Part shown: in pieces, positions 1 through 64,000 of the stretch
Position numbering within the stretch: position 1 is the first letter of the stretch
Layout of the letters: each line of letters opens with the position of its first letter
DNA from: Candidatus Coprenecus merdigallinarum
GTDB lineage: Bacteria > Bacteroidota > Bacteroidia > Bacteroidales > UBA932
DNA length: 64,000 nucleotides
Direction of reading: 5' to 3'
Assembly (NCBI GenBank): GCA_018712545.1
Contig: DVGV01000036.1
Location: 26,404 to 90,403, forward strand
Notes under the pieces: model-generated
The model's input: only the letters and a program-made list of their open reading frames with translations
What the model was told of the DNA's origin: nothing
Databases searched by the model: none
Program-made: the position numbers and the translations under genes

Positions 1-1
1 G

Positions 2-451
2 ATAGTGGTCATGCTGCTGATCATGATAGCCCTGTTCAAGGACATCAAAAAGCCGCTTATCATAGTCTGCTGCCTGCCTCTGGTGGCCATAGGCATAGTC
101 TTCGGCATGCTGGCCGCCGGCATGAGCTTCGGCTTCGTGGCCATGGTCGGCTGCCTGGGCATCATCGGCATGATGATCAAGAACGGCATCGTCCTCATCG
201 ACGAGATAGACCGGCAGCTGAGCCTCGGAGTCGAGCCTTACAAGGCAGTGGTGGACTCAACCCTCTCCCGTCTGCGCCCCGTGATGATGGCCTCGATGAC
301 CACCGTCCTGGGCATGGCGCCCCTGCTCACCGACCCGCTCTTCGGCTCGCTGGCGGTGACCATCATGGGCGGACTGACGGTGGGCACCCTGATTACCCTC
401 GTCTTCCTGCCCGTACTGTACTCATTGTTCTTCAAGATTAAAAAGGCATGA
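2..451 (+). CDS. RND (AcrB/HAE1-type) efflux permease, C-terminal fragment; 5' end lies outside the window
   Basis: The frame is open from the window edge. The hydrophobic tail ..GMAPLLTDPLFGSLAVTIMGGLTVGTLITLVFLPVLY is typical of AcrB-family TM10-12. There is a 4-nt overlap with the following TolC-like gene. Confidence 0.85.
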   Translation: MVVMLLIMIALFKDIKKPLIIVCCLPLVAIGIVFGMLAAGMSFGFVAMVGCLGIIGMMIKNGIVLIDEIDRQLSLGVEPYKAVVDSTLSRLRPVMMASMTTVLGMAPLLTDPLFGSLAVTIMGGLTVGTLITLVFLPVLYSLFFKIKKA

Positions 452-1911
452 CCATGAGACATTTACCCGCATATACCCGGATTCTGGGCCTGATTGCAGC
501 TGCCCTCCTCCTGCTTCCTGCCGCAGCCACGGCCCAGCCGCAGAAACGCTTCCTCACCCTGGAGCAGTGCCGGAGCATTGCCCTGGACAGCAGTGCCGTA
601 CTGCGCAGCGCCAGGCTGATGGAAGAGAAGACCGCACTGGACCGCAAGGCTGTAATCACCAATTTCCTGCCCAAATTCTCCGCCTACGGCCTCTACCTCT
701 GGACCTCCAGTTCATTTGACTACGATTTCAGCGGCGGAGCCCTGCCCATATACAAGAACGTCTACGGCAACCTGGTACCGGACCTGATGAAGGACGCCGC
801 CGGCAACATCGTCTACAACAACGGCATACCCGTCTTCAACCAGTACGCCGTCATTCCTCCGATGACCCTGTCCCTGGATCTTTCCGGCACCTTCCTTGCA
901 GGAGTCACGGTTCAGCAGCCCATATTCATGGGCGGGAAGATCATATCCGGCTACAGGATGGCCGACATAGGCTCCGGGATGGCCGTGCTCAACTCCGAAA
1001 TGAAGGCGGACGAGGTCATCATCTCTGTAGACGAGGCATACTGGCTCTACGTCAAGACGTGCCGGATGCTGGAAGCGGCGGAGAGTTTCAGCTCTACGGT
1101 CGACAGCATGTACTCATTCGTCCAGAACGCGATAGATGTCGGAATGGCCACATCCACCGACCTGCTTAAAGTAGAGGTTCAGCGCAACAACGCGGAGCTG
1201 ATGTATGCAAAAGCCCGCAACGGGAAGAGGCTCTCGATGATGAATCTATGCCATATCCTGGGCCTGCCGCTCACCGCTGAAGTCGAAGTCGACCAGAGCG
1301 GTTTCGACCTGGACAGCACATCCCTGCTGACCGCTGATGAAATCTGGAGCGCTGAAGACTCTGTAGAGAACAGGGCTGACTACCGCCTGCTGGCGAGCCA
1401 GGCGGAGCTCAAGCGCCGCAACGTGGACTTCGTCCGTTCGGATTTCCTTCCCCAGCTCGGGGTGATGGCCGGCTATGGATACTCCTACGGCCTTAAACTG
1501 CAGGAGGAGACGCTGCTCAACAAGGCAGGCTTCTCAATAATGGCAACCCTCCGCATCCCTATTTTCGCCTGGGGCGAAGGATATCTCAAGGTGCAGTCTG
1601 CCAAGAAGGAGCACGAGATGGCTCTGGAGGAACTGCAGCGGCTGGAAGGACTGATGGAACTGGAAATCACCAAGAACAGATATGCCGTCACGGAGGCAGC
1701 GCTCCAGGCGGAAATGACACGCACTGCCCTGAAAAGCGCTGAGGACAACCTGAAAGTATGCCGCGACCAATACGAGCTGGGCATGGAGACACTTGTCAAC
1801 GTGCTGGAGGCGCAGACCCAGTGGTACAAGTGCAGCAGCGACTGGATCAGTGCCGTGACCGAGTACAGACTGAGCTGCAGCAGATACCTGCAGTCCATCG
1901 GCAAATTGTAA
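448..1911 (+). CDS. TolC-family outer-membrane efflux channel
   Basis: 487 aa with a signal peptide (LLLLPAAATAQ) and two coiled alpha/beta repeat halves typical of OEP/TolC. It is translationally coupled to the RND gene. Confidence 0.85.
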   Translation: MTMRHLPAYTRILGLIAAALLLLPAAATAQPQKRFLTLEQCRSIALDSSAVLRSARLMEEKTALDRKAVITNFLPKFSAYGLYLWTSSSFDYDFSGGALPIYKNVYGNLVPDLMKDAAGNIVYNNGIPVFNQYAVIPPMTLSLDLSGTFLAGVTVQQPIFMGGKIISGYRMADIGSGMAVLNSEMKADEVIISVDEAYWLYVKTCRMLEAAESFSSTVDSMYSFVQNAIDVGMATSTDLLKVEVQRNNAELMYAKARNGKRLSMMNLCHILGLPLTAEVEVDQSGFDLDSTSLLTADEIWSAEDSVENRADYRLLASQAELKRRNVDFVRSDFLPQLGVMAGYGYSYGLKLQEETLLNKAGFSIMATLRIPIFAWGEGYLKVQSAKKEHEMALEELQRLEGLMELEITKNRYAVTEAALQAEMTRTALKSAEDNLKVCRDQYELGMETLVNVLEAQTQWYKCSSDWISAVTEYRLSCSRYLQSIGKL

Positions 1912-1984
1912 TGTAACAATTTTGATATTTTGGTAAAATTCGCCATATTTGCATGAATTAACACCTTAAACATCACCTGCAAAT

Positions 1985-2584
1985 ATGATTTGCGACTACA
2001 GACTCAAAGTATTTCATACAGTAGCGGTAAGAGGGTCCTTTACTGCAGCGGCCAAAGAGCTGGGCATCACCCAGCCGGCAGTCAGCAATCACATTTCCGA
2101 GCTCGAGGGTGCTATAGGAGACATCCTGTTCTTCAGGAGCCGCAGAGAAACAGTCCTTACCCCCAAGGGCCGCACGCTTTTCGACTACGCGGAGAAAATC
2201 CTCAACCTCTACCGCTGTGCCGACCGCGAGCTGATGCCTCCCAGACGCGAGGACCGTCGCCAGCTGGTCATCGCCGCAGCTCCGGAGGCCGCCGGTTTCA
2301 TACTGAAGCCACTTATCGAATACTTCACACGGATCTATCCCAGAACCGAGATTTCCGTCCTTGAACGGAGCCGGGAGGAAGCCGCCGCTCTTCTAGGGGA
2401 CAATGAAGCGGGCATCGCCGTCACCGACGCACCAATAGAAGGCATGGACAGCACCGTTTTCGCCACCCTCTCCATAGGCGGCGCATCGCGCCCGATGGGC
2501 ACATGGTACCTCAGCCGGAATTCTGAAACCGAGGACCGTCAGACTGTAGACGAATTCCTCCTATGCTGCCGCACTTTTAAATGA
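1985..2584 (+). CDS. LysR-family transcriptional regulator (unusually short, 199 aa)
   Basis: N-terminal HTH motif FHTVAVRGSFTAAAKELGITQPAVSNHISELE. Only about 135 aa of effector domain follow. ATGA overlap with the next gene. Confidence 0.8.
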   Translation: MICDYRLKVFHTVAVRGSFTAAAKELGITQPAVSNHISELEGAIGDILFFRSRRETVLTPKGRTLFDYAEKILNLYRCADRELMPPRREDRRQLVIAAAPEAAGFILKPLIEYFTRIYPRTEISVLERSREEAAALLGDNEAGIAVTDAPIEGMDSTVFATLSIGGASRPMGTWYLSRNSETEDRQTVDEFLLCCRTFK

Positions 2585-3867
2585 ACAGGCTCCGGAAGAT
2601 AATCCCCGCACTTCTGCTGCTCGCCGCAGCTGCCTCCGTCACAGTACTGACTGTGACGGGAAAGGCCGGACACTCCGATGACGACACACCTCAGGCCCCG
2701 GCTGCCACCTCGTCCTGCAACATCTGTGAAATATCCGATGCCGCCGCCCTTGACTCCTACATCGAGCGCTTCATGAAACGCTGGGAGATCAAGGGCGGAA
2801 GTCTTGCAGTCATGAAGGAAGGACGCCTCGTCTACACCAAAGGCTACGGCTGGGCTGATGAAGAAGCCGGCATCCCCATGTCTCCGGACAACATCATGCG
2901 CATAGCTTCCCTTTCGAAGCTTATTACAGCCACCGCCGTCATGCAGCTGTGCGAGCGGAAGGTACTGTCTCTGGACGACCGCGTGTTCGGAGAAGGCGGA
3001 ATACTGGACTGCCCGCAGTTCCGGGACATCCGTGACAGACGGACCAGGAACATAACCGTAGGCCAGCTTCTCCGGCATCAGGCCGGATTCACGATGCACA
3101 AAGGCGACCCGATGTTCACCACACGCCAGATCATGAAGTGGGAAGGGCTGGACACTGTCCCCGACATGGACCGCATCATAGAATACGCGCTTGGAGAACG
3201 GCTTGGATACACTCCGGGACAAGGTTTCCGCTATTCCAACCTGGGCTATCTCATCCTCACCAAGATAGTCGAGGTATGCAGCGGGATGGACTATGAGGAA
3301 TACTGCCAGGAGAACATTCTCCATCCCGCAGGCTGCTACGGCATGCACATGGCCAGGAACCTGTATGAAGACCGCTATCCTGATGAGGTACGCTATTACG
3401 AGACCCACGACGCGGCTCCCGTACCGGCCTTCGACAACAGCGGTGACACGCTGTGGCGCAGCTACGGGGGCAGCAACATCGAGGGCCTCAGGGGCGCCGG
3501 AGCGTGGGTGGCCTCGCCCTCGGATTTCGTCCGTTTCGTAGCGGCCATTGACGGAGATCCCACGGTGCCTGACGTACTTTTCCCGGAAAGCATCCGCACC
3601 ATGACCGCTGACCCGGATCACGACCGTCCCATCGGATGGGTGCGCGCCGGAGAAGACTCCGACTGGTCCAGGACCGGAACCCTGGCCGGAACATCCGCTC
3701 TCGTCAAGAGACAGACTGACGGCAGCATATGGATGTTCGTGACCAACACCAGTTCCTGGAAAGGCTCCAGGTTCACCCGCGACATCGACCGGATGTACCG
3801 TGCCGCCTCGTCCCTTGTCACCGACTGGTCAGTTCCGGACCTGCAGCCCGCTTACGGAGGCTCCTAA
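2581..3867 (+). CDS. Serine hydrolase, class-C beta-lactamase / PBP-like
   Basis: Signal peptide; SxxK motif (ASLSKL) and YxN motif (FRYSNLGY) in the expected order. Confidence 0.85.
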   Translation: MNRLRKIIPALLLLAAAASVTVLTVTGKAGHSDDDTPQAPAATSSCNICEISDAAALDSYIERFMKRWEIKGGSLAVMKEGRLVYTKGYGWADEEAGIPMSPDNIMRIASLSKLITATAVMQLCERKVLSLDDRVFGEGGILDCPQFRDIRDRRTRNITVGQLLRHQAGFTMHKGDPMFTTRQIMKWEGLDTVPDMDRIIEYALGERLGYTPGQGFRYSNLGYLILTKIVEVCSGMDYEEYCQENILHPAGCYGMHMARNLYEDRYPDEVRYYETHDAAPVPAFDNSGDTLWRSYGGSNIEGLRGAGAWVASPSDFVRFVAAIDGDPTVPDVLFPESIRTMTADPDHDRPIGWVRAGEDSDWSRTGTLAGTSALVKRQTDGSIWMFVTNTSSWKGSRFTRDIDRMYRAASSLVTDWSVPDLQPAYGGS

Positions 3868-3892
3868 GTTTTGTTTTTTAATATAAAAAAGA

Positions 3893-3900
3893 TAACTTTG
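3893..3900 (+). promoter_or_regulatory. Bacteroidota sigma-A -7 box (TAACTTTG)
   Basis: Exact TAnnTTTG match 19 nt upstream of the ATG at 3919. Confidence 0.55.
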
Positions 3901-3918
3901 TGGGATGTATCCAAGAAC

Positions 3919-4800
3919 ATGCACAGAGTAGTACTATTTTTCCTATACGCCCTATCATGGCTCCCGCTGAAGCTGCACTACGCCTTCTCGGGATTTATCG
4001 CGTGGTTCCTGCACAAGGTCCTGCACTACCGCATGCAGACAGTCGTGACCAACATCGCCAGGTCGTTCCCGGAGATGTCCTACAATGAGATCCGGAAAAC
4101 GGCCGCTGACTTCTACCGCAATCTGGCCGATGTCATCGCAGAGTCAGTCTGGTCCATCACCGCATCCACCGGGGAAATAGGCAGTCAGGTGCGCATCACA
4201 GGCCAGGAAGCCCTCAACAAGGCGATGTCTCTCAACCGCAATGCCGTCATCATGGTCGGGCATCTGGGCAACTGGGAAATCTTCACTGGGCTGCCGGATC
4301 TGAGGAGTCACTACGGCATCGACCTGGACAACAAGAATTTCGTCTATGTCTACAAACGTCCCAAAAGCAGGCTCGCAGACAAAATAATAACCCACATAAG
4401 GCTGCACCACGGATCGTGCTCGGTCATCGAGTCGCACAAGATAGTCCGCCACATAGTCCGCCACCGGGAGGGCCGCGATGCATTTTTCTTCATCTGCGAC
4501 CAGAACCCGTACCACAACGAGAGCCGCTTTGTCGCCGACTTCCTCAATCAGAAGACCTACATGATAGAAGGGCCTGAGACCATCGCCGCCAAGATGGAGA
4601 TGCCGGTGCTCTACTGCGGGCTGATAAGGCACGGACGCATGGACAACGAGGCACACTTCGAGCTCATAACCGAGAATGCCGCCGGATGCACAGAGGGATA
4701 CGTGACCTCGGAATTCGCCCGGCTGCTGGAAGAAGATATAAGAAAACACAAAAGTACGTGGCTGTGGAGCCATAGACGATGGAAAAAACGCATTGCATAA
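3919..4800 (+). CDS. Lipid A (Kdo2-lipid IVA) late acyltransferase, LpxL/HtrB family
   Basis: N-terminal membrane anchor followed by the HLGNWE motif. I chose the ATG at 3919 rather than the TTG at 3871, because 3919 lies downstream of the promoter box. Confidence 0.8.
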   Translation: MHRVVLFFLYALSWLPLKLHYAFSGFIAWFLHKVLHYRMQTVVTNIARSFPEMSYNEIRKTAADFYRNLADVIAESVWSITASTGEIGSQVRITGQEALNKAMSLNRNAVIMVGHLGNWEIFTGLPDLRSHYGIDLDNKNFVYVYKRPKSRLADKIITHIRLHHGSCSVIESHKIVRHIVRHREGRDAFFFICDQNPYHNESRFVADFLNQKTYMIEGPETIAAKMEMPVLYCGLIRHGRMDNEAHFELITENAAGCTEGYVTSEFARLLEEDIRKHKSTWLWSHRRWKKRIA

Positions 4801-4801
4801 T

Positions 4802-5926
4802 ATGAAACTGAAACTTTTTACGACACTGACACTTGTCAGCATCCTCACCGCAGGCGCCGCCGCACAGAACATCAACCGGCTTGAGAAAGGACAGACCCCA
4901 CCCGACGGAGTCGTCATATACTCCCTCCCCACGACCGTCATCCGCCTGAGCGTGGAGGCGGTATGCGAGACATACACACCTGGGCCCTACAGCCAGTGGG
5001 CCAAGAAGTACCTGGGCATAGACGTACCCCAGGAAGCAGGTTCGACATACACCCTGAGCAGAATAAGCATGACTCCCTACATAGAGGCTGACCGCAGCTG
5101 CAGCTACATCGTCAACCTGGACGGTCTGCTCGGCGATGCATCTCCCGCATCTTTCTTCGAGTTCTCGTCCCAGGGCCTGCTGGTTCTCTCCGATGAGAAC
5201 AAGGGACGTTCCGACGCATGGAGATTCCCCTCTATAGCCCCGGGCCAGGAGGACCTGGGATCAGGAGCCACATCCAACCTGACATCCACCGAAACCACCC
5301 TCTACCGCACCGTCCGCAATGAAAGCGGCGGATACGACAGGGTCGCCGTCCGCCAGAGCCAGGTAGTAGAGAAGAGCCCCGAGAAGAAGGCCGCCGAGGC
5401 CGCCTCCATGATATTGTCTCTCAGACAGAGCCGGATAGACATCATCACCGGCAACACCGACGCTACTTTCAGCGGAGATGCCCTCCGCGCTGCAATAGAC
5501 GAGATCAGCCGTCTTGAGGAAGAATACATGAGCCTGTTCACCGGCACCAGAGTCACCTCCACCCAGACCAAGAGCTTCGACGTAGTGCCTGAAGCCGGAA
5601 AGGAAGAGGAGCTGACCATCGCGTTCCGCATCTCCGACACCCAGGGACTTCTGCCTTCCGACAACGTTTCGGGCCGGCCCATCGTAATGGAGACCGTACC
5701 GGAGGACAATGAGGATTTCTACACAGAACAGGTCATCGACGAGGCCAAGGCATCCAGGGCCAGGGCCAAATATGAGGCAGCCACCCGCGGAGACATCTAC
5801 TACCGCGTACCCGGCATATGCACGGTACGGGTAATCGACGGACAGGACCTCATACTCGAGAGCAGAGTCCCTGTATATCAGAAAGGACAGGAGCTGTCTT
5901 TCCCCATAAGCGTTATCGTAAAATAA
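4802..5926 (+). CDS. Secreted hypothetical protein (DUF4831-like)
   Basis: ORF with signal peptide MKLKLFTTLTLVSILTAGAAAQ and no catalytic motif I recognise. The ATG at 4802 is preferred over the TTG at 4793. Confidence 0.6.
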   Translation: MKLKLFTTLTLVSILTAGAAAQNINRLEKGQTPPDGVVIYSLPTTVIRLSVEAVCETYTPGPYSQWAKKYLGIDVPQEAGSTYTLSRISMTPYIEADRSCSYIVNLDGLLGDASPASFFEFSSQGLLVLSDENKGRSDAWRFPSIAPGQEDLGSGATSNLTSTETTLYRTVRNESGGYDRVAVRQSQVVEKSPEKKAAEAASMILSLRQSRIDIITGNTDATFSGDALRAAIDEISRLEEEYMSLFTGTRVTSTQTKSFDVVPEAGKEEELTIAFRISDTQGLLPSDNVSGRPIVMETVPEDNEDFYTEQVIDEAKASRARAKYEAATRGDIYYRVPGICTVRVIDGQDLILESRVPVYQKGQELSFPISVIVK

Positions 5927-5957
5927 ACCATAATCAAACTCATAAAACACTGACAGT

Positions 5958-7412
5958 ATGACAATTGACAATCTCGACCCCAAATGCGTATGGAAGAATT
6001 TCCACGCGCTGACACAGATTCCCCGTCCCTCTAAAAAAGAGTGGAGGGCAGTGGATTTCATGGAGAATTTCGGCAGGAGCCTCGGACTGGAGACCATCCG
6101 CGACGAGGTAGGCAACATCATCATCCGCAAGCCCGCCACACCGGGTATGGAGAACCGCAAGGGCGTCATCCTTCAAGGTCACCTCGACATGGTGCCCCAG
6201 AACAACAATGACGTACAGCACGACTGGGAGAAAGATCCCGTGGAGACTTACATCGACGGAGAGTGGGTAAAGGCCAGGGGCACCACTCTCGGTGCCGACA
6301 ACGGACTGGGCTGCGCCGTAGCCATGGCCGTCCTCGAATCCAAGGACCTTGTACACGGACCTGTGGAGGCTCTCTTCACCATCGATGAGGAGACCGGTAT
6401 GACAGGAGCCCAGGCACTCAAAGGCGGTCTGCTCCACGGAGACATCCTGGTCAACCTGGATTCCGAGACCGAGGGCGAACTGTATGTAGGCTGCGCCGGC
6501 GGTCTGGACACCGACGCCGAGTTCAGCTTCAAGCGCGAGAGCATCAGCAAGGACACCGAGCAGTACAGCATCGTCATCAAGGGACTCCGCGGAGGCCACT
6601 CCGGCATGGAGATCAACGAGGGACGCGCCAACTCCAACAAACTGATGGCCCGCATCCTCCTGCCGCTGCTGCGCGACCTCAAGGGTGAGCTGATATCCGT
6701 CGAGGGCGGCAACATGCGCAACGCCATCCCCCGCGAGGCTCAGGCCGTCATCGCCATTCCCAAGAAGAAGGTATCAAAGGCCCTGAAGTGCATCGAGGCC
6801 GCTGCCGCCGACATCAAGCACGAGTACGCACCCATCGACCCCGGCATCGAAATCATCGTCGGGAAGACCAAGGGCGCCAGGAAGATCATCCCCACCGACG
6901 TGGCCCTCAACGTAGTGAAGGCCTTGCTCGCCTGCCCCTGCAACGTAGACCGCATGAGTCTCGTGATGCCCGGTCTCGTGGAGACCTCCAACAACCTGGC
7001 CATCGTCAAGTCAGAAGGCAGGAAAATCTGCGTCAAGACCCTCATGAGAGGCTCCACTGACTCGGCCAAGTATGCCCTGCGCGATGCCATACAGAGTGCC
7101 CTCGAGCTCGGCGGCGCCAAGGTAAGGTTCTCCGGCGGATACTCCGGATGGCAGCCCAACATGGACTCCGACATCCTCAGGACCATGAAGGAGACCTACA
7201 AGGCTCTCTACGGCAAGGAACCCGAGGTCAAGGCCATCCACGCCGGCCTTGAGTGCGGCATCCTCTCGACCAACTACCCGCACTGGGACATGATCTCCTG
7301 CGGCCCGACCCTGATGTCGCCCCATTCTCCCGACGAGCGCCTGCTCATCCCCACCGTGGAGAAATTCTGGAATTTCATCAAGGAAGTGCTCAAGAACATT
7401 CCCGCGAAGTAA
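5958..7412 (+). CDS. pepD: Aminoacyl-histidine (Xaa-His) dipeptidase, M20C
   Basis: N-terminus LDPKCVWKNFHALTQIPRPSKKE, plus GHLDMV and GADNGLG metal-site motifs characteristic of PepD. Confidence 0.9.
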   Translation: MTIDNLDPKCVWKNFHALTQIPRPSKKEWRAVDFMENFGRSLGLETIRDEVGNIIIRKPATPGMENRKGVILQGHLDMVPQNNNDVQHDWEKDPVETYIDGEWVKARGTTLGADNGLGCAVAMAVLESKDLVHGPVEALFTIDEETGMTGAQALKGGLLHGDILVNLDSETEGELYVGCAGGLDTDAEFSFKRESISKDTEQYSIVIKGLRGGHSGMEINEGRANSNKLMARILLPLLRDLKGELISVEGGNMRNAIPREAQAVIAIPKKKVSKALKCIEAAAADIKHEYAPIDPGIEIIVGKTKGARKIIPTDVALNVVKALLACPCNVDRMSLVMPGLVETSNNLAIVKSEGRKICVKTLMRGSTDSAKYALRDAIQSALELGGAKVRFSGGYSGWQPNMDSDILRTMKETYKALYGKEPEVKAIHAGLECGILSTNYPHWDMISCGPTLMSPHSPDERLLIPTVEKFWNFIKEVLKNIPAK

Positions 7413-7413
7413 T

Positions 7414-7444
7414 TTTGGTAATTGACGTATAATTCGTATCTTTG
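7414..7444 (+). promoter_or_regulatory. Bacteroidota sigma-A promoter (-33 TTTG ... -7 TATCTTTG) for rpsF-rpsR-rplI
   Basis: TTTG at 7414-7417 and an exact TAnnTTTG at 7437-7444, separated by 19 nt. Confidence 0.55.
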
Positions 7445-7446
7445 CA

Positions 7447-7471
7447 GCCCTTTCCCACACCGGGGAAGGGC
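7447..7471 (+). terminator. Intrinsic terminator after pepD
   Basis: 10-bp stem GCCCTTTCCC/GGGGAAGGGC with a 5-nt loop, followed by TTTGTTAATTTT. Confidence 0.6.
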
Positions 7472-7501
7472 TTTGTTAATTTTAATTAAATAATAATCAA
7501 G

Positions 7502-7879
7502 ATGTTAAAACAGTACGAAACCGTTTTCATTGCAACTCCCGTTTTATCTGAGGAACAGATAAAGGAAGCGGTAGAAAAGTATCGCGGCTACATCCTCTCC
7601 GAGGGTGGTGAGATCGTGAACGATGAGGACTGGGGCCTGAGAAAGCTGGCCTACCCCATCCAGAAAAAGACAACAGGGTTCTACCACCTGTTCGAGTTCA
7701 AGGCTGACTCGCAGTTCATTGACAAGCTCGAGACACAGTACAGACGCGACGAGCGCATCATCCGTTTCCTCACATTCGTGATGGACAGGGACTCTATCGC
7801 CTACTCAGAGCGCAGGCGCAGCAACAGGAAAGAAAACGCAGCGGCTCCCGCTGCAGAAAATACAGCAAAGGAGGAATAA
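7502..7879 (+). CDS. rpsF: 30S ribosomal protein S6
   Basis: [19 protein letters not shown].. is a canonical S6 N-terminus, and the S6-S18-L9 gene order is conserved. Confidence 0.95.
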
Positions 7880-7882
7880 GCC

Positions 7883-8149
7883 ATGGCCGTAAACAACGAA
7901 ATCAGATTTCTCAACCCTCCTACAGTAGAGGTGAAGAAGAAAAAATACTGCCGCTTCAAGAAAGCGCACATCAAATATGTGGACTACAAGGACGCTGAGT
8001 TCCTCAAGAGGTTCCTCAACGAGCAGGGCAAGATTCTTCCCCGCCGTCTGACCGGTACCTCCCTGAAGTTCCAGCGCAAGGTCGCTCAGGCAGTTAAACG
8101 TGCAAGGCATCTCGCCCTGCTCCCTTACGTAACAGACTTATTGAAATAA
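7883..8149 (+). CDS. rpsR: 30S ribosomal protein S18
   Basis: [24 protein letters not shown] motif. Confidence 0.95.
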
Positions 8150-8161
8150 GGAGGACAGTGT

Positions 8162-8665
8162 ATGGAAATCATTCTGAAACAGGACGTCGCCAATCTCGGG
8201 CATAAAGACGATATCGTAAAGGTAAAGAACGGCTACGCTGTCAACTACCTCATCCCTCAGGGCATGGCTATCCTCGCCACTGAGTCCGCCAAGAAGGTTC
8301 TCGCCGAGAACATCCGCCAGAGGGCTCACAAGGAGGCCAAGATCCGCGAGGAGGCAAGTGCTCTCGCAGCCAAGATCAACGGCCTGACTGTCAAGGTTGT
8401 GGCCAAGATGAGCTCTAAGGGCAAGATTTTCGGTTCAGTGGGCAACATCCAGATTGCCGAGGCAGTCGCCGCTCTCGGAGTGGAGATTGACCGCCGCAAC
8501 GTAACCATCGCAGGTATGGACAACATCAAGGAGGCCGGTATCTATGACGCCAGCGTGAAGTTCTACAAGGACATCAAGGCTGACTTCAAGGTAGAGGTAG
8601 TCGGAGACGGCACCGAGACAGCAGAGGAGTCCGCTCCCGCTGCCGAGACACCCGCAGCCGAGTAA
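8162..8665 (+). CDS. rplI: 50S ribosomal protein L9
   Basis: MEIILKQDVANLGHKDDIVKVKNGYAVNYLIPQG, with an acidic/Ala-rich C-terminal tail. Confidence 0.95.
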   Translation: MEIILKQDVANLGHKDDIVKVKNGYAVNYLIPQGMAILATESAKKVLAENIRQRAHKEAKIREEASALAAKINGLTVKVVAKMSSKGKIFGSVGNIQIAEAVAALGVEIDRRNVTIAGMDNIKEAGIYDASVKFYKDIKADFKVEVVGDGTETAEESAPAAETPAAE

Positions 8666-8688
8666 CAAACTTCCCGCAAACGCATGAT

Positions 8689-8721
8689 AAAAGGCGGCCC
8701 TTTTCGAAGGAGCCGCCTTTT
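8689..8721. terminator. Bidirectional intrinsic terminator between the convergent rplI and hydrogenase genes
   Basis: AAAAGGCGGC ... GCCGCCTTTT hairpin flanked by A-run/T-run on both sides. Confidence 0.7.
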
Positions 8722-8761
8722 ATTTTGCCTACTATAACCGCCGAACCGCAGCAGGGGAGAA

Positions 8762-10234
8762 CTACTCCTCTCCCCTGCGCGAGGCGTAAGTGTCGGTAAT
8801 CGTATCCAGTTCCGTATTGTACTGCTTCTTGCCGGAAACAGTGTCGTTGTAGGTGCAGGGTCCTGATATACATCCGTCGGGGCAGACCATCATCTCCAGG
8901 AACTTCGCCGGAGCCTTTTTTGTCTTGGCATAACTCTTCAGCAGGGCGATATTCTTCTTGTCCATACCCGCCACACGGAGAGAATTGACATCCTCGCCGA
9001 GGAAGGCCTTGACCGCACCTGCGACTCCACCGCTCTGTCCGAAGGCATGGGCCTCCTTGACCGAGAGAGTCTCCACCTCATAGGGCTCAACAGTATCAAA
9101 ATCTATCTCATAACCGGAAATCACGCTTCCCAGTTCCTCGAACGTCATGACATAGTCCACATTGGGATTGTCCTTGGCTTCCTTGCGCTTGGCGATGCAC
9201 GGACCTATGAAGACCTGCTTGGCTGCAGGATATTTCTCCTTGATAATCTGCGCAGTATAGTACATCGGAGAGCCTGTCGACGAAACGTACGGAGCAATGT
9301 CGGGGATATGTTTCTGCACCAGTTCCATCCAGGACGGACAACAGCTTGTAGTCATGAACGGCTGACCTTCCTCAAGCTTCTCCTTGAGCTCGTGGGCCTC
9401 GTTGGTGACTGTCATCATCGCACCTTCGGCTACCTCCACCACCGCTGAGAAACCGATAGCCTTGATAGCGCCGTAAAGCTTCTCCTTGGTAGTCTTGAAC
9501 TGGCCAAGGATGGAGGGCGCCACCATAGCCACCACCGGACGGCCGTCCCAGATATTGTTCAGCACATCGAACACCTGCGATATCTCGAAGATGGCTCCGA
9601 AAGGACAGGCGTTAAGGCATTTGCCGCAATATATGCACTTGCTCTCGTCGATATGCTCCACACCGTACCGGTCCTTGGAAATAGCCTTTACCGGGCAGGC
9701 CTCCTCGCATGGTACGGGAATGTACACGACGGCATGGTAGGGACAGCTCTGATAGCACTTGCCGCAGTTGATGCAGAGGTCGTGGTCTATGACGGCCTGC
9801 CCGTGACGCTTGATGTCGTGTGTGATCGCGCCTTTGGGGCAGTTCATCGAACAGCTGCGGGCAACGCATCCGCGACAGAGGTTGGTGATCTCGTAGTTGG
9901 TTTTCACGCACGAGGAGCACGCCTCGTCTATGACGCACATGATATTGTCCTTCTGAGGCCTCTCCCCGCATACCACCCTGCGGGCATACTCCGAGAGAGG
10001 TGTCAGCTCATCCTTCTCATCGTCCATGTCATAACCGAGCAGAGGGAACATCTTGTATTTCCACACCGCCCTCTCCTTGTGGACGCAGCACCTGCCAAGG
10101 ATATCGGCCTTGCGGGGACTGAGCTGAATCGGAAGCCTGTCTATGTCGGCCACGAGCCTGTCCTCTTTCCATTTATTTACCATCATCGCCAGCAGCTTGT
10201 GCCGGACTATCATCACATTGTTAGTAAAAGCCAT
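8762..10234 (-). CDS. [FeFe]-hydrogenase-like protein (ferredoxin-type 4Fe-4S clusters plus H-cluster domain)
   Basis: H-cluster signatures TSCCPSW, IGPCIAKRKE and EMMVCPDGCISGP. Two CxxCxxCxxxCP ferredoxin motifs lie upstream (CINCGKCYQSCP, CIYCGKCLNACP). Confidence 0.85.
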   Translation of the reverse strand: MAFTNNVMIVRHKLLAMMVNKWKEDRLVADIDRLPIQLSPRKADILGRCCVHKERAVWKYKMFPLLGYDMDDEKDELTPLSEYARRVVCGERPQKDNIMCVIDEACSSCVKTNYEITNLCRGCVARSCSMNCPKGAITHDIKRHGQAVIDHDLCINCGKCYQSCPYHAVVYIPVPCEEACPVKAISKDRYGVEHIDESKCIYCGKCLNACPFGAIFEISQVFDVLNNIWDGRPVVAMVAPSILGQFKTTKEKLYGAIKAIGFSAVVEVAEGAMMTVTNEAHELKEKLEEGQPFMTTSCCPSWMELVQKHIPDIAPYVSSTGSPMYYTAQIIKEKYPAAKQVFIGPCIAKRKEAKDNPNVDYVMTFEELGSVISGYEIDFDTVEPYEVETLSVKEAHAFGQSGGVAGAVKAFLGEDVNSLRVAGMDKKNIALLKSYAKTKKAPAKFLEMMVCPDGCISGPCTYNDTVSGKKQYNTELDTITDTYASRRGEE

Positions 10235-10265
10235 AAATTACTTACAGTTTATTGAGGAAATGCTG

Positions 10266-10273
10266 CAAATGTA
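10266..10273 (-). promoter_or_regulatory. Bacteroidota -7 box (TACATTTG) upstream of the hydrogenase gene
   Basis: Exact TAnnTTTG on the minus strand, 32 nt upstream of the ATG at 10234. Confidence 0.5.
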
Positions 10274-10286
10274 ATACAATATTTCT

Positions 10287-11303
10287 CTACTGCCCAATTT
10301 TTCCTAAAGGATATCGGAACCCCTTCAACGCCAGCGTCACTATGGATACCCGGGGGCGCGGAACAGGGCAGTCCTGGGCCGATACCCTGACATCCTTCCG
10401 CATCCTGCGGTAGTCCCCGTGCGCACGCATCACTGACCTGAAGAAAGAGAACCTCCCCGTGAGCAGGTAAACACAGGCGATGGCTCCGTCCACGCACATT
10501 CTGGCGAAGATAATCCTGGAGCGGGAACGCAGCGGCAGATTCTTGTACATCATAAGGAGGTTGTTGCGGAAATTGAGATACAGCTTCCGCGGAGAGTTGT
10601 TGGGAAGGGTGCCGCCACCGACATGATACACCGCAGCCGCCGGGTCAACCCATATCTCCCATCCTGCCAGCATGGCTCTCCAGCACAGATCAATCTCCTC
10701 CATATGGGCAAAGAAACTCTCATCCAGTCCGCCAAGCTCCTTCCATACTCCGGCGCGTACCATGAACGCGGCTCCGGAGGCCCAGAAAACGCGGCACGGC
10801 ATGTCGTACTGCCCCCGGTCCTCCTCTATCGTGGCGAGTATCCTTCCGCGGCAATACGGGAAATACCAGCGGTCCACGAACCCCCCCGATGCGCCCGCAT
10901 GCTCGAACCATCCGCGGCGGTCATAGCACAGTATCTTCGGAGCGCAGACCGCGCAGCGCGGACGGGCATCCATGAAGGCCTCCAGCTCGGAGAGCCATCC
11001 GGGAGCGACCTCTATGTCCGAATTGAGCAGCAGATAATAGTCAAACTCCTCCGGAGCCTCGGCTGCCACCCTCTCCAATGCCCTGTTGTATCCTCCTGTA
11101 AATCCGTAGTTACGGTCCATCAGCACCAGCCTCACCTCCTGCGGCCAGCGCTGCCGCAGCATCTCCACCGAGCCGTCCTCCGACCCGTTGTCCGCCACAT
11201 AGAGCACATCGCCCGGAGGCATGTGCTCCAGTACGTTCGGGATAAATTTCTCCAGGAACGTCTTTCCGTTCCAATTGAGTATCACTACTGCCGTTCTTGA
11301 CAT
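10287..11303 (-). CDS. Family-2 glycosyltransferase
   Basis: N-terminus VVILNWNGKTFLEKF.., a DNGSEDGS motif and a later DxD-like region; typical GT2 fold signature. Confidence 0.8.
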   Translation of the reverse strand: MSRTAVVILNWNGKTFLEKFIPNVLEHMPPGDVLYVADNGSEDGSVEMLRQRWPQEVRLVLMDRNYGFTGGYNRALERVAAEAPEEFDYYLLLNSDIEVAPGWLSELEAFMDARPRCAVCAPKILCYDRRGWFEHAGASGGFVDRWYFPYCRGRILATIEEDRGQYDMPCRVFWASGAAFMVRAGVWKELGGLDESFFAHMEEIDLCWRAMLAGWEIWVDPAAAVYHVGGGTLPNNSPRKLYLNFRNNLLMMYKNLPLRSRSRIIFARMCVDGAIACVYLLTGRFSFFRSVMRAHGDYRRMRKDVRVSAQDCPVPRPRVSIVTLALKGFRYPLGKIGQ

Positions 11304-11314
11304 AATCGCCAGAT

Positions 11315-12640
11315 TTATAGAATATCTTTCAACAAAGGCAGATGAACGGCATTGGAGCCTTTTAGCAGCACCGTGCAGCCGTTCAGGGGAGCCTTCTCCA
11401 GTATTTCCCTGGCTTCGTCCACATCCCGGCAGAAAGTGAAACGCCCGTCAGCGGCTGTTCCGGGTTCTGCAGCGGCAGCCTTTGCGAACTCTTCTCCGAT
11501 AAACAGGACCCTACCGCAGTCCTTCATCTCAGCAGCGGTCTCCATCACCCTGCAGTGTTCCTGGACCGAGTCCTGTCCCAGTTCCAGCATATCCCCTAGA
11601 ATCAGCACCTTGTGAGGGAATTGCGAAAGAGCGAAATTGCCCAGTGAGGCCTTCATGCTGGAGGGATTGGCATTGTAGGTGTCCAGTACCAGAAGATTGC
11701 GGCCGGTCCGCTCCAGCTGGGAGCGGAGGTTGGACGGGACATATCCCCCGACAGCGGCGGACGCGGCCTCGGGAGACACTCCGAAATATTTTCCCACACA
11801 AAGGGACGCCATCACATTGGATGCATTGTACGAGCCGACAAGATGCGTGCGGACAGTCAGACCGCCGGCCAGTTCCATGCCCAGATACGGTTCTCCGGCC
11901 GTAATCGGCAGAATCCTCGCTCCCTCGGCCCGGACTCCGTAACGCACTGTCTTCAGATCGGGCCGCTGCGAGGCCATGGCACACAGGTCCGGATCATCGG
12001 CGTTGATGAATACCGTGTCCCCCGTGCGCTGCAGGTAGTCGTAAAGTTCCCCTTTTGCCCGCTTGACTCCCCCGAACGAGCCGAAGCCCTCAAGATGAGC
12101 CTTTCCCACATTGGTAATCAGACCGTAGTCCGGCAGGGCGATGGCTGCCAGGGCGGCTATCTCCCCAGGATGGTTGGCTCCCATCTCTACCACGGCTATC
12201 TCAGTATCATCGGTAATGCGCAGAAGAGTCAGAGGAACTCCGATGTGGTTGTTGAGGTTTCCGGCGGTAGCGGTAACGCGGAACCTGGTCGAAAGGACTG
12301 CACAGAGAAGTTCCTTTGTGGTGGTCTTGCCGTTGGTGCCGGTCAGGCCTATCACCGGTACGCGGAAGCGGGAGCGGTGTCTGCGGGCCAGAGCCTGCAG
12401 GGCTTCCAGAGTATCGTCGACCGCGATCATCCGTTCCCCGTCAGACAGACCGCTGTCCCTGGACACAACTGCCCATGCCGCTCCGGCATCCAGAGCTGCC
12501 CTGGCAAAACGGTTTCCGTCGAAATTGTCCCCGCGGAGGGCAAAGAACATCGCTCCGGGCTCTATCCTGCGGCTGTCTGTAGATACCCCCGAAGATGAGA
12601 GGAAGGCATCGTACAGAATGTTTTCCATTGTCCTGTCCAT
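11315..12640 (-). CDS. murF: UDP-N-acetylmuramoyl-tripeptide--D-alanyl-D-alanine ligase
   Basis: GLTGTNGKTTTKE P-loop, Mur ligase middle and C-terminal domains, about 440 aa. Confidence 0.9.
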   Translation of the reverse strand: MDRTMENILYDAFLSSSGVSTDSRRIEPGAMFFALRGDNFDGNRFARAALDAGAAWAVVSRDSGLSDGERMIAVDDTLEALQALARRHRSRFRVPVIGLTGTNGKTTTKELLCAVLSTRFRVTATAGNLNNHIGVPLTLLRITDDTEIAVVEMGANHPGEIAALAAIALPDYGLITNVGKAHLEGFGSFGGVKRAKGELYDYLQRTGDTVFINADDPDLCAMASQRPDLKTVRYGVRAEGARILPITAGEPYLGMELAGGLTVRTHLVGSYNASNVMASLCVGKYFGVSPEAASAAVGGYVPSNLRSQLERTGRNLLVLDTYNANPSSMKASLGNFALSQFPHKVLILGDMLELGQDSVQEHCRVMETAAEMKDCGRVLFIGEEFAKAAAAEPGTAADGRFTFCRDVDEAREILEKAPLNGCTVLLKGSNAVHLPLLKDIL

Positions 12641-12662
12641 CGTATCTGTATCCTAGTGTATT

Positions 12663-13097
12663 CTATTTCCGTCCTGTAGAGCCGAATCCGCCCTCACCGC
12701 GGCTGCTCTCCGCCAGTTCCTCTACCTCCTCCCACTCTACCCTCTCGTGACGGGCAACGACCATCTGGGCTATGCGCTCACCCGGGTTGACCGTAAAATC
12801 TTCCGACGACAGATTGACCAGAATGACTTTTATCTCCCCCCTGTAATCGGCGTCAACTGTACCGGGAGTGTTTACAAGAGATATTCCGTGCTTTATCGCA
12901 AGTCCGCTGCGCGGACGTATCTGGGCCTCGTAGCCCTCAGGCAGCTCAATGCGCAGGCCGGTAGGCACCAGCAGGCGCTGCAGCGGCTTGAGGACAACCG
13001 GTTCTGCAAGGTCTGCCCGCAGGTCCATGCCGGCGGACAGTGGAGTAGAATAAGAAGGGGCCCCGTATGGGGAGCTATTTACTATCTTTACTTTCAT
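12663..13097 (-). CDS. dut: dUTP diphosphatase
   Basis: [18 protein letters not shown] and [10 protein letters not shown] motifs. The ATG at 13097 is preferred over the upstream TTG. Confidence 0.95.
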
Positions 13098-14583
13098 GTG
13101 CAAGGGTATGACGTGTTTTGAAATATTTTTCTATGACATAAAGGCCGGCAAGATAGGCTCCCAGCAGACAGGTCTTTATGAACAGCGACCAGCCCATGGG
13201 CAGTCCTGCCGGCAGTACGCAGGCAACGGCATAGAGGAGCAGGCCCAGGACTATGACGGTTCCGATCTTGAGCCAGCGGTACGGTATGGGGTAATACCTG
13301 CGGCCGAGGAGCACGCTGAGAAGCAGCATCACCAGATAGCTGAAGAAATGGCCCCATGCCGCGGCCCTGTAGGAGAATACCGGAAGGAAGAGGATGTTGA
13401 TGACGGCCGTTACCGCCAGCCCGGCCAGGGTGATGTATATCGCGAATGAAGGACGGTCGGACAGCTTGTACCACATAGACACGTTGAAGAGCATGCCCAT
13501 CATCATGTAGGCCAGCAGCATCACGGGCACTATGCCCATACCGCCACGGAAGTCGCCCCCCACGATGAGCTGTATGATATCCAGGTAGAACACCACCCCG
13601 AGGAATATCAGCATACAGAACATCACGAAATACTCCATGACCGCCGCGTACACCTGCCTGAAGTCCTTCCGGCGGGTGCCGGAAAAGAAGAAAGGCTCCG
13701 CCGCGAAACGGAACATCTGTACGAAAAGGCTCATGATTACCGCCACCTTGACCGCCGCCTGATATATGCCCAGCTCTGAGCGCCAGAGACTGTCATCCAC
13801 ATTGAAGAAGCGGAACAGCACCCGGTCGAGGAAATCATTGATGACTCCGGGCAGACCGGCAACCATCAGAGGCAGGGAATACCGCATCAGTCCCTTGACT
13901 GTCCGCCGGTCAGTACCGAAGCCCAGCCGCAGCAGCTCGGGGACGAAGAGCAGGAAACAAAGTACGCAGCTCACCAGAATCGAGAATATCGGATAGGAGA
14001 AATCCGGAGACGGGGGAATCAGTCCTGACAGCAGGTTGCCCGGATGCTCCGCCGCATAGGAAGGATACCACAGGAAAAGCAGCAGATTGGTTCCTGCCTC
14101 CGCAGCTATCTTGATAATCTTGAAAGCCGCAAAACGCCATGCCCTGTTTTCCTGTCTCAGCCTGGCGAAGAGAATGGCAGTGACACAGTCCGAGAAAAGG
14201 ATGATACCCATATAGATATAGAGCTTCCAATAGCTGCCGTAACCCATACTGTCCGCCAGCCCCCGTCCGAAGAGAATCATCAGCAGCAGGAAAACGGCGG
14301 ATATCGTGGATACAGCGGCAAGAGCTCCGGAGAATACCCTGCGCGGCTCGTAACCCTCCTTGTTGGCAAAACGGAAACAGCCGGTCTCCAGTCCCATGGT
14401 CAGCAGCACCTGCAGCACGGCGATATAGGACATGAACTCCGTCAGCACTCCATAGTCCGCAGTAGTGAGTGTATAAGTATAGAGCGGCAGCAGCAGATAG
14501 TTGAGGAAGCGGGCTACAATGGTACTCGTCCCGTAGACAGCCGTCTGCCCGGCGAGCCTGCCCAGTATCTGTTTCATTCCCAT
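13075..14583 (-). CDS. Polysaccharide/oligosaccharide flippase (MOP/Wzx-like, polytopic membrane protein)
   Basis: About 500 aa with roughly 12-14 hydrophobic segments. Start chosen at [12 protein letters not shown].. (ATG 14583), because the longer ORF would overlap the upstream patatin gene. Confidence 0.7.
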
Positions 14584-14597
14584 AGGCCCGGCGATAT

Positions 14598-16958
14598 TTA
14601 ATTTTTGAGTCCGTGCTCCCTGAATATCAGGAAACCGATGTTGAACGAGGGATACCACTTGGCTCTCTCCGCCTTCTCATAATATGCGCAGGAAAGGGAC
14701 ACCGGCCCTATCGGGGACTGCCACACCAGGGCCGCGTTGCCTATAAAGCCGCCTTGGGGGAACGGATCGGTGTACCTGTATCCTCCGGCTGCCGTCTCCT
14801 CCAGCGCTCTGTACGGCTGGAAATATCCTCCGGACAGCTGCAGGAAGAATGTTTTGGTGAACTTTATGACAGGCGTAATCATCAGACCGGCGTATATCGG
14901 TGCCCTGTACGCTCCCATCATCAGGGTCTTGCTGTGCACTGTCGGCTGGAAGGCCGGCATAGCGAGCATAGTGGAGGTATAATCGTTCAGATTCAGTGGA
15001 GTGGACACAGTCAGGTCAAAGTTGTAGCCCAATGAGAACCATCTGCCCAGGTCATAGTAATCCTCCAGGTTGAGGCGGGCCAGAAAAGTATGCTTAAACG
15101 GCGCGGTCACTCCGGTGCTGTCCGCGAACATGGTACCGGGCGTATGGCTCTCATGACTGAAAATATAGCGGAACTCCAGCAGCCTGCGCCTTCCCGAGGT
15201 GGGATACATATTGTAGTCCAGGGTGGACTGGGCCATCTTAAGCCTGCCGGTCAGGTAGGATAGACTGGTCCTGTCCTCCACATCGTACTGGGTATAGTTG
15301 TCGGCTGGGAAATAAACGTACTGGTTGATGCCTCCGGTAATGCCGAACTCGGCCAATATGCTGCTGTTGTAGGATATAGGCGTACCCATATTGAGGGTAA
15401 TATAGGTCTCGTTCTCCCTGATATTGCTGGCCAGTGACTTCGAGAACAGCAGTCCCTGGCTGCTGCCGAAGTAGTCGAAATTATGCACATTGAGCATCAC
15501 CTCGTAGAGGAATAGCGGACGGACTCCGATATGCTGGCGGAAATACAGACCGGCACCGGTAAAGAACTGACCGATATCCAGGTTGACAGCCGCATTCCAC
15601 GGATGACGGGAAAAATGTGTGTGGGAAAGCCCGACAAAGCCCTGCATCAGGGAGGACGAGGAAATATTGCCGCCTACTGATATGGACAGGACATTCTTGG
15701 GTCTGGTCTGCAGTCTGAGAGTAAAGAGCGAATCGCTGTTGAGATATGCCGTCGGATAGAAGGACTGTACCGCATTGGTCGACAGAACCCGGTAATAGCC
15801 CCTCTTGGCCTGGTTGAAGGAGAATGTATCTTTCCTGTCGGTTATGGTCGCCGATATGTATCTCCTCTGAGCATCTGTCACATTTCCCCTGACCTCCACC
15901 GAGTCAAATCTGAGATCCAGGCACTTCTGCCTGAATGCTATGCGCATGGAATCCGTCTGTTCCCGGGTGCGGCGCCTGGACACTCTGGAAAGAATCTCGT
16001 CCATATACAGCATGGCCGTGTCATAGCCCTTCCGCACAAGCTCGTCAATCTTGTCGAACTCCAGCAGCGAATAGTCGTATGTGCCGGATATCAGGACACC
16101 GTCCTTCCGGGGAAGCTCATAGTCGGTATCCACAGTCATTATGGTCTCCAGCTGACGGTACAGATCATCCTGGTCCGCACCGATGGGCTCGCCCTTGACG
16201 CATTTGGCCCCGATTATGAAGTCAGGCTGATACCTGTCCCTCATTATCTCCCACGGGAAATTGTTATAGAAACCTCCGTCAAAGAGCAGCACCGAGTCGA
16301 TGACCACCGGCTTGAAATAGGCCGGAAATGTCATGGAAGCGCGGACTGCCGACCCGAGGTCCCCGCTGTCCGTGACATAGGGACGCTTGTGAAGCACGTC
16401 GGCCGAGACACAGAAGAAGGGCACCATCAGATTGTCAAAATCATAGCCTGCGGCGGCCGATGCGTTGGCGAATATCTGCACGAAAGCGATGTCCATAGGG
16501 TAAGGAGAGACCAGACTGGTCGGGAAGGAGAACTTCAGCTTGCGGCGGCCTTCCCCGAGAGCCTTCTCGTCCCACTTGAGGTTGAGATTGACCATCGACG
16601 GAGTCGGATAGCCGGAGTAGAGGTAGGAAAAGAACTCCCTCTCTCCGTCACCGGTATACCATGCCTGAAACTCCCTGGTCTTCATGAGAGCCACCATCTC
16701 ATCCGGAGACAGGCCGATGGCATAGAGACCGCCGACGATGGAGCCTATCGATGTCCCCGAGATATAGTCTATGGGGACACCGTTTTCCTCCAATGCCTTG
16801 ATCACGCCTATATGCGAAAGGCCCTTGGCTCCGCCCCCGCTGAGAACCAGACCCACACTCTGGGCACGCAGAGACACGGCCGACAATGTCAGGCACAATA
16901 AAATGAGAATTCTTGATATTATTCCAAACCGCATTATTATCTTTGTAAAATCACTCAA
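14598..16958 (-). CDS. Patatin-like phospholipase fused to a C-terminal Omp85/surface-antigen-like beta-barrel
   Basis: Signal peptide; GGGAKG oxyanion motif, GTSIGS nucleophile elbow, DGGFYNN Asp motif. The C-terminal about 400 aa are rich in alternating beta-strand pattern and end in an aromatic-rich tail. Confidence 0.85.
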   Translation of the reverse strand: MSDFTKIIMRFGIISRILILLCLTLSAVSLRAQSVGLVLSGGGAKGLSHIGVIKALEENGVPIDYISGTSIGSIVGGLYAIGLSPDEMVALMKTREFQAWYTGDGEREFFSYLYSGYPTPSMVNLNLKWDEKALGEGRRKLKFSFPTSLVSPYPMDIAFVQIFANASAAAGYDFDNLMVPFFCVSADVLHKRPYVTDSGDLGSAVRASMTFPAYFKPVVIDSVLLFDGGFYNNFPWEIMRDRYQPDFIIGAKCVKGEPIGADQDDLYRQLETIMTVDTDYELPRKDGVLISGTYDYSLLEFDKIDELVRKGYDTAMLYMDEILSRVSRRRTREQTDSMRIAFRQKCLDLRFDSVEVRGNVTDAQRRYISATITDRKDTFSFNQAKRGYYRVLSTNAVQSFYPTAYLNSDSLFTLRLQTRPKNVLSISVGGNISSSSLMQGFVGLSHTHFSRHPWNAAVNLDIGQFFTGAGLYFRQHIGVRPLFLYEVMLNVHNFDYFGSSQGLLFSKSLASNIRENETYITLNMGTPISYNSSILAEFGITGGINQYVYFPADNYTQYDVEDRTSLSYLTGRLKMAQSTLDYNMYPTSGRRRLLEFRYIFSHESHTPGTMFADSTGVTAPFKHTFLARLNLEDYYDLGRWFSLGYNFDLTVSTPLNLNDYTSTMLAMPAFQPTVHSKTLMMGAYRAPIYAGLMITPVIKFTKTFFLQLSGGYFQPYRALEETAAGGYRYTDPFPQGGFIGNAALVWQSPIGPVSLSCAYYEKAERAKWYPSFNIGFLIFREHGLKN

Positions 16959-16976
16959 AGATAAACAAACATAGTT

Positions 16977-17663
16977 ATGAAATCAAAAATTTTTGCCTTG
17001 ATACTCATCGTATCGCTGACAGCAGCCTCCTGCGGCAACCGCAATCAGAAAGCCTCCGGAGAGGAAACTGCCGCCACGGCAGAAGCCACAGAACAGACAC
17101 TAACAGACTCAACCGCAATGAACAGCAGCCAGACACCCGACCCGGCGAACCTGCCGGAGGAGCCCATCTACGAGATTCACACGACCGAGGGCACCATCAC
17201 CATCATGCTCTACGCAGACACCCCCCTGCACCGCGACAACTTCGCCAGGCTTGTATCACAGCACTTCTATGACAGCGTGCTCTTCCACCGCGTCATCTAC
17301 AATTTCATGATCCAGACCGGAGACCCCCTGACCAAGAATCCGGCCAACGAAGCCGCCTTCGGCACCGGAGGTCCGGGATACACGATTCCTGCCGAGTTTG
17401 TACCCGGGCACACCCATAAGAAAGGAGCGGTGGCGGCAGCCAGGATGGGAGACACCGCCAACCCCAGGAAAGAGTCCTCGGGATCGCAGTTCTACATCGT
17501 ACACAACGCCGAGATATGCAGCCATCTGGACGGGGAGTACACCGTCTTCGGCGAGACACTCGACGGGTTCGATGTCCTGGACCGCATCGCCGCAGTCAGG
17601 ACAGACGCCAACGACAGACCTCTAAAGGAAGTGCGCATCATATCCATAACCCCTGTAATCTGA
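16977..17663 (+). CDS. Cyclophilin-type peptidyl-prolyl isomerase lipoprotein
   Basis: Lipobox LTAASC; FHRVIYNFMIQTGDP and SQFYI motifs. Confidence 0.9.
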   Translation: MKSKIFALILIVSLTAASCGNRNQKASGEETAATAEATEQTLTDSTAMNSSQTPDPANLPEEPIYEIHTTEGTITIMLYADTPLHRDNFARLVSQHFYDSVLFHRVIYNFMIQTGDPLTKNPANEAAFGTGGPGYTIPAEFVPGHTHKKGAVAAARMGDTANPRKESSGSQFYIVHNAEICSHLDGEYTVFGETLDGFDVLDRIAAVRTDANDRPLKEVRIISITPVI

Positions 17664-17668
17664 ACGCC

Positions 17669-18241
17669 ATGGATGTAAGACAGGCACTCCGCGTCAGCCG
17701 CAGTTACCGCCGTTTCTATCAGGACACGGCGGTAACTGATGCCGACCTGGAGATTATAGCGGACGCCGCCAGGCTCTCGCCTTCCGGACGGAATATACAG
17801 GCGCTCAAGTTCCTCATAAGCAACAGGCCTGAGACAAACTCACTCATCTTCCCCACCCTGTCATGGGCAGGATACCTGCCGGAATGGCCGGGTCCCGAAG
17901 AGGGAGAGAGACCGGCAGCTTACATCGTCCAACTGCTCGACACCTCGATAGCATCCGGCACCTTGTGCGACGAGGGCATCACTGCGCAGAGCATGCTGCT
18001 GCAGGCAGTGGAGCTCGGCTACGGAGGCTGCATCATAGCCGCCGTCAAGCGCCAGGAGCTGCATGAGATACTGGAACTGCCGGAGCACCTGAAGATCATC
18101 AACGTCATCGCTCTCGGCAAGCCCAAGGAGACCGTCGTAATCGAGGAGATGACCGACGGCCAGTTCAAGTACTGGCGCACCCCGGACGGTATCCACCACG
18201 TTCCCAAACGCCCCCTTTCCGAACTCATCATCTTCCGCTGA
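17669..18241 (+). CDS. Nitroreductase-family protein
   Basis: MDVRQALRVSRSYRRF.. is a typical N-terminus. The ATG at 17669 was chosen because the longer ORF overlaps the PPIase gene and is Arg-rich nonsense. Confidence 0.8.
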   Translation: MDVRQALRVSRSYRRFYQDTAVTDADLEIIADAARLSPSGRNIQALKFLISNRPETNSLIFPTLSWAGYLPEWPGPEEGERPAAYIVQLLDTSIASGTLCDEGITAQSMLLQAVELGYGGCIIAAVKRQELHEILELPEHLKIINVIALGKPKETVVIEEMTDGQFKYWRTPDGIHHVPKRPLSELIIFR

Positions 18242-18286
18242 ACCGTGATGTCGATAAAATCCGCAGAAGTTCGCCCGCTATGACGC

Positions 18287-18324
18287 AAAAAAGTGCGCCT
18301 CTAATCTCACGACTGGAGGCGCAC
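18287..18324 (-). terminator. Intrinsic terminator oriented for the minus strand (end of candidate sRNA copy A)
   Basis: Stem GTGCGCCTC/GAGGCGCAC with a 14-nt loop. A T6 tract is present only on the minus-strand side. Confidence 0.65.
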
Positions 18325-18366
18325 CGCTTAACTTAACCTAAAACTTAACCTATGAAAAAACTATCG
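18287..18366 (-). ncRNA. Candidate sigma-54-dependent small RNA, copy A (ends approximate)
   Basis: The conserved block GCGATAGTTTTTTCATAGGTTAAGTTTTAGGTTAAG starts about 12 nt after the -12 element and runs into the terminator. It is a paralogue of 31300..31380. No ORF on this strand. Confidence 0.45.
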
Positions 18367-18395
18367 CCTTATTCACATACAAACTCCGTGCCAAA
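18333..18395. repeat. Dispersed repeat, copy A of 2 (homologous to 31347..31408)
   Basis: Hand alignment shows TTAACCTAAA(A)CTTAACCTATGAAAAAACTATCGC identical in both copies apart from one indel. A divergent 9 nt follows, then CAAACT-N-CGTGCCAAA. Confidence 0.8.
18378..18393 (-). promoter_or_regulatory. Sigma-54-type -24/-12 promoter, near-consensus (TGGCACGGAGTTTGTA)
   Basis: The minus strand reads TTGGCACG-GAGT-TTGTA. The -24 element is perfect; the -12 element is GT instead of GC. It lies 5 nt after the stop of the upstream gene. Confidence 0.45.
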
Positions 18396-18397
18396 CT

Positions 18398-19687
18398 CTA
18401 ATTAAATCCCCCGACAAAATCCAGCGCCTCTATGCTGAAGCTGAAAGGCACGGTACTGCCGGTCCATGAGTTCCCTCCGTCCTCCGTATAGAGGATATTG
18501 CCCGAAGCTCCGCTCACAGACTTCACAGACAGGACACCACGTCTGGAATCGCGGAGAAATGAGACGGACGAAAGGGTTCCGCCAGGATAGGAGTCAAAAG
18601 CCGGAGTCAGCCGGCTGACTGTTCCGAAACCGTCTGACGATATGTACAGCAGTCCGTCCGCACCGCAGACCCGCACGACCTCTTCCCCGTACACATCTAT
18701 GGAGACGAGGTCCGCAGCTGATTCCAGCACACGCGTCCATGACCGGCCGCCGTCCTCGGAGCGGACTGTTCCCATGGCCCCTGTCCCGGCCATATACAGG
18801 ACTCCGGAGGGCGTTACGGATATGTCCTCCGGCCGCTGCCCTGAATACTCCATGGCCATGCTGACCGTATTCCATGTCAATCCGCCGTCAGCTGAATATT
18901 CCAGTACTGCACTTCCGTCCGTCCCCGTACCGCAGCACCAGATATTCTGACCGTCGTTTGTAGTGACAGAGGAAAATCTCACGGCAGTCTCCGACGTACG
19001 GCACACGCTCCACGTACTGCCTGAGTTGTCCGTCCGGAGAATCAGGCAGGTGTCGGCAGCAGCAGCCCACGCACTTACCCCGTCCAGGGAGATCACTGCG
19101 GACAGGTTTACCGGTTCGGTCCCGCTTAGCGACACTCCCTGGTTGGTCCAGTTCTGCCCTCCGTCATCCGTACGCAGGATAACGGTTCTCCGGTGGAATG
19201 TGTCCACGTCCCCTACAACCCAGCAGCTCCTGTCACTCACGGCGCAGACATCCCGGAGCGTGACATCCGGGACCATTACCGTATTGCCCTGACGGGTCCA
19301 CGACCTCCCGGCATCAGAGGTATAAAGGATGGTACCGTAACCGCTGTCTCCGGCACCCACTGCCCAGCCTGAGGTATATATGTCCAGTGCGACATCGCAC
19401 GTTCCGGTCTGTCCGTGGGGGATGTTCACCTGCCGTACGGTTCCGCGGTATCCGTCGAGCATGAAGCTGATGCCCTGAAGTCCTTCAGGAATGGCCTCGT
19501 AGAGATAGGCTCCCGCCCCGTCGGTATAGACTGCGGAATCTCCGTACACGACTGCGACGGACTCCAGGGGAAGGCCGTCCATGTCGGTCACCACGCCCTG
19601 CAGCGAGCCTATGCCGCCCTCAGGCATCTTGCATGAGAATGTAAGGACAAGTATCAGAAATGCTGTAACAATATCAGTACTTTTCAT
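18398..19687 (-). CDS. Asp-box (BNR) beta-propeller lipoprotein, Ycf48/sortilin-like, with an N-terminal CarboxypepD_reg-like domain
   Basis: Lipobox LTFSC. Six SxDxGxxW repeats (SDAGRSWT, TDDGGQNWT, TDNSGSTWS, SADGGLTWN, SEDGGRSWT, TEDGGNSWT). Start at ATG 19687 (MKSTDIV..), because the longer ORF overlaps the MFS gene. Confidence 0.75.
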   Translation of the reverse strand: MKSTDIVTAFLILVLTFSCKMPEGGIGSLQGVVTDMDGLPLESVAVVYGDSAVYTDGAGAYLYEAIPEGLQGISFMLDGYRGTVRQVNIPHGQTGTCDVALDIYTSGWAVGAGDSGYGTILYTSDAGRSWTRQGNTVMVPDVTLRDVCAVSDRSCWVVGDVDTFHRRTVILRTDDGGQNWTNQGVSLSGTEPVNLSAVISLDGVSAWAAAADTCLILRTDNSGSTWSVCRTSETAVRFSSVTTNDGQNIWCCGTGTDGSAVLEYSADGGLTWNTVSMAMEYSGQRPEDISVTPSGVLYMAGTGAMGTVRSEDGGRSWTRVLESAADLVSIDVYGEEVVRVCGADGLLYISSDGFGTVSRLTPAFDSYPGGTLSSVSFLRDSRRGVLSVKSVSGASGNILYTEDGGNSWTGSTVPFSFSIEALDFVGGFN

Positions 19688-19716
19688 CTTTCTCGAAGTT
19701 TCAGGAAGGCTTATCG

Positions 19717-21027
19717 TCATATCTCTTTGGGACGCTGGTATTTGTAGCGGAAGAGGATGGCGAAAAGGATGGCGACAATGAGAGCATAGGCCGCGAACAG
19801 CCACCATGCGTGGCTCCAGCCGGCGACAACGGCATGCCAGTCTATGACCCCGTCGGCTCCCGGCACACGGTGCGAGTTGACCAGGGCATTGACCACAGCC
19901 TGGGCTCCGATGGTGCCGGCAGCCGCTCCGATGCCGTTGGTCATCAGCATGAACAGCCCCTGAGCGCTTGAGCGTATCGACTTGTCGGTGGTCTCGTTGA
20001 CGAAGAGCGAGCCGGAGATATTGAAGAAATCGAAGGCCACTCCGTAGACTATCATCGACAGGATGATGAGCCACACCCCGCTGCCGGGATTGCCCACGGC
20101 GAAGAATCCGAAACGGAGCACCCAGGCCAGCATCGCTATGAGCATCACGTTCTTGATGCCGTATCTCTTCAGAAAGAAAGGTATCAGCAGGATACACAGG
20201 GTCTCGGAAATCTGGGAGAGGGATATCAGCATGTTGGAGTGCTCCACTCCGAATGTACCCTGGTACTCGGCCAGATTGCCGAAGTCGGCCAGGAAAGGAT
20301 TGGCGAAGCCGTTGGTAATCTGCAGCGCCACTCCCAGGAGCATCGAGAAGATGAAGAAAACAGCCATCTTCCTCTGCTTGAAAAGGGTAAAGGCCCTCAG
20401 TCCCATGGCGTCCACCAGGGACTTCTTCTCAGACGAACGGTTCACAGGACACTCGGGCAGGGTCAGGGTATAGAGAGCCAGCAGGATACTGAGTGCACCC
20501 GAAACCACATATTGCATCGAGGTCTCCTGCATGGCAGCGCCGCGGAAATGCACCAGATCCACGAACCACATCGAGCAGATAAAGCCCACTGTACCCCATA
20601 CCCTGATCGGCGGGAAATCCTTGACCGGATCCTTCCCGGCCTTCTCGAGGATGGTGTAGGCCACCGAGTTGGAGATAGCGATAGTAGGCATGAAGAAAGC
20701 TATGCTCACGGCATACAGCCCGAAGAGGGTGCCGTACTGCACCGCCTCGCCGGCAGAGACCCCGTAGATACCCGCACCTATCATGGCAGCCCCTGCCACC
20801 AGATGGCAGATACCCAGCAGTCTCTGCGCCGGAATCCATTTGTCGGCGATAATACCCATGACAGCGGGCATGAAAATCGACACGATGCCCTGGATGGCGT
20901 AGAACATGCCGATTTTCTCCCCGAACCCCACACCGGCCAGATATCTTCCCTGGCTTGTCAGATAAGCTCCCCAGACAGCAAACTCTAAGAAACTCAGTAA
21001 TATTAGTCTCAGCTTATATCCTTTCAT
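19717..21027 (-). CDS. MFS transporter, nucleoside:H+ symporter (NupG/XapB)-like
   Basis: 436 aa with 12 predicted TM segments. The N-terminus MKGYKLRLILLSFLEFAVWGAYLTS resembles the NupG-family permeases of Bacteroidota. Confidence 0.7.
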   Translation of the reverse strand: MKGYKLRLILLSFLEFAVWGAYLTSQGRYLAGVGFGEKIGMFYAIQGIVSIFMPAVMGIIADKWIPAQRLLGICHLVAGAAMIGAGIYGVSAGEAVQYGTLFGLYAVSIAFFMPTIAISNSVAYTILEKAGKDPVKDFPPIRVWGTVGFICSMWFVDLVHFRGAAMQETSMQYVVSGALSILLALYTLTLPECPVNRSSEKKSLVDAMGLRAFTLFKQRKMAVFFIFSMLLGVALQITNGFANPFLADFGNLAEYQGTFGVEHSNMLISLSQISETLCILLIPFFLKRYGIKNVMLIAMLAWVLRFGFFAVGNPGSGVWLIILSMIVYGVAFDFFNISGSLFVNETTDKSIRSSAQGLFMLMTNGIGAAAGTIGAQAVVNALVNSHRVPGADGVIDWHAVVAGWSHAWWLFAAYALIVAILFAILFRYKYQRPKEI

Positions 21028-21033
21028 ACTCCG

Positions 21034-23226
21034 CTATTTCTCAATACTCAGACCGTGAAGCACAGCTGTATATCCGTCATTGGAATCCGTCATAACCACC
21101 CGGACCTGAGTCACCGGTCCGCACGGCTCGAAACTAAGGGTACCGTGATACAGCTCACCGGCATTGACAGTCTGTCCGTCTGCCGTGACATACTCCACGT
21201 ATGCATCAGTCACATAGAACATCCCGGAAGAAGGAGCTCCGCTGGTGACAGTGATGCGGCTGCATTCCACGGGAGCCGTCATGGTGTAGGTCAGCACATC
21301 TCCCTCCTGCAGCACCCGCTGCGAGTATCCGACTCCGCCGCGGCGGGCCAGGGCCTTGAGATTGTTCTCGGACAGGGGAAAATTGCTCTCAACGGTCATC
21401 TCCGGCTCAATATAGTGATAAAGGTCGATATTGGAGGCACCCACGGCTATGCTGCTGAGCCCGTCCCCGAAAAATGTCGCAAAGCGGAACGCCTCGGGAC
21501 TGTCGGTGACAATAGCTCCGCGGCATACCGGTGAGGAAGCGACGGGGGCACTGCCGTCCATCGTATAGCGGACTACCGCCGAAGGATGGGGAGGCCGCAC
21601 CTGAAGCTCCTGACCGTCGAATGTCACCTCGGGCGGTGCCACCCTGAATGCGATGCCCATATTGTACAGACGGGAGAAATGCTCCGCGTAGAGCCGCTGC
21701 TCGAAGTTCCCGAAGTTCCGGGCGTCCTTGCTGCTCCAGCCCACCTCGGCGAGAGCGCACAGACGGGGGAAGAGCTGGTATTCCATCAGCCTCGGCGGCC
21801 ATGCCAGCAGCTCAGCCCACAGACCGGCCTGCACTCCCACGATCAGGGCGCTGTCAGCCGGAGCTCCCACTAAGATTTCATCCGGTTCCAGCGAGTAGGT
21901 CTTCGACAGGGGCACGATACCGGCCCAGCTGTGGCCTCTCTCGGCAGGAGACTGCTTCATGTCGAGGTAGCAGTACTCGCCTATCTGGACGACAGTCCTG
22001 TATCCTTTGTCCACAGACATACGTCCGCTCTTCACGCTCCTCCAGGCATATACCATGGAAGAACTGTCATAACGGGCATCGGAGATGACTATCTCGTCCC
22101 ATCCGGCCATCTTCTTGCCGAGCTTGTGGATGATGTCCTCGACCTCGTATACGAACCAGCTGTGAAGCTCCTGAGGGCCGTCCAGACCATACTCCTTAAT
22201 CAGAGCCTGACAGTGAGGACAGTTGTTCCAGGAGGTGTGATCCACCTCATCGCCTCCGATGTGGATGTACTCCGAGGGGAAAAGCGCTGCTATCTCCTTG
22301 AATATGTTAGTAAGAATCTTGTAGTTCTCCATTCTGGCCACACAGAGGACGTTGTCAGTCTCTCCGTTGACGCTGATATAGGGCACGTCCACAGGGCAGG
22401 CCATCTCCGGAAAGACGCCCACCAAGGAGCGGCTGTGTCCGGGCAGGTCTATCTCCGGGATGATCTCGATATGGCGCTCGGCAGCGTATTTCACGACCTC
22501 GCGTATCTCCTTCTGAGTATAATATCCGCCGTAGCGGTCATGCCCCTGACCGTAGGCGGCCGGACTCACCTCATCATCGCCCCTCCATGCGCCCTTCTCT
22601 GTCAGCTGCGGATACTTGCGGATCTCGATCCTCCAGCCGTTGTCATCGGCCAGATGCCAGTGGAAACGGTTGAGCTTATGGTAGGCCATCCAGTCTATGA
22701 GACGGAGCACATGGTCCACATCGTAGAATGTTCTGGACACATCCAGCATCGTACCGCGATAACCGTACCGGGGAGCATCTTCCACGACCACGGCGTCCAG
22801 TTCATAGCGGGTCAGTTCCATATCCGTCTGTCCGTAAACTGCCGGAGGCATCATCTGCAGGAGTGTCTGTACGCCATAAAAGATACCGGCGGCGTCAGAT
22901 GCCTCGATGACGATCTGTGAGCTGCTGACGGACAAGCGGTAAGCCTCGGCGGCCATGCCGTCCACTATGTTCAGGGATATTCCGTTGTACACCGGAACGT
23001 CCCTCAGGTCAATATCAAATGCAAATACATTCTCCAAATGCCTCAGGAGATAGGCCTGCTCGGACTCTATAGCGTCCGAAGCACTGATTGAGAGCCCCTT
23101 CTCCATCACAAAGACACCTTCTGCAGGGGTTATTTTCAGAGGCTGAGGTACAAGATTGCTGTAAGTCCGGGCCAGCAGGACCGGGGCTGCGGCTATAGCC
23201 AGCATGGCGAGGAATATTTTCTTCAT
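21034..23226 (-). CDS. GH20 beta-N-acetylhexosaminidase
   Basis: HWHLADDNGWRIEI and IHIGGDEV (catalytic D-E) motifs. Signal peptide from the ATG at 23226. Confidence 0.9.
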   Translation of the reverse strand: MKKIFLAMLAIAAAPVLLARTYSNLVPQPLKITPAEGVFVMEKGLSISASDAIESEQAYLLRHLENVFAFDIDLRDVPVYNGISLNIVDGMAAEAYRLSVSSSQIVIEASDAAGIFYGVQTLLQMMPPAVYGQTDMELTRYELDAVVVEDAPRYGYRGTMLDVSRTFYDVDHVLRLIDWMAYHKLNRFHWHLADDNGWRIEIRKYPQLTEKGAWRGDDEVSPAAYGQGHDRYGGYYTQKEIREVVKYAAERHIEIIPEIDLPGHSRSLVGVFPEMACPVDVPYISVNGETDNVLCVARMENYKILTNIFKEIAALFPSEYIHIGGDEVDHTSWNNCPHCQALIKEYGLDGPQELHSWFVYEVEDIIHKLGKKMAGWDEIVISDARYDSSSMVYAWRSVKSGRMSVDKGYRTVVQIGEYCYLDMKQSPAERGHSWAGIVPLSKTYSLEPDEILVGAPADSALIVGVQAGLWAELLAWPPRLMEYQLFPRLCALAEVGWSSKDARNFGNFEQRLYAEHFSRLYNMGIAFRVAPPEVTFDGQELQVRPPHPSAVVRYTMDGSAPVASSPVCRGAIVTDSPEAFRFATFFGDGLSSIAVGASNIDLYHYIEPEMTVESNFPLSENNLKALARRGGVGYSQRVLQEGDVLTYTMTAPVECSRITVTSGAPSSGMFYVTDAYVEYVTADGQTVNAGELYHGTLSFEPCGPVTQVRVVMTDSNDGYTAVLHGLSIEK

Positions 23227-23239
23227 AAGTCGACGGGAG

Positions 23240-25738
23240 TTACATGATTTCAAATATGTCTGCATGTCCCTCTATGCTGACTCTCACGGTGCGTCCGTCA
23301 AGCTCAAGAGCACAGTAGGGATTATCGGTAACAGTCTCGGAGAGGACAGTTCCGTCAGCGGCATACTGTCGGATGAGGAGGGTGCCGTGAGGGTCCATCA
23401 GAAGCGTGCGGCTGTCGCGGCGGTCTTCCCCGGAAGGAATCTCAAAGGACAGGACGCCGTCAAGGGCATAGAAGGAACGGGGATTGCGGTCAAACGCATA
23501 AACGGCCTTGGTCATATCCGGAGCTTCCACCCCGAAACCGAGGGACTCCGTCCTCTGAGGATTGACACTGAAGGTACGGACAGCACACCAGTTGGTCTTG
23601 TCCGACTCGAGCTTGCGCAGACGGACGTAGCGGGCATCGATGCCGCGTCCCTCCCAGTTGATGATGTACTGGTGGTCAATGGTGTCTATTACAGGATACC
23701 AGAGATTGCCGTCCTTGGAGGCCTCGAGTGTGGCCATGTCGAAATAGTCCACGTCATCCACCGAATTGCGGCCCTGCAGGATATTGATCTCCCGAAGACC
23801 GCGGACTATGCCGAGGTCCACTCCTATCCAGTCCCCCGTCCTCTGACCGTAGGCCGAGGTATAGAAAGTGGTGGAGTCATCGTCGAACATCAGCTTGCCG
23901 CTGACAGTTCCGGAATTGGGATAAGAGCCTATGGAAGTATAGGAGAAGGGGCCGCGGCCGGCTATACGGCGGTAGAAGCCGTCGAGCATGTCGTCCATGG
24001 CATTCTCGTAGAAGGGCTGGAGCTTGAGAGTACCTGACTTGTGGGCCTCGTACGCATCGCGTTCCTCCTCACTCATGAGATTGTCCACATAGGCGCTCCA
24101 GAAGGCAGCATTGTCTCCCCCGCGGTATACATTGATCAGCTCAAGGGCCTTGCGTCCCCTGGTGCCCAACTTCCCGAACTCCTCTAACCAGGGATGGAGC
24201 TCGCGCATAAGGGCGTCATTGTCACATTTGAGGGACATCTCCTCATAGACCCGCTCTATCTTTCCGAACTCCTCTAAAAGAGCGTCGTACTGAGCCTCTG
24301 TCCAGTCTCCTTCCACACGGAAGGTCTCTGTCTCCCAGGATTCCTCACGGCGGTAGCCCGACTCGGTGTCGCAGGAGTGAATGGCAAATGTACGGTAGGC
24401 GCTGTACGCATCATCGCCTGCCAGCCAGGCAAGTCCTCTCTCCCAGTTGGCCTTGGGGTCGTATTCCTTGATATTCCAGGTATAGTCGGCCACGCCGTAG
24501 AGGGCCAGCTTGGAGGCCTCAGCATGCTCCATGGGATTGCTTACAAATCCGCACACATCATTGGATGTCAACCCATTGTCTAAGCCGTAGACCGGTCCCT
24601 GCATCACGATGTGACGGCAGTAGTCAGTCACGGGGAAGTTCCACCAGTAAAGGGCAGGGCGCTGAATCCTCTCTCCCACCCATTTCAGGGTCGAGGGAGT
24701 CATGTCGCTGCATACGGCGTCTCCCGTCCAGAACACTCTCACCGAAGGATCGAGTTCCCGGCCGTAGACCGCCAGACTGCCGCGCTCGGTGGGATTGGCC
24801 CAGGAGCGGTTGTAGTCGGTGGGGCAGATGATCAGCGGGGCCACGTCGCCCTTGGCCGCAACGAACTCGGCTGTCAGACGGTTGAGCAGCTCCACCTGCT
24901 TCATGGGATTGGTACCCTCTCCGGAAATGTCGTCGAAGAAGATGGCGAAGGCCCGGACTCCCAAGTCGTACATCATCTCGAACTTGGCGACTAAATTGCC
25001 ATAGTCTTCCTCGTTCCACTTGATGTCCTGACCGGGATGCACAGCCCACACGAAGTCCACGCGGTTGCGCTCACAGGCCCTGACTAACTCGGCAATGTTG
25101 CGGGCCTCGTCCTCGGGATAGGGCTTGCGCCAGTTAGGAGAGCTGTGATAGGGGTCGTCCTTGGGACCATAAATATAGGTGTTCATCTTGAAGCGGCCGT
25201 AGACATCTATCAGGGACAGACGGGCCTGATGGGACCAGGGGGTACCGTAGAAGCCCTCCACCACCCCGCGGGCGGGCAGGTCGGGCCAGTCGTTGATCTC
25301 AAGACCGCAGGGCAGGTTCCTCTCTCCTGTCAGCCCCACTATCTGGCGGAGAGTCTGGAGGCCGTAGAAGGCTCCTCGCTCATCGTATCCTAAGATAGAG
25401 ACACCGTCCTCAGAGACAGTGAGCAGATAGGCTCCGGAGAGAGGCTTCACTCCGGCCTTCATGGCCTTCTTGGGGTGGAAGTCCACCGTCAGGCGGACAT
25501 CTTTTTTATCTCCCTTGTTCAGGAAGTTCACGTCACTGCCGAACAGTCCGTGCCTGTCCACCACATATACACCGCCCGATATATCCAGCACCGGGCCCTC
25601 CGGAGCTATCTCCACCACATGCGGGACAGGGTTGATCTGACGGTACAGGGCCGTCTGTCTTACAGAGTCACTGCCCCACACGGGAGCGGTCAGGATTGCT
25701 GCTGCCACGACGAGTGACAGTCTTCGGAATTTTGTCAT
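23240..25738 (-). CDS. GH84 O-GlcNAcase-like beta-N-acetylglucosaminidase with a C-terminal discoidin (F5/8 type C)-like domain
   Basis: GVVEGFYGTPWSHQARLSLIDVYGRFKMNTYIYGPKDDPYH and AIFFDDISGEG (catalytic DD) motifs; signal peptide. Confidence 0.9.
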   Translation of the reverse strand: MTKFRRLSLVVAAAILTAPVWGSDSVRQTALYRQINPVPHVVEIAPEGPVLDISGGVYVVDRHGLFGSDVNFLNKGDKKDVRLTVDFHPKKAMKAGVKPLSGAYLLTVSEDGVSILGYDERGAFYGLQTLRQIVGLTGERNLPCGLEINDWPDLPARGVVEGFYGTPWSHQARLSLIDVYGRFKMNTYIYGPKDDPYHSSPNWRKPYPEDEARNIAELVRACERNRVDFVWAVHPGQDIKWNEEDYGNLVAKFEMMYDLGVRAFAIFFDDISGEGTNPMKQVELLNRLTAEFVAAKGDVAPLIICPTDYNRSWANPTERGSLAVYGRELDPSVRVFWTGDAVCSDMTPSTLKWVGERIQRPALYWWNFPVTDYCRHIVMQGPVYGLDNGLTSNDVCGFVSNPMEHAEASKLALYGVADYTWNIKEYDPKANWERGLAWLAGDDAYSAYRTFAIHSCDTESGYRREESWETETFRVEGDWTEAQYDALLEEFGKIERVYEEMSLKCDNDALMRELHPWLEEFGKLGTRGRKALELINVYRGGDNAAFWSAYVDNLMSEEERDAYEAHKSGTLKLQPFYENAMDDMLDGFYRRIAGRGPFSYTSIGSYPNSGTVSGKLMFDDDSTTFYTSAYGQRTGDWIGVDLGIVRGLREINILQGRNSVDDVDYFDMATLEASKDGNLWYPVIDTIDHQYIINWEGRGIDARYVRLRKLESDKTNWCAVRTFSVNPQRTESLGFGVEAPDMTKAVYAFDRNPRSFYALDGVLSFEIPSGEDRRDSRTLLMDPHGTLLIRQYAADGTVLSETVTDNPYCALELDGRTVRVSIEGHADIFEIM

Positions 25739-25762
25739 ATAGTTCGATTTTGTATTTGTTTT

Positions 25763-28700
25763 CTACTTTTTCACTTCGACATACTCATATTCGAGAGCCG
25801 GACTGACCACTACGGCATCCACTGCCTCAGGGATATCCGCACCGCCGCGCAGCACCTTGAAGCTTACGCGGAACAACAGGCCGTCTCCGGATACGAGAGA
25901 CTTCCCGCCCAAGTTGACAAAGGTCGGATAGACCGCCTTCGTACCGTCAGTGTGCAGACGGTCGCGGGTAAGGTTCTCCATCTGCTGCAGGCCGGAGGCC
26001 TCCACACCGGCAAATTCCAATGCCGAGGCATCGTAGGGGAGGGCTACGCTCAGGGCATTGACCGTCTTGAGCGAATCTCCGTAGAATGACAGGGTCAGGG
26101 TATCGCCGGCTTTAAGAGGCTTGTCCTGCACCTCGACACGCAGACCGCCGCAGAGAGTGTCACCGGCGCTCTTATGGTACTCGCGCATCCAGTACTCGGT
26201 GTTGATTCCGCCGTCGAGACGCACTGCCACTGCTGAGATGTCGTAGGCGTCTATGAGGCCGTTGCCGTCTATATCACCGTCCGACACATAGTCGAAATCG
26301 CTGTCAGAGCTGCGCAGACCGGTGTAGTTCATGTAGGAGGTCAGGTCGTTCTCGTCCACCTTGCCGTCCTTGTTGATGTCGCCGGGGATGACAGTCTCCG
26401 TTCCGGGCACCTTGAAGACGTAGATCTCGCGGCCCGAGCCGTAGTTGTTCACCGCGTCGGATACAGCTATACGGATGTAGCGGGCTCTCGGGCCTCCGCC
26501 GAAGGTGAAGACCTTGGTCTGGCCGTCACGCTCCCACTCGAAGGCTCCGGCGGGAGTCCAGTCCTTGCCGTTCACGCTGTAGAAGACCTCACCCTTGAGC
26601 AGGACACCGTTGCCGGCATCTAAGCGGGGCAGGTACTCGAAGCGGTCGATATTGTTGATGCCCTGGAGATCGAGGGTAAGCTCGAAGGGCAGGGCCTTGG
26701 CCTGATACTTCGTATGCCAGGTGTCACCGCTCTCGGCCCAGTCGAAGAGCCTCCACACCTCGAAGCCCTCCTGAGAGGGGAAGGAGCAGGATCCTACGAT
26801 ACCGCGGATGGCCCATTCTAAAGGATTGCCCTCGGTGGTGCAGCTGTAGTCGGTCCAGTCCGAGGCCCCGGTCAGGTTGACTGCCCTCAGACGGAAGCTG
26901 TAGTCAGTCTCGGGCTGCAGGTCCGCGAATGTCAGGTAAGTGTTCCGGATGCCGGTATGCAGCAGGCCGTCGAACTCTATCTCATAGTAGTCGGCCAGCT
27001 CCTGAGGCTCCCACGCGAGGGTGGCGGCGTAAGGTTCCACCGTACTCTTGTCCGCCAGGATTACAGGCGCCGTCAGCTCTCCGCTGCAGATGCGGCTGTC
27101 GTCTGCCGGTGCATACTCATAGCCGTCGATGATGAGCACTACATCGTTCTGAGTGATGTCGCAGGCGGGGATGGAGACGGTCAGCACAGGATTTTTCCTC
27201 AGGTCCATCTTCTCGAACTCACTGCCGGGAGTGGCGAAGCGGTTGAGCTGAGGTGCCGCGTCATAGCTGTACTCCGCATTGACCTTCTTTCCCCCTACCT
27301 TCACGGTAACTTTCCTGGGCTCGGCCGTAATATTGACCCTCACCTGAGTGCTCTGATCCTTGACGAAGCCGTCGAAGCTGCCCTCGGCCGGATGAATGGT
27401 GAGAATGTACCTGCCGCCGGACAGAGAGGCGTCGATCCTAGTGGTAACGCTCTCTCCCGCTAGATAGCTCATCGTCCTGCCGTCATCGTCATACACATGG
27501 GTATGGTACTCGCCCTCTGCGGGCCAGCACTCGAAGATACGCTCGGAGGGATTGATCTGCGAGGGATTGTTGTTGGGACGTACCATCGGGATGACAGCGC
27601 CCTGACGCACGAACACGGGAAGCTTCCACAGCGGTGCGGGGAAATTCTCCATGACGCGTCCTCCTTCATAGACCGCTCCGGTAAAATAATCCACCCACCT
27701 TCCCTCGGGGAGGTAGATGCCGTCGCGGATGTCATTGCCGAGAGTATCGGCCTGGGTATCCTGATAGACGGGAGCTACGAGGAAATCGGGACCGAAGAGG
27801 TACTGGTAGCGGGTCGCGGGGGTATAGGTGTAGTCGTTGGGATAATCTATGAACATGGCCCTCATCAGGGGTTTGCCGTCCACTGCTTCGCGGGACCAGG
27901 TATAGGCGTAGGGCAGCAGCTCGGACTTGAGCTTGAGGTACATACGGTTGATGGAGGTCGCGGGTTCACCGAGGGCATGGGGATATTTCTCGTTGGAGCC
28001 CCAGCCGTCCATGTTGAGCTGCATGATGGAGAAGGTCTTCCACTGGAAGTCACGGGTGTTGATCACCGCATCGGCTCCGCCGAAGATACCGTCCATGTCG
28101 GAGCAGATGTTGGGCTGACCGGCCAGACCCGAGCCGATGTAGGTCGGGATATGGAAGCGGATGTACTCCCAGTCGCCGCCGGTCTGGTCGCCCGACCACA
28201 CTCCAGCATAGCGCTGGGTACCGGCCCAGCCGTCGAGGGTGATGATGAAGGGACGGGCGTCATCACCGTAGTAGGGCATGATGCCGGCCACATCGGCTAT
28301 ACCGTTGAGACCGAAGGAGTAGCCCCAGCCGACCCAGGCCACGTCTGTCTTGAGCACGCGGACTCCGGCGTCACGGACCTCCTTGACGATATCCCTCTGC
28401 AGCAGGGCCTCGATACCCTCCTTGGGATGCAGGTCGGACTGGGTCCAGAGGCCTATCTCGACGCCCTTCGAGCGGGCATAGTCACCGAACGATTTCAGGT
28501 TCAGGATATTGCTGTCGAGCGTGGAAGTCTGGCCGTAACCGGCGCCGTAACCGTCGTTGGGCAGAATCCATCCCAGGGGCATGTCGTGAGCCTCGTAGCG
28601 GTCCACCACGGCGCGGGCCGAGAACTGGTAGTTGTCCTTCTCGCCGTTGAGCGACTCCCTGATGCCGCCGTTGTCCTTCTGACTTTCCTTATACCGCTTG

Positions 28701-29572
28701 CCATCCTCGAAAGGCACGGTGCGGGGACCGTCGGCCTCCACCCACCAGTCGCGGTTGTAGGCATTGAGATGACCCTCATAGAAGGCAAACTTGGGCAGCA
28801 GCACCGGGTTGCCGGTAAGCTGATAGTAGGTGTCCAGCAGAGCCACAGGATCTCCGGCCACCATGACGAATACATCCATGTAATCCGTGTCGTGGGTAAG
28901 GGTCACGGTGCCTTTCTCAGCGGCTCCGAAATCGTATGCTCCGGGAGCAAATGTATGCCACATGATACCGTATCCGCCGGTCGACCAGTAATAAGGTGCG
29001 GGCGAAGCCACTCCTTCGTCGGTCCAGCTGTTCTCATTTACGATGTTGATGACACGTCCCTTGTGCGAGAAGCGTCCGTTCTGCACGCCTCCGCCGTAAA
29101 AATACTCATCGGGGGACTCGGCCAGCGTAAGGACGGTGCGGGTCTTGCCTCCGCGGCTCTCGAAGATCACGGGAGCAGTCTGACGCAGAACCTCCTTACC
29201 GCTGCGCAGGTCGGCAACGGTCATCATCGCGGTCTCCTTGTCGAAAGAGACACGGATAACTCCTGTAGACAGATGCCAGGCGTCCGCATCCTCCTCGATC
29301 GTGTAGGATACCCCTCTGCGGGGATTGCGGACAAGAATCTCGGCAGGCGGTTCTGCCTTTGGATCACGGACTATGCCTCCGTTGTCATCCCGGAAAAGAC
29401 GGAAGATATCCGGAGCATAAAAGTCCACTGTCATACGGTGACCGTCACCGAGGATAATCTCGGCAGCCGTAGGATTGAGGTGCATTGCCTCTTCTGCTGA
29501 TTCCGCTGAAAGGCAGTATCCAGTAGCTGCCGCGAGAATCAGGACTATGGTAATTTTCCCTCTTAATTTCAT
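25763..29572 (-). CDS. Multidomain GH31 glycosidase (FN3-like, discoidin/CBM32-like, dockerin-like and cohesin-like C-terminal modules)
   Basis: GH31-type blocks KTDVAWVGWGYS (nucleophile region), GVWSGDQTGGDW and CSDMDGIFGG; signal peptide. The C-terminus has two Ca-binding loops, DINKDGKVDENDL and DIDGNGLIDAYDI. Confidence 0.85.
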   Translation of the reverse strand: MKLRGKITIVLILAAATGYCLSAESAEEAMHLNPTAAEIILGDGHRMTVDFYAPDIFRLFRDDNGGIVRDPKAEPPAEILVRNPRRGVSYTIEEDADAWHLSTGVIRVSFDKETAMMTVADLRSGKEVLRQTAPVIFESRGGKTRTVLTLAESPDEYFYGGGVQNGRFSHKGRVINIVNENSWTDEGVASPAPYYWSTGGYGIMWHTFAPGAYDFGAAEKGTVTLTHDTDYMDVFVMVAGDPVALLDTYYQLTGNPVLLPKFAFYEGHLNAYNRDWWVEADGPRTVPFEDGKRYKESQKDNGGIRESLNGEKDNYQFSARAVVDRYEAHDMPLGWILPNDGYGAGYGQTSTLDSNILNLKSFGDYARSKGVEIGLWTQSDLHPKEGIEALLQRDIVKEVRDAGVRVLKTDVAWVGWGYSFGLNGIADVAGIMPYYGDDARPFIITLDGWAGTQRYAGVWSGDQTGGDWEYIRFHIPTYIGSGLAGQPNICSDMDGIFGGADAVINTRDFQWKTFSIMQLNMDGWGSNEKYPHALGEPATSINRMYLKLKSELLPYAYTWSREAVDGKPLMRAMFIDYPNDYTYTPATRYQYLFGPDFLVAPVYQDTQADTLGNDIRDGIYLPEGRWVDYFTGAVYEGGRVMENFPAPLWKLPVFVRQGAVIPMVRPNNNPSQINPSERIFECWPAEGEYHTHVYDDDGRTMSYLAGESVTTRIDASLSGGRYILTIHPAEGSFDGFVKDQSTQVRVNITAEPRKVTVKVGGKKVNAEYSYDAAPQLNRFATPGSEFEKMDLRKNPVLTVSIPACDITQNDVVLIIDGYEYAPADDSRICSGELTAPVILADKSTVEPYAATLAWEPQELADYYEIEFDGLLHTGIRNTYLTFADLQPETDYSFRLRAVNLTGASDWTDYSCTTEGNPLEWAIRGIVGSCSFPSQEGFEVWRLFDWAESGDTWHTKYQAKALPFELTLDLQGINNIDRFEYLPRLDAGNGVLLKGEVFYSVNGKDWTPAGAFEWERDGQTKVFTFGGGPRARYIRIAVSDAVNNYGSGREIYVFKVPGTETVIPGDINKDGKVDENDLTSYMNYTGLRSSDSDFDYVSDGDIDGNGLIDAYDISAVAVRLDGGINTEYWMREYHKSAGDTLCGGLRVEVQDKPLKAGDTLTLSFYGDSLKTVNALSVALPYDASALEFAGVEASGLQQMENLTRDRLHTDGTKAVYPTFVNLGGKSLVSGDGLLFRVSFKVLRGGADIPEAVDAVVVSPALEYEYVEVKK

Positions 29573-29610
29573 ATTTCGACTTAGAATCTAAAAATTTCCT
29601 AAAATACCTA

Positions 29611-29618
29611 CAAATATA
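29611..29618 (-). promoter_or_regulatory. Bacteroidota -7 box (TATATTTG) for the GH31-GH84-GH20-MFS-BNR operon
   Basis: Exact TAnnTTTG on the minus strand, about 39 nt upstream of the ATG at 29572. Confidence 0.55.
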
Positions 29619-29767
29619 GTATTTTTTCAGACACCGCCGGACCTCTTTTCCCACGAACTTTCTATTGAACTGAGAGGATTAACATATTATACCGTTTTAT
29701 GTTGCAATTCTGAATTATTTTATGCTTATTTGCTTAAAATTTGAAACAAACACTAACCTTCATTTTT

Positions 29768-31273
29768 ATGGACAACAACATCCTGAAGTACAACATCAAT
29801 CCTCTCGTCAACGCTATCGGCAAGACACCCGATCAGTTTACGAAAGAGGACATAATCAATTTCATCACAGCCAACGACATCCGTGTCGTCAACTTCCGCT
29901 ACATCGCAGGTGACGGCAGGCTCAAGACCCTCAACTTCCCGGTCAGCAGCCTCCAGTATCTCGACCTGATCCTCTCGTTCGGAGAGAGAGTAGACGGCTC
30001 CAGCCTCTTCTCCTACATCGAGGCCGGCTCGAGCGACCTCTACGTCATTCCCCGTTTCTCAACGGCCTACCTCGACCCCTTCGCTGAGATTCCCACCCTC
30101 GGACTGCTCTGCTCCTATTTTACCAAGGACGGACTGCCCCTGGAGAGCTCTCCCGAGTACACCCTGCACAAGGCTCACGAGGAGTTCAGGAAGACTACCG
30201 GCTACACCTTCGAGGCCATGGGCGAGCTGGAGTTCTACGTCATCTATGACGACGACTGCTGCTTCCCCTCGGAGAATCAGCGCGGATACCATGAGTCCAC
30301 ACCTTTCACCAAGGTCGAGGCATTCCGCACCGAGGCCATGAAGCTCATCTCCCAGGTCGGCGGCAACATCAAGTACGCCCACTCCGAGGTAGGCAACTTC
30401 ACCCTCGACGGCAAGGTGTACGAGCAGAACGAGATCGAGTTCCTCGTATCGCCCGTAGAGTCCGCCGCTGACCAGCTCGTGATGGCCAAGTGGATTCTCC
30501 GCACACTGGCATGGCAGTACGGCTTCGATATCACCTTCGCTCCGAAGATCACCGAGGGCAAGGCCGGCAGCGGTCTGCATTTCCACACCCGCATGATGAA
30601 CGGCGAGCACTCCGTGATGCTCAAGGACGGCCGCCTCTCCGACGAGGCCCGCAAGGCCATCGCAGGCTACATGACCTGCGCCTCCTCGCTGACCGCCTTC
30701 GGCAACGCCAACCCTACCTCCTACTTCCGCCTCGTGCCTCACCAGGAGGCTCCCACCAGCATCTGCTGGGGCGACCGCAACCGTTCCGTACTCGTGCGCG
30801 TACCCCTCGGATGGACCGGCAGGAGCGACATGTCCGCCATCGCCAACGGACTGCCCCAGAATCCCGACATCGTGATGCCCGACAAGCAGACCGTGGAGCT
30901 CCGCTCAGGTGACGGCTCGGCCGACATCCATCTGATGCTCGCCGGACTGGTGACCGCCGCACGTATCGGCTTCGAGCTCCCCGACGCTCTCGAGATAGCG
31001 AAAAAGACCTACGTGGATGTCAATATCCACGACGACAAGAACGCAGCCATCCTCAACTCCCTCGCCCAGCTGCCCACCTCCTGCGCCAAGTCAGCAGACG
31101 AGCTGGAGAAGAACCGCGCCCTCTACGAGGCCAAGGGAGTGTTCTCAAAGAGCATGATCGACGGACGCATCGCGATGCTCCGCGCCTACAACGACGCCAA
31201 CATCCGTGAGGAGACCGCACGCGACAAGGGCCTGATGATGGAGCTTGTCCGCAAGTACTATCACTGCGGATAG
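29768..31273 (+). CDS. glnA: Glutamine synthetase (about 500-aa GlnA-family form)
   Basis: Beta-grasp N-domain (IRVVNFRYIAGDGRLKTL), KAGSGLHFH and NRSVLVRVP motifs. The ATG at 29768 (MDNNIL..) is preferred. Confidence 0.85.
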   Translation: MDNNILKYNINPLVNAIGKTPDQFTKEDIINFITANDIRVVNFRYIAGDGRLKTLNFPVSSLQYLDLILSFGERVDGSSLFSYIEAGSSDLYVIPRFSTAYLDPFAEIPTLGLLCSYFTKDGLPLESSPEYTLHKAHEEFRKTTGYTFEAMGELEFYVIYDDDCCFPSENQRGYHESTPFTKVEAFRTEAMKLISQVGGNIKYAHSEVGNFTLDGKVYEQNEIEFLVSPVESAADQLVMAKWILRTLAWQYGFDITFAPKITEGKAGSGLHFHTRMMNGEHSVMLKDGRLSDEARKAIAGYMTCASSLTAFGNANPTSYFRLVPHQEAPTSICWGDRNRSVLVRVPLGWTGRSDMSAIANGLPQNPDIVMPDKQTVELRSGDGSADIHLMLAGLVTAARIGFELPDALEIAKKTYVDVNIHDDKNAAILNSLAQLPTSCAKSADELEKNRALYEAKGVFSKSMIDGRIAMLRAYNDANIREETARDKGLMMELVRKYYHCG

Positions 31274-31299
31274 GAACCGGGGCCGGAGCCCCAAACGCA

Positions 31300-31380
31300 A
31301 AAGAGAAAAGGACATCAGCCACAGAAACTGATGTCCTTTTTCCTTATTAACCTAAACTTAACCTATGAAAAAACTATCGC
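31300..31380 (-). ncRNA. Candidate sigma-54-dependent small RNA, copy B (ends approximate)
   Basis: GCGATAGTTTTTTCATAGGTTAAGTTTAGGTTAA begins about 12 nt after a perfect -12 element and is followed by a hairpin and T-tract. No ORF on this strand. Confidence 0.55.
31306..31340. terminator. Bidirectional intrinsic terminator (glnA on plus, candidate sRNA copy B on minus)
   Basis: AAAAGGACATCAG / CTGATGTCCTTTT stem with a 9-nt loop and T-tracts on both strands. Confidence 0.75.
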
Positions 31381-31408
31381 TGTACCCTGATGCAAACTGC
31401 GTGCCAAA
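31347..31408. repeat. Dispersed repeat, copy B of 2 (homologous to 18333..18395)
   Basis: See copy A; aligned by eye. Confidence 0.8.
31391..31406 (-). promoter_or_regulatory. Sigma-54-type -24/-12 promoter, consensus match (TGGCACGCAGTTTGCA)
   Basis: The minus strand reads CTTTTGGCACG-CAGT-TTGCA, an exact match to TGGCACG-N4-TTGCW. Confidence 0.6.
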
Positions 31409-31419
31409 AGTCTTACAAG

Positions 31420-32361
31420 CTATGGAATCACGTACCGGGACTTCTGTACGGGCGGGGGACCCGCAGGCCCTGAACTACCAATACTCCGCACCTGGACTGA
31501 CCTGGTATCCCCACGTCCGCTGTTTCCCCTGAGAGCCGCCTTGAACTGCTGCGACGGATTCTCCGGATCATACTGAGGCACGGGCAGCGACGGATAATAG
31601 ACACTCGGATCGAAATTAGGGTCCAGGAATATCATATCATCGAACCAGGGCTGTCCCCCTACGACTGGCCGCGGCACGAGCATTTCCATCATCGAACCCT
31701 GCAGGAAGCCGCCTCCACCTCCGAGTATTCCCATTATTATCGCCACTACGGAATAGACGGCAGGATTCTGTTCCCGGACATCCCGCAGGAACTGAGGCAT
31801 ACTGCCCTCATTTATCATGCGGCTGAGTATCAGCCTCCGGTCCCTTGCCAGTATCTCGCCGACTCCCAGAGGACGGCTGGCCGCCCACTTCAGATTGTCC
31901 CCGACAACATCCAGCGGCAGATATCTCGGATGAAACGCCGACGCCGGCATCTGCTCCGGAGCCCCGACCAGATCCGTCAGCGCATCCTGCCGCAGATATT
32001 CTCCCCGCAGCCTCCCGTACCACTCCTGCCGCAGCTCCATAAGAAATCCCGCTCTTGCACGCAGCGCGTCCGGACTCACCGCCTCCTGCCCTTCTCCTGT
32101 GACCGGCATTTCTGCCGGCAACAGTCCCGCCGCCATCAGCACCGAATCCCTTCCGGCCTTATCCAGCATCCCGACCTCCACCGCCCGGTCCATCAGCGCC
32201 CGGATATCCGCCTCGTATTCCGCCACCTGCAACGCTGCCGTATCCCGATCCTGCTGCCGGACACCTTTCACAACCGCATCCGGCACCTGCGCCAGAACAC
32301 TGCCCGCGCAGCATGCCGCCAGTACCGTCACAGCCACATATTTTTTTACGGATTTTCCCAT
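31420..32361 (-). CDS. Secreted hypothetical protein (no recognisable family)
   Basis: Signal peptide MGKSVKKYVAVTVLAACCAGSVLAQ from the ATG at 32361. It has an internal Gly-rich hydrophobic segment (IIMGILGGGGGFLQG) and a Pro-rich tail. Coding-like composition. Confidence 0.55.
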   Translation of the reverse strand: MGKSVKKYVAVTVLAACCAGSVLAQVPDAVVKGVRQQDRDTAALQVAEYEADIRALMDRAVEVGMLDKAGRDSVLMAAGLLPAEMPVTGEGQEAVSPDALRARAGFLMELRQEWYGRLRGEYLRQDALTDLVGAPEQMPASAFHPRYLPLDVVGDNLKWAASRPLGVGEILARDRRLILSRMINEGSMPQFLRDVREQNPAVYSVVAIIMGILGGGGGFLQGSMMEMLVPRPVVGGQPWFDDMIFLDPNFDPSVYYPSLPVPQYDPENPSQQFKAALRGNSGRGDTRSVQVRSIGSSGPAGPPPVQKSRYVIP

Positions 32362-32444
32362 AATCCCCACCACAACCGCAAATATTGAGCCACATCGTCC
32401 GTTCAGCCATCCGAAGGAGTCGATCAAAAGGCACGGATATCACC

Positions 32445-32481
32445 CAAAAGAAAAACGCCCGCAGCCACACGGCCGCAGGCG
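32445..32481 (-). terminator. Intrinsic terminator after the tRNA pair
   Basis: The minus strand reads CGCCTGCGGCC-GTGT-GGCTGCGGGCG (11 bp including 2 G-U pairs), followed by TTTTTCTTTTG. Confidence 0.7.
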
Positions 32482-32493
32482 CCTCAAAGTCAG

Positions 32494-32567
32494 TAGCGAG
32501 ACCCAGGATTGAACTGGGGACCTCATGATTATGAATCATGCGCTCTAACCAGCTGAGCTATCTCGCC
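32494..32567 (-). tRNA. tRNA with anticodon CAT (elongator Met, or Ile2 if lysidine-modified)
   Basis: Folded by hand: acceptor GGCGAGA/TCTCGCT (G1-U72 wobble), D-arm GCTC..GAGC, anticodon stem CATGA/TCATG with loop TTCATAA, T-arm CCCAG-TTCAATC-CTGGG. CCA is not encoded. Confidence 0.85.
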
Positions 32568-32576
32568 ATCATTTTG

Positions 32577-32647
32577 TTGAGCTACCAGGAGTCGAACCTA
32601 GATTTACAGAGCCAGAATCTGTCGTGCTGCCATTACACCATAGCTCA
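32577..32647 (-). tRNA. tRNA-Gln (anticodon CTG)
   Basis: Folded by hand: acceptor TGAGCTA/TAGCTCA (U1-A72), anticodon stem ACAGA/TCTGT with loop TTCTGGC, T-arm with GGTTCGACTCC. Confidence 0.9.
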
Positions 32648-32662
32648 ATTGGAATCGGAGCG

Positions 32663-32670
32663 CAAAGGTA
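32663..32670 (-). promoter_or_regulatory. Bacteroidota -7 box (TACCTTTG) for the tRNA-Gln/tRNA-Met transcript
   Basis: Exact TAnnTTTG on the minus strand, 16 nt upstream of the mature tRNA-Gln 5' end. Confidence 0.6.
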
Positions 32671-32704
32671 GACAATTTTTGATAAAATCAAAAAAAATTT
32701 ACAA

Positions 32705-33277
32705 TTATTCTCGGATTACCTGAACTTCGTTGTGGAGACCAAGTTTGATGATGGACGAAGCCTTTCCTGTGGAGCCATGATCCAATGCAGGGTCTACGCA
32801 CATATCCACAACAGATTTTATCTCCTCCGGGATATCCGGGTATCTGCGGGGAGCCGGAGTGCCCGAGACGTTGGCGGAAGTTGACACTATCGGCTTGCCG
32901 AAACGCCGTACCAGCTCGATGCAGAAATCGTTCTTGGGAATGCGGATGGCGATGCTGCCGTCCTCGGCCGTGACGTTGGGAGCAAGGTTGATTCCCTCGG
33001 GATAAATGATGGTCAGAGGCTTGTCGCTCAATGACTCTACGGTAACCGCCATTTCGGGAACCTCACGGACATAGCGGTCCACCATACCCATGTCACACGC
33101 CAGAATAATAAGACTCTTTGAATCGGCCCTCTGCTTGATGGAGAAGACCTTCTCGACTGCCGCACTGTCGGTGGCATCACATCCGATACCCCATATCGTA
33201 TCAGTCGGATAGAGCAGGACCCCGCCTGCCCTGAGCACCTTTACGGCCTCTTCAATCTGCGCTTTTCTATCTGTCAT
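32705..33277 (-). CDS. tsaC: L-threonylcarbamoyladenylate synthase (YrdC/Sua5 family)
   Basis: YPTDTIWGIGCDA and STSANVSG motifs; 190 aa. Confidence 0.9.
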   Translation of the reverse strand: MTDRKAQIEEAVKVLRAGGVLLYPTDTIWGIGCDATDSAAVEKVFSIKQRADSKSLIILACDMGMVDRYVREVPEMAVTVESLSDKPLTIIYPEGINLAPNVTAEDGSIAIRIPKNDFCIELVRRFGKPIVSTSANVSGTPAPRRYPDIPEEIKSVVDMCVDPALDHGSTGKASSIIKLGLHNEVQVIRE

Positions 33278-33289
33278 AACTGTTATATT

Positions 33290-34375
33290 TTACATATGTA
33301 CTTTCACTATTACCGGATAATGGTCCGACCAGTCCACACGTGGAGTCCTGTGCTCCAGCACCTCCGCCTCCTGCGGTACGAATACGTAATCTATGCGCAG
33401 CAACGGCCACAGCATCCTGTAAGTCGCACCAAAACCCTTCCCGGCCTCGCAGAACGTGTCCTTCCGCCCGCGGTACAAAGTTCTGAAACAATAGGACATC
33501 GGCGTATCATTGACATCCCCGCAGACAACGGCCGGCAGTCCGCTCCCTGAGATATCCTCCAGCAAAGCCCGTACCTGACCGCCTCTTCTGGACGAGGATT
33601 TTTTAACTTTTTCATGTGCTTCCGCCAGCTCATGGGGCAGTTCGTCGTAACCTCCGCCCTTGACGTCCTTGACCAGGGAGGCCAGGGAGATATTGTTCGA
33701 CTCAAGATGTACGTTGTAGAATCTGTAGACCTGACCCGCATACTCAACATCCGTGTACAGGACCCTGTTGGTAGTTCCACGGAAAGGGAGGTGACCGGAT
33801 CCGAGGAGCGGAAGACGGCTCAAGGTCACATTACCTACATAATCTCCGTTACGCAATCTGTAAAAATGCATTCTGGCATACGGATAATGCGGGAACATCC
33901 GCCTCACACGCGAAGTGTCGTCAGTGCGGAACTCCTGCAGCAGCACCATGTCAGGATCTTCCGCATCCACCAGATTCCTGACCCCAAGGATATTGTCGCT
34001 GACACCCGCACCGGTGCCCGAACGGAAGCCGCCAATATTCCAGGTCAGGGCCTTGAGTCCGTCTGTTTCCGACACGACTTTCTCCGGCAGAGAGTTGCGG
34101 TCTCCGGCCCGGAAAAAGAAACCGGCAAAGAACAGTGACGGCAGGATAGCGATGACGGGAATCCACACTGAGGACGACCATCGCAGCAGAGCCAGGATCA
34201 GCAGCAGCACATTGACGGCCAGAACCGGGATGAAATACAGGCCGAAAAATCCCGCAGGCGGGAATGTTCCGGGATCAATCAGCACCGACACGTAGCTGAG
34301 CAGCAACAGTATGCAGAACACTGTCGCCACCAGCCTGAAGGAGACGCTCAGGAACGGATTTTTCTTCCTGCCCAT
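33290..34375 (-). CDS. Membrane-anchored endonuclease/exonuclease/phosphatase (EEP) family protein
   Basis: Three or four N-terminal TM helices followed by an EEP fold ending in WSDHYPVIV. Confidence 0.75.
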   Translation of the reverse strand: MGRKKNPFLSVSFRLVATVFCILLLLSYVSVLIDPGTFPPAGFFGLYFIPVLAVNVLLLILALLRWSSSVWIPVIAILPSLFFAGFFFRAGDRNSLPEKVVSETDGLKALTWNIGGFRSGTGAGVSDNILGVRNLVDAEDPDMVLLQEFRTDDTSRVRRMFPHYPYARMHFYRLRNGDYVGNVTLSRLPLLGSGHLPFRGTTNRVLYTDVEYAGQVYRFYNVHLESNNISLASLVKDVKGGGYDELPHELAEAHEKVKKSSSRRGGQVRALLEDISGSGLPAVVCGDVNDTPMSYCFRTLYRGRKDTFCEAGKGFGATYRMLWPLLRIDYVFVPQEAEVLEHRTPRVDWSDHYPVIVKVHM

Positions 34376-34390
34376 CAGAATCGTGCGCTT

Positions 34391-35038
34391 CTATGAGTAC
34401 AGCCGGTTCTTTTTCTTCCAGTACAGTATCATGATGATACCGAAGATCATACCGCCGAGATGGGCGAAATGGGCCACATTGCCGCCCCTGCCCGACAGGC
34501 CCGATATGAGCTCAATGGCTCCGAAGATAATCACCATCCATTTGGCCTTCAGGGCTATGGGCGGGAATATGAACTGCAGCACATTGTTCGGGAACATCAT
34601 TCCGTAAGCCAGCAGCAGCCCGTAGATGGCACCGGAGGCGCCTACGGTAGGCACCCGGTTGATGGCGGCCTCGACCAGTCCAGGAGTCTCGGCAAAGGCT
34701 ATCTGGAGGTACATCACCAGCTCGTTGATCAGTCCGGCACCGATGCCGCAGACCATATAGTAGAGGAAAAACTTCTTGCCGCCCCAGTAATTCTCCAGCA
34801 CGCTGCCGAACATGTACAGCGAGAACATATTGAAGAATATGTGCCAGAAGCCCCCGTGCATGAACATGTAGGTAATCAGCTGGAAAGGCTTGAAGAAAGG
34901 CGAGGTGAAATAGAACAGCGAGAAGGTCCCGTACATGAAGTTCTGGGCGAACATAGTCACTACGAAGACTATCGCGTTGATGATTATCAGGTTCTTGACT
35001 ACGAAAGGCAGTCCGGGTCGGTAATAGCCGTAATTCAT
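34391..35038 (-). CDS. Rhomboid-family intramembrane serine protease
   Basis: GASGAIYGLL (GxSG) and HFAHLGG motifs. The ATG at 35038 forms an ATGA overlap with the mutL stop. Confidence 0.85.
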   Translation of the reverse strand: MNYGYYRPGLPFVVKNLIIINAIVFVVTMFAQNFMYGTFSLFYFTSPFFKPFQLITYMFMHGGFWHIFFNMFSLYMFGSVLENYWGGKKFFLYYMVCGIGAGLINELVMYLQIAFAETPGLVEAAINRVPTVGASGAIYGLLLAYGMMFPNNVLQFIFPPIALKAKWMVIIFGAIELISGLSGRGGNVAHFAHLGGMIFGIIMILYWKKKNRLYS

Positions 35039-36855
35039 AAATGTCTCTCTATGTCTTGTTCTGTCAATATAAACATGCACTTGCGGCCGGCCGGCGAAAT
35101 CTCGGGCTCGGCGCATGAAAACAAGGTATCTACCAAAAGTCGTGCCTCATCTCCCGATATCCGGGTGTCAGTCCCCGAAACGGCGGCACGGGCCAGTTTC
35201 CGGGCCATTTCCTCCCTCGCAGAGGCCTTTACGAGGCCATCCGGTCCGGCATCCATCAGCGCTGCCACTATGTCATCCACAGCCTTCCGCACAGCCTCCC
35301 CGTCCGTACCGAACCCTTCGGGCAGTCCCTTGACGGATATGGTGAAATCCCCTGCATCCTCAATGTCGAATCCCAGCTGCCGCAGCCTTCCGGGGTCTTC
35401 CATCAGCAGATGGTACCGCTCGGGCGGAAGGGTCACCGCACACGGGAAGAGCACCTGATGGGAAATGGGCGAGCTGTCGTCCAGCTGCCTCAGGTATCTC
35501 TCGTAGAATATCCGCTCCCTGGCCCTGCGCACGTCCACTATCAGCAGGCCGGAGCGCATGGGGGTCGCTATGTAGCGGCTGGAAATCTGAAGGACCCCCG
35601 CCCCGCTTCCGGCCGTTCCGCTGTCCTCGAAGATATGGCCGTAGCCGGCGACATCCGGTTCAGCGGGGGACAATGCCTCGGCTGCAAAAGCCGTAGAGCG
35701 ATGCCCCGGAAAATCAGCTGCTTCCGGCAGAATCGCCCCGTAGTCCACCTTCTTCCCGGATACAGAGCGTCCCCCTCCGGAACTTCCGCCGCTTCCCCTG
35801 GAATAATGGAACTGCGAGGGAGCCGGTATGTCCGGCAGGGTATCGTGGTCGAAATCTATCGTAGGAATAAATGAGCTCCGTCCCAGAGCCTCCCGCACCA
35901 CAGCGGTGAGCAGCTCGAAGATCTCGGTCTCATTCTCAAACTTGACCTCCGTCTTCGAGGGATGTATGTTCACGTCCACATTCTCCGGAGGAGTGGAGAA
36001 GAAGAGGTAGTAGGAGGGATAGGTCCCCTCGGGGATGAGCTTGTCGTAGGCCCTCATCACCGCCTTGTGGAAGTAAGGCGAGCGGAAATAGCGGCCGTTG
36101 ACGAAGAAATACTGGTTGCCGGCACTGCGGCGGGCATCCTGAGGATTGCCCACGAAGCCGGATATCTCTATGATGCGGGTCGAGGTGGACACGTCGATGA
36201 GTTCCTTGCCCATGTCCTTGCCCTCAATCTCGAGGATGCGCTGCTTGAGGGTATTGGCCCGCCTGAGGTTGTAGATGTCCTTGCCGTTGTGGGACAGGCG
36301 GACGCCCACATCCGGACGGCAGAGGGCCACGTGGGAGAACTCGGCTATGACCTGACGCAGCTCCGTATTGTCCGACTTGAGGAACTTGCGCCTGGCCGGG
36401 AGGCTGTAGAAGATGTTGCGGACGGCGATATTGGTCCCCTCGGGCATGGCCGCCTCCTCCTGGGAGACAAGTCCGGAGGGAGCGAAAATGGTCTCAGTGC
36501 CGGTTTCGGAACCTTTCCTGCGGGTACGGAGCGTGACCTCGGCCACCGCCGCGATGGAGGGCAGGGCCTCCCCGCGGAAACCGTAGGTAAGAATCGAGTC
36601 CAGGTCGGAGGCCTGCGCTATCTTGGAGGTAGCGTGTCTCTCGAAGCAGAGCCGCGCCTCTTCCGGAGTCATGCCGCAGCCGTCGTCGATCACCTGGATC
36701 AGGGTCTTGCCCGCATCCTCGATGATGACGCTGACCGAGCCGGCTCCGGCGTCTATGGCATTTTCCAGAAGTTCCTTGACGACAGAGGAAGGGCGCTGGA
36801 CCACTTCCCCGGCGGCTATAAGGTTGGATATGTTGGGAGGCAGAATCCTAAGCAT
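35035..36855 (-). CDS. mutL: DNA mismatch repair protein MutL
   Basis: IAAGEVVQRPSSVVKELLENAIDAG GHKL ATPase N-terminus; 606 aa. Confidence 0.95.
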   Translation of the reverse strand: MLRILPPNISNLIAAGEVVQRPSSVVKELLENAIDAGAGSVSVIIEDAGKTLIQVIDDGCGMTPEEARLCFERHATSKIAQASDLDSILTYGFRGEALPSIAAVAEVTLRTRRKGSETGTETIFAPSGLVSQEEAAMPEGTNIAVRNIFYSLPARRKFLKSDNTELRQVIAEFSHVALCRPDVGVRLSHNGKDIYNLRRANTLKQRILEIEGKDMGKELIDVSTSTRIIEISGFVGNPQDARRSAGNQYFFVNGRYFRSPYFHKAVMRAYDKLIPEGTYPSYYLFFSTPPENVDVNIHPSKTEVKFENETEIFELLTAVVREALGRSSFIPTIDFDHDTLPDIPAPSQFHYSRGSGGSSGGGRSVSGKKVDYGAILPEAADFPGHRSTAFAAEALSPAEPDVAGYGHIFEDSGTAGSGAGVLQISSRYIATPMRSGLLIVDVRRARERIFYERYLRQLDDSSPISHQVLFPCAVTLPPERYHLLMEDPGRLRQLGFDIEDAGDFTISVKGLPEGFGTDGEAVRKAVDDIVAALMDAGPDGLVKASAREEMARKLARAAVSGTDTRISGDEARLLVDTLFSCAEPEISPAGRKCMFILTEQDIERHL

Positions 36856-36864
36856 CGTATCCTG

Positions 36865-37194
36865 TTATCGTATGCCCTCCAGGACTATCGTCGCGTATTT
36901 GGCGAAAAAGTACAGAAGCGCCAGGAAGGTGGCGACCGACACCAGTCCTATGATACGGGTGAGATTCTTGCTGAGCGAGCCGCGTCTGTTGTTGCGGGCC
37001 TGTTCCTGGAACTTGCCGCTGATATACATGCCGGGCCTGTAGGACTCGTCCTTCCACTCCTTGCCCTCCCGGAGGGCCTTCTCGCGGAGCGTCTCGTTCT
37101 TGACCATCTCGCGGCGTTCCTTCCGCTCGTCCCAGTAGCGGGGCTCGTAGTGGAACACGCGGTGATTGGGGACTTTGAAAAAACTTATACCCAT
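36865..37194 (-). CDS. Small conserved membrane protein of unknown function (109 aa) upstream of mutL
   Basis: Basic N-terminal half and a single C-terminal TM helix (IIGLVSVATFLALLYFF). A -7 box lies upstream. Confidence 0.55.
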   Translation of the reverse strand: MGISFFKVPNHRVFHYEPRYWDERKERREMVKNETLREKALREGKEWKDESYRPGMYISGKFQEQARNNRRGSLSKNLTRIIGLVSVATFLALLYFFAKYATIVLEGIR

Positions 37195-37222
37195 CGCTTG
37201 TCTTCTTTAATGTTGCAACTTA

Positions 37223-37230
37223 CAAAAATA
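37223..37230 (-). promoter_or_regulatory. Bacteroidota -7 box (TATTTTTG)
   Basis: Exact TAnnTTTG on the minus strand, 29 nt upstream of the ATG at 37194. Confidence 0.5.
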
Positions 37231-37238
37231 GATAAAAT

Positions 37239-38420
37239 TTACCTCACTTGCAACAGCCACTTCCGGCTCAGCCACCTGCGCAGAGGCTCGTCATACACCT
37301 TCAGGACGACGTACGCCAGGACTATGCTGCCCAGAAACACCGTCACCGCCCCCGGCCACGCCTCGGAGAAAGGCACGCCGGTAAAGGTCCAGGAATAGAA
37401 CAGGTACATGAAGGGATAGTGGATCATGTAGACCGGATAGGATATGTCGCCCAGGAACTTGCAGATGCGCCCGGAGACAGGACCGGCAAGGCGCCCCGAC
37501 GCTCCTATGTAGACCAGCAGAGGGAAGATACAGGTGACGCAGACCGCCTCGTACAGGCCGTTGAGCCACATACGGTCCTCTCCTCCGATTCGGGGAACCG
37601 AAAGCAGGAGGATGACAGCCGCCGAGCAGATCCAGAACGCCCCGCGCACCTTCCACGGCCGGAAGCCGCGGGACATCAGCAGCCCGACTCCGAACGAGAA
37701 CATCAGCCGCAGGAAGCCGCCCGGAAGGTTCAGGTCCGTCAACGACCAGCCCACCCCGAGATGGCCGAAGCCGGAAAGGCCGCCCACCGCATAACCCGCC
37801 AGGCCCAGGCCGGAGACCGCGACCACAACAGACAGCCAGCGGGTGGACAGCCTGCGCAGGACCAGCGCATAGAGGATGTTGCCGATATATTCGAAGAACA
37901 GGGACCAGGAAGGGCCGTTGAGCGGATACATCTCGTTGTTGCCCCGCACCTCGTAGGGCGCCCCGGGATAGGCCGGAATCAGGAACATGCCCAGCAGCAT
38001 GGCCAGCATCACCGCTCCGAATGGCACATGCGTCCCATCCCACTGCACCGAGCCCTGAATCAGGAAGGTCACCGCACCCAGCACCGAGCCGAGCATCACC
38101 ATCGGATGCAGACGGATCAGGCGTCGCTTGAGGAAATCCCTTATCCTCATGCCCCCGCGGACTCCGGAAGCGTCCCCCGGCCGTCCCTTCCACCGGTCGT
38201 CGTAAGCATATCCGACCACGAAGCCGGAGAGGATGAAGAAGAAGTCCACGGCCAGATACCCGTGATTGAACTTCTGGTCCAGCGGGCTGGTTGCGAAACC
38301 TTCGAACACGTGATACCATATCACCACCAGGGCGGCCACTCCGCGCAGCCCGTCCAGAATGGCATAGTGCGGCTTGGAATCCGCGAAGGCCGATGCGGCC
38401 ACAGTATTGCCTGTTTTCAT
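37239..38420 (-). CDS. Acyltransferase family 3 (OafA-like) membrane protein
   Basis: ILDGLRGVAALVVIWYHV N-terminal signature; about 10 TM segments. Confidence 0.8.
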   Translation of the reverse strand: MKTGNTVAASAFADSKPHYAILDGLRGVAALVVIWYHVFEGFATSPLDQKFNHGYLAVDFFFILSGFVVGYAYDDRWKGRPGDASGVRGGMRIRDFLKRRLIRLHPMVMLGSVLGAVTFLIQGSVQWDGTHVPFGAVMLAMLLGMFLIPAYPGAPYEVRGNNEMYPLNGPSWSLFFEYIGNILYALVLRRLSTRWLSVVVAVSGLGLAGYAVGGLSGFGHLGVGWSLTDLNLPGGFLRLMFSFGVGLLMSRGFRPWKVRGAFWICSAAVILLLSVPRIGGEDRMWLNGLYEAVCVTCIFPLLVYIGASGRLAGPVSGRICKFLGDISYPVYMIHYPFMYLFYSWTFTGVPFSEAWPGAVTVFLGSIVLAYVVLKVYDEPLRRWLSRKWLLQVR

Positions 38421-38432
38421 AATCAGTTTTAT

Positions 38433-39212
38433 TTAATCATTGTCACAGCTTATGGAAGAATACACCGCAGCAACGCAGAGAGTTGCCGCAGTCTCGGTGC
38501 GCAGGCGCGAGGGGCCGAGGGACAGGGGCTCGAAACCGGCCTGCAGGGCCTCCGCGATCTCCTCCGAGGAGAAATCCCCCTCAGGCCCGATGAGGAACAA
38601 TGCCCCGGGCCGGGCCTCTCCGGCAGCCTCATCCCCTCCGGCCTTCACGGCGGCGACCGCCTCCATCAGCGGCACACGGGTATTCAGCCCCGCCGCTATA
38701 TCGCTGTCGCAGTATGCGATGAACTTCTTCCCGGAGAACCCTGCCGAGCGCACCTCCTCCATCAGGGCCCGGAACGGAGTAAGTCCGTCGAGCTGCGGCA
38801 CTGCCCCCTTGAGGGACTGTTTGGCGGCAGCGACGATGACCCTCTGCCCGCGCTCCTGATTGTACACCTTCCGCTCGGAATGGGCGCAGAGCAGGGGTGT
38901 GATCCGGTCCACTCCCATCTCCGTAGCCTTCTCGGTAAACCACTCGAAGCGGTCGATATTCTTCGTCGGAGCCACGGCCATCCACAGCCGGTAGGGATGC
39001 GTTCCGAAGCCGCCCTCGACCGAGAGCACCCGGGCCACGGCCGCACGGCTGTCCGCCTCCTCGAGACAGCAGCGGTAGAGATTGCCGTCCCCTCCGCTTA
39101 CATAGACCTCATCCCCTACCCTGTGCCTGAGCACCTTGACGCAGTGAGCGGACTCCTCGGGAGAGAGACGGATCCTCCCGTCACGGATATCATTTGAATA
39201 AAATACTTCCAT
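38433..39212 (-). CDS. rsmE: 16S rRNA (uracil1498-N3)-methyltransferase
   Basis: PUA-like N-terminus (RIRLSPEESAHCVKVLRHRVGDEV) and IGPEGDFSSEEI motif. The ATG at 39212 is preferred. Confidence 0.85.
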   Translation of the reverse strand: MEVFYSNDIRDGRIRLSPEESAHCVKVLRHRVGDEVYVSGGDGNLYRCCLEEADSRAAVARVLSVEGGFGTHPYRLWMAVAPTKNIDRFEWFTEKATEMGVDRITPLLCAHSERKVYNQERGQRVIVAAAKQSLKGAVPQLDGLTPFRALMEEVRSAGFSGKKFIAYCDSDIAAGLNTRVPLMEAVAAVKAGGDEAAGEARPGALFLIGPEGDFSSEEIAEALQAGFEPLSLGPSRLRTETAATLCVAAVYSSISCDND

Positions 39213-39270
39213 GCCCGCAAAAATACTCCATTTTTTCCTATCTTGGCAGTCCGTTAAAGACTCACAGGAC

Positions 39271-40107
39271 ATGAACAGCGCAGCATTTTTCCCCGACCGC
39301 CGGATCTCCGTCATGGGGATCGTCAACCTCACTGACAACTCCTATTTTGCCTCCAGCCGCTGCCTCGGCCCCTCCGGAGAGGTGGACCTGGGCAAGGCTC
39401 TCGACCGCACGGAGCGGATGCTGGCCGAGGGCGCCGATATTATAGACATAGGTGCGTGCTCGACCCGTCCGGGATCGCAGGGAGTGGGCGCAGAGGAGGA
39501 ATGGCGCAGGCTCGGGCCTTTCCTGCGGGAGGTGCGCAGGGCCTTCGGGGACGGTGTCCGCATATCGGTCGATACCTACTGGGCTTCGGTCGTCGAACGC
39601 TGCTTCGACACGGTCGGCCCGTTCATGGTCAATGACATATCGGCGGGGGAGGACGATCCGGCGATGCTGCCGCTGGTGGGTCGGCTGGGACTGGAGTACG
39701 TGGCGATGCACAAGCGCGGCACTCCGGCGGACATGCAGTCGCTGTGCCAATATGAAGATGTGGTGGAGGATGTGCTGGCCTACTTCGTGGATTTCGGCCG
39801 CCGGGCCGCTGAGCACGGCATCAGGGAATGGATTCCGGACCCCGGATTCGGGTTCGCCAAGACTGTGGAGCAGAACTACCGGCTGCTGGCCGGCCTGGAG
39901 CGTTTCGCCGCACTGGGCCGCCCGATACTCGTCGGCGTGTCCCGCAAGAGCATGATCTACCGTCTTCTCGGCATCACCCCAGAGGAGTCCCTGCCCCAGA
40001 CCCAGGTCCTGCACCTGGCAGCCCTCGAGCGCGGCGCCTCCATCCTCCGCGTCCACGACGTCGCAGAGGCCGTCCGCACCGTACGCATCTGGCGCGCTTT
40101 GCAGTAG
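39271..40107 (+). CDS. folP: Dihydropteroate synthase
   Basis: VMGIVNLTDNSYF, DIGACSTRPG and DPGFGFAKT motifs. The ATG at 39271 is preferred. Confidence 0.9.
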   Translation: MNSAAFFPDRRISVMGIVNLTDNSYFASSRCLGPSGEVDLGKALDRTERMLAEGADIIDIGACSTRPGSQGVGAEEEWRRLGPFLREVRRAFGDGVRISVDTYWASVVERCFDTVGPFMVNDISAGEDDPAMLPLVGRLGLEYVAMHKRGTPADMQSLCQYEDVVEDVLAYFVDFGRRAAEHGIREWIPDPGFGFAKTVEQNYRLLAGLERFAALGRPILVGVSRKSMIYRLLGITPEESLPQTQVLHLAALERGASILRVHDVAEAVRTVRIWRALQ

Positions 40108-40109
40108 CA

Positions 40110-40221
40110 GGAGGAGATATGCAGCGACGAGAAATGACTAGCCGCCCTCGGCTCTAGAGGGAGGGGCCCGCCGCGAAGCGGTGGGAGGGCCTGGTCATTT
40201 CGACCGCTGCATATCTCCTCC
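40110..40221. repeat. 112-nt GC-rich nested inverted repeat (long hairpin)
   Basis: The 17-bp perfect arm GGAGGAGATATGCAGCG (40110-40126) pairs with 40205-40221. An 8-bp arm GAAATGAC (40131-40138) pairs with 40194-40201. The 55-nt interior contains the further hairpins CCCGCCGC-GAA-GCGGTGGG and GCCCTC/GAGGGC. Confidence 0.8.
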
Positions 40222-40234
40222 GTCGGAGCGATTG

Positions 40235-40257
40235 AGCAGGACTGAGGCCCAGACGGC
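40235..40257. repeat. 23-nt direct repeat, copy 1 (detached duplicate of the ispF 3' end)
   Basis: AGCAGGACTGAGGCCCAGACGGC is identical to 40940..40962. On the minus strand it reads ..[11 protein letters not shown].., compared with ispF ..[11 protein letters not shown]... Confidence 0.9.
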
Positions 40258-40324
40258 ATCGGCTCACACAATGCGTTGAGGGCTCGTCCCCGCTCAAATA
40301 TTTTGTCGCACAAGAAAAATGTAT

Positions 40325-40332
40325 TAACTTTG
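40325..40332 (+). promoter_or_regulatory. Bacteroidota -7 box (TAACTTTG) inside the insert
   Basis: Exact TAnnTTTG upstream of the Abi-like ORF. Confidence 0.45.
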
Positions 40333-40401
40333 CAGCAACATGCTTACCCCGCTTCCCATAAGAACAGCGCGCTCAGGGTGAGCTTTTTATTTTATGCGCC
40401 C

Positions 40402-40899
40402 ATGACAACGGACAAGATACCTTATCCCAAACAACTCATATCCTTTACGGATCAGATAAGCCTACTCAAACAGAGGGGCATGGTCTTCGGGGATGAAGCC
40501 AAAGCCCTCCGCCTGCTGCATAACATCAGCTATTACCGTTTGAGCGGTTACTGGTATCCTCTTCTGGCGGACAAGGTTTTCGCATCATGGCTTCACTGCA
40601 TCGTGTATGTAAGGAACATCTGTGCGCACCACAGCCGATTGTGGAACAGGTCTTTAAGTATCCGTCCGCAGATGCCGCGTTCTCCGCGCAACACATTCAT
40701 CCCTTTGCCGACCGGCGGAACGCAGCAGATCTATTTTGTATTGAGCATGATTATCTACCTGCTGAACACGGTCAACCCGAACCATTCGCTTGTTCCAAGG
40801 TTCTGCGAGCTTCTGAAGCGTTATCCGTCAATCGATGTACGCGCTATGGGATTCCCGGATAATTGGAAAAACGAAAACCTTTGGAAAAACAGTTTTTGA
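40402..40899 (+). pseudogene. Abi_2 (AbiD/AbiF-like) abortive-infection family gene, internally deleted remnant
   Basis: Family N-terminus (ISFTDQISLLKQRGMVFGDEAKALRLLHNISYYRLSGYWYPLLADK) is joined directly to the C-terminal block VFASWLHCIVYVRNICAHHSRLWNR. It is 165 aa, whereas family members are usually about 300 aa. Confidence 0.65.
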
Positions 40900-40926
40900 A
40901 TTATAACAGCTATTCTGCTTAGCGCA

Positions 40927-41415
40927 CTACACGGCCTGCAGCAGGACTGAGGCCCAGACGGCGATGCCCTCCTCGCGGCCGGTGAAGCCGAGGTGCTCGG
41001 TCGTGGTGGCCTTGACGGAGACCTGGGAGATGTCCACACCTAGGATATCCGACAAGGTCTGCCGCATCTGGATGATGTGCGGAGCGAGCTTGGGACGCTG
41101 GGCGGCTATGGTGATGTCGGCATTGGATACTGCATAGCCATGCGAGCGGACCAAGGCATCCACCCTCTGCAGCAGGATCTTGCTGTCTATGCCGCGGTAT
41201 TCCTCCGAAGTATCCGGGAAATGCTGACCGATGTCGCCGAGAGCCAAGGCCCCGAGCATGGCGTCGCAGAGAGCGTGGATGGCCACGTCCCCGTCCGAGT
41301 GGGCGATACAGCCCTTGGTATGCGGGATCCTCACCCCGCCGAGCCACAGCTCCAGCCCGTCACCCAGGGCGTGCACGTCGTAGCCGTGGCCTATTCTGAA
41401 TGGAAGAGAACTCAT
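40927..41415 (-). CDS. ispF: 2-C-methyl-D-erythritol 2,4-cyclodiphosphate synthase
   Basis: [18 protein letters not shown] and GDIG motifs; 162 aa. Confidence 0.95.
40940..40962. repeat. 23-nt direct repeat, copy 2 (inside the functional 3' end of ispF)
   Basis: Identical to 40235..40257. Confidence 0.9.
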
Positions 41416-41473
41416 CGTCTGAATAAATTTAACGGTCCGGGCACAAATGTAAACAAAAAAACCGCGAAAGCAG

Positions 41474-41481
41474 TATATTTG
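41474..41481 (+). promoter_or_regulatory. Bacteroidota -7 box (TATATTTG)
   Basis: Exact TAnnTTTG 26 nt upstream of the ATG at 41507. Confidence 0.55.
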
Positions 41482-41506
41482 CCCTCACTAATACGACAAC
41501 CGACAC

Positions 41507-42004
41507 ATGTACATCGGAATCATTTCAGACACCCACTGCTGGTTCGACGACCCGCTGAAAAAGTTCCTCGAGCCGGTGGACGAGATATGGCACGCGGGAG
41601 ACTTCGGCAACGAGGAGACACTGCTGCAGATTGCGGATTTCAAGCCGCTCAAAGGAGTATACGGCAACTGCGACGGCACGCAGGTCCGCGGCAGAGTCCC
41701 GTACACACAGTTTTTCGAGTGCGGGGGAAAGAGAGTCCTGATGATGCACATCGGCGGCTACCCCGGCCGCTACGACTACAAGGCCTTCCAGCTCATCAAC
41801 GCCCACCTTCCCGACATCTTCGTCTGCGGCCACTCCCACATCCTCAAAGTCATCTTCGACAAGAAATACAACATGCTCACCGTCAATCCAGGTGCCGCCG
41901 GCATCCAGGGCTTCCATCAGGTGAGGACAGCCATAAGGGTCCACATCGACGACGGGGATATTCACGGCATGGAGATCGGAGAATGGCCCAGATTTGTCAA
42001 ATAA
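41507..42004 (+). CDS. YfcE/MJ0936-type metallophosphoesterase
   Basis: ISDTH, GDFG, GNCDG and GHSH motifs in canonical order. Confidence 0.85.
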   Translation: MYIGIISDTHCWFDDPLKKFLEPVDEIWHAGDFGNEETLLQIADFKPLKGVYGNCDGTQVRGRVPYTQFFECGGKRVLMMHIGGYPGRYDYKAFQLINAHLPDIFVCGHSHILKVIFDKKYNMLTVNPGAAGIQGFHQVRTAIRVHIDDGDIHGMEIGEWPRFVK

Positions 42005-42053
42005 TCACTATATTTACACTCGTTTTTGAGAATCATCAACCCACACAACACAA

Positions 42054-44510
42054 ATGAAACGCAACTTTCTGATAATCACAGCACTCTTCTGCATGACCGC
42101 GACTGCCGCATGGTCACAGCAGACCCCGGTGACCGAGGCCAACTACGAGCTGGCCGAACGGTTCTCGACCAATAAGGTCAACAGCATGGTTTTCTCACAG
42201 AACATACGTCCGTCATGGTTCCCCAACTCGGACAAGTTCTGGTATCAGTGGAAAAGCCACGAGGGTGTCAACTACTGGATTGTGGACCCCGCGGCCAAGA
42301 CCAAGACAGCCGTCTTCGACATGGACAAGCTTGCCATGGAGCTGACCTCCATCATCAAGGATCCCTTCGATGCCCAGCACATTCCTTTCAGGAACTTCAG
42401 GCTCAAGGACGACAAGACCTTCACCTTTGAGATTCCTTCTACCGTGGAACAGCCCGTGAAGGACGACAAGGACACCTCCGCCGCAGCCAGGAAGAATCCC
42501 AAGATGGAGAAAAAGACCTTCCGCTTCGAATACGACATCGCCACCAGGAAGCTGACCGACGTATCCGACCAGGAAGAAAAGAAGGATTTCCCCCGCTGGG
42601 CCAACATCGCACCCGACAGCAGCTACGTCATCTATGCCAAGGGCTACAACCTCTGGTACATGGACATGGAGAACCTCCGCAAGGCCATGGAGGATGATAA
42701 GGATTCCACTATCGTAGAGTACGCCCTCACCACTGACGGAACCAAGGACGTGCCCTACGGCGGAAACAGCTACTCCGGCATCGACGACAGGGACACCAGC
42801 AGGAGATACTCCGCATGGGGACAGTGGTCTCCCGACTCCAGGCACTTCATCATGGAAAAATATGACATGAGCAACATCGGTGAGCTCTGGGTGATCAACT
42901 CCACCGCCGAGCCCCGTCCCAAGCTCGAGACCTACAAGTACCAGATGCCCGGAGAGCCCGGTCCCAAGAGCTACCTCATGCTCTTCGACATGCAGGACAA
43001 ATCTTCCAAAGTACTCGACGTCTGGGCTTTCAAGGACCAGACCGTAAGCATCCACAGCAAGCCCTACACCACCAAGGACAGGTACAAGGACTATGTGGCT
43101 CCCGAATGGCTCGGTGACGCCTCGTCCTTCTACTTCACCCGCACCAGCCGCGACGAGCACCGTGTGGACATCTGCCGCTACTGGCTCGACACCGACTCCG
43201 TCCAGGTACTGATAGAGGAGCGTCTGAACACCTACATCGACGTGTGCGACTTCGAGCTTCTGAAGGACGGCCGGATCGTAATGCGCTCGGAGCGCAACGG
43301 CTGGGCCCAGCTCTACCTGCATGACAGCGACGGAGAGCTGATCCGTCCTCTTACAGAAGGCGCATACCACGTTTCCGCCATCATGGGCGTGGACGAGAAG
43401 GGCGGCACAGTATTCTTCACCGCCAACGGCTATGACAAGAACGAGAACCCCTACTACAACCATCTCTTCCGCGTCGGCCTCAACGGCTCCGGAGTGAAGA
43501 TGCTCAACCCCGGCGACTTCTACAACAACAGCTGGATGCCCGATGACCTGAAATACTTCGTCAACAACGCCTCCAGAGTAGACTCCGCTCCCGCCAACGC
43601 TCTCTACAGCGCCAACGGAATCAAGATCATGGACCTCGAGACCTGCGACCTGAGCCTCCTCTTCCAGGCCGGATACCAGTATCCCGAGATATTCAAGGCC
43701 AAGGCCGCTGACGGCGTCACAGACCTCTGGGGCGTCATCTACAAACCCTTCGACTTCGACTCCACCAAGCTCTACCCCATCATCGAGTACGTATATCCCG
43801 GTCCTCAGGTAGAGTCCACCAACTACACCTGGAGCGCAGGCATGACCCGTACCGACCGCCTGGCACAGCTCGGATTCATCGTCGTTACAGTAGGTCATAG
43901 AGGAGGCCACCCCGACCGCTCTAAATGGTATCACAACTTCGGATACGGCAATATGCGCTACTATCCCCTCGCTGACCACAAATACGTAATTCAGAACCTT
44001 GCCGCCGAGCGCAAGTACATGGACATCAACAAAGTCGGCATCCACGGTCACTCCGGCGGAGGATTCATGTCCACAGCGGCCATCCTCACCTATCCTGACT
44101 TCTACAAGGCCGCCGTTTCTTGTGCCGGCAACCACGACAACAACATCTACAACCGCTGGTGGAGCGAGACCCATCACGGAGTGAAGGAAAAAGTATCCGC
44201 CGACGGCGACACCACGTTCAACTACAGCATCGAGGCCAACCACCAGTTCGCCAAGAATCTCAAGGGACACCTCATGCTCGTGCACGGTGACATGGACAAC
44301 AACGTCCATCCCGCCAACACTATCCGCGTAGCCGACGCCCTCATCCGCGCCAACAAGCGCTTCGAGATGCTTTACCTGCCCGGTCAGCGTCACGGCTTCG
44401 GCGACATGAACGAATACTTCTTCTGGAGGATGGCCGACTTCTTCAGCCGCTGGCTCATAGGCGACTGCGAGGAGGACGTGGACATCCATCAGCTCAACAA
44501 CGACCTATAA
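42054..44510 (+). CDS. S9 family serine peptidase (DPP IV-like beta-propeller plus alpha/beta-hydrolase)
   Basis: Signal peptide. Catalytic triad context GIHGHSGGGFMS, VHGDMDNNV and PGQRHGF. Confidence 0.85.
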   Translation: MKRNFLIITALFCMTATAAWSQQTPVTEANYELAERFSTNKVNSMVFSQNIRPSWFPNSDKFWYQWKSHEGVNYWIVDPAAKTKTAVFDMDKLAMELTSIIKDPFDAQHIPFRNFRLKDDKTFTFEIPSTVEQPVKDDKDTSAAARKNPKMEKKTFRFEYDIATRKLTDVSDQEEKKDFPRWANIAPDSSYVIYAKGYNLWYMDMENLRKAMEDDKDSTIVEYALTTDGTKDVPYGGNSYSGIDDRDTSRRYSAWGQWSPDSRHFIMEKYDMSNIGELWVINSTAEPRPKLETYKYQMPGEPGPKSYLMLFDMQDKSSKVLDVWAFKDQTVSIHSKPYTTKDRYKDYVAPEWLGDASSFYFTRTSRDEHRVDICRYWLDTDSVQVLIEERLNTYIDVCDFELLKDGRIVMRSERNGWAQLYLHDSDGELIRPLTEGAYHVSAIMGVDEKGGTVFFTANGYDKNENPYYNHLFRVGLNGSGVKMLNPGDFYNNSWMPDDLKYFVNNASRVDSAPANALYSANGIKIMDLETCDLSLLFQAGYQYPEIFKAKAADGVTDLWGVIYKPFDFDSTKLYPIIEYVYPGPQVESTNYTWSAGMTRTDRLAQLGFIVVTVGHRGGHPDRSKWYHNFGYGNMRYYPLADHKYVIQNLAAERKYMDINKVGIHGHSGGGFMSTAAILTYPDFYKAAVSCAGNHDNNIYNRWWSETHHGVKEKVSADGDTTFNYSIEANHQFAKNLKGHLMLVHGDMDNNVHPANTIRVADALIRANKRFEMLYLPGQRHGFGDMNEYFFWRMADFFSRWLIGDCEEDVDIHQLNNDL

Positions 44511-44521
44511 TCCGCCAAGGA

Positions 44522-45514
44522 ATGAAATCCATCCTCGGAATAGGCAACGCCCTTACCGACATACTCGCAGTGCTCCCCGACGACAGTCTGCTCCGGCAGT
44601 TCCACCTGCCGGTGGGGAGCATGCAGCATGTCGACAAGGAGACAGGCAATAAAATCTGGCAGGTACTCAAGAAAATGGGAGCGCAGTACGTGGCAGGCGG
44701 AGCGGCCGGCAACACCATCACCGGCACCGCCGTGTTCGGAATGCCCTCAGGATTTATCGGCAAGGTAGGAGACGACGAGGTCGGCGCCCTCTACCGCTCG
44801 GACCAGGAGCGCAACGGCATCAAGTCGATACTCCTGACCGGCAGGGAGGACTCCGGAAGAGCCTCCGTCTTCATCACTCCGCCCAACGCCGAAAGGACAT
44901 TCGCCACCTACCTCGGCGCCGCGCTTGAGCTCTGCCCCGAGGACCTGAAGCCGGAGTATTTCACAGGATACGATTATTTCTTCATAGAAGGATACTTAGT
45001 GCAGAACCAGCAGCTCCTGAGGCAGGCCGTCAGGCTTGCCCGGGAGGCCGGCTGCTACATCGCCATAGACATGGCGTCATACAATGTAGTGGAGTCCAAC
45101 GACACCTTCCTACACGACATCGTGGAGCAGTACGTCGACATAGTCTTCGCCAATGAGACCGAGGCCGCAAGCTTCACCCGGCACGCCCCCCGCGAGGCCG
45201 TGGACATTATCGCCGGCATGTGCGACATCGCCGTCGTAAAGATAGGCGCCAAGGGTTCCTACATCAGGAGCGGGGACGAATTCCACCACATCGAAGCCTG
45301 CCCGGCCGATGTCAAGGACGCTACCGGAGCCGGAGACCTGTATGCCGCCGGCTTCCTCTACGCCCATGCGCTGGGTATGCCGCTGGACATCTGCGGGCGC
45401 GTAGGCTCCATCACCGCCTCCAAGGTAGTGGAGGTAGTGGGGCCCAAGATAGACATTCCGCGATGGAAAGCCGCCAAAAGAGAAATACGTGCGCTGATTG
45501 CCGAGAACTTATAA
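44522..45514 (+). CDS. PfkB-family carbohydrate/adenosine kinase
   Basis: GGAAGNT N-terminal motif and DATGAGDLYAAGFLY C-terminal PfkB signature. Confidence 0.85.
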   Translation: MKSILGIGNALTDILAVLPDDSLLRQFHLPVGSMQHVDKETGNKIWQVLKKMGAQYVAGGAAGNTITGTAVFGMPSGFIGKVGDDEVGALYRSDQERNGIKSILLTGREDSGRASVFITPPNAERTFATYLGAALELCPEDLKPEYFTGYDYFFIEGYLVQNQQLLRQAVRLAREAGCYIAIDMASYNVVESNDTFLHDIVEQYVDIVFANETEAASFTRHAPREAVDIIAGMCDIAVVKIGAKGSYIRSGDEFHHIEACPADVKDATGAGDLYAAGFLYAHALGMPLDICGRVGSITASKVVEVVGPKIDIPRWKAAKREIRALIAENL

Positions 45515-47320
45515 TTCCAGCATCTTCTTAACAGGCAACGCTGCCTTCTGAGCTGTCTCGGAGGGCAGCGTTACTGTTTTGCGCGGGTTCTGATGCAGCA
45601 GGGTCTCGAAGAGAGAGAGCAGGGTAACTTTCTTCATATCTCCGCAGATCAGATCTTCCGACAGGGGAATCAGTTCCTTGTCCGGAGCCTCCTGTCTCAG
45701 ACGGTGCATCACTCCGAGTTCCGTAGCTATGACAAACTGCCTGCAGTCCGACTCCCGCACGTGGCGGATGATACCGGATGTAGAATAGAAGAAGCAGCGG
45801 GGATTGCCGGTAATCTTCGGATCACCCGAGCAGGCGGCCTCGGGATGAATGAGAATCTCTGCCTCGGGATATTTCGTCAAAGCCTCCTCTACCAGCCTGG
45901 AGGTAATCCGCTCGTGGACATGACAGCTGCCCTTCCACAAGTCCATCTTCAGGCCCGCCGTAGAATTGACATACGCGCCCAGATTGCGGTCGGGAGCGAA
46001 AAGCACAGGTCTGCCACCGGCCTGGGAGCAGACTGTCCGCGCCACTTCTACAGCATTGGCGGAAGTGCAGCATATATCCGTAGCAGCCTTGGTCTGCGCT
46101 GTCGTATTGACATAGGATATCACCACTCCGTCCGAATGGCGTTTTCTCCACGCATGCAGATCCTCTCCGGTTATGCCGTCCGCCAGGGAACAGCCTGCGT
46201 CAGGGACAGGCAGGAGCACTTTCTTGCCGGGACAGAGCACGGCCGCCGTCTCAGCCATGAAGCGGACTCCGCAGAACACTATGACATCCGCATCTGCTGC
46301 AGCAGCCTTACGCGACAGCTCCAGGGAGTCCCCCACAAAGTCCGCAACATCCTGCACCTCTGCGGGCACATAATAATGAGCCAGTATCACGGCATTGTGC
46401 CTGTGCTTCATCTCCTTTATAGCCTTTGTCAGATATTCCGGAGTAAGCTGGATATTCATACTGATGTCCAAGGCCTTGACGGTGTGCGTAAGAGCTCCGA
46501 CGCTTATGAAGTCTACCCCTGTCTGCGCCACTTCGCGCACCCTGCCGAGAGTCATGTTGCCTGATGCCTCGGTTTTGGCCCTGCCGCCGATAATATTCAC
46601 TGCATCGCGCATCATGGGAGTGGACATATTGTCCAGCATGATGATGTCAGCCCGTGCGTCAAGAGCCTCCTTGACCTCGTCAAGCGTGGTGGCCTCGACC
46701 TCTACCTTTATACTTGAGGGCACCCTGGCACGCACCTGTTCCACGGCCCGGGCTATCGAGCCGGCCATCTTGATGTGGTTGTCCTTGATCATGGCCATGT
46801 CGTACAGTCCCATGCGGTGGTTGGTGCCGCCTCCGTCCTTTACCGCCATCTTGTCGGTGACTCTCATTCCCGGGGCGGTCTTGCGCGTGTCGAGCAGACG
46901 GGTATGCGTGCCCTTGAGCTCAGCCACGTACTTAGCAGTCTCGGTAGCTATACCGGACATCCTCTGAAAAAAGTTAAGTGCCGTCCTCTCCGCCTTGAGC
47001 AGAGCCGGATAGCTGCCTTCCACACGGAGTATCACATCCCCCTTGCTCACCCTGTCCCCGTCATGGAGCATCGGTGTCAGCACTATGTCATTCTGGAAAC
47101 GGCGGAATACCCTTTCCACTATCGGAAGGCCGGAGATGACCCCGTCAGCCTTGGCCGTCATGGTGGCCACTGCCGCTGTAGACTCCGGAATAATCGAGTC
47201 TGTGGTAACGTCTCCCGAGGCTATGTCCTCGTCAATTGCCAGATCTATCAATCTGTCCACCAGTTCTTCCCGGCGGAGCTGCTCTGTCGTCATATCTTTC
47301 TGTATTTTATTGTTGTTCAT
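45509..47320 (-). CDS. nadC/nadA: Fused nicotinate-nucleotide pyrophosphorylase (NadC, N-terminal) and quinolinate synthase (NadA, C-terminal)
   Basis: A single 603-aa ORF. NadC motifs: ERTALNFFQRMSGIAT, DTRKTAPGMR, GGGTNHRMGL, IMLDNM, GALTHTVKALDISMNI. These are followed directly by NadA motifs: NAVILAHYY, ADFVGDSLELS, GVRFMAETA, CCTSANA, GSCHVHE. The start could alternatively be the ATG at 47293. Confidence 0.85.
   Translation of the reverse strand: MNNNKIQKDMTTEQLRREELVDRLIDLAIDEDIASGDVTTDSIIPESTAAVATMTAKADGVISGLPIVERVFRRFQNDIVLTPMLHDGDRVSKGDVILRVEGSYPALLKAERTALNFFQRMSGIATETAKYVAELKGTHTRLLDTRKTAPGMRVTDKMAVKDGGGTNHRMGLYDMAMIKDNHIKMAGSIARAVEQVRARVPSSIKVEVEATTLDEVKEALDARADIIMLDNMSTPMMRDAVNIIGGRAKTEASGNMTLGRVREVAQTGVDFISVGALTHTVKALDISMNIQLTPEYLTKAIKEMKHRHNAVILAHYYVPAEVQDVADFVGDSLELSRKAAAADADVIVFCGVRFMAETAAVLCPGKKVLLPVPDAGCSLADGITGEDLHAWRKRHSDGVVISYVNTTAQTKAATDICCTSANAVEVARTVCSQAGGRPVLFAPDRNLGAYVNSTAGLKMDLWKGSCHVHERITSRLVEEALTKYPEAEILIHPEAACSGDPKITGNPRCFFYSTSGIIRHVRESDCRQFVIATELGVMHRLRQEAPDKELIPLSEDLICGDMKKVTLLSLFETLLHQNPRKTVTLPSETAQKAALPVKKMLEL
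45537..45580 (+). terminator. Possible terminator for the PfkB gene, embedded in the 3' end of the convergent nadC-nadA ORF
   Basis: AACGCTGCC / GGCAGCGTT stem (18-nt loop) followed by ACTGTTTTG. The loop is large, so the call is weak. Confidence 0.3.
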
Positions 47321-48872
47321 TTACTTTTCTGGTAGACAGCTTTTCTCCTGCCCGCTGCACTGTATGCACTGCAAACTCTTCCCGCAACTGCGGATAGTCC
47401 TCCCTGTAATGCCCTCCGCGGCTCTCCCTGCGGAAACGGGCGCCGGTCATAATCAGCCGTGCCACTGTCAGCAGCTTGCGTGAAGCCTCGTCATAGTACT
47501 CGTTCCGCTCGGATCCCAGTTCCCTCAGTTCTTTCTTCACCAGATTGAGACCCGTGGAGAGCAGCAGCTCCGAACGGATGATGCCGGAACAGTTGTTCAT
47601 CATGTGGGCAATCTGCCGCTTGAGGGCGAAATACCTCTCCGCCTGCGATTCATCCTTATGATAAAGCTTCGCGAAATGAGGAATCCTGTCCAGAGGGCCG
47701 GCCTCGACCGACCTCTCTATGGCCCTGCGCCCGAATACGAGGCACTCTATCAAAGAATTGGAAGCCAAGCGGTTGGCTCCCATTATACCGGTGGAGGCAA
47801 TCTCTCCGCACACATAAAGCCGGCTTATATCGGAGCGTCCCCACAGATCCGAGGCCACCCCTCCCACGGTGTAATGAGCTGCAGGGGCGACCGGTATCCT
47901 GTCGGTAAGGTCGTATCCATACTCAGCGCACTTTGCCAGGATATTGGGGAAACGGCTGCGGATCTTCTCCGGATCCAGATGCTTCAGGGACAATTCCACA
48001 TACGGTCTGTCATCCAGAGCCATCTGCTTGAATATCGACCGGGCCACTATATCCCTCGGAGCCAGCTCCGCCAGCTCGTGTATGGGAAGCATGAAGCGCC
48101 TTCCTTCCTTGTCCAGCAGGTATGCGCCCTCTCCCCTCACCGCCTCACTTATAAGGAATGCCTTCGGTGAGTCCTCTATATACAGGGATGTAGGATGGAA
48201 CTGGATAAACTCCATGTCGACTATCCGGCAGCCGGCCTTGTAGGCCATGGCTATACCGTCTCCTATCGTAGTCTCAGGATTGGTGGTTCGGGTATAGATG
48301 GCGGAAGTACCTCCTGAGGTCAGGAAGGTGTGCTCTGCATAGATAAGTTCCTCGCATCCTTTCTCCTCGTCCCAGCAGCGCACCCCATAGCAGACCCCGT
48401 CCTCAGTCAGAAAGTCGATTACCGACATGTTCTCCCTTATCGTTATATTCGGATCGGACTGCACCTTCGATATCAGGAACTCCGTGATATAACGGCCTGT
48501 GGAATCTCCTCCGGCATGGAGAATGCGCTTACGGTGATGCCCGCCCTCCAGACCGAGGGACAGCTTTCCGTTCTCGGTGTCGAACTTCATGCCCTCCGCG
48601 ATAATCTCCTTGATGCGCTGCGGTCCCTCCTGCACCAGCACCTCCACCGCCCTGTTCTCGCACAGGCCGCGCCCTGCGATAACGGTATCGGTAAAATGAA
48701 TCTCGGGATTGTCCTCTATATCGGTAACTGCGGCTATCCCGCCCTGGGCATTGTAGGAGTTGCTGTCCCTCAGGGCCTTTTTAGTGACCACCAGAACAGG
48801 ACCGTAAGCCGATGCCTTATGAGCGGCATACAGTCCCGCCAATCCGGAGCCTATGACCAAATATTTCCACAT
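47307..48872 (-). CDS. nadB: L-aspartate oxidase
   Basis: VIGSGLAGL FAD motif, HYTVGG and RFRRESRGGHYRED. The ATG at 48872 is preferred, because the longer ORF would run into tsaE. Confidence 0.9.
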   Translation of the reverse strand: MWKYLVIGSGLAGLYAAHKASAYGPVLVVTKKALRDSNSYNAQGGIAAVTDIEDNPEIHFTDTVIAGRGLCENRAVEVLVQEGPQRIKEIIAEGMKFDTENGKLSLGLEGGHHRKRILHAGGDSTGRYITEFLISKVQSDPNITIRENMSVIDFLTEDGVCYGVRCWDEEKGCEELIYAEHTFLTSGGTSAIYTRTTNPETTIGDGIAMAYKAGCRIVDMEFIQFHPTSLYIEDSPKAFLISEAVRGEGAYLLDKEGRRFMLPIHELAELAPRDIVARSIFKQMALDDRPYVELSLKHLDPEKIRSRFPNILAKCAEYGYDLTDRIPVAPAAHYTVGGVASDLWGRSDISRLYVCGEIASTGIMGANRLASNSLIECLVFGRRAIERSVEAGPLDRIPHFAKLYHKDESQAERYFALKRQIAHMMNNCSGIIRSELLLSTGLNLVKKELRELGSERNEYYDEASRKLLTVARLIMTGARFRRESRGGHYREDYPQLREEFAVHTVQRAGEKLSTRKVNEQQ

Positions 48873-48897
48873 ATCAGCTGTTATTTCAATTTCAATA

Positions 48898-49311
48898 TCA
48901 GAACGTAACAGTACGGGAACCGTCCTCTTCCTCGACAATGCTCACTCTCAGAACATCCTCCGGCAACAGTTCCTCTATCTTCTCTGGCCACTCCATAAGG
49001 CATATCCCGCCGCTGTCGAGATACTCTTCATAGCCGATATCCAGTACCTCGGACAGCTTCTCTATCCTATAAAAATCAAAATGGAACACCGGCGTACCGT
49101 CCGAAGCGCGGTACTCGTTGACGATAGTGAACGTCGGACTGGCGACCTCGTCCCCTACACCGAGGACCGAGCATACAGCCGAGATGAAAGTCGTCTTACC
49201 GGCACCCATCCGGCCGTAAAAAGCATAGACCGTCACTCCTTGCGTCTGACGCAGGAACTCACGGGCAGCATCTTCTATGCAGGAGATATTCTGAATACTG
49301 ATTTTTCCCAT
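48898..49311 (-). CDS. tsaE: tRNA t6A37 biosynthesis ATPase TsaE
   Basis: GRMGAGKTTF P-loop, SPTFTIVNEY motif, 137 aa. Confidence 0.9.
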   Translation of the reverse strand: MGKISIQNISCIEDAAREFLRQTQGVTVYAFYGRMGAGKTTFISAVCSVLGVGDEVASPTFTIVNEYRASDGTPVFHFDFYRIEKLSEVLDIGYEEYLDSGGICLMEWPEKIEELLPEDVLRVSIVEEEDGSRTVTF

Positions 49312-49334
49312 ACCTGTAGTATAAAGATGTAAAA

Positions 49335-50870
49335 TTAAACATTTTCCGGGAATCTGTACTGCACGGCCTCCGAAATATGCTCAATTTTTATCTCGTCAGA
49401 CCCGGCCATGTCCGCTATCGTCCGGGCAACCTTCAGGACCCTCACGTAACCGCGGGCCGAAAGACGGTAGCTGTCCATCAATTTCTGCAGGAATGCCGAC
49501 TCTTTTTTCCCCACCACACAATAACGGCGGATATGGGATGGAAGCATCTCCGAATTGGTGTGTACTGCCTCTCCTGTAAAACGGCGGTTCTGCACCTCTC
49601 TTGCCGCCGCAACCCTGCGTGCAATATCCCGGCTTGACTCCTGGCGGGGAAAGGCGGACATCATAGCGCTGTCCACAGCCTTGACGTTGATATTAAGATC
49701 TATACGGTCAAGCAATGGACCTGAGATGCGGGCCCGGTAGCGGTGTATAGCCGACGGGGAACAGGTACAGCGTCCGTCATCCTCGCCGGCATAGCCGCAA
49801 GGACAGGGGTTCATGGATGCCACCAGCATAAAGGACGCGGGATAGGATATCCTGTATCTGGCCCTGGAAATGACAATCCTGCGGTCCTCGAGAGGCTGGC
49901 GGAGGACATCCAGGGTAGACGGGGCAAATTCGGCCACCTCGTCGAGACAGAGCACGCCATTGTGAGCCAAGGATATCTCTCCGGGCATAGCCTTTACTCC
50001 CCCGCCCACTACCGCCACCGTACTGGCCGTGTGGTGAGGTGAGCGGAAAGGCCTGTAAGTAAGCAGTCCCGAATCATCGCGGATCAGACCCGCCACGGAA
50101 TATATCATGCTGGTCTCAACGGCCTCTTCCCTTGTCATCGGAGGAAGAATAGAGGCGAGACACTTGGACATCAGGCTCTTGCCCGAACCGGGAGGACCGA
50201 AAAGAAGCACATTGTGCCCTCCCGACGCAGCTATTTCCAGTCCCCGTCTGGCGAATGGCTGACCGGCCACATCCGCGAAATCACAGCTGCCCGGCCCGAC
50301 AGACGGACTGTAGATCCTCCGCCGCACCTCGAATGCAGCAGCCCCGTCCCCTCCTGCAAGCACTGTAGCCATCTCCTGCAGGTCCGAGACACCGAAGACA
50401 CGCACTCCTTCTGCCCATGAAGCCTCCTGCGCCGATTCCCTGGGGAAAACCAGGCGGTCATATCCCATCCCGGCCGCATTGACAGCAATCGGAAGTGCGC
50501 CTCTGACCCTGCGGAGTCTCCCGTCCAGCGAAAGCTCGCCCATAATCAGATAACGCTCCGGCTCCGGAAAAAACATCTGGCCCGAAGCCGCCAGCATTGC
50601 GACAGCTATCGCCGCATCATAGCCCGACCCCTCCTTCCTGATGTCCGCGGGAGCCATATTGACCACTGTTTTTCTGCCCGGTATGCTGAATCCGTTGCGC
50701 TGCATGGCGGTCGTAACCCTCAGCAGGGATTCCCGCACCGCATTGTCCGGCAGTCCTATCAGAAAAATACCGACACCGGAGGTTATTGACACCTCCACAG
50801 TCACTCTAACTACATCCACGCCGATGCACGTAGCGCTGTATGTCCTGTACAGATTTCCTCCATTGTTCAT
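49335..50870 (-). CDS. YifB/ComM-family Mg-chelatase-like ATPase
   Basis: Lon-protease-like N-domain, LLFGPPGSGKS Walker A, and a Zn-ribbon-like insertion CPCGYAG..CTC; 511 aa. Confidence 0.9.
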   Translation of the reverse strand: MNNGGNLYRTYSATCIGVDVVRVTVEVSITSGVGIFLIGLPDNAVRESLLRVTTAMQRNGFSIPGRKTVVNMAPADIRKEGSGYDAAIAVAMLAASGQMFFPEPERYLIMGELSLDGRLRRVRGALPIAVNAAGMGYDRLVFPRESAQEASWAEGVRVFGVSDLQEMATVLAGGDGAAAFEVRRRIYSPSVGPGSCDFADVAGQPFARRGLEIAASGGHNVLLFGPPGSGKSLMSKCLASILPPMTREEAVETSMIYSVAGLIRDDSGLLTYRPFRSPHHTASTVAVVGGGVKAMPGEISLAHNGVLCLDEVAEFAPSTLDVLRQPLEDRRIVISRARYRISYPASFMLVASMNPCPCGYAGEDDGRCTCSPSAIHRYRARISGPLLDRIDLNINVKAVDSAMMSAFPRQESSRDIARRVAAAREVQNRRFTGEAVHTNSEMLPSHIRRYCVVGKKESAFLQKLMDSYRLSARGYVRVLKVARTIADMAGSDEIKIEHISEAVQYRFPENV

Positions 50871-50988
50871 CCTTATAGTGTTTTACCGGATGCTAAGTTA
50901 TACGCCTGCAGGCGGAGATACAACAGGGGGACAGCTGAAATTTTACAGAACGTGCCGTTTTAAAAAAAGATTACACGATTTTAAAAAA

Positions 50989-52257
50989 CTACCCTTTTTT
51001 AAAAATCTGCTCCATTATTTTATCAGAGGCACCGAGATGGCTCTCGACATACTGCGTGCATATAAGCGAAGGACGCTCCAGAGACTCCGGTGCACTGAGC
51101 CATGTCTCCAGCAACGGGACAAGTTCCTTCCAGGAAGATATGCAGAACGCTCCTCCGAGCGAGACAAGATCCTTAGCCTCCTGGAATTTCCCATAGTGAG
51201 GTCCGAATATGACAGGACAGCCGTAGATTGCAGCCTCCAGGATATTGTGGATTCCGCTTCCTGAGAAACCTCCGCCGATATAGGCGAAGCTCCCGTACTT
51301 ATAAATCCTGGAAAGCATACCTACAGTGTCCACGACCAGGATATCGGCCGCCTCCGCACTCTCTTTCCAGTATTCCCGGGCTTTCCCCGCGCATTCGGAA
51401 TAGAGGATGACCGAATAGTCCGAAAACATCTCGAGAATACGCCTGATGTGAGAAGGACGCACCTCATGCGGCACGAGTATCAGCTTGAAACCGGAAAGTT
51501 TCCTAAGTGCCCTGGAAATCACATATTCGTCCTCGTCCCATGTGCTTCCCGCCACCCAGGCCCCGTAACCGCTGATAAAACACTCCAGAACCTCGCTGTG
51601 AAGGTCGTTGTGACGGCATACCGCCTCCACCTGGTCAAAACGGGTGTCGCCTGCGATGACGGCGTTGTCAATACCTATAGCGGCCAACAGCCTGCGGGAC
51701 TCCTCGTTCTGGACAAAGGGCACGGTATAGGCGCGCAGTGCCTTGCGCATGAAAGAGCCGTACCAGTGGAAGAAAATCTGTCCTGGACGGAAAATAGCGG
51801 AAATGATGTAGGTTCTGACATTCCTTTGACTTAGGGATGTGAGATAGTTGTACCAGAACTCATATTTTACGAATATGGCTATCGACGGCCGGACTATGTC
51901 AAGAAAACGGCGTACATTGCGCCTGGTATCCATCGGCAGATAGAACACGGAATCGGCGAAACGGTAATCCTTCCGCAGCCTGTATCCGGAAGGTGAGAAA
52001 AAGGTCAGGACAATAAATTTTTCCGGAGCACTTTCCTTGAGCCGTTCTATCAGAGGGCGCGCCTGCTCAAATTCCCCTACCGACGAGCAATGAAACCACA
52101 CCGTATCGCGGTCCCCGCGACTTCTCATTCCCTCTGCGACTCTCCTGATGAGGTGTTTCCTCCCCGAGACAAATTCCGCAGCCTTGGAATTGAAGAGCCC
52201 CGCGACCCTTGCTCCGAGAAAATAGAAGTATATACCTAAGTTGTAAAAAAATTCCAC
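50989..52257 (-). CDS. waaA: 3-deoxy-D-manno-octulosonic acid (Kdo) transferase
   Basis: WFHCSSVGEFEQARPLIERLK signature. It apparently uses a GTG start at 52257. Confidence 0.85.
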   Translation of the reverse strand: MEFFYNLGIYFYFLGARVAGLFNSKAAEFVSGRKHLIRRVAEGMRSRGDRDTVWFHCSSVGEFEQARPLIERLKESAPEKFIVLTFFSPSGYRLRKDYRFADSVFYLPMDTRRNVRRFLDIVRPSIAIFVKYEFWYNYLTSLSQRNVRTYIISAIFRPGQIFFHWYGSFMRKALRAYTVPFVQNEESRRLLAAIGIDNAVIAGDTRFDQVEAVCRHNDLHSEVLECFISGYGAWVAGSTWDEDEYVISRALRKLSGFKLILVPHEVRPSHIRRILEMFSDYSVILYSECAGKAREYWKESAEAADILVVDTVGMLSRIYKYGSFAYIGGGFSGSGIHNILEAAIYGCPVIFGPHYGKFQEAKDLVSLGGAFCISSWKELVPLLETWLSAPESLERPSLICTQYVESHLGASDKIMEQIFKKG

Positions 52258-52274
52258 GCCCTTAAATTTGGGCG

Positions 52275-52282
52275 CAAATGTA
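52275..52282 (-). promoter_or_regulatory. Bacteroidota -7 box (TACATTTG) for waaA
   Basis: Exact TAnnTTTG on the minus strand, 18 nt upstream of the GTG start. Confidence 0.45.
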
Positions 52283-52303
52283 TAAACAAAAACCTAAAAT
52301 TAG

Positions 52304-52311
52304 TACCTTTG
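52304..52311 (+). promoter_or_regulatory. Bacteroidota -7 box (TACCTTTG) for mlaEF
   Basis: Exact TAnnTTTG 29 nt upstream of the TTG start at 52340. Confidence 0.5.
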
Positions 52312-52339
52312 GGACCAAGTTTCAAAACCGGCGTTTATT

Positions 52340-53083
52340 TTGATCAGACATTTCCTATATGTTACAGGCAGGTACCTGCTCTTCCTGAGGCAGGTTTTCA
52401 GAAGACCTGAGAAGTGGAGGCTCACTATCAGGCAGTTCTTCGTCGAAGCCGGCAAACTGGTCATAGGCTCCATCCCGCTGACAGCACTCATATCCGTTTT
52501 CATCGGCGCCGTTCTGGTCATACAGACCGCCAACAACATGACTTCACCCATGCTGCCGAAAATGTATATCGGATACATGACCCGCGAGTCCCTGATTCTG
52601 GAATTCTGCTCGACCATGGTATGCCTCATCCTGGCAGGCAAGATAGGATCCAACATCTCCTCTGAGATAGGTACGATGCGCATTACCGAGCAGATTGACG
52701 CAATGGAGATGATGGGTATCAACTCTGCCAGCTACCTGGTAATGCCCAAGATACTGTCCACCACCCTGCTCAACCCCCTGCTCACCCTCATGAGCTTCAT
52801 CATGGGGCTGCTCGGAGGCTACCTCATCATAGCCCTCACCGGGATGATAAAGATAAGCGACTACCTCGACGGCATACGGTTTGCCTTCAACGGTTACTAT
52901 ATCACTTACAGCCTGATCAAGACAGCCGTGTTCAGCTTCATCATCAGCTCCGTCTCGGCATTCTACGGCTACTACGCCGGCGGCGGCTCCCTCGGAGTAG
53001 GGCGGTCGGCCACTACGGCCATCGTTGTCTCCAGCGCTCTGATATTGATTTTCAACCTCATCCTCACCCGGATCATGCTATGA
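52340..53083 (+). CDS. mlaE: MlaE-family ABC transporter permease
   Basis: YVTGRYLLFLRQVFRRPEKWRL.. N-terminus and 5-6 TM segments typical of MlaE/Ttg2B. TTG start, as no in-frame ATG is available nearby. Confidence 0.8.
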   Translation: MIRHFLYVTGRYLLFLRQVFRRPEKWRLTIRQFFVEAGKLVIGSIPLTALISVFIGAVLVIQTANNMTSPMLPKMYIGYMTRESLILEFCSTMVCLILAGKIGSNISSEIGTMRITEQIDAMEMMGINSASYLVMPKILSTTLLNPLLTLMSFIMGLLGGYLIIALTGMIKISDYLDGIRFAFNGYYITYSLIKTAVFSFIISSVSAFYGYYAGGGSLGVGRSATTAIVVSSALILIFNLILTRIML

Positions 53084-53856
53084 TCACAGTCCGTCATCTC
53101 ACAAAATATTACAATGGACAGCCGGCCGTCAAGGACTTTTCTGTAGAATACCTCCCGGGGCAATGCTCGCTTGTCATCGGTGCCAGCGGTTCCGGAAAGA
53201 CAGTACTGCTCAAATCCACTGTAGGTCTGCAGGACCCGGACGAGGGAGAGGTACTTTTCGACGGAACGGTCTTCAACCGCCTGAGCCCAAAGGAGAAAAA
53301 AAAGATACACAGCTGCATGGGAATGCTCTTCCAGGGCAGTGCCCTCTTCGATTTCGCCACCGCAATGGAGAATGTGATGTTTCCCCTGGAATTTTTCTCG
53401 AATATGAACCGGAAAGAAAAAATTGAGAGGGCACGCTTCTGCCTGCACCGTGTCGGACTGGACGGCGTGGATGACAAGTATCCGTCCGAACTGTCGGGCG
53501 GAATGCAGAAAAGAGTCGGCATAGCGCGGGCCATCGCCCTCAACCCAAAGTACCTGTTCTGCGACGAGCCCAACTCGGGTCTGGACCCAAGGACCTCCGT
53601 CATGATAGACCGATTGATTCAGGAGATAACCCGGGAATACAACATCACTACCGTCATCAACACCCATGACATGAACTCAGTCATGGAGATAGGTGACAAA
53701 GTGGTGTTCATCCACAAAGGGGAAAAGTGCTGGGAAGGCTCGAAGGACAACATCATGACTTCCGAGTGCAGCGAACTGGACGAGTTCATCTTCTCATCCC
53801 GCATGGCCCATGAGCTCAAGATCCGATATGAAAGCGGAAACCCATCTGAAGGCTGA
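53080..53856 (+). CDS. mlaF: MlaF-family ABC transporter ATP-binding protein
   Basis: GASGSGKT Walker A, LSGGMQKRV signature, LFCDEPNSGLD Walker B. Confidence 0.9.
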   Translation: MITVRHLTKYYNGQPAVKDFSVEYLPGQCSLVIGASGSGKTVLLKSTVGLQDPDEGEVLFDGTVFNRLSPKEKKKIHSCMGMLFQGSALFDFATAMENVMFPLEFFSNMNRKEKIERARFCLHRVGLDGVDDKYPSELSGGMQKRVGIARAIALNPKYLFCDEPNSGLDPRTSVMIDRLIQEITREYNITTVINTHDMNSVMEIGDKVVFIHKGEKCWEGSKDNIMTSECSELDEFIFSSRMAHELKIRYESGNPSEG

Positions 53857-54994
53857 ACTGGAGAGGCTGTTCGGTCCTGACTGAGTAAGGCTGGCCGCAG
53901 TCAAAGAAATAGGTCAGCCGCGGGTCCACATACAGTCCCAGGAAATCCAGGAAACGGTATTCGAAGCCAAGACCTACATTGGCTGACCACTGGACGCCGC
54001 GGGCTTCCTTTTCCTGCTGGTATTTCACGGAATATAAGTCAGTAATACTGTACGAGAGCCTGACTGCACGCTCAAGCATACCGCCTGCACCGGCATAGAA
54101 CGTAAGCCTGTCATTGGAAAGGATATTGACGTAAAAGTTAAGCGGAATGCCGAGATAGTGCACCGACTGGTCGACGGATGCCTGGTACTGACGGTCCACC
54201 AAAGCCTCGTAGCTGCTTTTTAGAAAGGTGTAGTTGAGTCCGAGACCGACTCCGAGACGGTCGTTGAGGAAAGAATATTTCAACTCAAGACCAACAGACA
54301 CGGGGAAATGGTGCGCAGGCTCGGAAACAGGGACGATACCGGTATAAGAAGCTGAGGCTCCGGAACCCCAGGTATAGTCAGGCTGGGAAAAATCCACATT
54401 GCCGGTTGCACGGGTAGGCGAGACATTGCCTCCTGCAGACATGGAAAAAGAAGGCCGCATCCGCTTTTTCCGTACCGGTTCCTCACTCTGCCTCACCAGT
54501 GCTGTATAGGAATCCATGCCGGATGTACGGTCATAGATCGTAGGAGCACCTCCGGAACGGGCGGCCACAGGGTCTGCAGCCTCCGTCCCGGACGGCAAAC
54601 CGGGCTGAGCTCCGGTTCCGGGCCTGGGCGCAGCTATATCTGCGGGCTTCCCGGACATGGAAGTCGTTGCGGGAGCCGTCAGACGGGGGAGAGTCTCCAA
54701 ATAAATATCCGTCCTGACCGAGGTTCCGACGGCCGGCGCCTCCGGAACTTCCACTTCCGCCAGCTGCATTTCCGGAGTTCCGGCCGCATCATGCTGCGGA
54801 CGCAGGAAAACCGAAAGCGCAAGACACGCCGCTACTGCAGCTGCGGCAGAGACATACGCAATCCTCTTCCATACAGCCCTTACACGCATCCTGCCGATAC
54901 CCGACTCGATCCTGTCCCATACTTCCGGGGCAGGGATTTCGGAGCAGGAATCCAGCATTTCCTTAATCTTCTTGTCGAATAATTCCTCTTTCAT
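53816..54994 (-). CDS. Putative anti-sigma factor with one TM helix and a C-terminal outer-membrane beta-barrel-like domain
   Basis: ATGA-coupled to the upstream ECF sigma gene. It has a cytoplasmic about 40-aa N-terminus, the TM helix IAYVSAAAAVAACLALSVF, a Pro/Ala-rich linker, and a C-terminal about 200 aa of alternating beta pattern ending ..LQMGFRFHIGS. Confidence 0.6.
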   Translation of the reverse strand: MKEELFDKKIKEMLDSCSEIPAPEVWDRIESGIGRMRVRAVWKRIAYVSAAAAVAACLALSVFLRPQHDAAGTPEMQLAEVEVPEAPAVGTSVRTDIYLETLPRLTAPATTSMSGKPADIAAPRPGTGAQPGLPSGTEAADPVAARSGGAPTIYDRTSGMDSYTALVRQSEEPVRKKRMRPSFSMSAGGNVSPTRATGNVDFSQPDYTWGSGASASYTGIVPVSEPAHHFPVSVGLELKYSFLNDRLGVGLGLNYTFLKSSYEALVDRQYQASVDQSVHYLGIPLNFYVNILSNDRLTFYAGAGGMLERAVRLSYSITDLYSVKYQQEKEARGVQWSANVGLGFEYRFLDFLGLYVDPRLTYFFDCGQPYSVRTEQPLQFSLQMGFRFHIGS

Positions 54995-55554
54995 TTTCTA
55001 CTTCTCTTTTCCTGCAACTTCTCCTGCAGCCATACCCTGGCCCTGCTGAGCTGTGATCTTGACGTACCTTCGGATATCCCTAACTCCCGGGATATCTCTT
55101 GATGCGAATACCCTTCTATCACGCTCATATTGAACACAGTCCTGAAACCTTCCGGCATCTGCTGCATCATCCTCAGGATATCCTTGCCTCCTATGCCGGA
55201 CAGTATATCCTCTCCGCTGCTCACACTGCGCGCCGCCACGTCATCCACATCCGCCGCTCCGCGGAGGACATCTCCCTTGCGCAGTTTCATCAAGGCCGTA
55301 TTGACAAATATCCTCCTCATCCATCCCTCGAGGGAACCGGTTCCGCTGAATGTGGAAATTTTCGAGAAAACCGTTATAAAACCCTCCTGCAGCAAGTCCT
55401 GAGCCTCGACCCTGTCTTTGGAATACCGCAGACAAACGACAAACATACGGGAGGAAAACCTCTCGTACAAAGCTCTTTGAGCTCTTCTGTCCTGTCTGGT
55501 GCATCCCAGGACCAGATCTTCTTCAGTACTTAGGTCAATACTGCCTGACGACAT
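54991..55554 (-). CDS. ECF-type RNA polymerase sigma-70 factor
   Basis: Region 2 (DLLQEGFITVF) and region 4 HTH (IEGYSHQEISRELGISEGTSRSQLSRAR). Confidence 0.9.
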   Translation of the reverse strand: MSSGSIDLSTEEDLVLGCTRQDRRAQRALYERFSSRMFVVCLRYSKDRVEAQDLLQEGFITVFSKISTFSGTGSLEGWMRRIFVNTALMKLRKGDVLRGAADVDDVAARSVSSGEDILSGIGGKDILRMMQQMPEGFRTVFNMSVIEGYSHQEISRELGISEGTSRSQLSRARVWLQEKLQEKRSRK

Positions 55555-55617
55555 TCTGTTGCCTTTTTATTAGATGCAAAAATAATTCAATTTGCTGCAT
55601 CTTCGGCTCGAATATTG

Positions 55618-55625
55618 TATCTTTG
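55618..55625 (+). promoter_or_regulatory. Bacteroidota -7 box (TATCTTTG)
   Basis: Exact TAnnTTTG 22 nt upstream of the ATG at 55647. It overlaps the alternative TTG at 55623, which argues for the ATG. Confidence 0.55.
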
Positions 55626-55646
55626 TCCGAAGATATTTTTTCATAC

Positions 55647-57353
55647 ATGAAACTTACTGTATTCAAGATTACACTGCTGGCAGCCGCAGTCTCTCTCCTT
55701 GCATGCAGGGCTGAGGCGGCGGCAGGTGATAAAGACTCTGTCCGCGCCGCGGACTATTATATAGAAGGTGTACGCTCATACTGCGCAGGAGATTACAGTA
55801 CAGCCGGCTCACATCTGACCAAATGCCTGAGGCTCGACCCGGAAAACGATGCCGCAATGTACTACCTGGCCATGATAAGCCTTAGCGGCAATAACACTGA
55901 CAGGGCTATGGAACTGCTGGACAGAGCATCCGGAATATCACCGGAGAACCCATGGTACCGGCTGACCGCAGCCAGGCTGTACAGCACCCTGGGAGAGACA
56001 GACCTGGCGATAGGCATCTTCGAGGAGCTGATACAGAAGCATCCGTCCAAGAGCGACTATTACTACGAGCTGGCGGACCTGCTGGTACGCGGCGGCAGAC
56101 TGGACCAGGCTCTCGAGGTCATTGACCGCATAGACGAGCTGCGCGGAGTCGACGAGCTGACCAGCGGCGCCCGCTACGAGATACTCATACGGCAGAACCG
56201 TCTGGAAGAGGCAGAGGCAGTAGCGGTCAGGATGGACCGGGACTTTCCATCGGCCCGCACCGCACTGCTGTTGGGAGACCTCTACAAGTCCAGGTACGAC
56301 GACTCCACGGCCCTGCACTACTACAGGAGGGCTCTGGAGCTGAATCCGGAATTTACCCCTGCCTATTTCGGAATAGCAGACGTCTACCGCATGCAGCGCA
56401 ACTTCTACAATTTTTTCAAGAACATCAACGTCTTCATGTCCAGTCCTGAGATGAACCCAGAAATAAAGGCGTCATACCTCAACGAGGTGGTCTTCCCCTC
56501 CGGCATGCTCCAGGTCTTCCGGCCTCAGATCGACACCATCATGACCAACCTCCTCAGGGCCCATCCCTCAGACTCTACCATCCTCAACATGACAGGCTCC
56601 TATTATGTCGCCATGGACAGCGTGCAGAAAGGTCTCGAGCTCCTGCAGCGCAACGTCACGCTGCATCCGGAAGTACGCTCCGCCCATTCAGCCTATATGG
56701 GCCAGCTCTATTACCTGGAGGACTGGGACAGGCTGATACCTGCCGCACAGGAGTGCGTCAGGATGTTTCCCGAGGACTTCACGATGATGGAAGTGCTTGC
56801 TGTTGCCTACTGGCAGGACGGGAACATCGACAGAGCCATAGACATCTACCATCAGATACTTAAGGTCCTGCCGAAGGACCACCCCATGCTCATCAACTGC
56901 TGCGGCTCGCTGGGAGACCTCTACCACGAGCTGGGCAACCGCCGCAAATCCTATTCCTGGTACGAGAAGGGCCTGAAGATAGACGACAACTACAACCCCA
57001 TACTGAACAACTACGCCTACTACCTCAGTGAAGAACGCCGCAACCTCAAGAAGGCGATAGAGATGAGCCGCAAAACTGTCCTCAGCGAGCCCGAGAACGC
57101 GACCTATCTGGACACCTACGGCTGGCTGCTCTACCTGACCGGGGACTACGAAGGCGCGAGAAAATACCTCAAGGAGGCCATGGTCTACGGCGGCAAGGAG
57201 AGCGCGGAGGTACTGGACCACTATGCAGAGGCCCTTTTCGCCCTCAAGGAATACAATCTCGCCTTCCTGTACTGGGGCAACGCCGATAAGCTCGACCCCA
57301 GCCTGGGAATCAGTGCAAAAATAGAAGAACGCAGAAAACAGGCAGGCAGATAA
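55647..57353 (+). CDS. Secreted tetratricopeptide-repeat (TPR) protein
   Basis: Signal peptide MKLTVFKITLLAAAVSLLAC. Many 34-aa A/Y/L-pattern repeats (e.g. ALHYYRRALELNPEFTPAYFGIADVY). Confidence 0.8.
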   Translation: MKLTVFKITLLAAAVSLLACRAEAAAGDKDSVRAADYYIEGVRSYCAGDYSTAGSHLTKCLRLDPENDAAMYYLAMISLSGNNTDRAMELLDRASGISPENPWYRLTAARLYSTLGETDLAIGIFEELIQKHPSKSDYYYELADLLVRGGRLDQALEVIDRIDELRGVDELTSGARYEILIRQNRLEEAEAVAVRMDRDFPSARTALLLGDLYKSRYDDSTALHYYRRALELNPEFTPAYFGIADVYRMQRNFYNFFKNINVFMSSPEMNPEIKASYLNEVVFPSGMLQVFRPQIDTIMTNLLRAHPSDSTILNMTGSYYVAMDSVQKGLELLQRNVTLHPEVRSAHSAYMGQLYYLEDWDRLIPAAQECVRMFPEDFTMMEVLAVAYWQDGNIDRAIDIYHQILKVLPKDHPMLINCCGSLGDLYHELGNRRKSYSWYEKGLKIDDNYNPILNNYAYYLSEERRNLKKAIEMSRKTVLSEPENATYLDTYGWLLYLTGDYEGARKYLKEAMVYGGKESAEVLDHYAEALFALKEYNLAFLYWGNADKLDPSLGISAKIEERRKQAGR

Positions 57354-58522
57354 TGAAAAAAACGGTCATAGTAATAATCACCGCATTGCTGGCAGTCCTT
57401 CCGTCTGCCGGACAGGACCTGCAGGAGCACCGCGAGCAGAAAAAACAGCTCGAGGAGGAGATAGCCATGATCGACAAACAGCTGGAAGCCACCGGCAAAA
57501 AACGGCAAAAAGGCCTCAACACACTGATACTCACACGTCAAAAACTGCAGGCCAGAGAAAAGCTTATCAAGCAGCTGGACGCCGAAATCTCCGGATACGA
57601 CCGCTCGATATCCTCGGCCGGCATGCAGATCAAAAGACTCAACGACCGACTGGACACTCTCCGCAAATACCATGCGGATCTGGTGCTCGGAGCTTACAAG
57701 ACCCGTGACAACAAAGTCTGGCTCATGTACATCCTCTCCAGCAAGGACATCAACCAGGGCCTGCGCCGATGGTCCTATCTCAAAAACATCTCCAGATCCA
57801 TACGGGAACAGGCAGAGGCCATCCGGAACACCGAGCTTGAGCTGCAGCAGGAAAGCGCCCGCCTGGAACAGCTCAAGGCGGGTTCCATGCAGACCCGCAA
57901 CGAGCGGGAAAAGGAAAGGCAATCCCTCAGTTCCGAGGAACGTGAGGCCAATTCCTTGGTAGTCAAATTATCACGTCAGGAGAAAGCCATGCAGCGTGAG
58001 CTGCGGCAGAAGCAAAAGGAGGTAGAGCGTCTCAACAAGGAGATAGAGCGTATCCTGGCCGAGGCAGTCCAACAGCAGAAAGACGGCACAGGGGAGAAAG
58101 TGGACTACGCCCTCTCCGCCAAGTTCGGAGACAACAAAGGCCGGCTGCCGTGGCCGGTAAAGGGAGTGGTCATCCAGAAATTCGGACAGAACTACCATCC
58201 CGTCTTCAAGAACCTCAAAATGCCCTACAACAACGGCATCAACATCTCTGCCGCCGCCGGCAGCACAGCGTGCGCCGTGTTTGACGGAGTTGTCAAGCAG
58301 ATACTGGTCATGCCGGGCTATGACCAGTGCGTGCTTGTCCAGCACGGCGAGTACTTCACATTCTACTGCAAACTCAAGAGAGTCTACGTCAAGGCCGGTG
58401 ACCGTGTCTCCACAGGCGGCCGCATCGGCGACATCAGCCTCAACGAAGACGGTAACGCGGAACTGCACTTCCAGCTCTGGAAAGGCACCGCCAAGCAGAA
58501 CCCTGAAAACTGGCTGCGGTAA
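57353..58522 (+). CDS. EnvC-like coiled-coil / M23 (LytM) peptidase-domain protein
   Basis: Long coiled-coil N-terminal half and a C-terminal M23 fold (..GYDQCVLVQHGEYFTFYCKL..LHFQLW). TAATG overlap with the TPR gene. Confidence 0.85.
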   Translation: MKKTVIVIITALLAVLPSAGQDLQEHREQKKQLEEEIAMIDKQLEATGKKRQKGLNTLILTRQKLQAREKLIKQLDAEISGYDRSISSAGMQIKRLNDRLDTLRKYHADLVLGAYKTRDNKVWLMYILSSKDINQGLRRWSYLKNISRSIREQAEAIRNTELELQQESARLEQLKAGSMQTRNEREKERQSLSSEEREANSLVVKLSRQEKAMQRELRQKQKEVERLNKEIERILAEAVQQQKDGTGEKVDYALSAKFGDNKGRLPWPVKGVVIQKFGQNYHPVFKNLKMPYNNGINISAAAGSTACAVFDGVVKQILVMPGYDQCVLVQHGEYFTFYCKLKRVYVKAGDRVSTGGRIGDISLNEDGNAELHFQLWKGTAKQNPENWLR

Positions 58523-58541
58523 ATCCTCTGTCAGGCAATCA

Positions 58542-60239
58542 TCAATATTCGAAGCTGCTGCCTCCGATGAACTCCCTCATCACGGAAGTCGGCGGTATGC
58601 AGTCTATCTCGTCCGGTGTCAGTGGAGCAATGTAAGACAGGAACTTGAGCAGCCGCACGCTCTCGGAGTAAGCCTCCGACAGGGGCGGGATGCGCTCGAG
58701 CAGGGGCTCGGCATAGTAGCGGAGCAGGGGCAGCTCGAAGAGCAGGGCCGAGTTGAACATCGCATCGGCATTCTCCTGATAGGGGAAAATGTTCTTCTCC
58801 TCCCCGGCGCGGACACTCTTCCAGCGGAGGATGGTATCCTCGGGGGTAATGCCCCGGGTGAAATTGTCCCGGACCATGCGGCGCAGCAGGCGGTTATCGG
58901 CGGTCGAGATGTAGTTGTTCTCATCCACAGACAGGGAGGTCAGGGCGGAGGCAAAGACGCGGAAGACCTTCTCCCCGTCTATGTGCTTGGTCAGCTCGGG
59001 GTTCAGGGCGTGGATACCCTCCATGATCAGGATATCGCCCTCGCGCATCTGCATCCTGCGGCCGTCGAAGCGGCGGCACCCGTTCACGAAGTCGTACTTG
59101 GGCAGCTCCACCTCCTTACCGTCGAACAGGTCGTTGAGCTGGGCTCCGAGGAAGGGCAGGTCGAGGGCATAGATGCTCTCGAAATCGTACTCGCCGTTAG
59201 CGTCCTTAGGAGTCTTGTCCCGGTCCAGGAAATAATCGTCCATGGCGATGACCAGGGGGCGGAGTCCCAGCACCCGGCACTGCATGGCTATGCGCTTGGA
59301 GGTAGTGGTCTTGCCGCTGCTCGACGGACCGGCGATCAGCACCAGCTTGACAGTATCCCGCCTGTCGTAGATGCGGTCGGCTATCTGCGCGTACTTGCGC
59401 TCGTGCAGGGCCTCTGCCACGGCTATCAGGTCCTTGGCCTCCCCGCGCCTGACGGCCTCGTTGACCGAGCCGATGCCATGGGCTCCGAGGATGGAGCACC
59501 AGCGGGAGTTCTCCTTGAATACGGCGCTGAGCTTGTCCTGGTACTTGTAGGGCGAGATTACCGACGGGTCAGAGGCCGAAGGCGACTGGAGGCAGAAGCC
59601 GTCCCCGTAGGGTATCAGGTCGAATACGCCAATCTCTCCGGTACGCTCCAGCAGCGGGCCGTAGAAGGTGTCCGCATAGCCGTCCAGCCAGTACACCGAC
59701 ACGAAGAACTTCTCCATATCGGCCACCAGCGAGGCCTTCTCCGGCCGGCCGTTGTCGCGGAAGAGCCGGGCCGCCTCGTCATTGGTCATCTTCTTTTTCT
59801 CGAAAGGCAGGTCCGCGGCTATTATCTCCGCCATCCGCTTGCGGAGGGCTCCCACCCTGTCCGCTCCTGCCGGTTCGGTGACATATACCCTGTCTCCGGT
59901 ATCGCGGCGCAGCTCGCCGTACAGGCCGTTGGGCAGGGTGTAGTCCAGGAAAAGGCTGAGGTCCGGGAACAAGTCCACCGCCGCCTTCTGCAGCACGAAC
60001 GACAGGGAGCGGGAATAGGTTCTGCGTCCGTCCGGATGCGTGCAGTCCAGGAACTTGACGGTGTGCGGAGTATATATCGGGAAACTCAGTTCCTTGAGCA
60101 TGTTGTCCACCAGCGCTGCCACCACCGGATATCTGCACCCGGTGTCGATCTTCCGTGCCAACTCGCCCACCGTCGTCCCGGGAGCGCAGTCGTAAAAACC
60201 CTGCAGGCTGTCGCAGTATACCGTAATCATATCTTTCAT
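58542..60239 (-). CDS. Uridine-kinase/phosphoribulokinase-family P-loop protein with an N-terminal TGS-like domain
   Basis: LIAGPSSSGKTTTSKRIA Walker A within a PRK/Udk-like domain. The N-terminal about 250 aa resemble the TGS/ThrRS-associated fold. 565 aa. Confidence 0.7.
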   Translation of the reverse strand: MKDMITVYCDSLQGFYDCAPGTTVGELARKIDTGCRYPVVAALVDNMLKELSFPIYTPHTVKFLDCTHPDGRRTYSRSLSFVLQKAAVDLFPDLSLFLDYTLPNGLYGELRRDTGDRVYVTEPAGADRVGALRKRMAEIIAADLPFEKKKMTNDEAARLFRDNGRPEKASLVADMEKFFVSVYWLDGYADTFYGPLLERTGEIGVFDLIPYGDGFCLQSPSASDPSVISPYKYQDKLSAVFKENSRWCSILGAHGIGSVNEAVRRGEAKDLIAVAEALHERKYAQIADRIYDRRDTVKLVLIAGPSSSGKTTTSKRIAMQCRVLGLRPLVIAMDDYFLDRDKTPKDANGEYDFESIYALDLPFLGAQLNDLFDGKEVELPKYDFVNGCRRFDGRRMQMREGDILIMEGIHALNPELTKHIDGEKVFRVFASALTSLSVDENNYISTADNRLLRRMVRDNFTRGITPEDTILRWKSVRAGEEKNIFPYQENADAMFNSALLFELPLLRYYAEPLLERIPPLSEAYSESVRLLKFLSYIAPLTPDEIDCIPPTSVMREFIGGSSFEY

Positions 60240-60240
60240 C

Positions 60241-63093
60241 TTATAGTTTCAATAGGGATCTAAGGTAGGGACCGGTGACCGAGGCGGGGTCGGCGGCGAC
60301 CTGCTCGGGGGTGCCCTGCGAGACGATGCGGCCTCCGTCGCGGCCCCCTGCCGGGCCCATGTCGAAGAGGTAGTCCACGGACTTGAGTACGTCCAGGTTG
60401 TGTTCGATGATGACGACAGTGTTGCCGCCCTCGGCCAGACGCTGGAGCACGTTCATCAGCACGGCGATGTCCTCGGAATGCAGGCCGGTAGTCGGCTCGT
60501 CGAGAATGTAGAGGGTGCGTCCGGTATCCTGCCGGGCCAGCTCGGCCGCTATCTTGACCCTCTGGTTCTCTCCGCCGCTGAGGGTCAGGGAGGACTGTCC
60601 GAGACGGATGTAGCCGAGACCCACGTCCTCGAGGGTCTTGAGCTTGCGGGCTATCGACGGTACGGGGGCAAAGAACTCCACGGCCTGGGAGATGGTCATC
60701 TCGAGGACGTCGTTGATGCTCTTGCCCTTGTACTTGACAGCCAGCACGTCCGGGTTGAACCGCTTGCCGTGGCATTCCTTGCAGGTGACGGTCACCGAAG
60801 GGAGGAAATTCATCTCGATGACCTCCACCCCCGCACCCTTGCAGGCCTCGCAGCGGCCGCCCTTGACATTGAACGAGAACTTATTGGACTTGAAACCGCG
60901 GATCTTTGCGTCCGGAGTCTCGGCGAAGAGATTGCGGATGTAGGTGAGCACGCCGGTGTAGGTCGCGGGGTTGGAGCGCGGGGAACGGCCCACCGGAGAC
61001 TGGTCTATCTCCACGAGCTTGTCGATGTTCTCCAGGCCCTCCAGTTCCCGGTACGGCAGCACCTTGTATTTCGAGCGGTAGAGCCGGTTGCTGATGACCG
61101 GCATGAGGGTGTCGTTGATCAGGGAGGACTTGCCGCTGCCGCTGACTCCGCTGATGCCGATGATGCAGCCGAGCGGAAGGCTGATGTCCACGTCCTTGAG
61201 ATTGTTGCCGGAGGCCCCGCGGAGAGTGATCAGCTTCCCGTTGCCCGGACGGCGGTAGGACGGCACCTCTATCTGCCGCGTTCCCTTGAGGTACTCGAAG
61301 GTAAATCCCCCGTGAGCCTCCCTGTCGATGACCGGCAGATCTGCCGGCAGCCTGAACGCAGGGTCCAGCTTCAGCTGCGGCGGCCCGCTGAAAAGCACCT
61401 CGCCGCCCTTCTCGCCCGCGCCCGGACCGATGTCCACTATCCAGTCCGCACTGCGCATCATCTCCTCGTCATGCTCCACGACCATGACCGTATTGCCCTC
61501 GTCGCGCAGCCGCCTGAGGGAGTTGATGAGTTTTATATTGTCCGACTGATGCAGCCCGATGCTGGGCTCGTCGAGGATGTACAGCACATTGACCAGCTTG
61601 GAACCGATCTGGGTGGCCAGACGGATGCGCTGGCTCTCCCCTCCGCTGAGCGACATAGTGCTGCGGCTCAGCGAGAGATACGACAGCCCGACATCCACCA
61701 GAAAGCCTATCCGCTCCCGGAGTTCCTTGACGATATCGGCGGCCACCGCCTGCCCCCTCGGGTCGAGTTTGTCCTTCAGACCGCCCACCCAGTCGTAGAG
61801 CACGCTCACGTCCATGTCGCTGACCTCCGCGATGTCCAGCCCTCCGATCTTGAAGCAGAGCGAGTCCTTACGGAGCCGCTTGCCGTGGCACTCCGGACAC
61901 ACCACATCGCTCGAATACCTGCTGGCGACGCTGTCATCCTCCTCGCCGTCCCCCTCGAACCGCGAGAGCAGCCCCGGGAAGGTGATCATCTCCGAGAGCC
62001 CGCCGCGGGTATCCACCCGGATCAGGTCCTCCGAGCCGTTGAGAATGATGTTCATTGTCTCCTGGGGAATGTCCCTGATCGGGTCGAAAAGGGAAAAACC
62101 GTATTTGCGGGCCACTGCCTCGAGGACAGTGAACACCACATTGTCCCGCTTCTTGCCGAGAGGGGCAATGCCGCCGTCCGCGATGGACAGCGATGGGTCG
62201 GGAACTATCTTGGCCATGTCCACCTCCCGGACGGTGCCGAGGCCGTTGCACACCGGGCAGGCTCCCGCCGGGGAGTTGAAGGAAAATGTATGGGGCGCCG
62301 GCTCAGGGAAGGATATTCCGCTGTCCGGACAGATAAAATGCTTGCTGAAATGGCGGACCTCCCCCGTCTCAGGGTCGAGAATCATCAGGGAGCCCTTGCC
62401 CTGCGTCAGGGCGGAGAGGACCGAGGCGCGGATCCGCTTGCCGTCCTCCTCCTTGGGCACTACCCGGTCGATGACCGCCTCGATGAAATGCACCTTGTAG
62501 CGGTCCACCCCGGAGGCCATATCCCCGAGCGGACGGATTTCCCCGTCGATGCGGGCGTATGACAGGCCCTTCTTGAGCAGGCTGTCGAAGAGTTCGCGGT
62601 AGTGGCCCTTGCGGCCTTTGACCAGAGGGGCCAGGATAATGCACTTGCGGCCGGCGTACTCCTTCATGATCAGGTCCACGATGCCGGAGTCGGTGTATTT
62701 GACCATCGGCTTGCCGGTTACGGGCGAATAGGCCGTGGAGGCCCTGGCGTAGAGGAGACGGAGGAAGTCGGAGATCTCCGTGATGGTGCCGACGGTAGAA
62801 CGGGGGTTGCGGTTGGTGCTCTTCTGCTCTATGGCGATGGTAGGGCTGAGACCGTCGATGCTCTCCACCTCCGGCCGCTCCATCACGCCGATGTAGTGCC
62901 GGGCGTAGGCGGACAGGGTGTCCATGTAGCGGCGCCGGGCCTCGGCGTAGATGGTGTCGAAGGCCAACGACGACTTGCCGCTGCCGCTCAGGCCGGTGAT
63001 GACCACGAGGGCATGCCGCGGTATCCTCAGGGAGATGCCCTTGAGGTTGTGGACCGAGGCCTTGCAGATGTCTATGTAGCCGCTGTCCTGCAT
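60241..63093 (-). CDS. uvrA: Excinuclease ABC subunit A
   Basis: Two ABC modules ([28 protein letters not shown]), Zn-finger CxxC pairs, [12 protein letters not shown] and [12 protein letters not shown]; 950 aa. Confidence 0.95.
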
Positions 63094-63095
63094 GC

Positions 63096-63770
63096 CTATG
63101 CGTTCTGCTGCCGGTCTATCTCCCTTGCAATGATATCTTCCAGGAATGGATTGGTCATCTTCTCCCGTCCGATGTCGGTGGCGGGACCGTGACCGGGATA
63201 TACCACAGTATCCACGGGCAGGGGCAGTATCTTGGTGCGGATGCTCTCACTGAGCAGGTCGAAGTCCCCTCCAGGAAGGTCGGTGCGTCCGATGCTGCCA
63301 CAGAAGAGGGTGTCGCCGGTGAAGACGTAACCGCCCTTCTCATCGTAGAAGAGCACCCCGCCGGCGGTGTGTCCGGGGGAGGCCAGTACTTTAAGCCGTA
63401 TGGTACCCACGCTGATGATGTCCCCGTCCTGCATGTCGCGGATATTGTCCTCCGAAGGCTGCTCGAACTCATAGCCGAAATAGCTGCCGTAGGAGCTGGC
63501 ACGCCTGAGCTGGGGGATGTCGGCCGCCGCCAGATATGTGGGGATATTCCATTTCGAGGCCACGAAGGCATTGCCCATCACATGGTCGAAATGGCCGTGG
63601 GTCTGCAGTATCATCCTGGGATGGAGATGCTTCTCCTCTATGAATTTCACCAGTCTGTCCTTCTCCGACTGCTTGATGCAGCCCGGATCGATTATCGCGC
63701 ACTCGCCTGCCTCATCGTAGAGCACGTAGCAGCAGGTGCGCAGGTCGTTGAAATAGAATGTCTGAATCAT
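63096..63770 (-). CDS. MBL-fold metallo-hydrolase (glyoxalase II-like)
   Basis: THGHFDH metal motif, SPGHTAGG, and TGDTLFCGSIGRTD. Confidence 0.85.
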   Translation of the reverse strand: MIQTFYFNDLRTCCYVLYDEAGECAIIDPGCIKQSEKDRLVKFIEEKHLHPRMILQTHGHFDHVMGNAFVASKWNIPTYLAAADIPQLRRASSYGSYFGYEFEQPSEDNIRDMQDGDIISVGTIRLKVLASPGHTAGGVLFYDEKGGYVFTGDTLFCGSIGRTDLPGGDFDLLSESIRTKILPLPVDTVVYPGHGPATDIGREKMTNPFLEDIIAREIDRQQNA

Positions 63771-63813
63771 GTAGCAAAAATAGCAAGATTTACCGAATCT
63801 CGGCTATTTTAAC

Positions 63814-63821
63814 TAAATTTG
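63814..63821 (+). promoter_or_regulatory. Bacteroidota -7 box (TAAATTTG)
   Basis: Exact TAnnTTTG 22 nt upstream of the ATG at 63843. Confidence 0.5.
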
Positions 63822-63842
63822 GAGTCGGAAACGAAAACGCGC

Positions 63843-64000
63843 ATGACCATGGACACACAGCAGAGACTATACCCGATAGGCATACAGACATTCGCGGATA
63901 TACGGAATGAGAATTACCTGTACATCGACAAGACCGAATACGTGTACCGCATGACCCACTCCGGGGCAAAGTACATCTTCCTCAGCCGCCCGAGGAGGTT
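63843..64000 (+). CDS. AAA-ATPase-like (PF09820-type, PDDEXK-associated) protein, N-terminal fragment running off the window
   Basis: [47 protein letters not shown] is the characteristic N-terminus of the 'predicted AAA-ATPase' family common in Bacteroidales. Confidence 0.75.

Follow-up and report, generated by a model that had tools for sequence, protein, structure and literature searches.

Two elements on the minus strand of the window, the 64-kb stretch of DNA analysed here in its entirety, each combine a sigma-54-type motif, a conserved RNA block and a terminator hairpin. The question raised by the first of them, copy A, is whether it constitutes a gene in its own right and, if so, which sigma factor would read it and what its RNA would do. 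Comparison with related loci leads us to consider it likely that copy A is an independent gene for a FopS-like trans-acting small RNA (sRNA) of approximately 81 nt, with a sigma-54-type promoter, belonging to a multi-copy family of gut Bacteroidales. Copies A and B are genuine, conserved sRNA genes, and the reading of their promoters as sigma-54-type is well supported by comparison. The window has a G+C content of 57% and is 91–92% identical to a locus (L004) from a chicken-gut metagenome-assembled genome (MAG) labelled uncultured Bacteroidales; the sequencing runs that contain it are chicken or bird gut metagenomes.

Layout of the two copies

Copy A lies just 3′ of the stop codon of a lipoprotein gene, and its parts are arranged as follows.

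18398–19687, minus strand: BNR/Sortilin-like lipoprotein gene (MKSTDIVTAFLILVLTFSC...), upstream of copy A (Pfam annotation)
18378–18395, minus strand: predicted promoter, sigma-54 type (exact motif search; same offset in orthologues and about 100 family members)
18367, minus strand: predicted transcription start, ±2 nt (placed 12 nt downstream of the −12 T at 18379)
18326–18367, minus strand: single-stranded 5′ region (seed), GCGAUAGUUUUUUCAUAGGUUAAGUUUUAGGUUAAGUUAAGC (centroid fold and alignment fold; FopS 5′ alignment)
18292–18325, minus strand: terminator hairpin (fold z −3.3; covariation in the alignment)
18287–18292, minus strand: U-tract (T6), where the RNA 3′ end is expected (sequence read)

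On the upstream side, a TAG stop codon (18400–18398) is followed by AGT and then by TTGGCACGGAGTTTGTA (18394–18378), within which the sigma-54-type motif TGGCACGGAGTTTGT occupies positions 18393–18379. Between the stop codon and TTGGCAC lie 3 nt, and not the 5 nt given in the sequence-only reading that preceded this analysis. That reading had described a perfect −24 element and a −12 element with TTGT in place of TTGC, as the sequence confirms: the −24 element is TTTGGCAC, with GG at 18392/18391, and is followed by N5 and the −12 element TTGTA, with GT at 18380/18379. The divergent, non-conserved spacer after the −12 element measures 10 nt (TGTGAATAAG), rather than 9 nt. The RNA block GCGATAGTTTTTTCATAGGTTAAGTTTTAGGTTAAG begins at 18367, and the sequence from there to 18326 is GCGATAGTTTTTTCATAGGTTAAGTTTTAGGTTAAGTTAAGC. 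This 5′ region of approximately 42 nt is unstructured and A/U-rich, and holds two AGGUUAAG repeats and UUUUUUCAU, the exact complement of AUG plus AAAAAA. The hairpin arms GGUGCGCCUC and GAGGCGCACU (18325–18292) form a 10-bp stem, a bulge, an AGUC/GAUU helix and a GUGA tetraloop cap; a simple terminator scanner overlooks this bulged hairpin, which was recovered by folding. The T6 tract follows at 18292–18287, and the observation that a T-tract exists only on the minus-strand side holds, the plus-strand flank of the hairpin being CGCTTAAC, without a T-run. The predicted RNA extends from approximately 18367 to 18287, a length of about 81 nt.

The operon upstream of copy A has the order GH31–GH84–GH20–nucleoside:H+ symporter–BNR lipoprotein on the minus strand. 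The BNR gene is thus its last gene, as had been proposed, while the composition given earlier (GH31–GH84–GH20) lacked the nucleoside:H+ symporter gene. The adjacency of the BNR gene and copy A is kept in L001, L002, L003, L006, L009, L011, L163 and L198. Downstream of copy A lie a convergent nitroreductase gene and a cyclophilin gene.

In copy B (31408–31299, minus strand) the parts follow one another in the same order, in agreement with the earlier view that the two copies share one architecture.

31391–31408, minus strand: predicted promoter, sigma-54 type, TTTGGCAC, N5, TTGCA (exact motif search)
31299–31380, minus strand: sRNA with predicted start at G31380 (folding, Rfam search)

The copy B motif TGGCACGCAGTTTGC occupies 31406–31392, and the promoter sequence is also given as TTGGCACGCAGTTTGCA. 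The seed is single-stranded to approximately 31341 and is followed by a hairpin (31340–31306) and a U-rich tail. The gene 5′ of copy B encodes a secreted protein without a Pfam match, and copy B is convergent with the glutamine synthetase gene glnA (29741–31273, plus strand), its hairpin lying 33 nt past the glnA stop codon of the opposite strand. This hairpin has T-rich flanks on both sides (window 31273–31345), so it may terminate both glnA and the sRNA. The glnA–sRNA arrangement is also found in L004, L010 (Alistipes UMGS654) and L008 (Muribaculaceae). A tandem of tRNA-Met(CAT) and tRNA-Gln(CTG) genes (32493–32647, minus strand) lies directly 5′ of the secreted-protein ORF that precedes copy B.

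A conserved family of structured RNAs

A 24-nt piece of the RNA was found in 11 other species. The 19-nt core TTTTTCATAGGTTAAGTTT has 127 occurrences in at least 119 species-level genomes, nearly all of them uncultured Bacteroidales; these 127 family members are those among the matches listed. Their hosts are chicken, ruminant, horse, termite and human guts, and the genomes are labelled Candidatus Coprenecus, Candidatus Cryptobacteroides, Muribaculaceae, Alistipes and Prevotellaceae. All 127 members share one plan, comprising a 5′ end of (C)GAAUAG or GCGAUAG, the segment UUUUUUCAUAGGUUAAGUUUUAGGUUA, a G+C-rich hairpin and a U-rich tail. Several genomes carry more than one copy: two are present in the 64-kb window, two each in L008, L181, L213, L218 and L235, and at least three, on two 8-kb pieces (L004, L198), in the nearest MAG.

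From the predicted start, both window copies fold into approximately 42 unpaired nucleotides and one terminator hairpin. An alignment of 22 sequences has compensatory changes in nine of the ten consensus stem pairs, a loop conserved as U-GNGA-A and 31 invariant columns in the 5′ region. G–U pairs make up 12% of the stem pairs, on the minus (sense) strand only, and the sense strand folds better than the antisense strand in 91 of 127 members.

The opposite strand admits another reading, in which the conserved block would be a plus-strand leader and the start of a small protein (ATGAAAAAACTATCG..., MKKLS...). The plus strand does resemble an ideal initiation region of Bacteroidetes, with ATG AAA AAA after it; however, the ORF ends after six codons in 23 of 127 members and its lengths are scattered, no peptide is conserved beyond MKKL, the −24/−12 block shifts the frame (offsets −33, −34 and −35), and the G–U pairs and T-runs lie on the minus strand. 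The early stops, the want of a peptide beyond MKKL and the frame-shifting block led us to reject this coding reading, which we find hardly credible. Stem covariation, the G–U pairs and the non-conserved antisense ORF therefore fix the strand as that of the sRNA. The −24/−12 elements conserved at a fixed distance, the covariation and the lack of conservation of that ORF also give strong support to the original proposal of two paralogous small RNA genes on the minus strand, each having a −24/−12 (sigma-54-type) promoter and a terminator of its own.

The sRNA body (core and hairpin) is also present on five predicted viral contigs from IMG/VR (L246, L247, L248, L249 and L251), with neither promoter motif upstream. 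A FopS copy in a Bacteroides phage has already been published, and the viral-contig copies parallel it.

Six members (L130, L143, L160, L208, L217 and L232) have an extra small 5′ hairpin before the core, GTGCGAAAGCAC (GCGCGAAAGCGC in L143). They come mostly from termite-gut Prevotellaceae MAGs, L143 being labelled only Bacteroidales; their 5′ end is longer than in the rest of the family, and a TAccTTTG box is located further upstream.

In many other species the sRNA lies just 3′ of a gene for a cyclophilin-type prolyl isomerase (...DIIDRIA.VATD...), among them L141, L161, L166, L175, L177, L201, L216, L225, L239, L244 and others, and in another group of loci it lies 3′ of a gene ending in ...HEVVWVHEMMDMPESDRII. 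The cyclophilin gene of the window (16977–17663, plus strand) is 0.7 kb from copy A.

A sigma-54-type promoter at a fixed distance

The family loci were gathered by the RNA core alone, so the region upstream represents an unbiased sample. GG-N10-G(C/T) is present in 101 of 127 members, with the GG 33–35 nt before the core (offset −33 to −35). Exact matches to TGGCAC-N5-TTGY number two in the 64 kb, both of them before the sRNA copies, with 0.25 expected, and the strict sigma-54 motif occurs 44 times in 0.96 Mb of family loci, 43 of these before the family RNA. In an alignment of 64 non-redundant loci on the GG, in which only columns not forced by the search pattern were counted, the consensus is T-GGCAC-R-G-NNN-TTGCA-A. 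The unforced columns are T(−1) in 57/64 loci, followed by C (60/64), C (55/64), T (50/64), C (52/64) and A (52/64), and the information content is approximately 0 bits in the 12 nt upstream, in the spacer and in the 8 nt after the −12 element.

The published sigma-54 consensus is TGGCACG-N4-TTGCW (Barrios et al. 1999, as cited in PMC9723704). Copy B matches it fully and copy A with one mismatch, the GT at −12, which is conserved among copy-A orthologues and occurs in copy-B orthologues too. The suggestion of the sequence-only reading that TTGT as opposed to TTGC reflects a difference in strength between the two paralogues finds no support in this distribution. The gene rpoN is known in Bacteroidota (PMC9723704, PMC12316311); sigma-54 −24/−12 promoters have been experimentally validated in the phylum (PMC9723704) and have been reported for groES/grpE of B. 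thetaiotaomicron (PMC12316311). From the motif we infer that transcription of copies A and B would be sigma-54-dependent.

With TGGCAC-N5-TTGCA at a fixed distance, the predicted sigma-54 start site coincides with the onset of RNA conservation. Alignment position 25 lies 12 nt after the −12 C and the conserved RNA block begins at position 26; likewise, conservation between copies A and B begins at the predicted start, 18367. A second type of promoter leads to the same place. In 12 of 127 members, the canonical Bacteroidetes TAnnTTTG box is present alone, without the sigma-54 motif, and ends 3–4 nt before the same CGAAUAG, and eight members carry both a decayed TGGTAT-N5-TTGT and a TAnnTTTG box formed within the spacer. 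The TAnnTTTG box is absent at both window copies. Since each of the two promoter types stands at its proper distance, the same first nucleotide is indicated. Of the arguments at hand, this convergence speaks most strongly for a promoter, with predicted RNA starts at about G18367 in copy A and about G31380 in copy B.

Several rumen MAGs (L161, L162, L166, L202 and L221) show the decayed TGGTAT-N5-TTGT together with a TAtaTTTG box inside the former −12/+1 spacer, as if this one RNA gene had changed its sigma factor in situ.

Metatranscriptomes, available as assembled contigs only, give a 30–100× depth peak on the core, which reaches up to 1500 against 5–8. The spike appears to the same extent in runs whose type is unknown and may be DNA, and the contig ends coincide with branch points where species diverge; the peak is therefore attributed to collapsed copies from multiple species and not to expression.

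Could the RNA be only the 3′ UTR or terminator of the upstream operon, released by read-through or processing, with TGGCAC-N5-TTGC serving as a regulator-binding site or RNA-level signal? No terminator was found between the BNR lipoprotein gene and copy A, some of the metatranscriptome contigs run through promoters, and FopS-14 of B. thetaiotaomicron is derived from a 3′ UTR (PMC11697453). Against this, the motif keeps its distance despite many unrelated upstream genes or intergenic A/T-rich DNA, every informative position is that of the sigma-54 consensus with exact GG-N10-GC spacing, and where the motif is absent a housekeeping box replaces it at the proper distance, which is promoter behaviour. 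We hold the 3′-UTR explanation to be quite improbable and retain the promoter reading.

Little probability is likewise given to a promoter read by the housekeeping sigma-ABfr or by an ECF sigma factor. The motif contains two TTTG strings (TTTGGCAC...TTTGYA), TTTG occurs in both Bacteroidetes housekeeping boxes, and copy A has GT at −12. However, the TA of TAnnTTTG counts as missing because the spacer columns carry approximately 0 bits, and the TTTG strings are 13 nt apart rather than about 20. A start 5 nt past the second TTTG would produce a variable leader, the true TAnnTTTG box lying 9–10 nt further downstream, and the ECF-like PM2 promoter of gibS is quite different. The sigma-54-type assignment is therefore preferred.

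The enhancer-binding activator would be encoded elsewhere. Pfam annotation of all large window ORFs gave no sigma-54 component; no rpoN gene was found in the 64-kb window or the 8-kb family loci, no RpoN box or GAFTGA motif in the window or 244 loci, and no GAFTGA activator protein near any of 128 related loci. Upstream of copies A and B, no shared activator site was found, and the enriched upstream k-mers represent coding homology (the cyclophilin gene and one other gene).

Relation to FopS and GibS

Among the regulatory RNAs of gut Bacteroides, FopS and GibS, which control polysaccharide-utilisation loci, are the best understood. FopS is a paralogous sRNA family of Bacteroides thetaiotaomicron (Rfam RF04319; PMC11697453), and GibS is a Bacteroides sRNA induced by GlcNAc and also by mucin (RF04182; PMC7366714). 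As published, FopS is a family of the Bacteroidaceae with sigma-ABfr promoters, and GibS has the non-canonical promoter PM2 (PMC11697453, PMC7366714).

At gathering thresholds, Rfam reports only two tRNAs in the whole window. In a permissive search, FopS is the best match for both copies over the full-length model (1–71), with 26.2 bits and an E-value of 0.046 for copy A and 26.9 bits and 0.022 for copy B, neither of which reaches the gathering score of 56 bits. GibS ranks second for copy A only, where its 19.5 bits fall short of the gathering score of 115; the matches that come after FopS at copy B are microRNA models on the hairpin. The same permissive search gave no match at nine other family loci. 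The R1/R1′ seed aligns over UUUUUCAU-GG...AGGUUAAUAA, with a few indels parting two conserved blocks, and the FopS 5′ consensus is identical to copy B at 27 of 32 positions, a value equalled by none of 2,000 shuffles (0–2 of 2,000 over the seed tests). An nhmmer profile built from the 5′ part of the family missed gibS when run against 0.87 Mb of Bacteroides loci; this profile is over-specific, because its members were collected by an exact 19-mer. Since the Rfam scores are sub-threshold and the HMM misses gibS, we class the family as a distant sister of the Bacteroides FopS/GibS sRNAs and not as a member by Rfam's rule.

The resemblance to FopS, seen in sequence and predicted fold, comprises a length of about 81 nt (about 70–85 nt in FopS), a single-stranded 5′ seed starting ...GUUUUUCAU.G and continuing ...AGGUUAAUAA, one terminator hairpin whose loop is GNGA, multiple copies, the order Bacteroidales and the full-length covariance-model alignment to both window copies. 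The family differs in its scores (26–27 bits against 56), in being found outside the Bacteroidaceae (in MAGs labelled Coprenecus, Cryptobacteroides, Muribaculaceae and Alistipes), in about five extra 5′ nucleotides, and in a sigma-54-type promoter where FopS has canonical sigma-ABfr boxes (TAnnTTTG at −7).

With GibS, the family has in common the R1-like 5′ sequence UUUUUCAUAG and a non-housekeeping promoter, and there is a thematic link through GlcNAc, the inducer of GibS, in that copy A closes an operon of the GlcNAc-releasing glycosidases GH84 and GH20. GibS, however, is 142 nt long, with a second seed (R2) and extra hairpins, whereas the RNA described here has about 81 nt and one hairpin. 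Its PM2 promoter, GAACAAA ... TGTTATAT, was confirmed upstream of gibS in 115 species; it is unrelated to the −24/−12 elements and absent at the window copies, so a gibS-type promoter is ruled out there. Within the 60 nt upstream of GTGTTTTTCATAG in L012–L127 (gibS loci of Bacteroides, Phocaeicola and Mediterranea, 115 species), PM2, which was published without an assignment, is conserved in the form GAAC(A/T)AA near −33 and (T/C)GTTATAT near −10; judged by eye, it is similar to promoters of ECF-type sigma factors (GAAC ... CGTT-like). Identity of the family with S. copri SrcF was also ruled out, SrcF being 272 nt long and Segatella-specific. A literature search for the core sequence returned nothing relevant, and a sigma-54-type version of a FopS-like sRNA appears undescribed in the literature searched.

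Proposed mode of action

The FopS-like sRNA of copy A probably blocks translation starts, as judged from its relatives. Sigma-54 RNA polymerase, opened by an enhancer-binding activator encoded elsewhere, would start at about G18367; since this promoter class needs an enhancer-binding ATPase, the RNA would be made only on a specific signal. Its free 5′ seed (UUUUUUCAUAGGUUAAG...) would pair with translation initiation regions in which AUG is followed by AAAAAA, starts that exported or surface proteins, SusC-like transporters for instance, would typically have. Pairing would block ribosome loading, as for FopS in B. thetaiotaomicron, which pairs with translation initiation regions and blocks initiation (PMC11697453). 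Modulation by an RbpB-type RRM protein is possible. As copy A is not preceded by a terminator, transcripts that run on from the upstream operon probably stop at the copy A terminator as well, and these could yield a processed form of the RNA in addition.

Target sites were sought by duplex scan, seed complement and ATGAAAA starts, and none was convincing in the window or loci; as the search extended over only 64 kb and 8-kb snippets, little can be read into this negative outcome. No RRM protein gene was found in the window or family loci.

Another possibility is that the sigma-54-driven RNA does not chiefly pair with mRNA but acts as a decoy, in which case its AGGUUAAG repeats would bind an RbpB-type RRM protein in the manner of CrcZ or CsrB. 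The single-stranded part does contain two or three tandem AGGUUA(A/G) repeats, RbpB is bound by the 5′ parts of FopS and GibS, RbpB and FopS are mutually antagonistic (PMC11697453), and the target search above was negative. Yet in vitro FopS-10 is by itself enough to block the translation of susC (PMC11697453), the seed UUUUUUCAU is perfectly complementary to a start codon, and the limited range of the target search weakens the point drawn from it. A role chiefly as decoy is therefore considered unlikely, and pairing with translation starts remains the preferred mode of action.

The genomic context of the copies, with copy A at the GlcNAc glycosidase operon and copy B convergent with glnA in several genera, offers no more than hints. 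The signal could be nitrogen status (copy B and glnA) or envelope or host-glycan cues. We advance as a tentative model, to which we give slightly less than an even chance, that in many uncultured gut Bacteroidales a sigma-54/enhancer-dependent signal controls FopS-like sRNAs, present in several copies, which in turn silence the translation of surface and exported proteins, and that the sigma factor has been repeatedly exchanged in situ. If true, this would represent the first sigma-54-dependent sRNA regulon in Bacteroidota, and the exchanges would run from sigma-54 to housekeeping promoters within the family, with an ECF-like promoter for GibS.

The comparison places a sister family of FopS/GibS in further gut Bacteroidales, most of them uncultured, from chickens, ruminants, termites and humans, with most of its members under a sigma-54-type promoter, a promoter class unreported for FopS/GibS. 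It provides a natural promoter-swap series on one RNA and a concrete, testable entry to what sigma-54 senses in gut Bacteroidales, and promoter and seed together could serve as a compact marker for the regulon in metagenomes.

Other genes in the window

An ORF of 603 residues (45509–47320, minus strand) joins NadC (residues 37–288) to NadA (300–602) and appears to be a fused quinolinate phosphoribosyltransferase–quinolinate synthase gene of NAD biosynthesis; it adjoins a gene for an L-aspartate oxidase-like flavoprotein (47307–48872). An ORF of 165 residues (40402–40899, plus strand) matches the Abi_2 (abortive infection) Pfam profile over only its last 24 or so positions, and hence is possibly a remnant. 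A gene for an ECF-type sigma factor (54991–55554, minus strand) is followed by one for a protein with an outer-membrane beta-barrel domain (53816–54994, minus strand); no link between this pair and the sRNA was seen in the window.

Comparison with other sigma-54 systems

Sigma-54-dependent sRNAs include Qrr1–5 of Vibrio, CrcZ/CrcY, GlmY and NrsZ. The Qrr RNAs are paralogues with their own sigma-54 promoters, a shared single-stranded seed and an intrinsic terminator, and systems of this type convert the output of enhancer-dependent signalling into post-transcriptional control. To our knowledge, the Bacteroidota, a different phylum from that of Vibrio, are without Hfq. The family described here likewise consists of paralogues behind their own sigma-54-type promoters, with a conserved single-stranded seed and a terminator, but it has no relation to Qrr in sequence or structure, and the analogy is one of principle only; no Rfam match to Qrr was obtained for the two window loci even at E ≤ 10. 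Qrr is mentioned in the FopS study (PMC11697453). At luxO–qrr1 and cbrB–crcZ the activator gene adjoins that of the RNA, whereas none adjoins it here.

Within the Bacteroidota, SM4 of Flavobacterium psychrophilum comprises sigma-54 promoters with typical −24/−12 elements, which drive protein-coding operons of a regulon for envelope stress, protein quality control and exported proteins (PMC9723704). No sRNA of the FopS-like family is described there (PMC9723704). The two nevertheless have −24/−12 elements in Bacteroidota in common, and many of the family loci adjoin a cyclophilin gene.

Follow-up and report, generated by a model that had tools for sequence, protein, structure and literature searches.

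Two small RNA genes with sigma-54-type promoters

The short stretch that follows the stop codon of the gene at 31420..32361 raises the question of whether it encodes an RNA of its own and, if so, which sigma factor transcribes it. A related stretch lies elsewhere in the window (the whole 64,000-nucleotide stretch of DNA analyzed here); we refer to the latter as copy A and to the former as copy B (Table 1). Both loci are probably genes of ~80-nt trans-acting sRNAs that are transcribed by sigma-54 and are members of a family that extends across Bacteroidales, a distant relative of FopS and GibS. From its -24/-12 promoter, each gene runs through a non-conserved 11-nt spacer and a conserved, unstructured 5' region of ~35 nt to a Rho-independent hairpin. 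Dependence on sigma-54 would follow from the promoter sequences; where exactly the RNA starts, which mRNAs it targets and which signal it responds to are given here as predictions.

Table 1. Positions of the two sRNA genes, their parts and their neighbors in the window, with orthologous loci
Feature	Position or loci	Strand	Remarks
Hypothetical protein gene (313 aa), upstream of copy B on the same strand	31420..32361	minus	without Pfam match
Copy B sigma-54-type promoter TGGCACGCAGTTTGCA	31391..31406	minus	exact TGGCACG-N4-TTGCW match
Copy B sRNA, ~82 nt	31299..31380	minus	from predicted +1 (G, 31380) to end of U-rich tract
Copy B conserved 5' block (seed region) GCGAUAGUUUUUUCAUAGGUUAAGUUUAGGUUAA, with anti-start codon CAU	31347..31380	minus	predicted unpaired
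Copy B intrinsic terminator	31299..31340	minus	terminator scan; A-run and U-run flank the stem
Glutamine synthetase gene glnA, convergent, terminator in common with copy B	29741..31273	plus	Pfam Gln-synt_C, Gln-synt_N
Copy A sigma-54-type promoter TGGCACGGAGTTTGTA	18378..18393	minus	one mismatch: GT, not GC, at -12
Copy A sRNA, ~81 nt	18287..18367	minus	predicted +1 is G at 18367
Copy A terminator	stem 18325..18316 / 18301..18293, then U6 18292..18287	minus	fold
Copy A orthologous loci	L042, L069, L077, L085, L102
Copy B orthologous loci	L073, L103, L115, L124

On the minus strand, 13 nt past the stop of the 31420..32361 gene, the sequence reads CTTTTGGCACGCAGTTTGCA, and the promoter TGGCACGCAGTTTGCA found here is the only exact match to TGGCACG-N4-TTGCW on both strands of the window (128,000 strand-positions). 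Shuffled versions of the window contained 0.01 exact matches on average, with at least one match in 1 of 100 shuffles, which bears out the perfect sigma-54 promoter that an earlier note had assigned to copy B. GG at -25/-24 (31405/31404) and GC at -13/-12 (31393/31392) are exact and at the fixed spacing. When one mismatch was allowed, the sole additional match in the window was TGGCACGGAGTTTGTA of copy A, which has GT at -12. This variant is retained in 6 of 6 orthologous copy A loci, and the replacement of the near-invariant -12 GC in copy A and all its orthologues counts against the sigma-54 reading.

Downstream of the two promoters a 27-nt core, GCGATAGTTTTTTCATAGGTTAAGTTT, occurs exactly twice in the window (31380..31354 and 18367..18341), with 0 occurrences expected. 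Over the whole 34/35-nt blocks (31347..31380 and 18333..18367) the copies are distinguished by a single extra T, in agreement with the near-identical repeat noticed earlier around 18333..18366. The distance from the -12 base to the opening G of the block is exactly 11 nt in copies A and B alike. With the C (or T) of TTGC/TTGT numbered -12, +1 is predicted at the first base of the block (31380; 18367), and the conserved block begins where a sigma-54 start is expected, as had been proposed. The spacers and terminators had also been described as completely different between the copies; they have indeed diverged and the stems differ, but the spacers share 5 of 11 bases.

Both RNAs are predicted to fold into an open 5' region followed by a hairpin (z = -4.2 for copy B and -3.5 for copy A). 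The copy B stem is formed by GGACAUCAG (31336..31328) and CUGAUGUCC (31318..31310) and is followed by a U-rich tract at 31309..31299, so that fold and terminator scan both recover the 9-bp hairpin and T-tract of the earlier description. This terminator is bidirectional and closes glnA on the plus strand as well; its plus-strand orientation was also scored by the terminator half of the covariance model of the family (R1, see below). The statement that the minus strand has no ORF holds for the RNA body, in which we found none, but short ORFs start in the terminator (31322 and 31315), antisense to glnA.

Family survey and selection at the RNA level

A count of related copies and a test for covariation had been proposed in the earlier note. 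We surveyed one genome per species in 185,579 species with a 19-nt RNA core, TTTTTCATAGGTTAAGTTT, as a query that is blind to the promoter. At least 119 stretches with at least 118 unique family copies were found, mostly in Bacteroidales MAGs from gut and rumen; Candidatus Cryptobacteroides, 'Alistipes sp.', Candidatus Coprenecus (Rikenellaceae), Muribaculaceae and Prevotellaceae are among the matches listed. Four Flavobacteriia/Saprospiraceae matches among those listed were rejected as sRNAs, as they are ordinary gene starts (AAACTTAACCT-ATG-AAAAA). From these we conclude that the seed mirrors an ordinary Bacteroidota translation start: its reverse complement is found at actual Flavobacteriia gene starts, AAACTTAACCTATGAAAAA.

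An automated heuristic for terminator ends pushed the stems too far into the A/U runs, and a curated subset of 62 relatives, both window copies included, was aligned instead (alignment A1). Invariance of the 19-nt core in A1 is by construction, since the 19-mer was the search pattern. The columns that flank the core (AUAG before, UAGGUUA after) are conserved at 90% or more. RNAalifold identified 12 terminator pairs in A1, with compensatory double changes in 12 of 12. Pairing was preserved in 91.8% of the cells, compared with 61% in column shuffles and 31-48% when the partners were slid, and changes on both sides were seen in 200 cells compared with 57 in shuffles. Both window loci are RNA genes, and their terminator helix covaries strongly across the family.

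Model R1, built on A1, matches the window copies over their full length with 74.2 bits (copy A) and 61.8 bits (copy B), scores that are partly by construction because both copies are among its 62 seed sequences. No third copy was found in the window with R1, the next match scoring 13.6 bits. Orthologues of both window paralogues, following the same upstream gene in each case, are found in at least five other species-level genomes per paralogue (loci in Table 1). From this we conclude that the duplication is old and that both copies have been maintained.

Promoter classes

TGGCAC-N5-TTGC with at most two mismatches and with 19-21 nt from its -12 C to the anchor precedes 86 of the 118 unique copies listed (73%), and the motif is perfect in 35 of those 86. 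At the same offsets, random positions in this DNA give a background of 0.28%. Conversely, TGGCA[CT]-N5-TTGC[AT] occurs 41 times in the 888 kb of fetched DNA and the window, and 40 of these occurrences are directly upstream of a family RNA. The association of the motif with the block lends the sigma-54 assignment strong comparative support. As proposed in the earlier note, the two window loci are best read as genes of paralogous trans-acting sRNAs, each having a promoter and a terminator of its own. In the sequence logo of the sigma-54 group, positions outside the selection (T-28 to T-26, A-22, C-21, R-20, T-16, A-11 and A-10) fit the extended consensus, and information content collapses between -7 and +1.

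The canonical Bacteroidetes -7 box, TAnnTTTG, is found instead, 8-16 nt upstream, in 21 of the 118 copies listed (18%). Six Prevotellaceae copies among those listed have TAnnTTTG 24 nt upstream and an extra 5' hairpin, and some IMG/VR copies (L248, L249, L251 and L253) have no recognizable promoter. Because two unrelated promoter types point to the start of the block, we read this start as the RNA 5' end and the GG/GC motif as a promoter. Computationally, the placement of both promoters within a few nucleotides of the same block is the strongest argument for these two assignments.

The known relatives use other promoters. In 120 metagenomic GibS loci the promoter PM2 reads TGAACAAA-N~14-GTTATATA-N3-GTG, and PM2 was ruled out as a sigma-54 promoter by the absence of GG-N10-GC from these 120 loci. 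Genuine Bacteroides FopS copies, when re-read, have TTTG...TAtcTTTG-tattG, as published, which is not sigma-54-like. Since the PM2 and FopS promoters both differ from it, the sigma-54-like class constitutes a third promoter type of one RNA family. The earlier note knew of no described sigma-54-dependent sRNA family in Bacteroidales. Our full-text literature search found no paper tying sigma-54/RpoN to FopS, GibS or any Bacteroidota sRNA, but the RNA itself is related to FopS/GibS and is of an already known type. What appears to be undescribed is its spread outside Bacteroidaceae and, apparently, the sigma-54 promoter class, the dominance of this class in non-Bacteroides Bacteroidales and the switching of promoters.

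Search for an activator

The window and 125 loci, translated in six frames, contained no real match to bEBP motifs (GAFTGA, Walker A) or to the RpoN box. Genes for RpoN or for enhancer-binding proteins were absent from the window, from its 10-kb flanks (identical contigs) and from 0.9 Mb of related loci. Between -225 and -30, no shared enhancer was detected by 7-mer enrichment, by palindromic dyads (spacing 0-16) or by comparison of paralogues A and B. Upstream k-mers that were enriched were rejected as an enhancer, as they correspond to coding conservation of the orthologous upstream gene. Absence of a shared upstream activator site is unusual for classical sigma-54 promoters. This outcome can be read in three ways: the activator needs no DNA site, its site is degenerate, or the motif is used in a non-classical manner. 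The gene for the activator could also lie outside the DNA covered here.

A rival reading is that the sRNA is real but that sigma-54 makes no use of its GG-N10-GC motif, which could instead be recognized by a different sigma factor or by a DNA-binding regulator, while transcription starts at another place. This would accommodate the lack of an enhancer site, enhancer-binding protein and rpoN in the window, flanks and related loci as well as the GT at -12 of copy A; moreover, many ECF sigma factors are present in Bacteroidetes and GibS has an unassigned, non-canonical promoter in PM2. Yet ECF-type and PM2 promoters look wholly different from the motif seen here. The spacing between GG and GC never varies, and the motif lies at the canonical -12 to +1 distance from the block. 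Extended positions (T-26, A-22, C-21, T-15 and A-11) fit sigma-54 too, and the -24/-12 motif has been validated by mutagenesis in Flavobacterium psychrophilum (PMC9723704). Use of the motif by a regulator other than sigma-54 is, in our view, unlikely.

Upstream genes and read-through

Copies A and B begin 4-13 nt past the stop codon of a same-strand gene, and no terminator lies between. For copy B this gene is 31420..32361, which lacks its own terminator ahead of the sRNA and is a possible source of read-through transcripts. Because no terminator separates the upstream genes from the sRNAs, part of the RNA could derive from read-through and processing. Another possibility is thus that the element chiefly represents the upstream gene's 3' UTR and terminator, with RNA produced by read-through or processing and the motif being of minor importance. 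FopS-14 of Bacteroides thetaiotaomicron, which is 3'-UTR-derived, provides a precedent (PMC11697453), and the four IMG/VR copies without a recognizable promoter would be compatible with such an origin. However, the -24/-12 motif is kept in 73% of the copies listed, in unrelated upstream contexts and species, and copies that do not have it usually have TAnnTTTG. The B-type copy of L077 has an unrelated upstream flank and an intact promoter. Because this copy retains its promoter in a different context, the conserved unit begins at about -28, not inside the upstream gene. We consider a mainly 3'-UTR origin improbable and read-through a possible secondary source of the RNA, next to transcription from the sRNA genes' own sigma-54-type promoters.

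Mobility and coding potential

Family members are multi-copy, and in five related loci (L060, L077, L093, L098 and L116) pairs of copies lie at most 8 kb apart. Some copies are located on IMG/VR viral contigs, and phage-mediated spread has been suggested for FopS by its authors (PMC11697453). These observations would suit a short DNA element that is repeated or mobile, whether MITE-like or carried by phages, and that has no function as RNA. Such an element is very unlikely: terminal inverted repeats and target duplications are absent from the sequence read at both window copies, and orthologues are found at the same locus in at least five other species-level genomes for each copy. Spacer and terminator diverge, and the helix is kept by compensatory changes; therefore selection acts on the RNA and not on DNA ends.

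That the expressed product is instead the plus-strand mini-ORF (MKKLS..., 31365..31532), whose ATG followed by AAAAAA is a typical Bacteroidota start context, is hardly credible and was rejected on its conservation, its length varying from 5 to 133 aa (median 19) over 114 copies with only MKKL[F/S/Y] kept, conservation being stronger upstream of the ATG than within the codons, and the frame in the window running antisense into the neighboring gene.

Relationship to FopS and GibS

FopS ('family of paralogous sRNAs') comprises 14 paralogues in Bacteroides thetaiotaomicron (PMC11697453). In experiments, the single-stranded seed at their 5' end was shown to pair with susC-like mRNAs at the start codon and to block translation; the RNAs are bound by the RRM protein RbpB and respond to bile (PMC11697453). 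Among the trans-acting sRNAs of gut Bacteroides, FopS and GibS are understood best, and they govern which glycan-uptake systems are made. An Rfam search with both copies, as suggested in the earlier note, did return FopS (RF04319) as an end-to-end match (positions 1-71), but with 26.9 bits for copy B and 26.2 bits for copy A, less than half of the gathering threshold of 56 bits. These matches come from local E-value scans (E ~0.05 in a 400-nt search). The best FopS score among the relatives is 35 bits (L043). Reciprocally, model R1 matches genuine Bacteroides FopS genes over the full length with only 18-22 bits. At curated gathering thresholds, a window-wide Rfam search yields two tRNAs only (tRNA-Met and tRNA-Gln).

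The architecture of the window RNAs is of the FopS type: an unpaired seed (R1/R1') across the anti-start codon, in a 5' region of ~35-40 nt predicted to be unpaired, and one terminator hairpin within ~70-90 nt. FopS and the window RNAs have in common a length of ~70-85 nt, an unstructured 5' seed with UUUUUCAU(A/G)G ... UUA(A/G) ... AGGUUA, a single terminator hairpin, frequently with a GUGA-type loop, and several paralogues per genome (two copies in 64 kb here). The seed is ~75% identical to that of FopS, and the identical part takes in the anti-start codon within UUUUUCAU. In front of this codon, however, the seed departs from FopS (AGG-UUAAGUUUU versus GGUAUUAGAUUUA), and the window RNAs have 5-6 additional 5' nucleotides. 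While Bacteroides FopS genes have TAnnTTTG promoters, those in the window are sigma-54-like; the canonical sigma-ABfr promoter (-33 TTTG, -7 TAnnTTTG) is replaced by TGGCAC-N5-TTG(C/T). The hosts also differ, being Rikenellaceae-like for the window and Bacteroidaceae for FopS.

With GibS, the window RNAs have in common the first ~35 nt (the R1 seed region) and a non-housekeeping promoter. GibS is ~145 nt long and has a second seed, extra hairpins and PM2, its described non-canonical promoter (PMC7366714), whereas the window RNA is ~82 nt long with an unrelated promoter. The Rfam GibS model (RF04182) matches copy A weakly, with 19.5 bits against a threshold of 115. Based on these comparisons of sequence, we read the RNA as a distant homologue, a sister branch of FopS that lies outside FopS as defined by Rfam.

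Proposed mode of action

If the window RNAs are sigma-54-transcribed trans-acting sRNAs, RNA polymerase with sigma-54 and an enhancer-binding ATPase would start at the G of GCGAUAG (block GCGATAGTTTTTTCATAGG). The predicted single-stranded 5' region AUAGUUUUUUCAUAGGUUAAG, with the anti-start-codon seed UUUUUUCAU, would pair across the start and first codons of its target (...CUUAACCUAUGAAAAAACUAU..., Met-Lys-Lys-Leu). Predicted targets would be mRNAs with ...CCUAUGAAAAAA / AUGAAAAAACU starts, and homology with FopS suggests that they may encode secreted or outer-membrane proteins. By analogy with the action of FopS on susC mRNAs, pairing of the seed would block translation initiation. Input from sigma-54 would tie this repression to the signal of the activator, which could plausibly be envelope or proteotoxic stress.

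The seed is complementary to generic ...CCUAUGAAAAAACUAU starts (Met-Lys-Lys-Leu). RNAduplex comparisons with ORF start regions in the window, 119 loci and the 10-kb flanks gave no convincing target. Top matches were the sRNA's own antisense strand and chance Flavobacteriia hits selected by the search pattern itself. There is no SusC gene in the window, and the window and all fetched flanks together offered a single SusC-like start. An RRM (RbpB-like) motif was searched for in the window and not found. Sigma-54 is functional in the phylum, and its described regulons in Bacteroidota revolve around chaperones, proteases and envelope stress. In F. psychrophilum, the -24/-12 motif drives groES/EL, lon, dnaK, grpE-dnaJ and envelope-stress genes (PMC9723704), and a comparative study from 2025 reported enrichment of chaperones, proteases and ABC exporters in Bacteroidia sigma-54 regulons (PMC12316311).

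Comparable systems and implications

Qrr1-5 of Vibrio are multi-copy paralogous sRNAs with their own sigma-54 promoters, a conserved single-stranded targeting region and divergent terminators, and GlmY, CrcZ and NrsZ are further sigma-54-dependent sRNAs. The window RNAs resemble Qrr1-5 in their paralogy, their own sigma-54-type promoters, the single-stranded targeting region and the divergent terminators. They have no sequence relationship to Qrr or the other sigma-54-dependent sRNAs, which are from a different phylum. LuxO sites are found upstream of the Qrr genes, whereas no enhancer is detectable here. Action of Qrr is Hfq-dependent, and Hfq is lacking in Bacteroidetes. Enterobacterial MicA, RybB and MicL are sigma-E-driven sRNAs that shut down the synthesis of abundant outer-membrane proteins. 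The logic proposed for the window RNAs would be the same by analogy only, as sigma factor, sequence, chaperone and phylum all differ.

A broader picture, to which we give an even chance, is that these RNAs form a large, hitherto unrecognized branch of a FopS/GibS superfamily, with members in Rikenellaceae, Candidatus Cryptobacteroides, Muribaculaceae and further uncultured Bacteroidales of gut and rumen. Sigma-54 would transcribe them from minimal promoters that are scattered by the dozen and have no detectable enhancer. Sigma-54 would then be a post-transcriptional master switch for start-codon-targeted repression of secreted and outer-membrane proteins, and in the course of evolution the RNA would have been re-wired among sigma-54, sigma-ABfr and PM2. 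If relatives far outside Bacteroidaceae are indeed mostly under sigma-54 promoters, the FopS/GibS-type family would be a Bacteroidales-wide regulator, and sigma-54, which is poorly defined in Bacteroidia, would gain a clear, abundant and readily assayed set of promoters. The family would also amount to a natural experiment in which promoters are swapped while the RNA stays fixed, and it would raise the question of the way in which numerous dispersed sigma-54 promoters are activated without a recognizable enhancer. In practice, the 19-nt seed combined with the -24/-12 motif provides a precise annotation probe for thousands of MAGs; these RNAs are missed at the Rfam FopS threshold.

The surroundings of the two genes are those of a housekeeping region, with UvrA, NadA/B/C, MurC, hydrogenase, GH20/GH84/GH31 and glnA encoded in the window. 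The TTG start of the 510-aa glnA ORF is wrong, and the glnA gene calls on identical contigs are in agreement.

Distribution of the sRNA family

Members of the FopS/GibS-like sRNA family, to which the two paralogous copies in the window (copies A and B) belong, are carried by predicted viral contigs from IMG/VR. A sigma-54-type promoter precedes the sRNA in two of these (loci L247 and L254); no recognisable promoter was found ahead of it in L248, L249, L251, L253 and L250. Phage-borne occurrence has been noted for FopS (PMC11697453), and the family members on viral contigs echo it. A Bacteroidales-type sRNA with a sigma-54-like promoter was detected in L013, L083 and L109, whose record titles name Butyricicoccaceae, Faecalimonas and Gastranaerophilales; the contigs concerned have most likely been mis-binned into MAGs of these taxa.

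Paired sRNA copies inside one 8-kb stretch, some on opposite strands, were present among the matches listed in L060, L077, L093, L098 and L116, which suggests local duplication or clustering. Five Prevotellaceae MAGs among the matches listed (L009, L039, L088, L097 and L113) contain a variant with an additional 5' hairpin (GTGCGAAAGCAC) ahead of the seed, and in these five a TAnnTTTG box, the ordinary Bacteroidetes -7 element, lies 24 nt upstream.

Exact matches to the 19-nt seed pattern in four loci of Flavobacteriia/Saprospiraceae (L014, L023, L024 and L070) were rejected as sRNAs, as the pattern there is the start of an ORF of 204-368 aa (AAACTTAACCTATGAAAAA). Because these matches are real gene starts, the sRNA seed is, judging by sequence, a mirror of the generic Bacteroidota start region.

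Promoter variants

All six copy A orthologues among the matches listed (window 18378..18393, L042, L069, L077, L085 and L102) read TTTGTA, with GT at -13/-12, in place of TTTGCA. The departure is conserved, and it affects the sigma-54 promoter position under the tightest constraint. The published GibS promoter, PM2, was found as TGAACAAA-N~14-GTTATATA-N3-GTG across Bacteroides variants in the 70 nt upstream of the match (metagenomic GibS loci L126-L245), and from its sequence it looks like a -35/-10 pair of the ECF type.

Terminator of copy B and other genes in the window

The copy B terminator likewise scores as a terminator in its plus-strand orientation, and transcription of the convergent glutamine synthetase gene probably ends there as well.

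Coordinates of the terminator and of two further genes in the window
Feature	Window position	Strand	Remarks
Copy B terminator	31299..31348	both	A-run and U-run on its flanks
GH31 glycosidase, 1269 aa	25763..29572	-	also F5/8 type C and fn3 domains
NadC and NadA domains in a single 603-aa ORF	45509..47320	-	quinolinate phosphoribosyltransferase and quinolinate synthase

The domain mix of the GH31 glycosidase is unusual for Bacteroidales. Its Dockerin_1 match is borderline (23.4 bits vs a cut-off of 22.9), and a Cohesin match falls below threshold. Because one ORF holds both NadC and NadA domains and adjoins a NadB-like flavoprotein, it may represent a nadC-nadA fusion.
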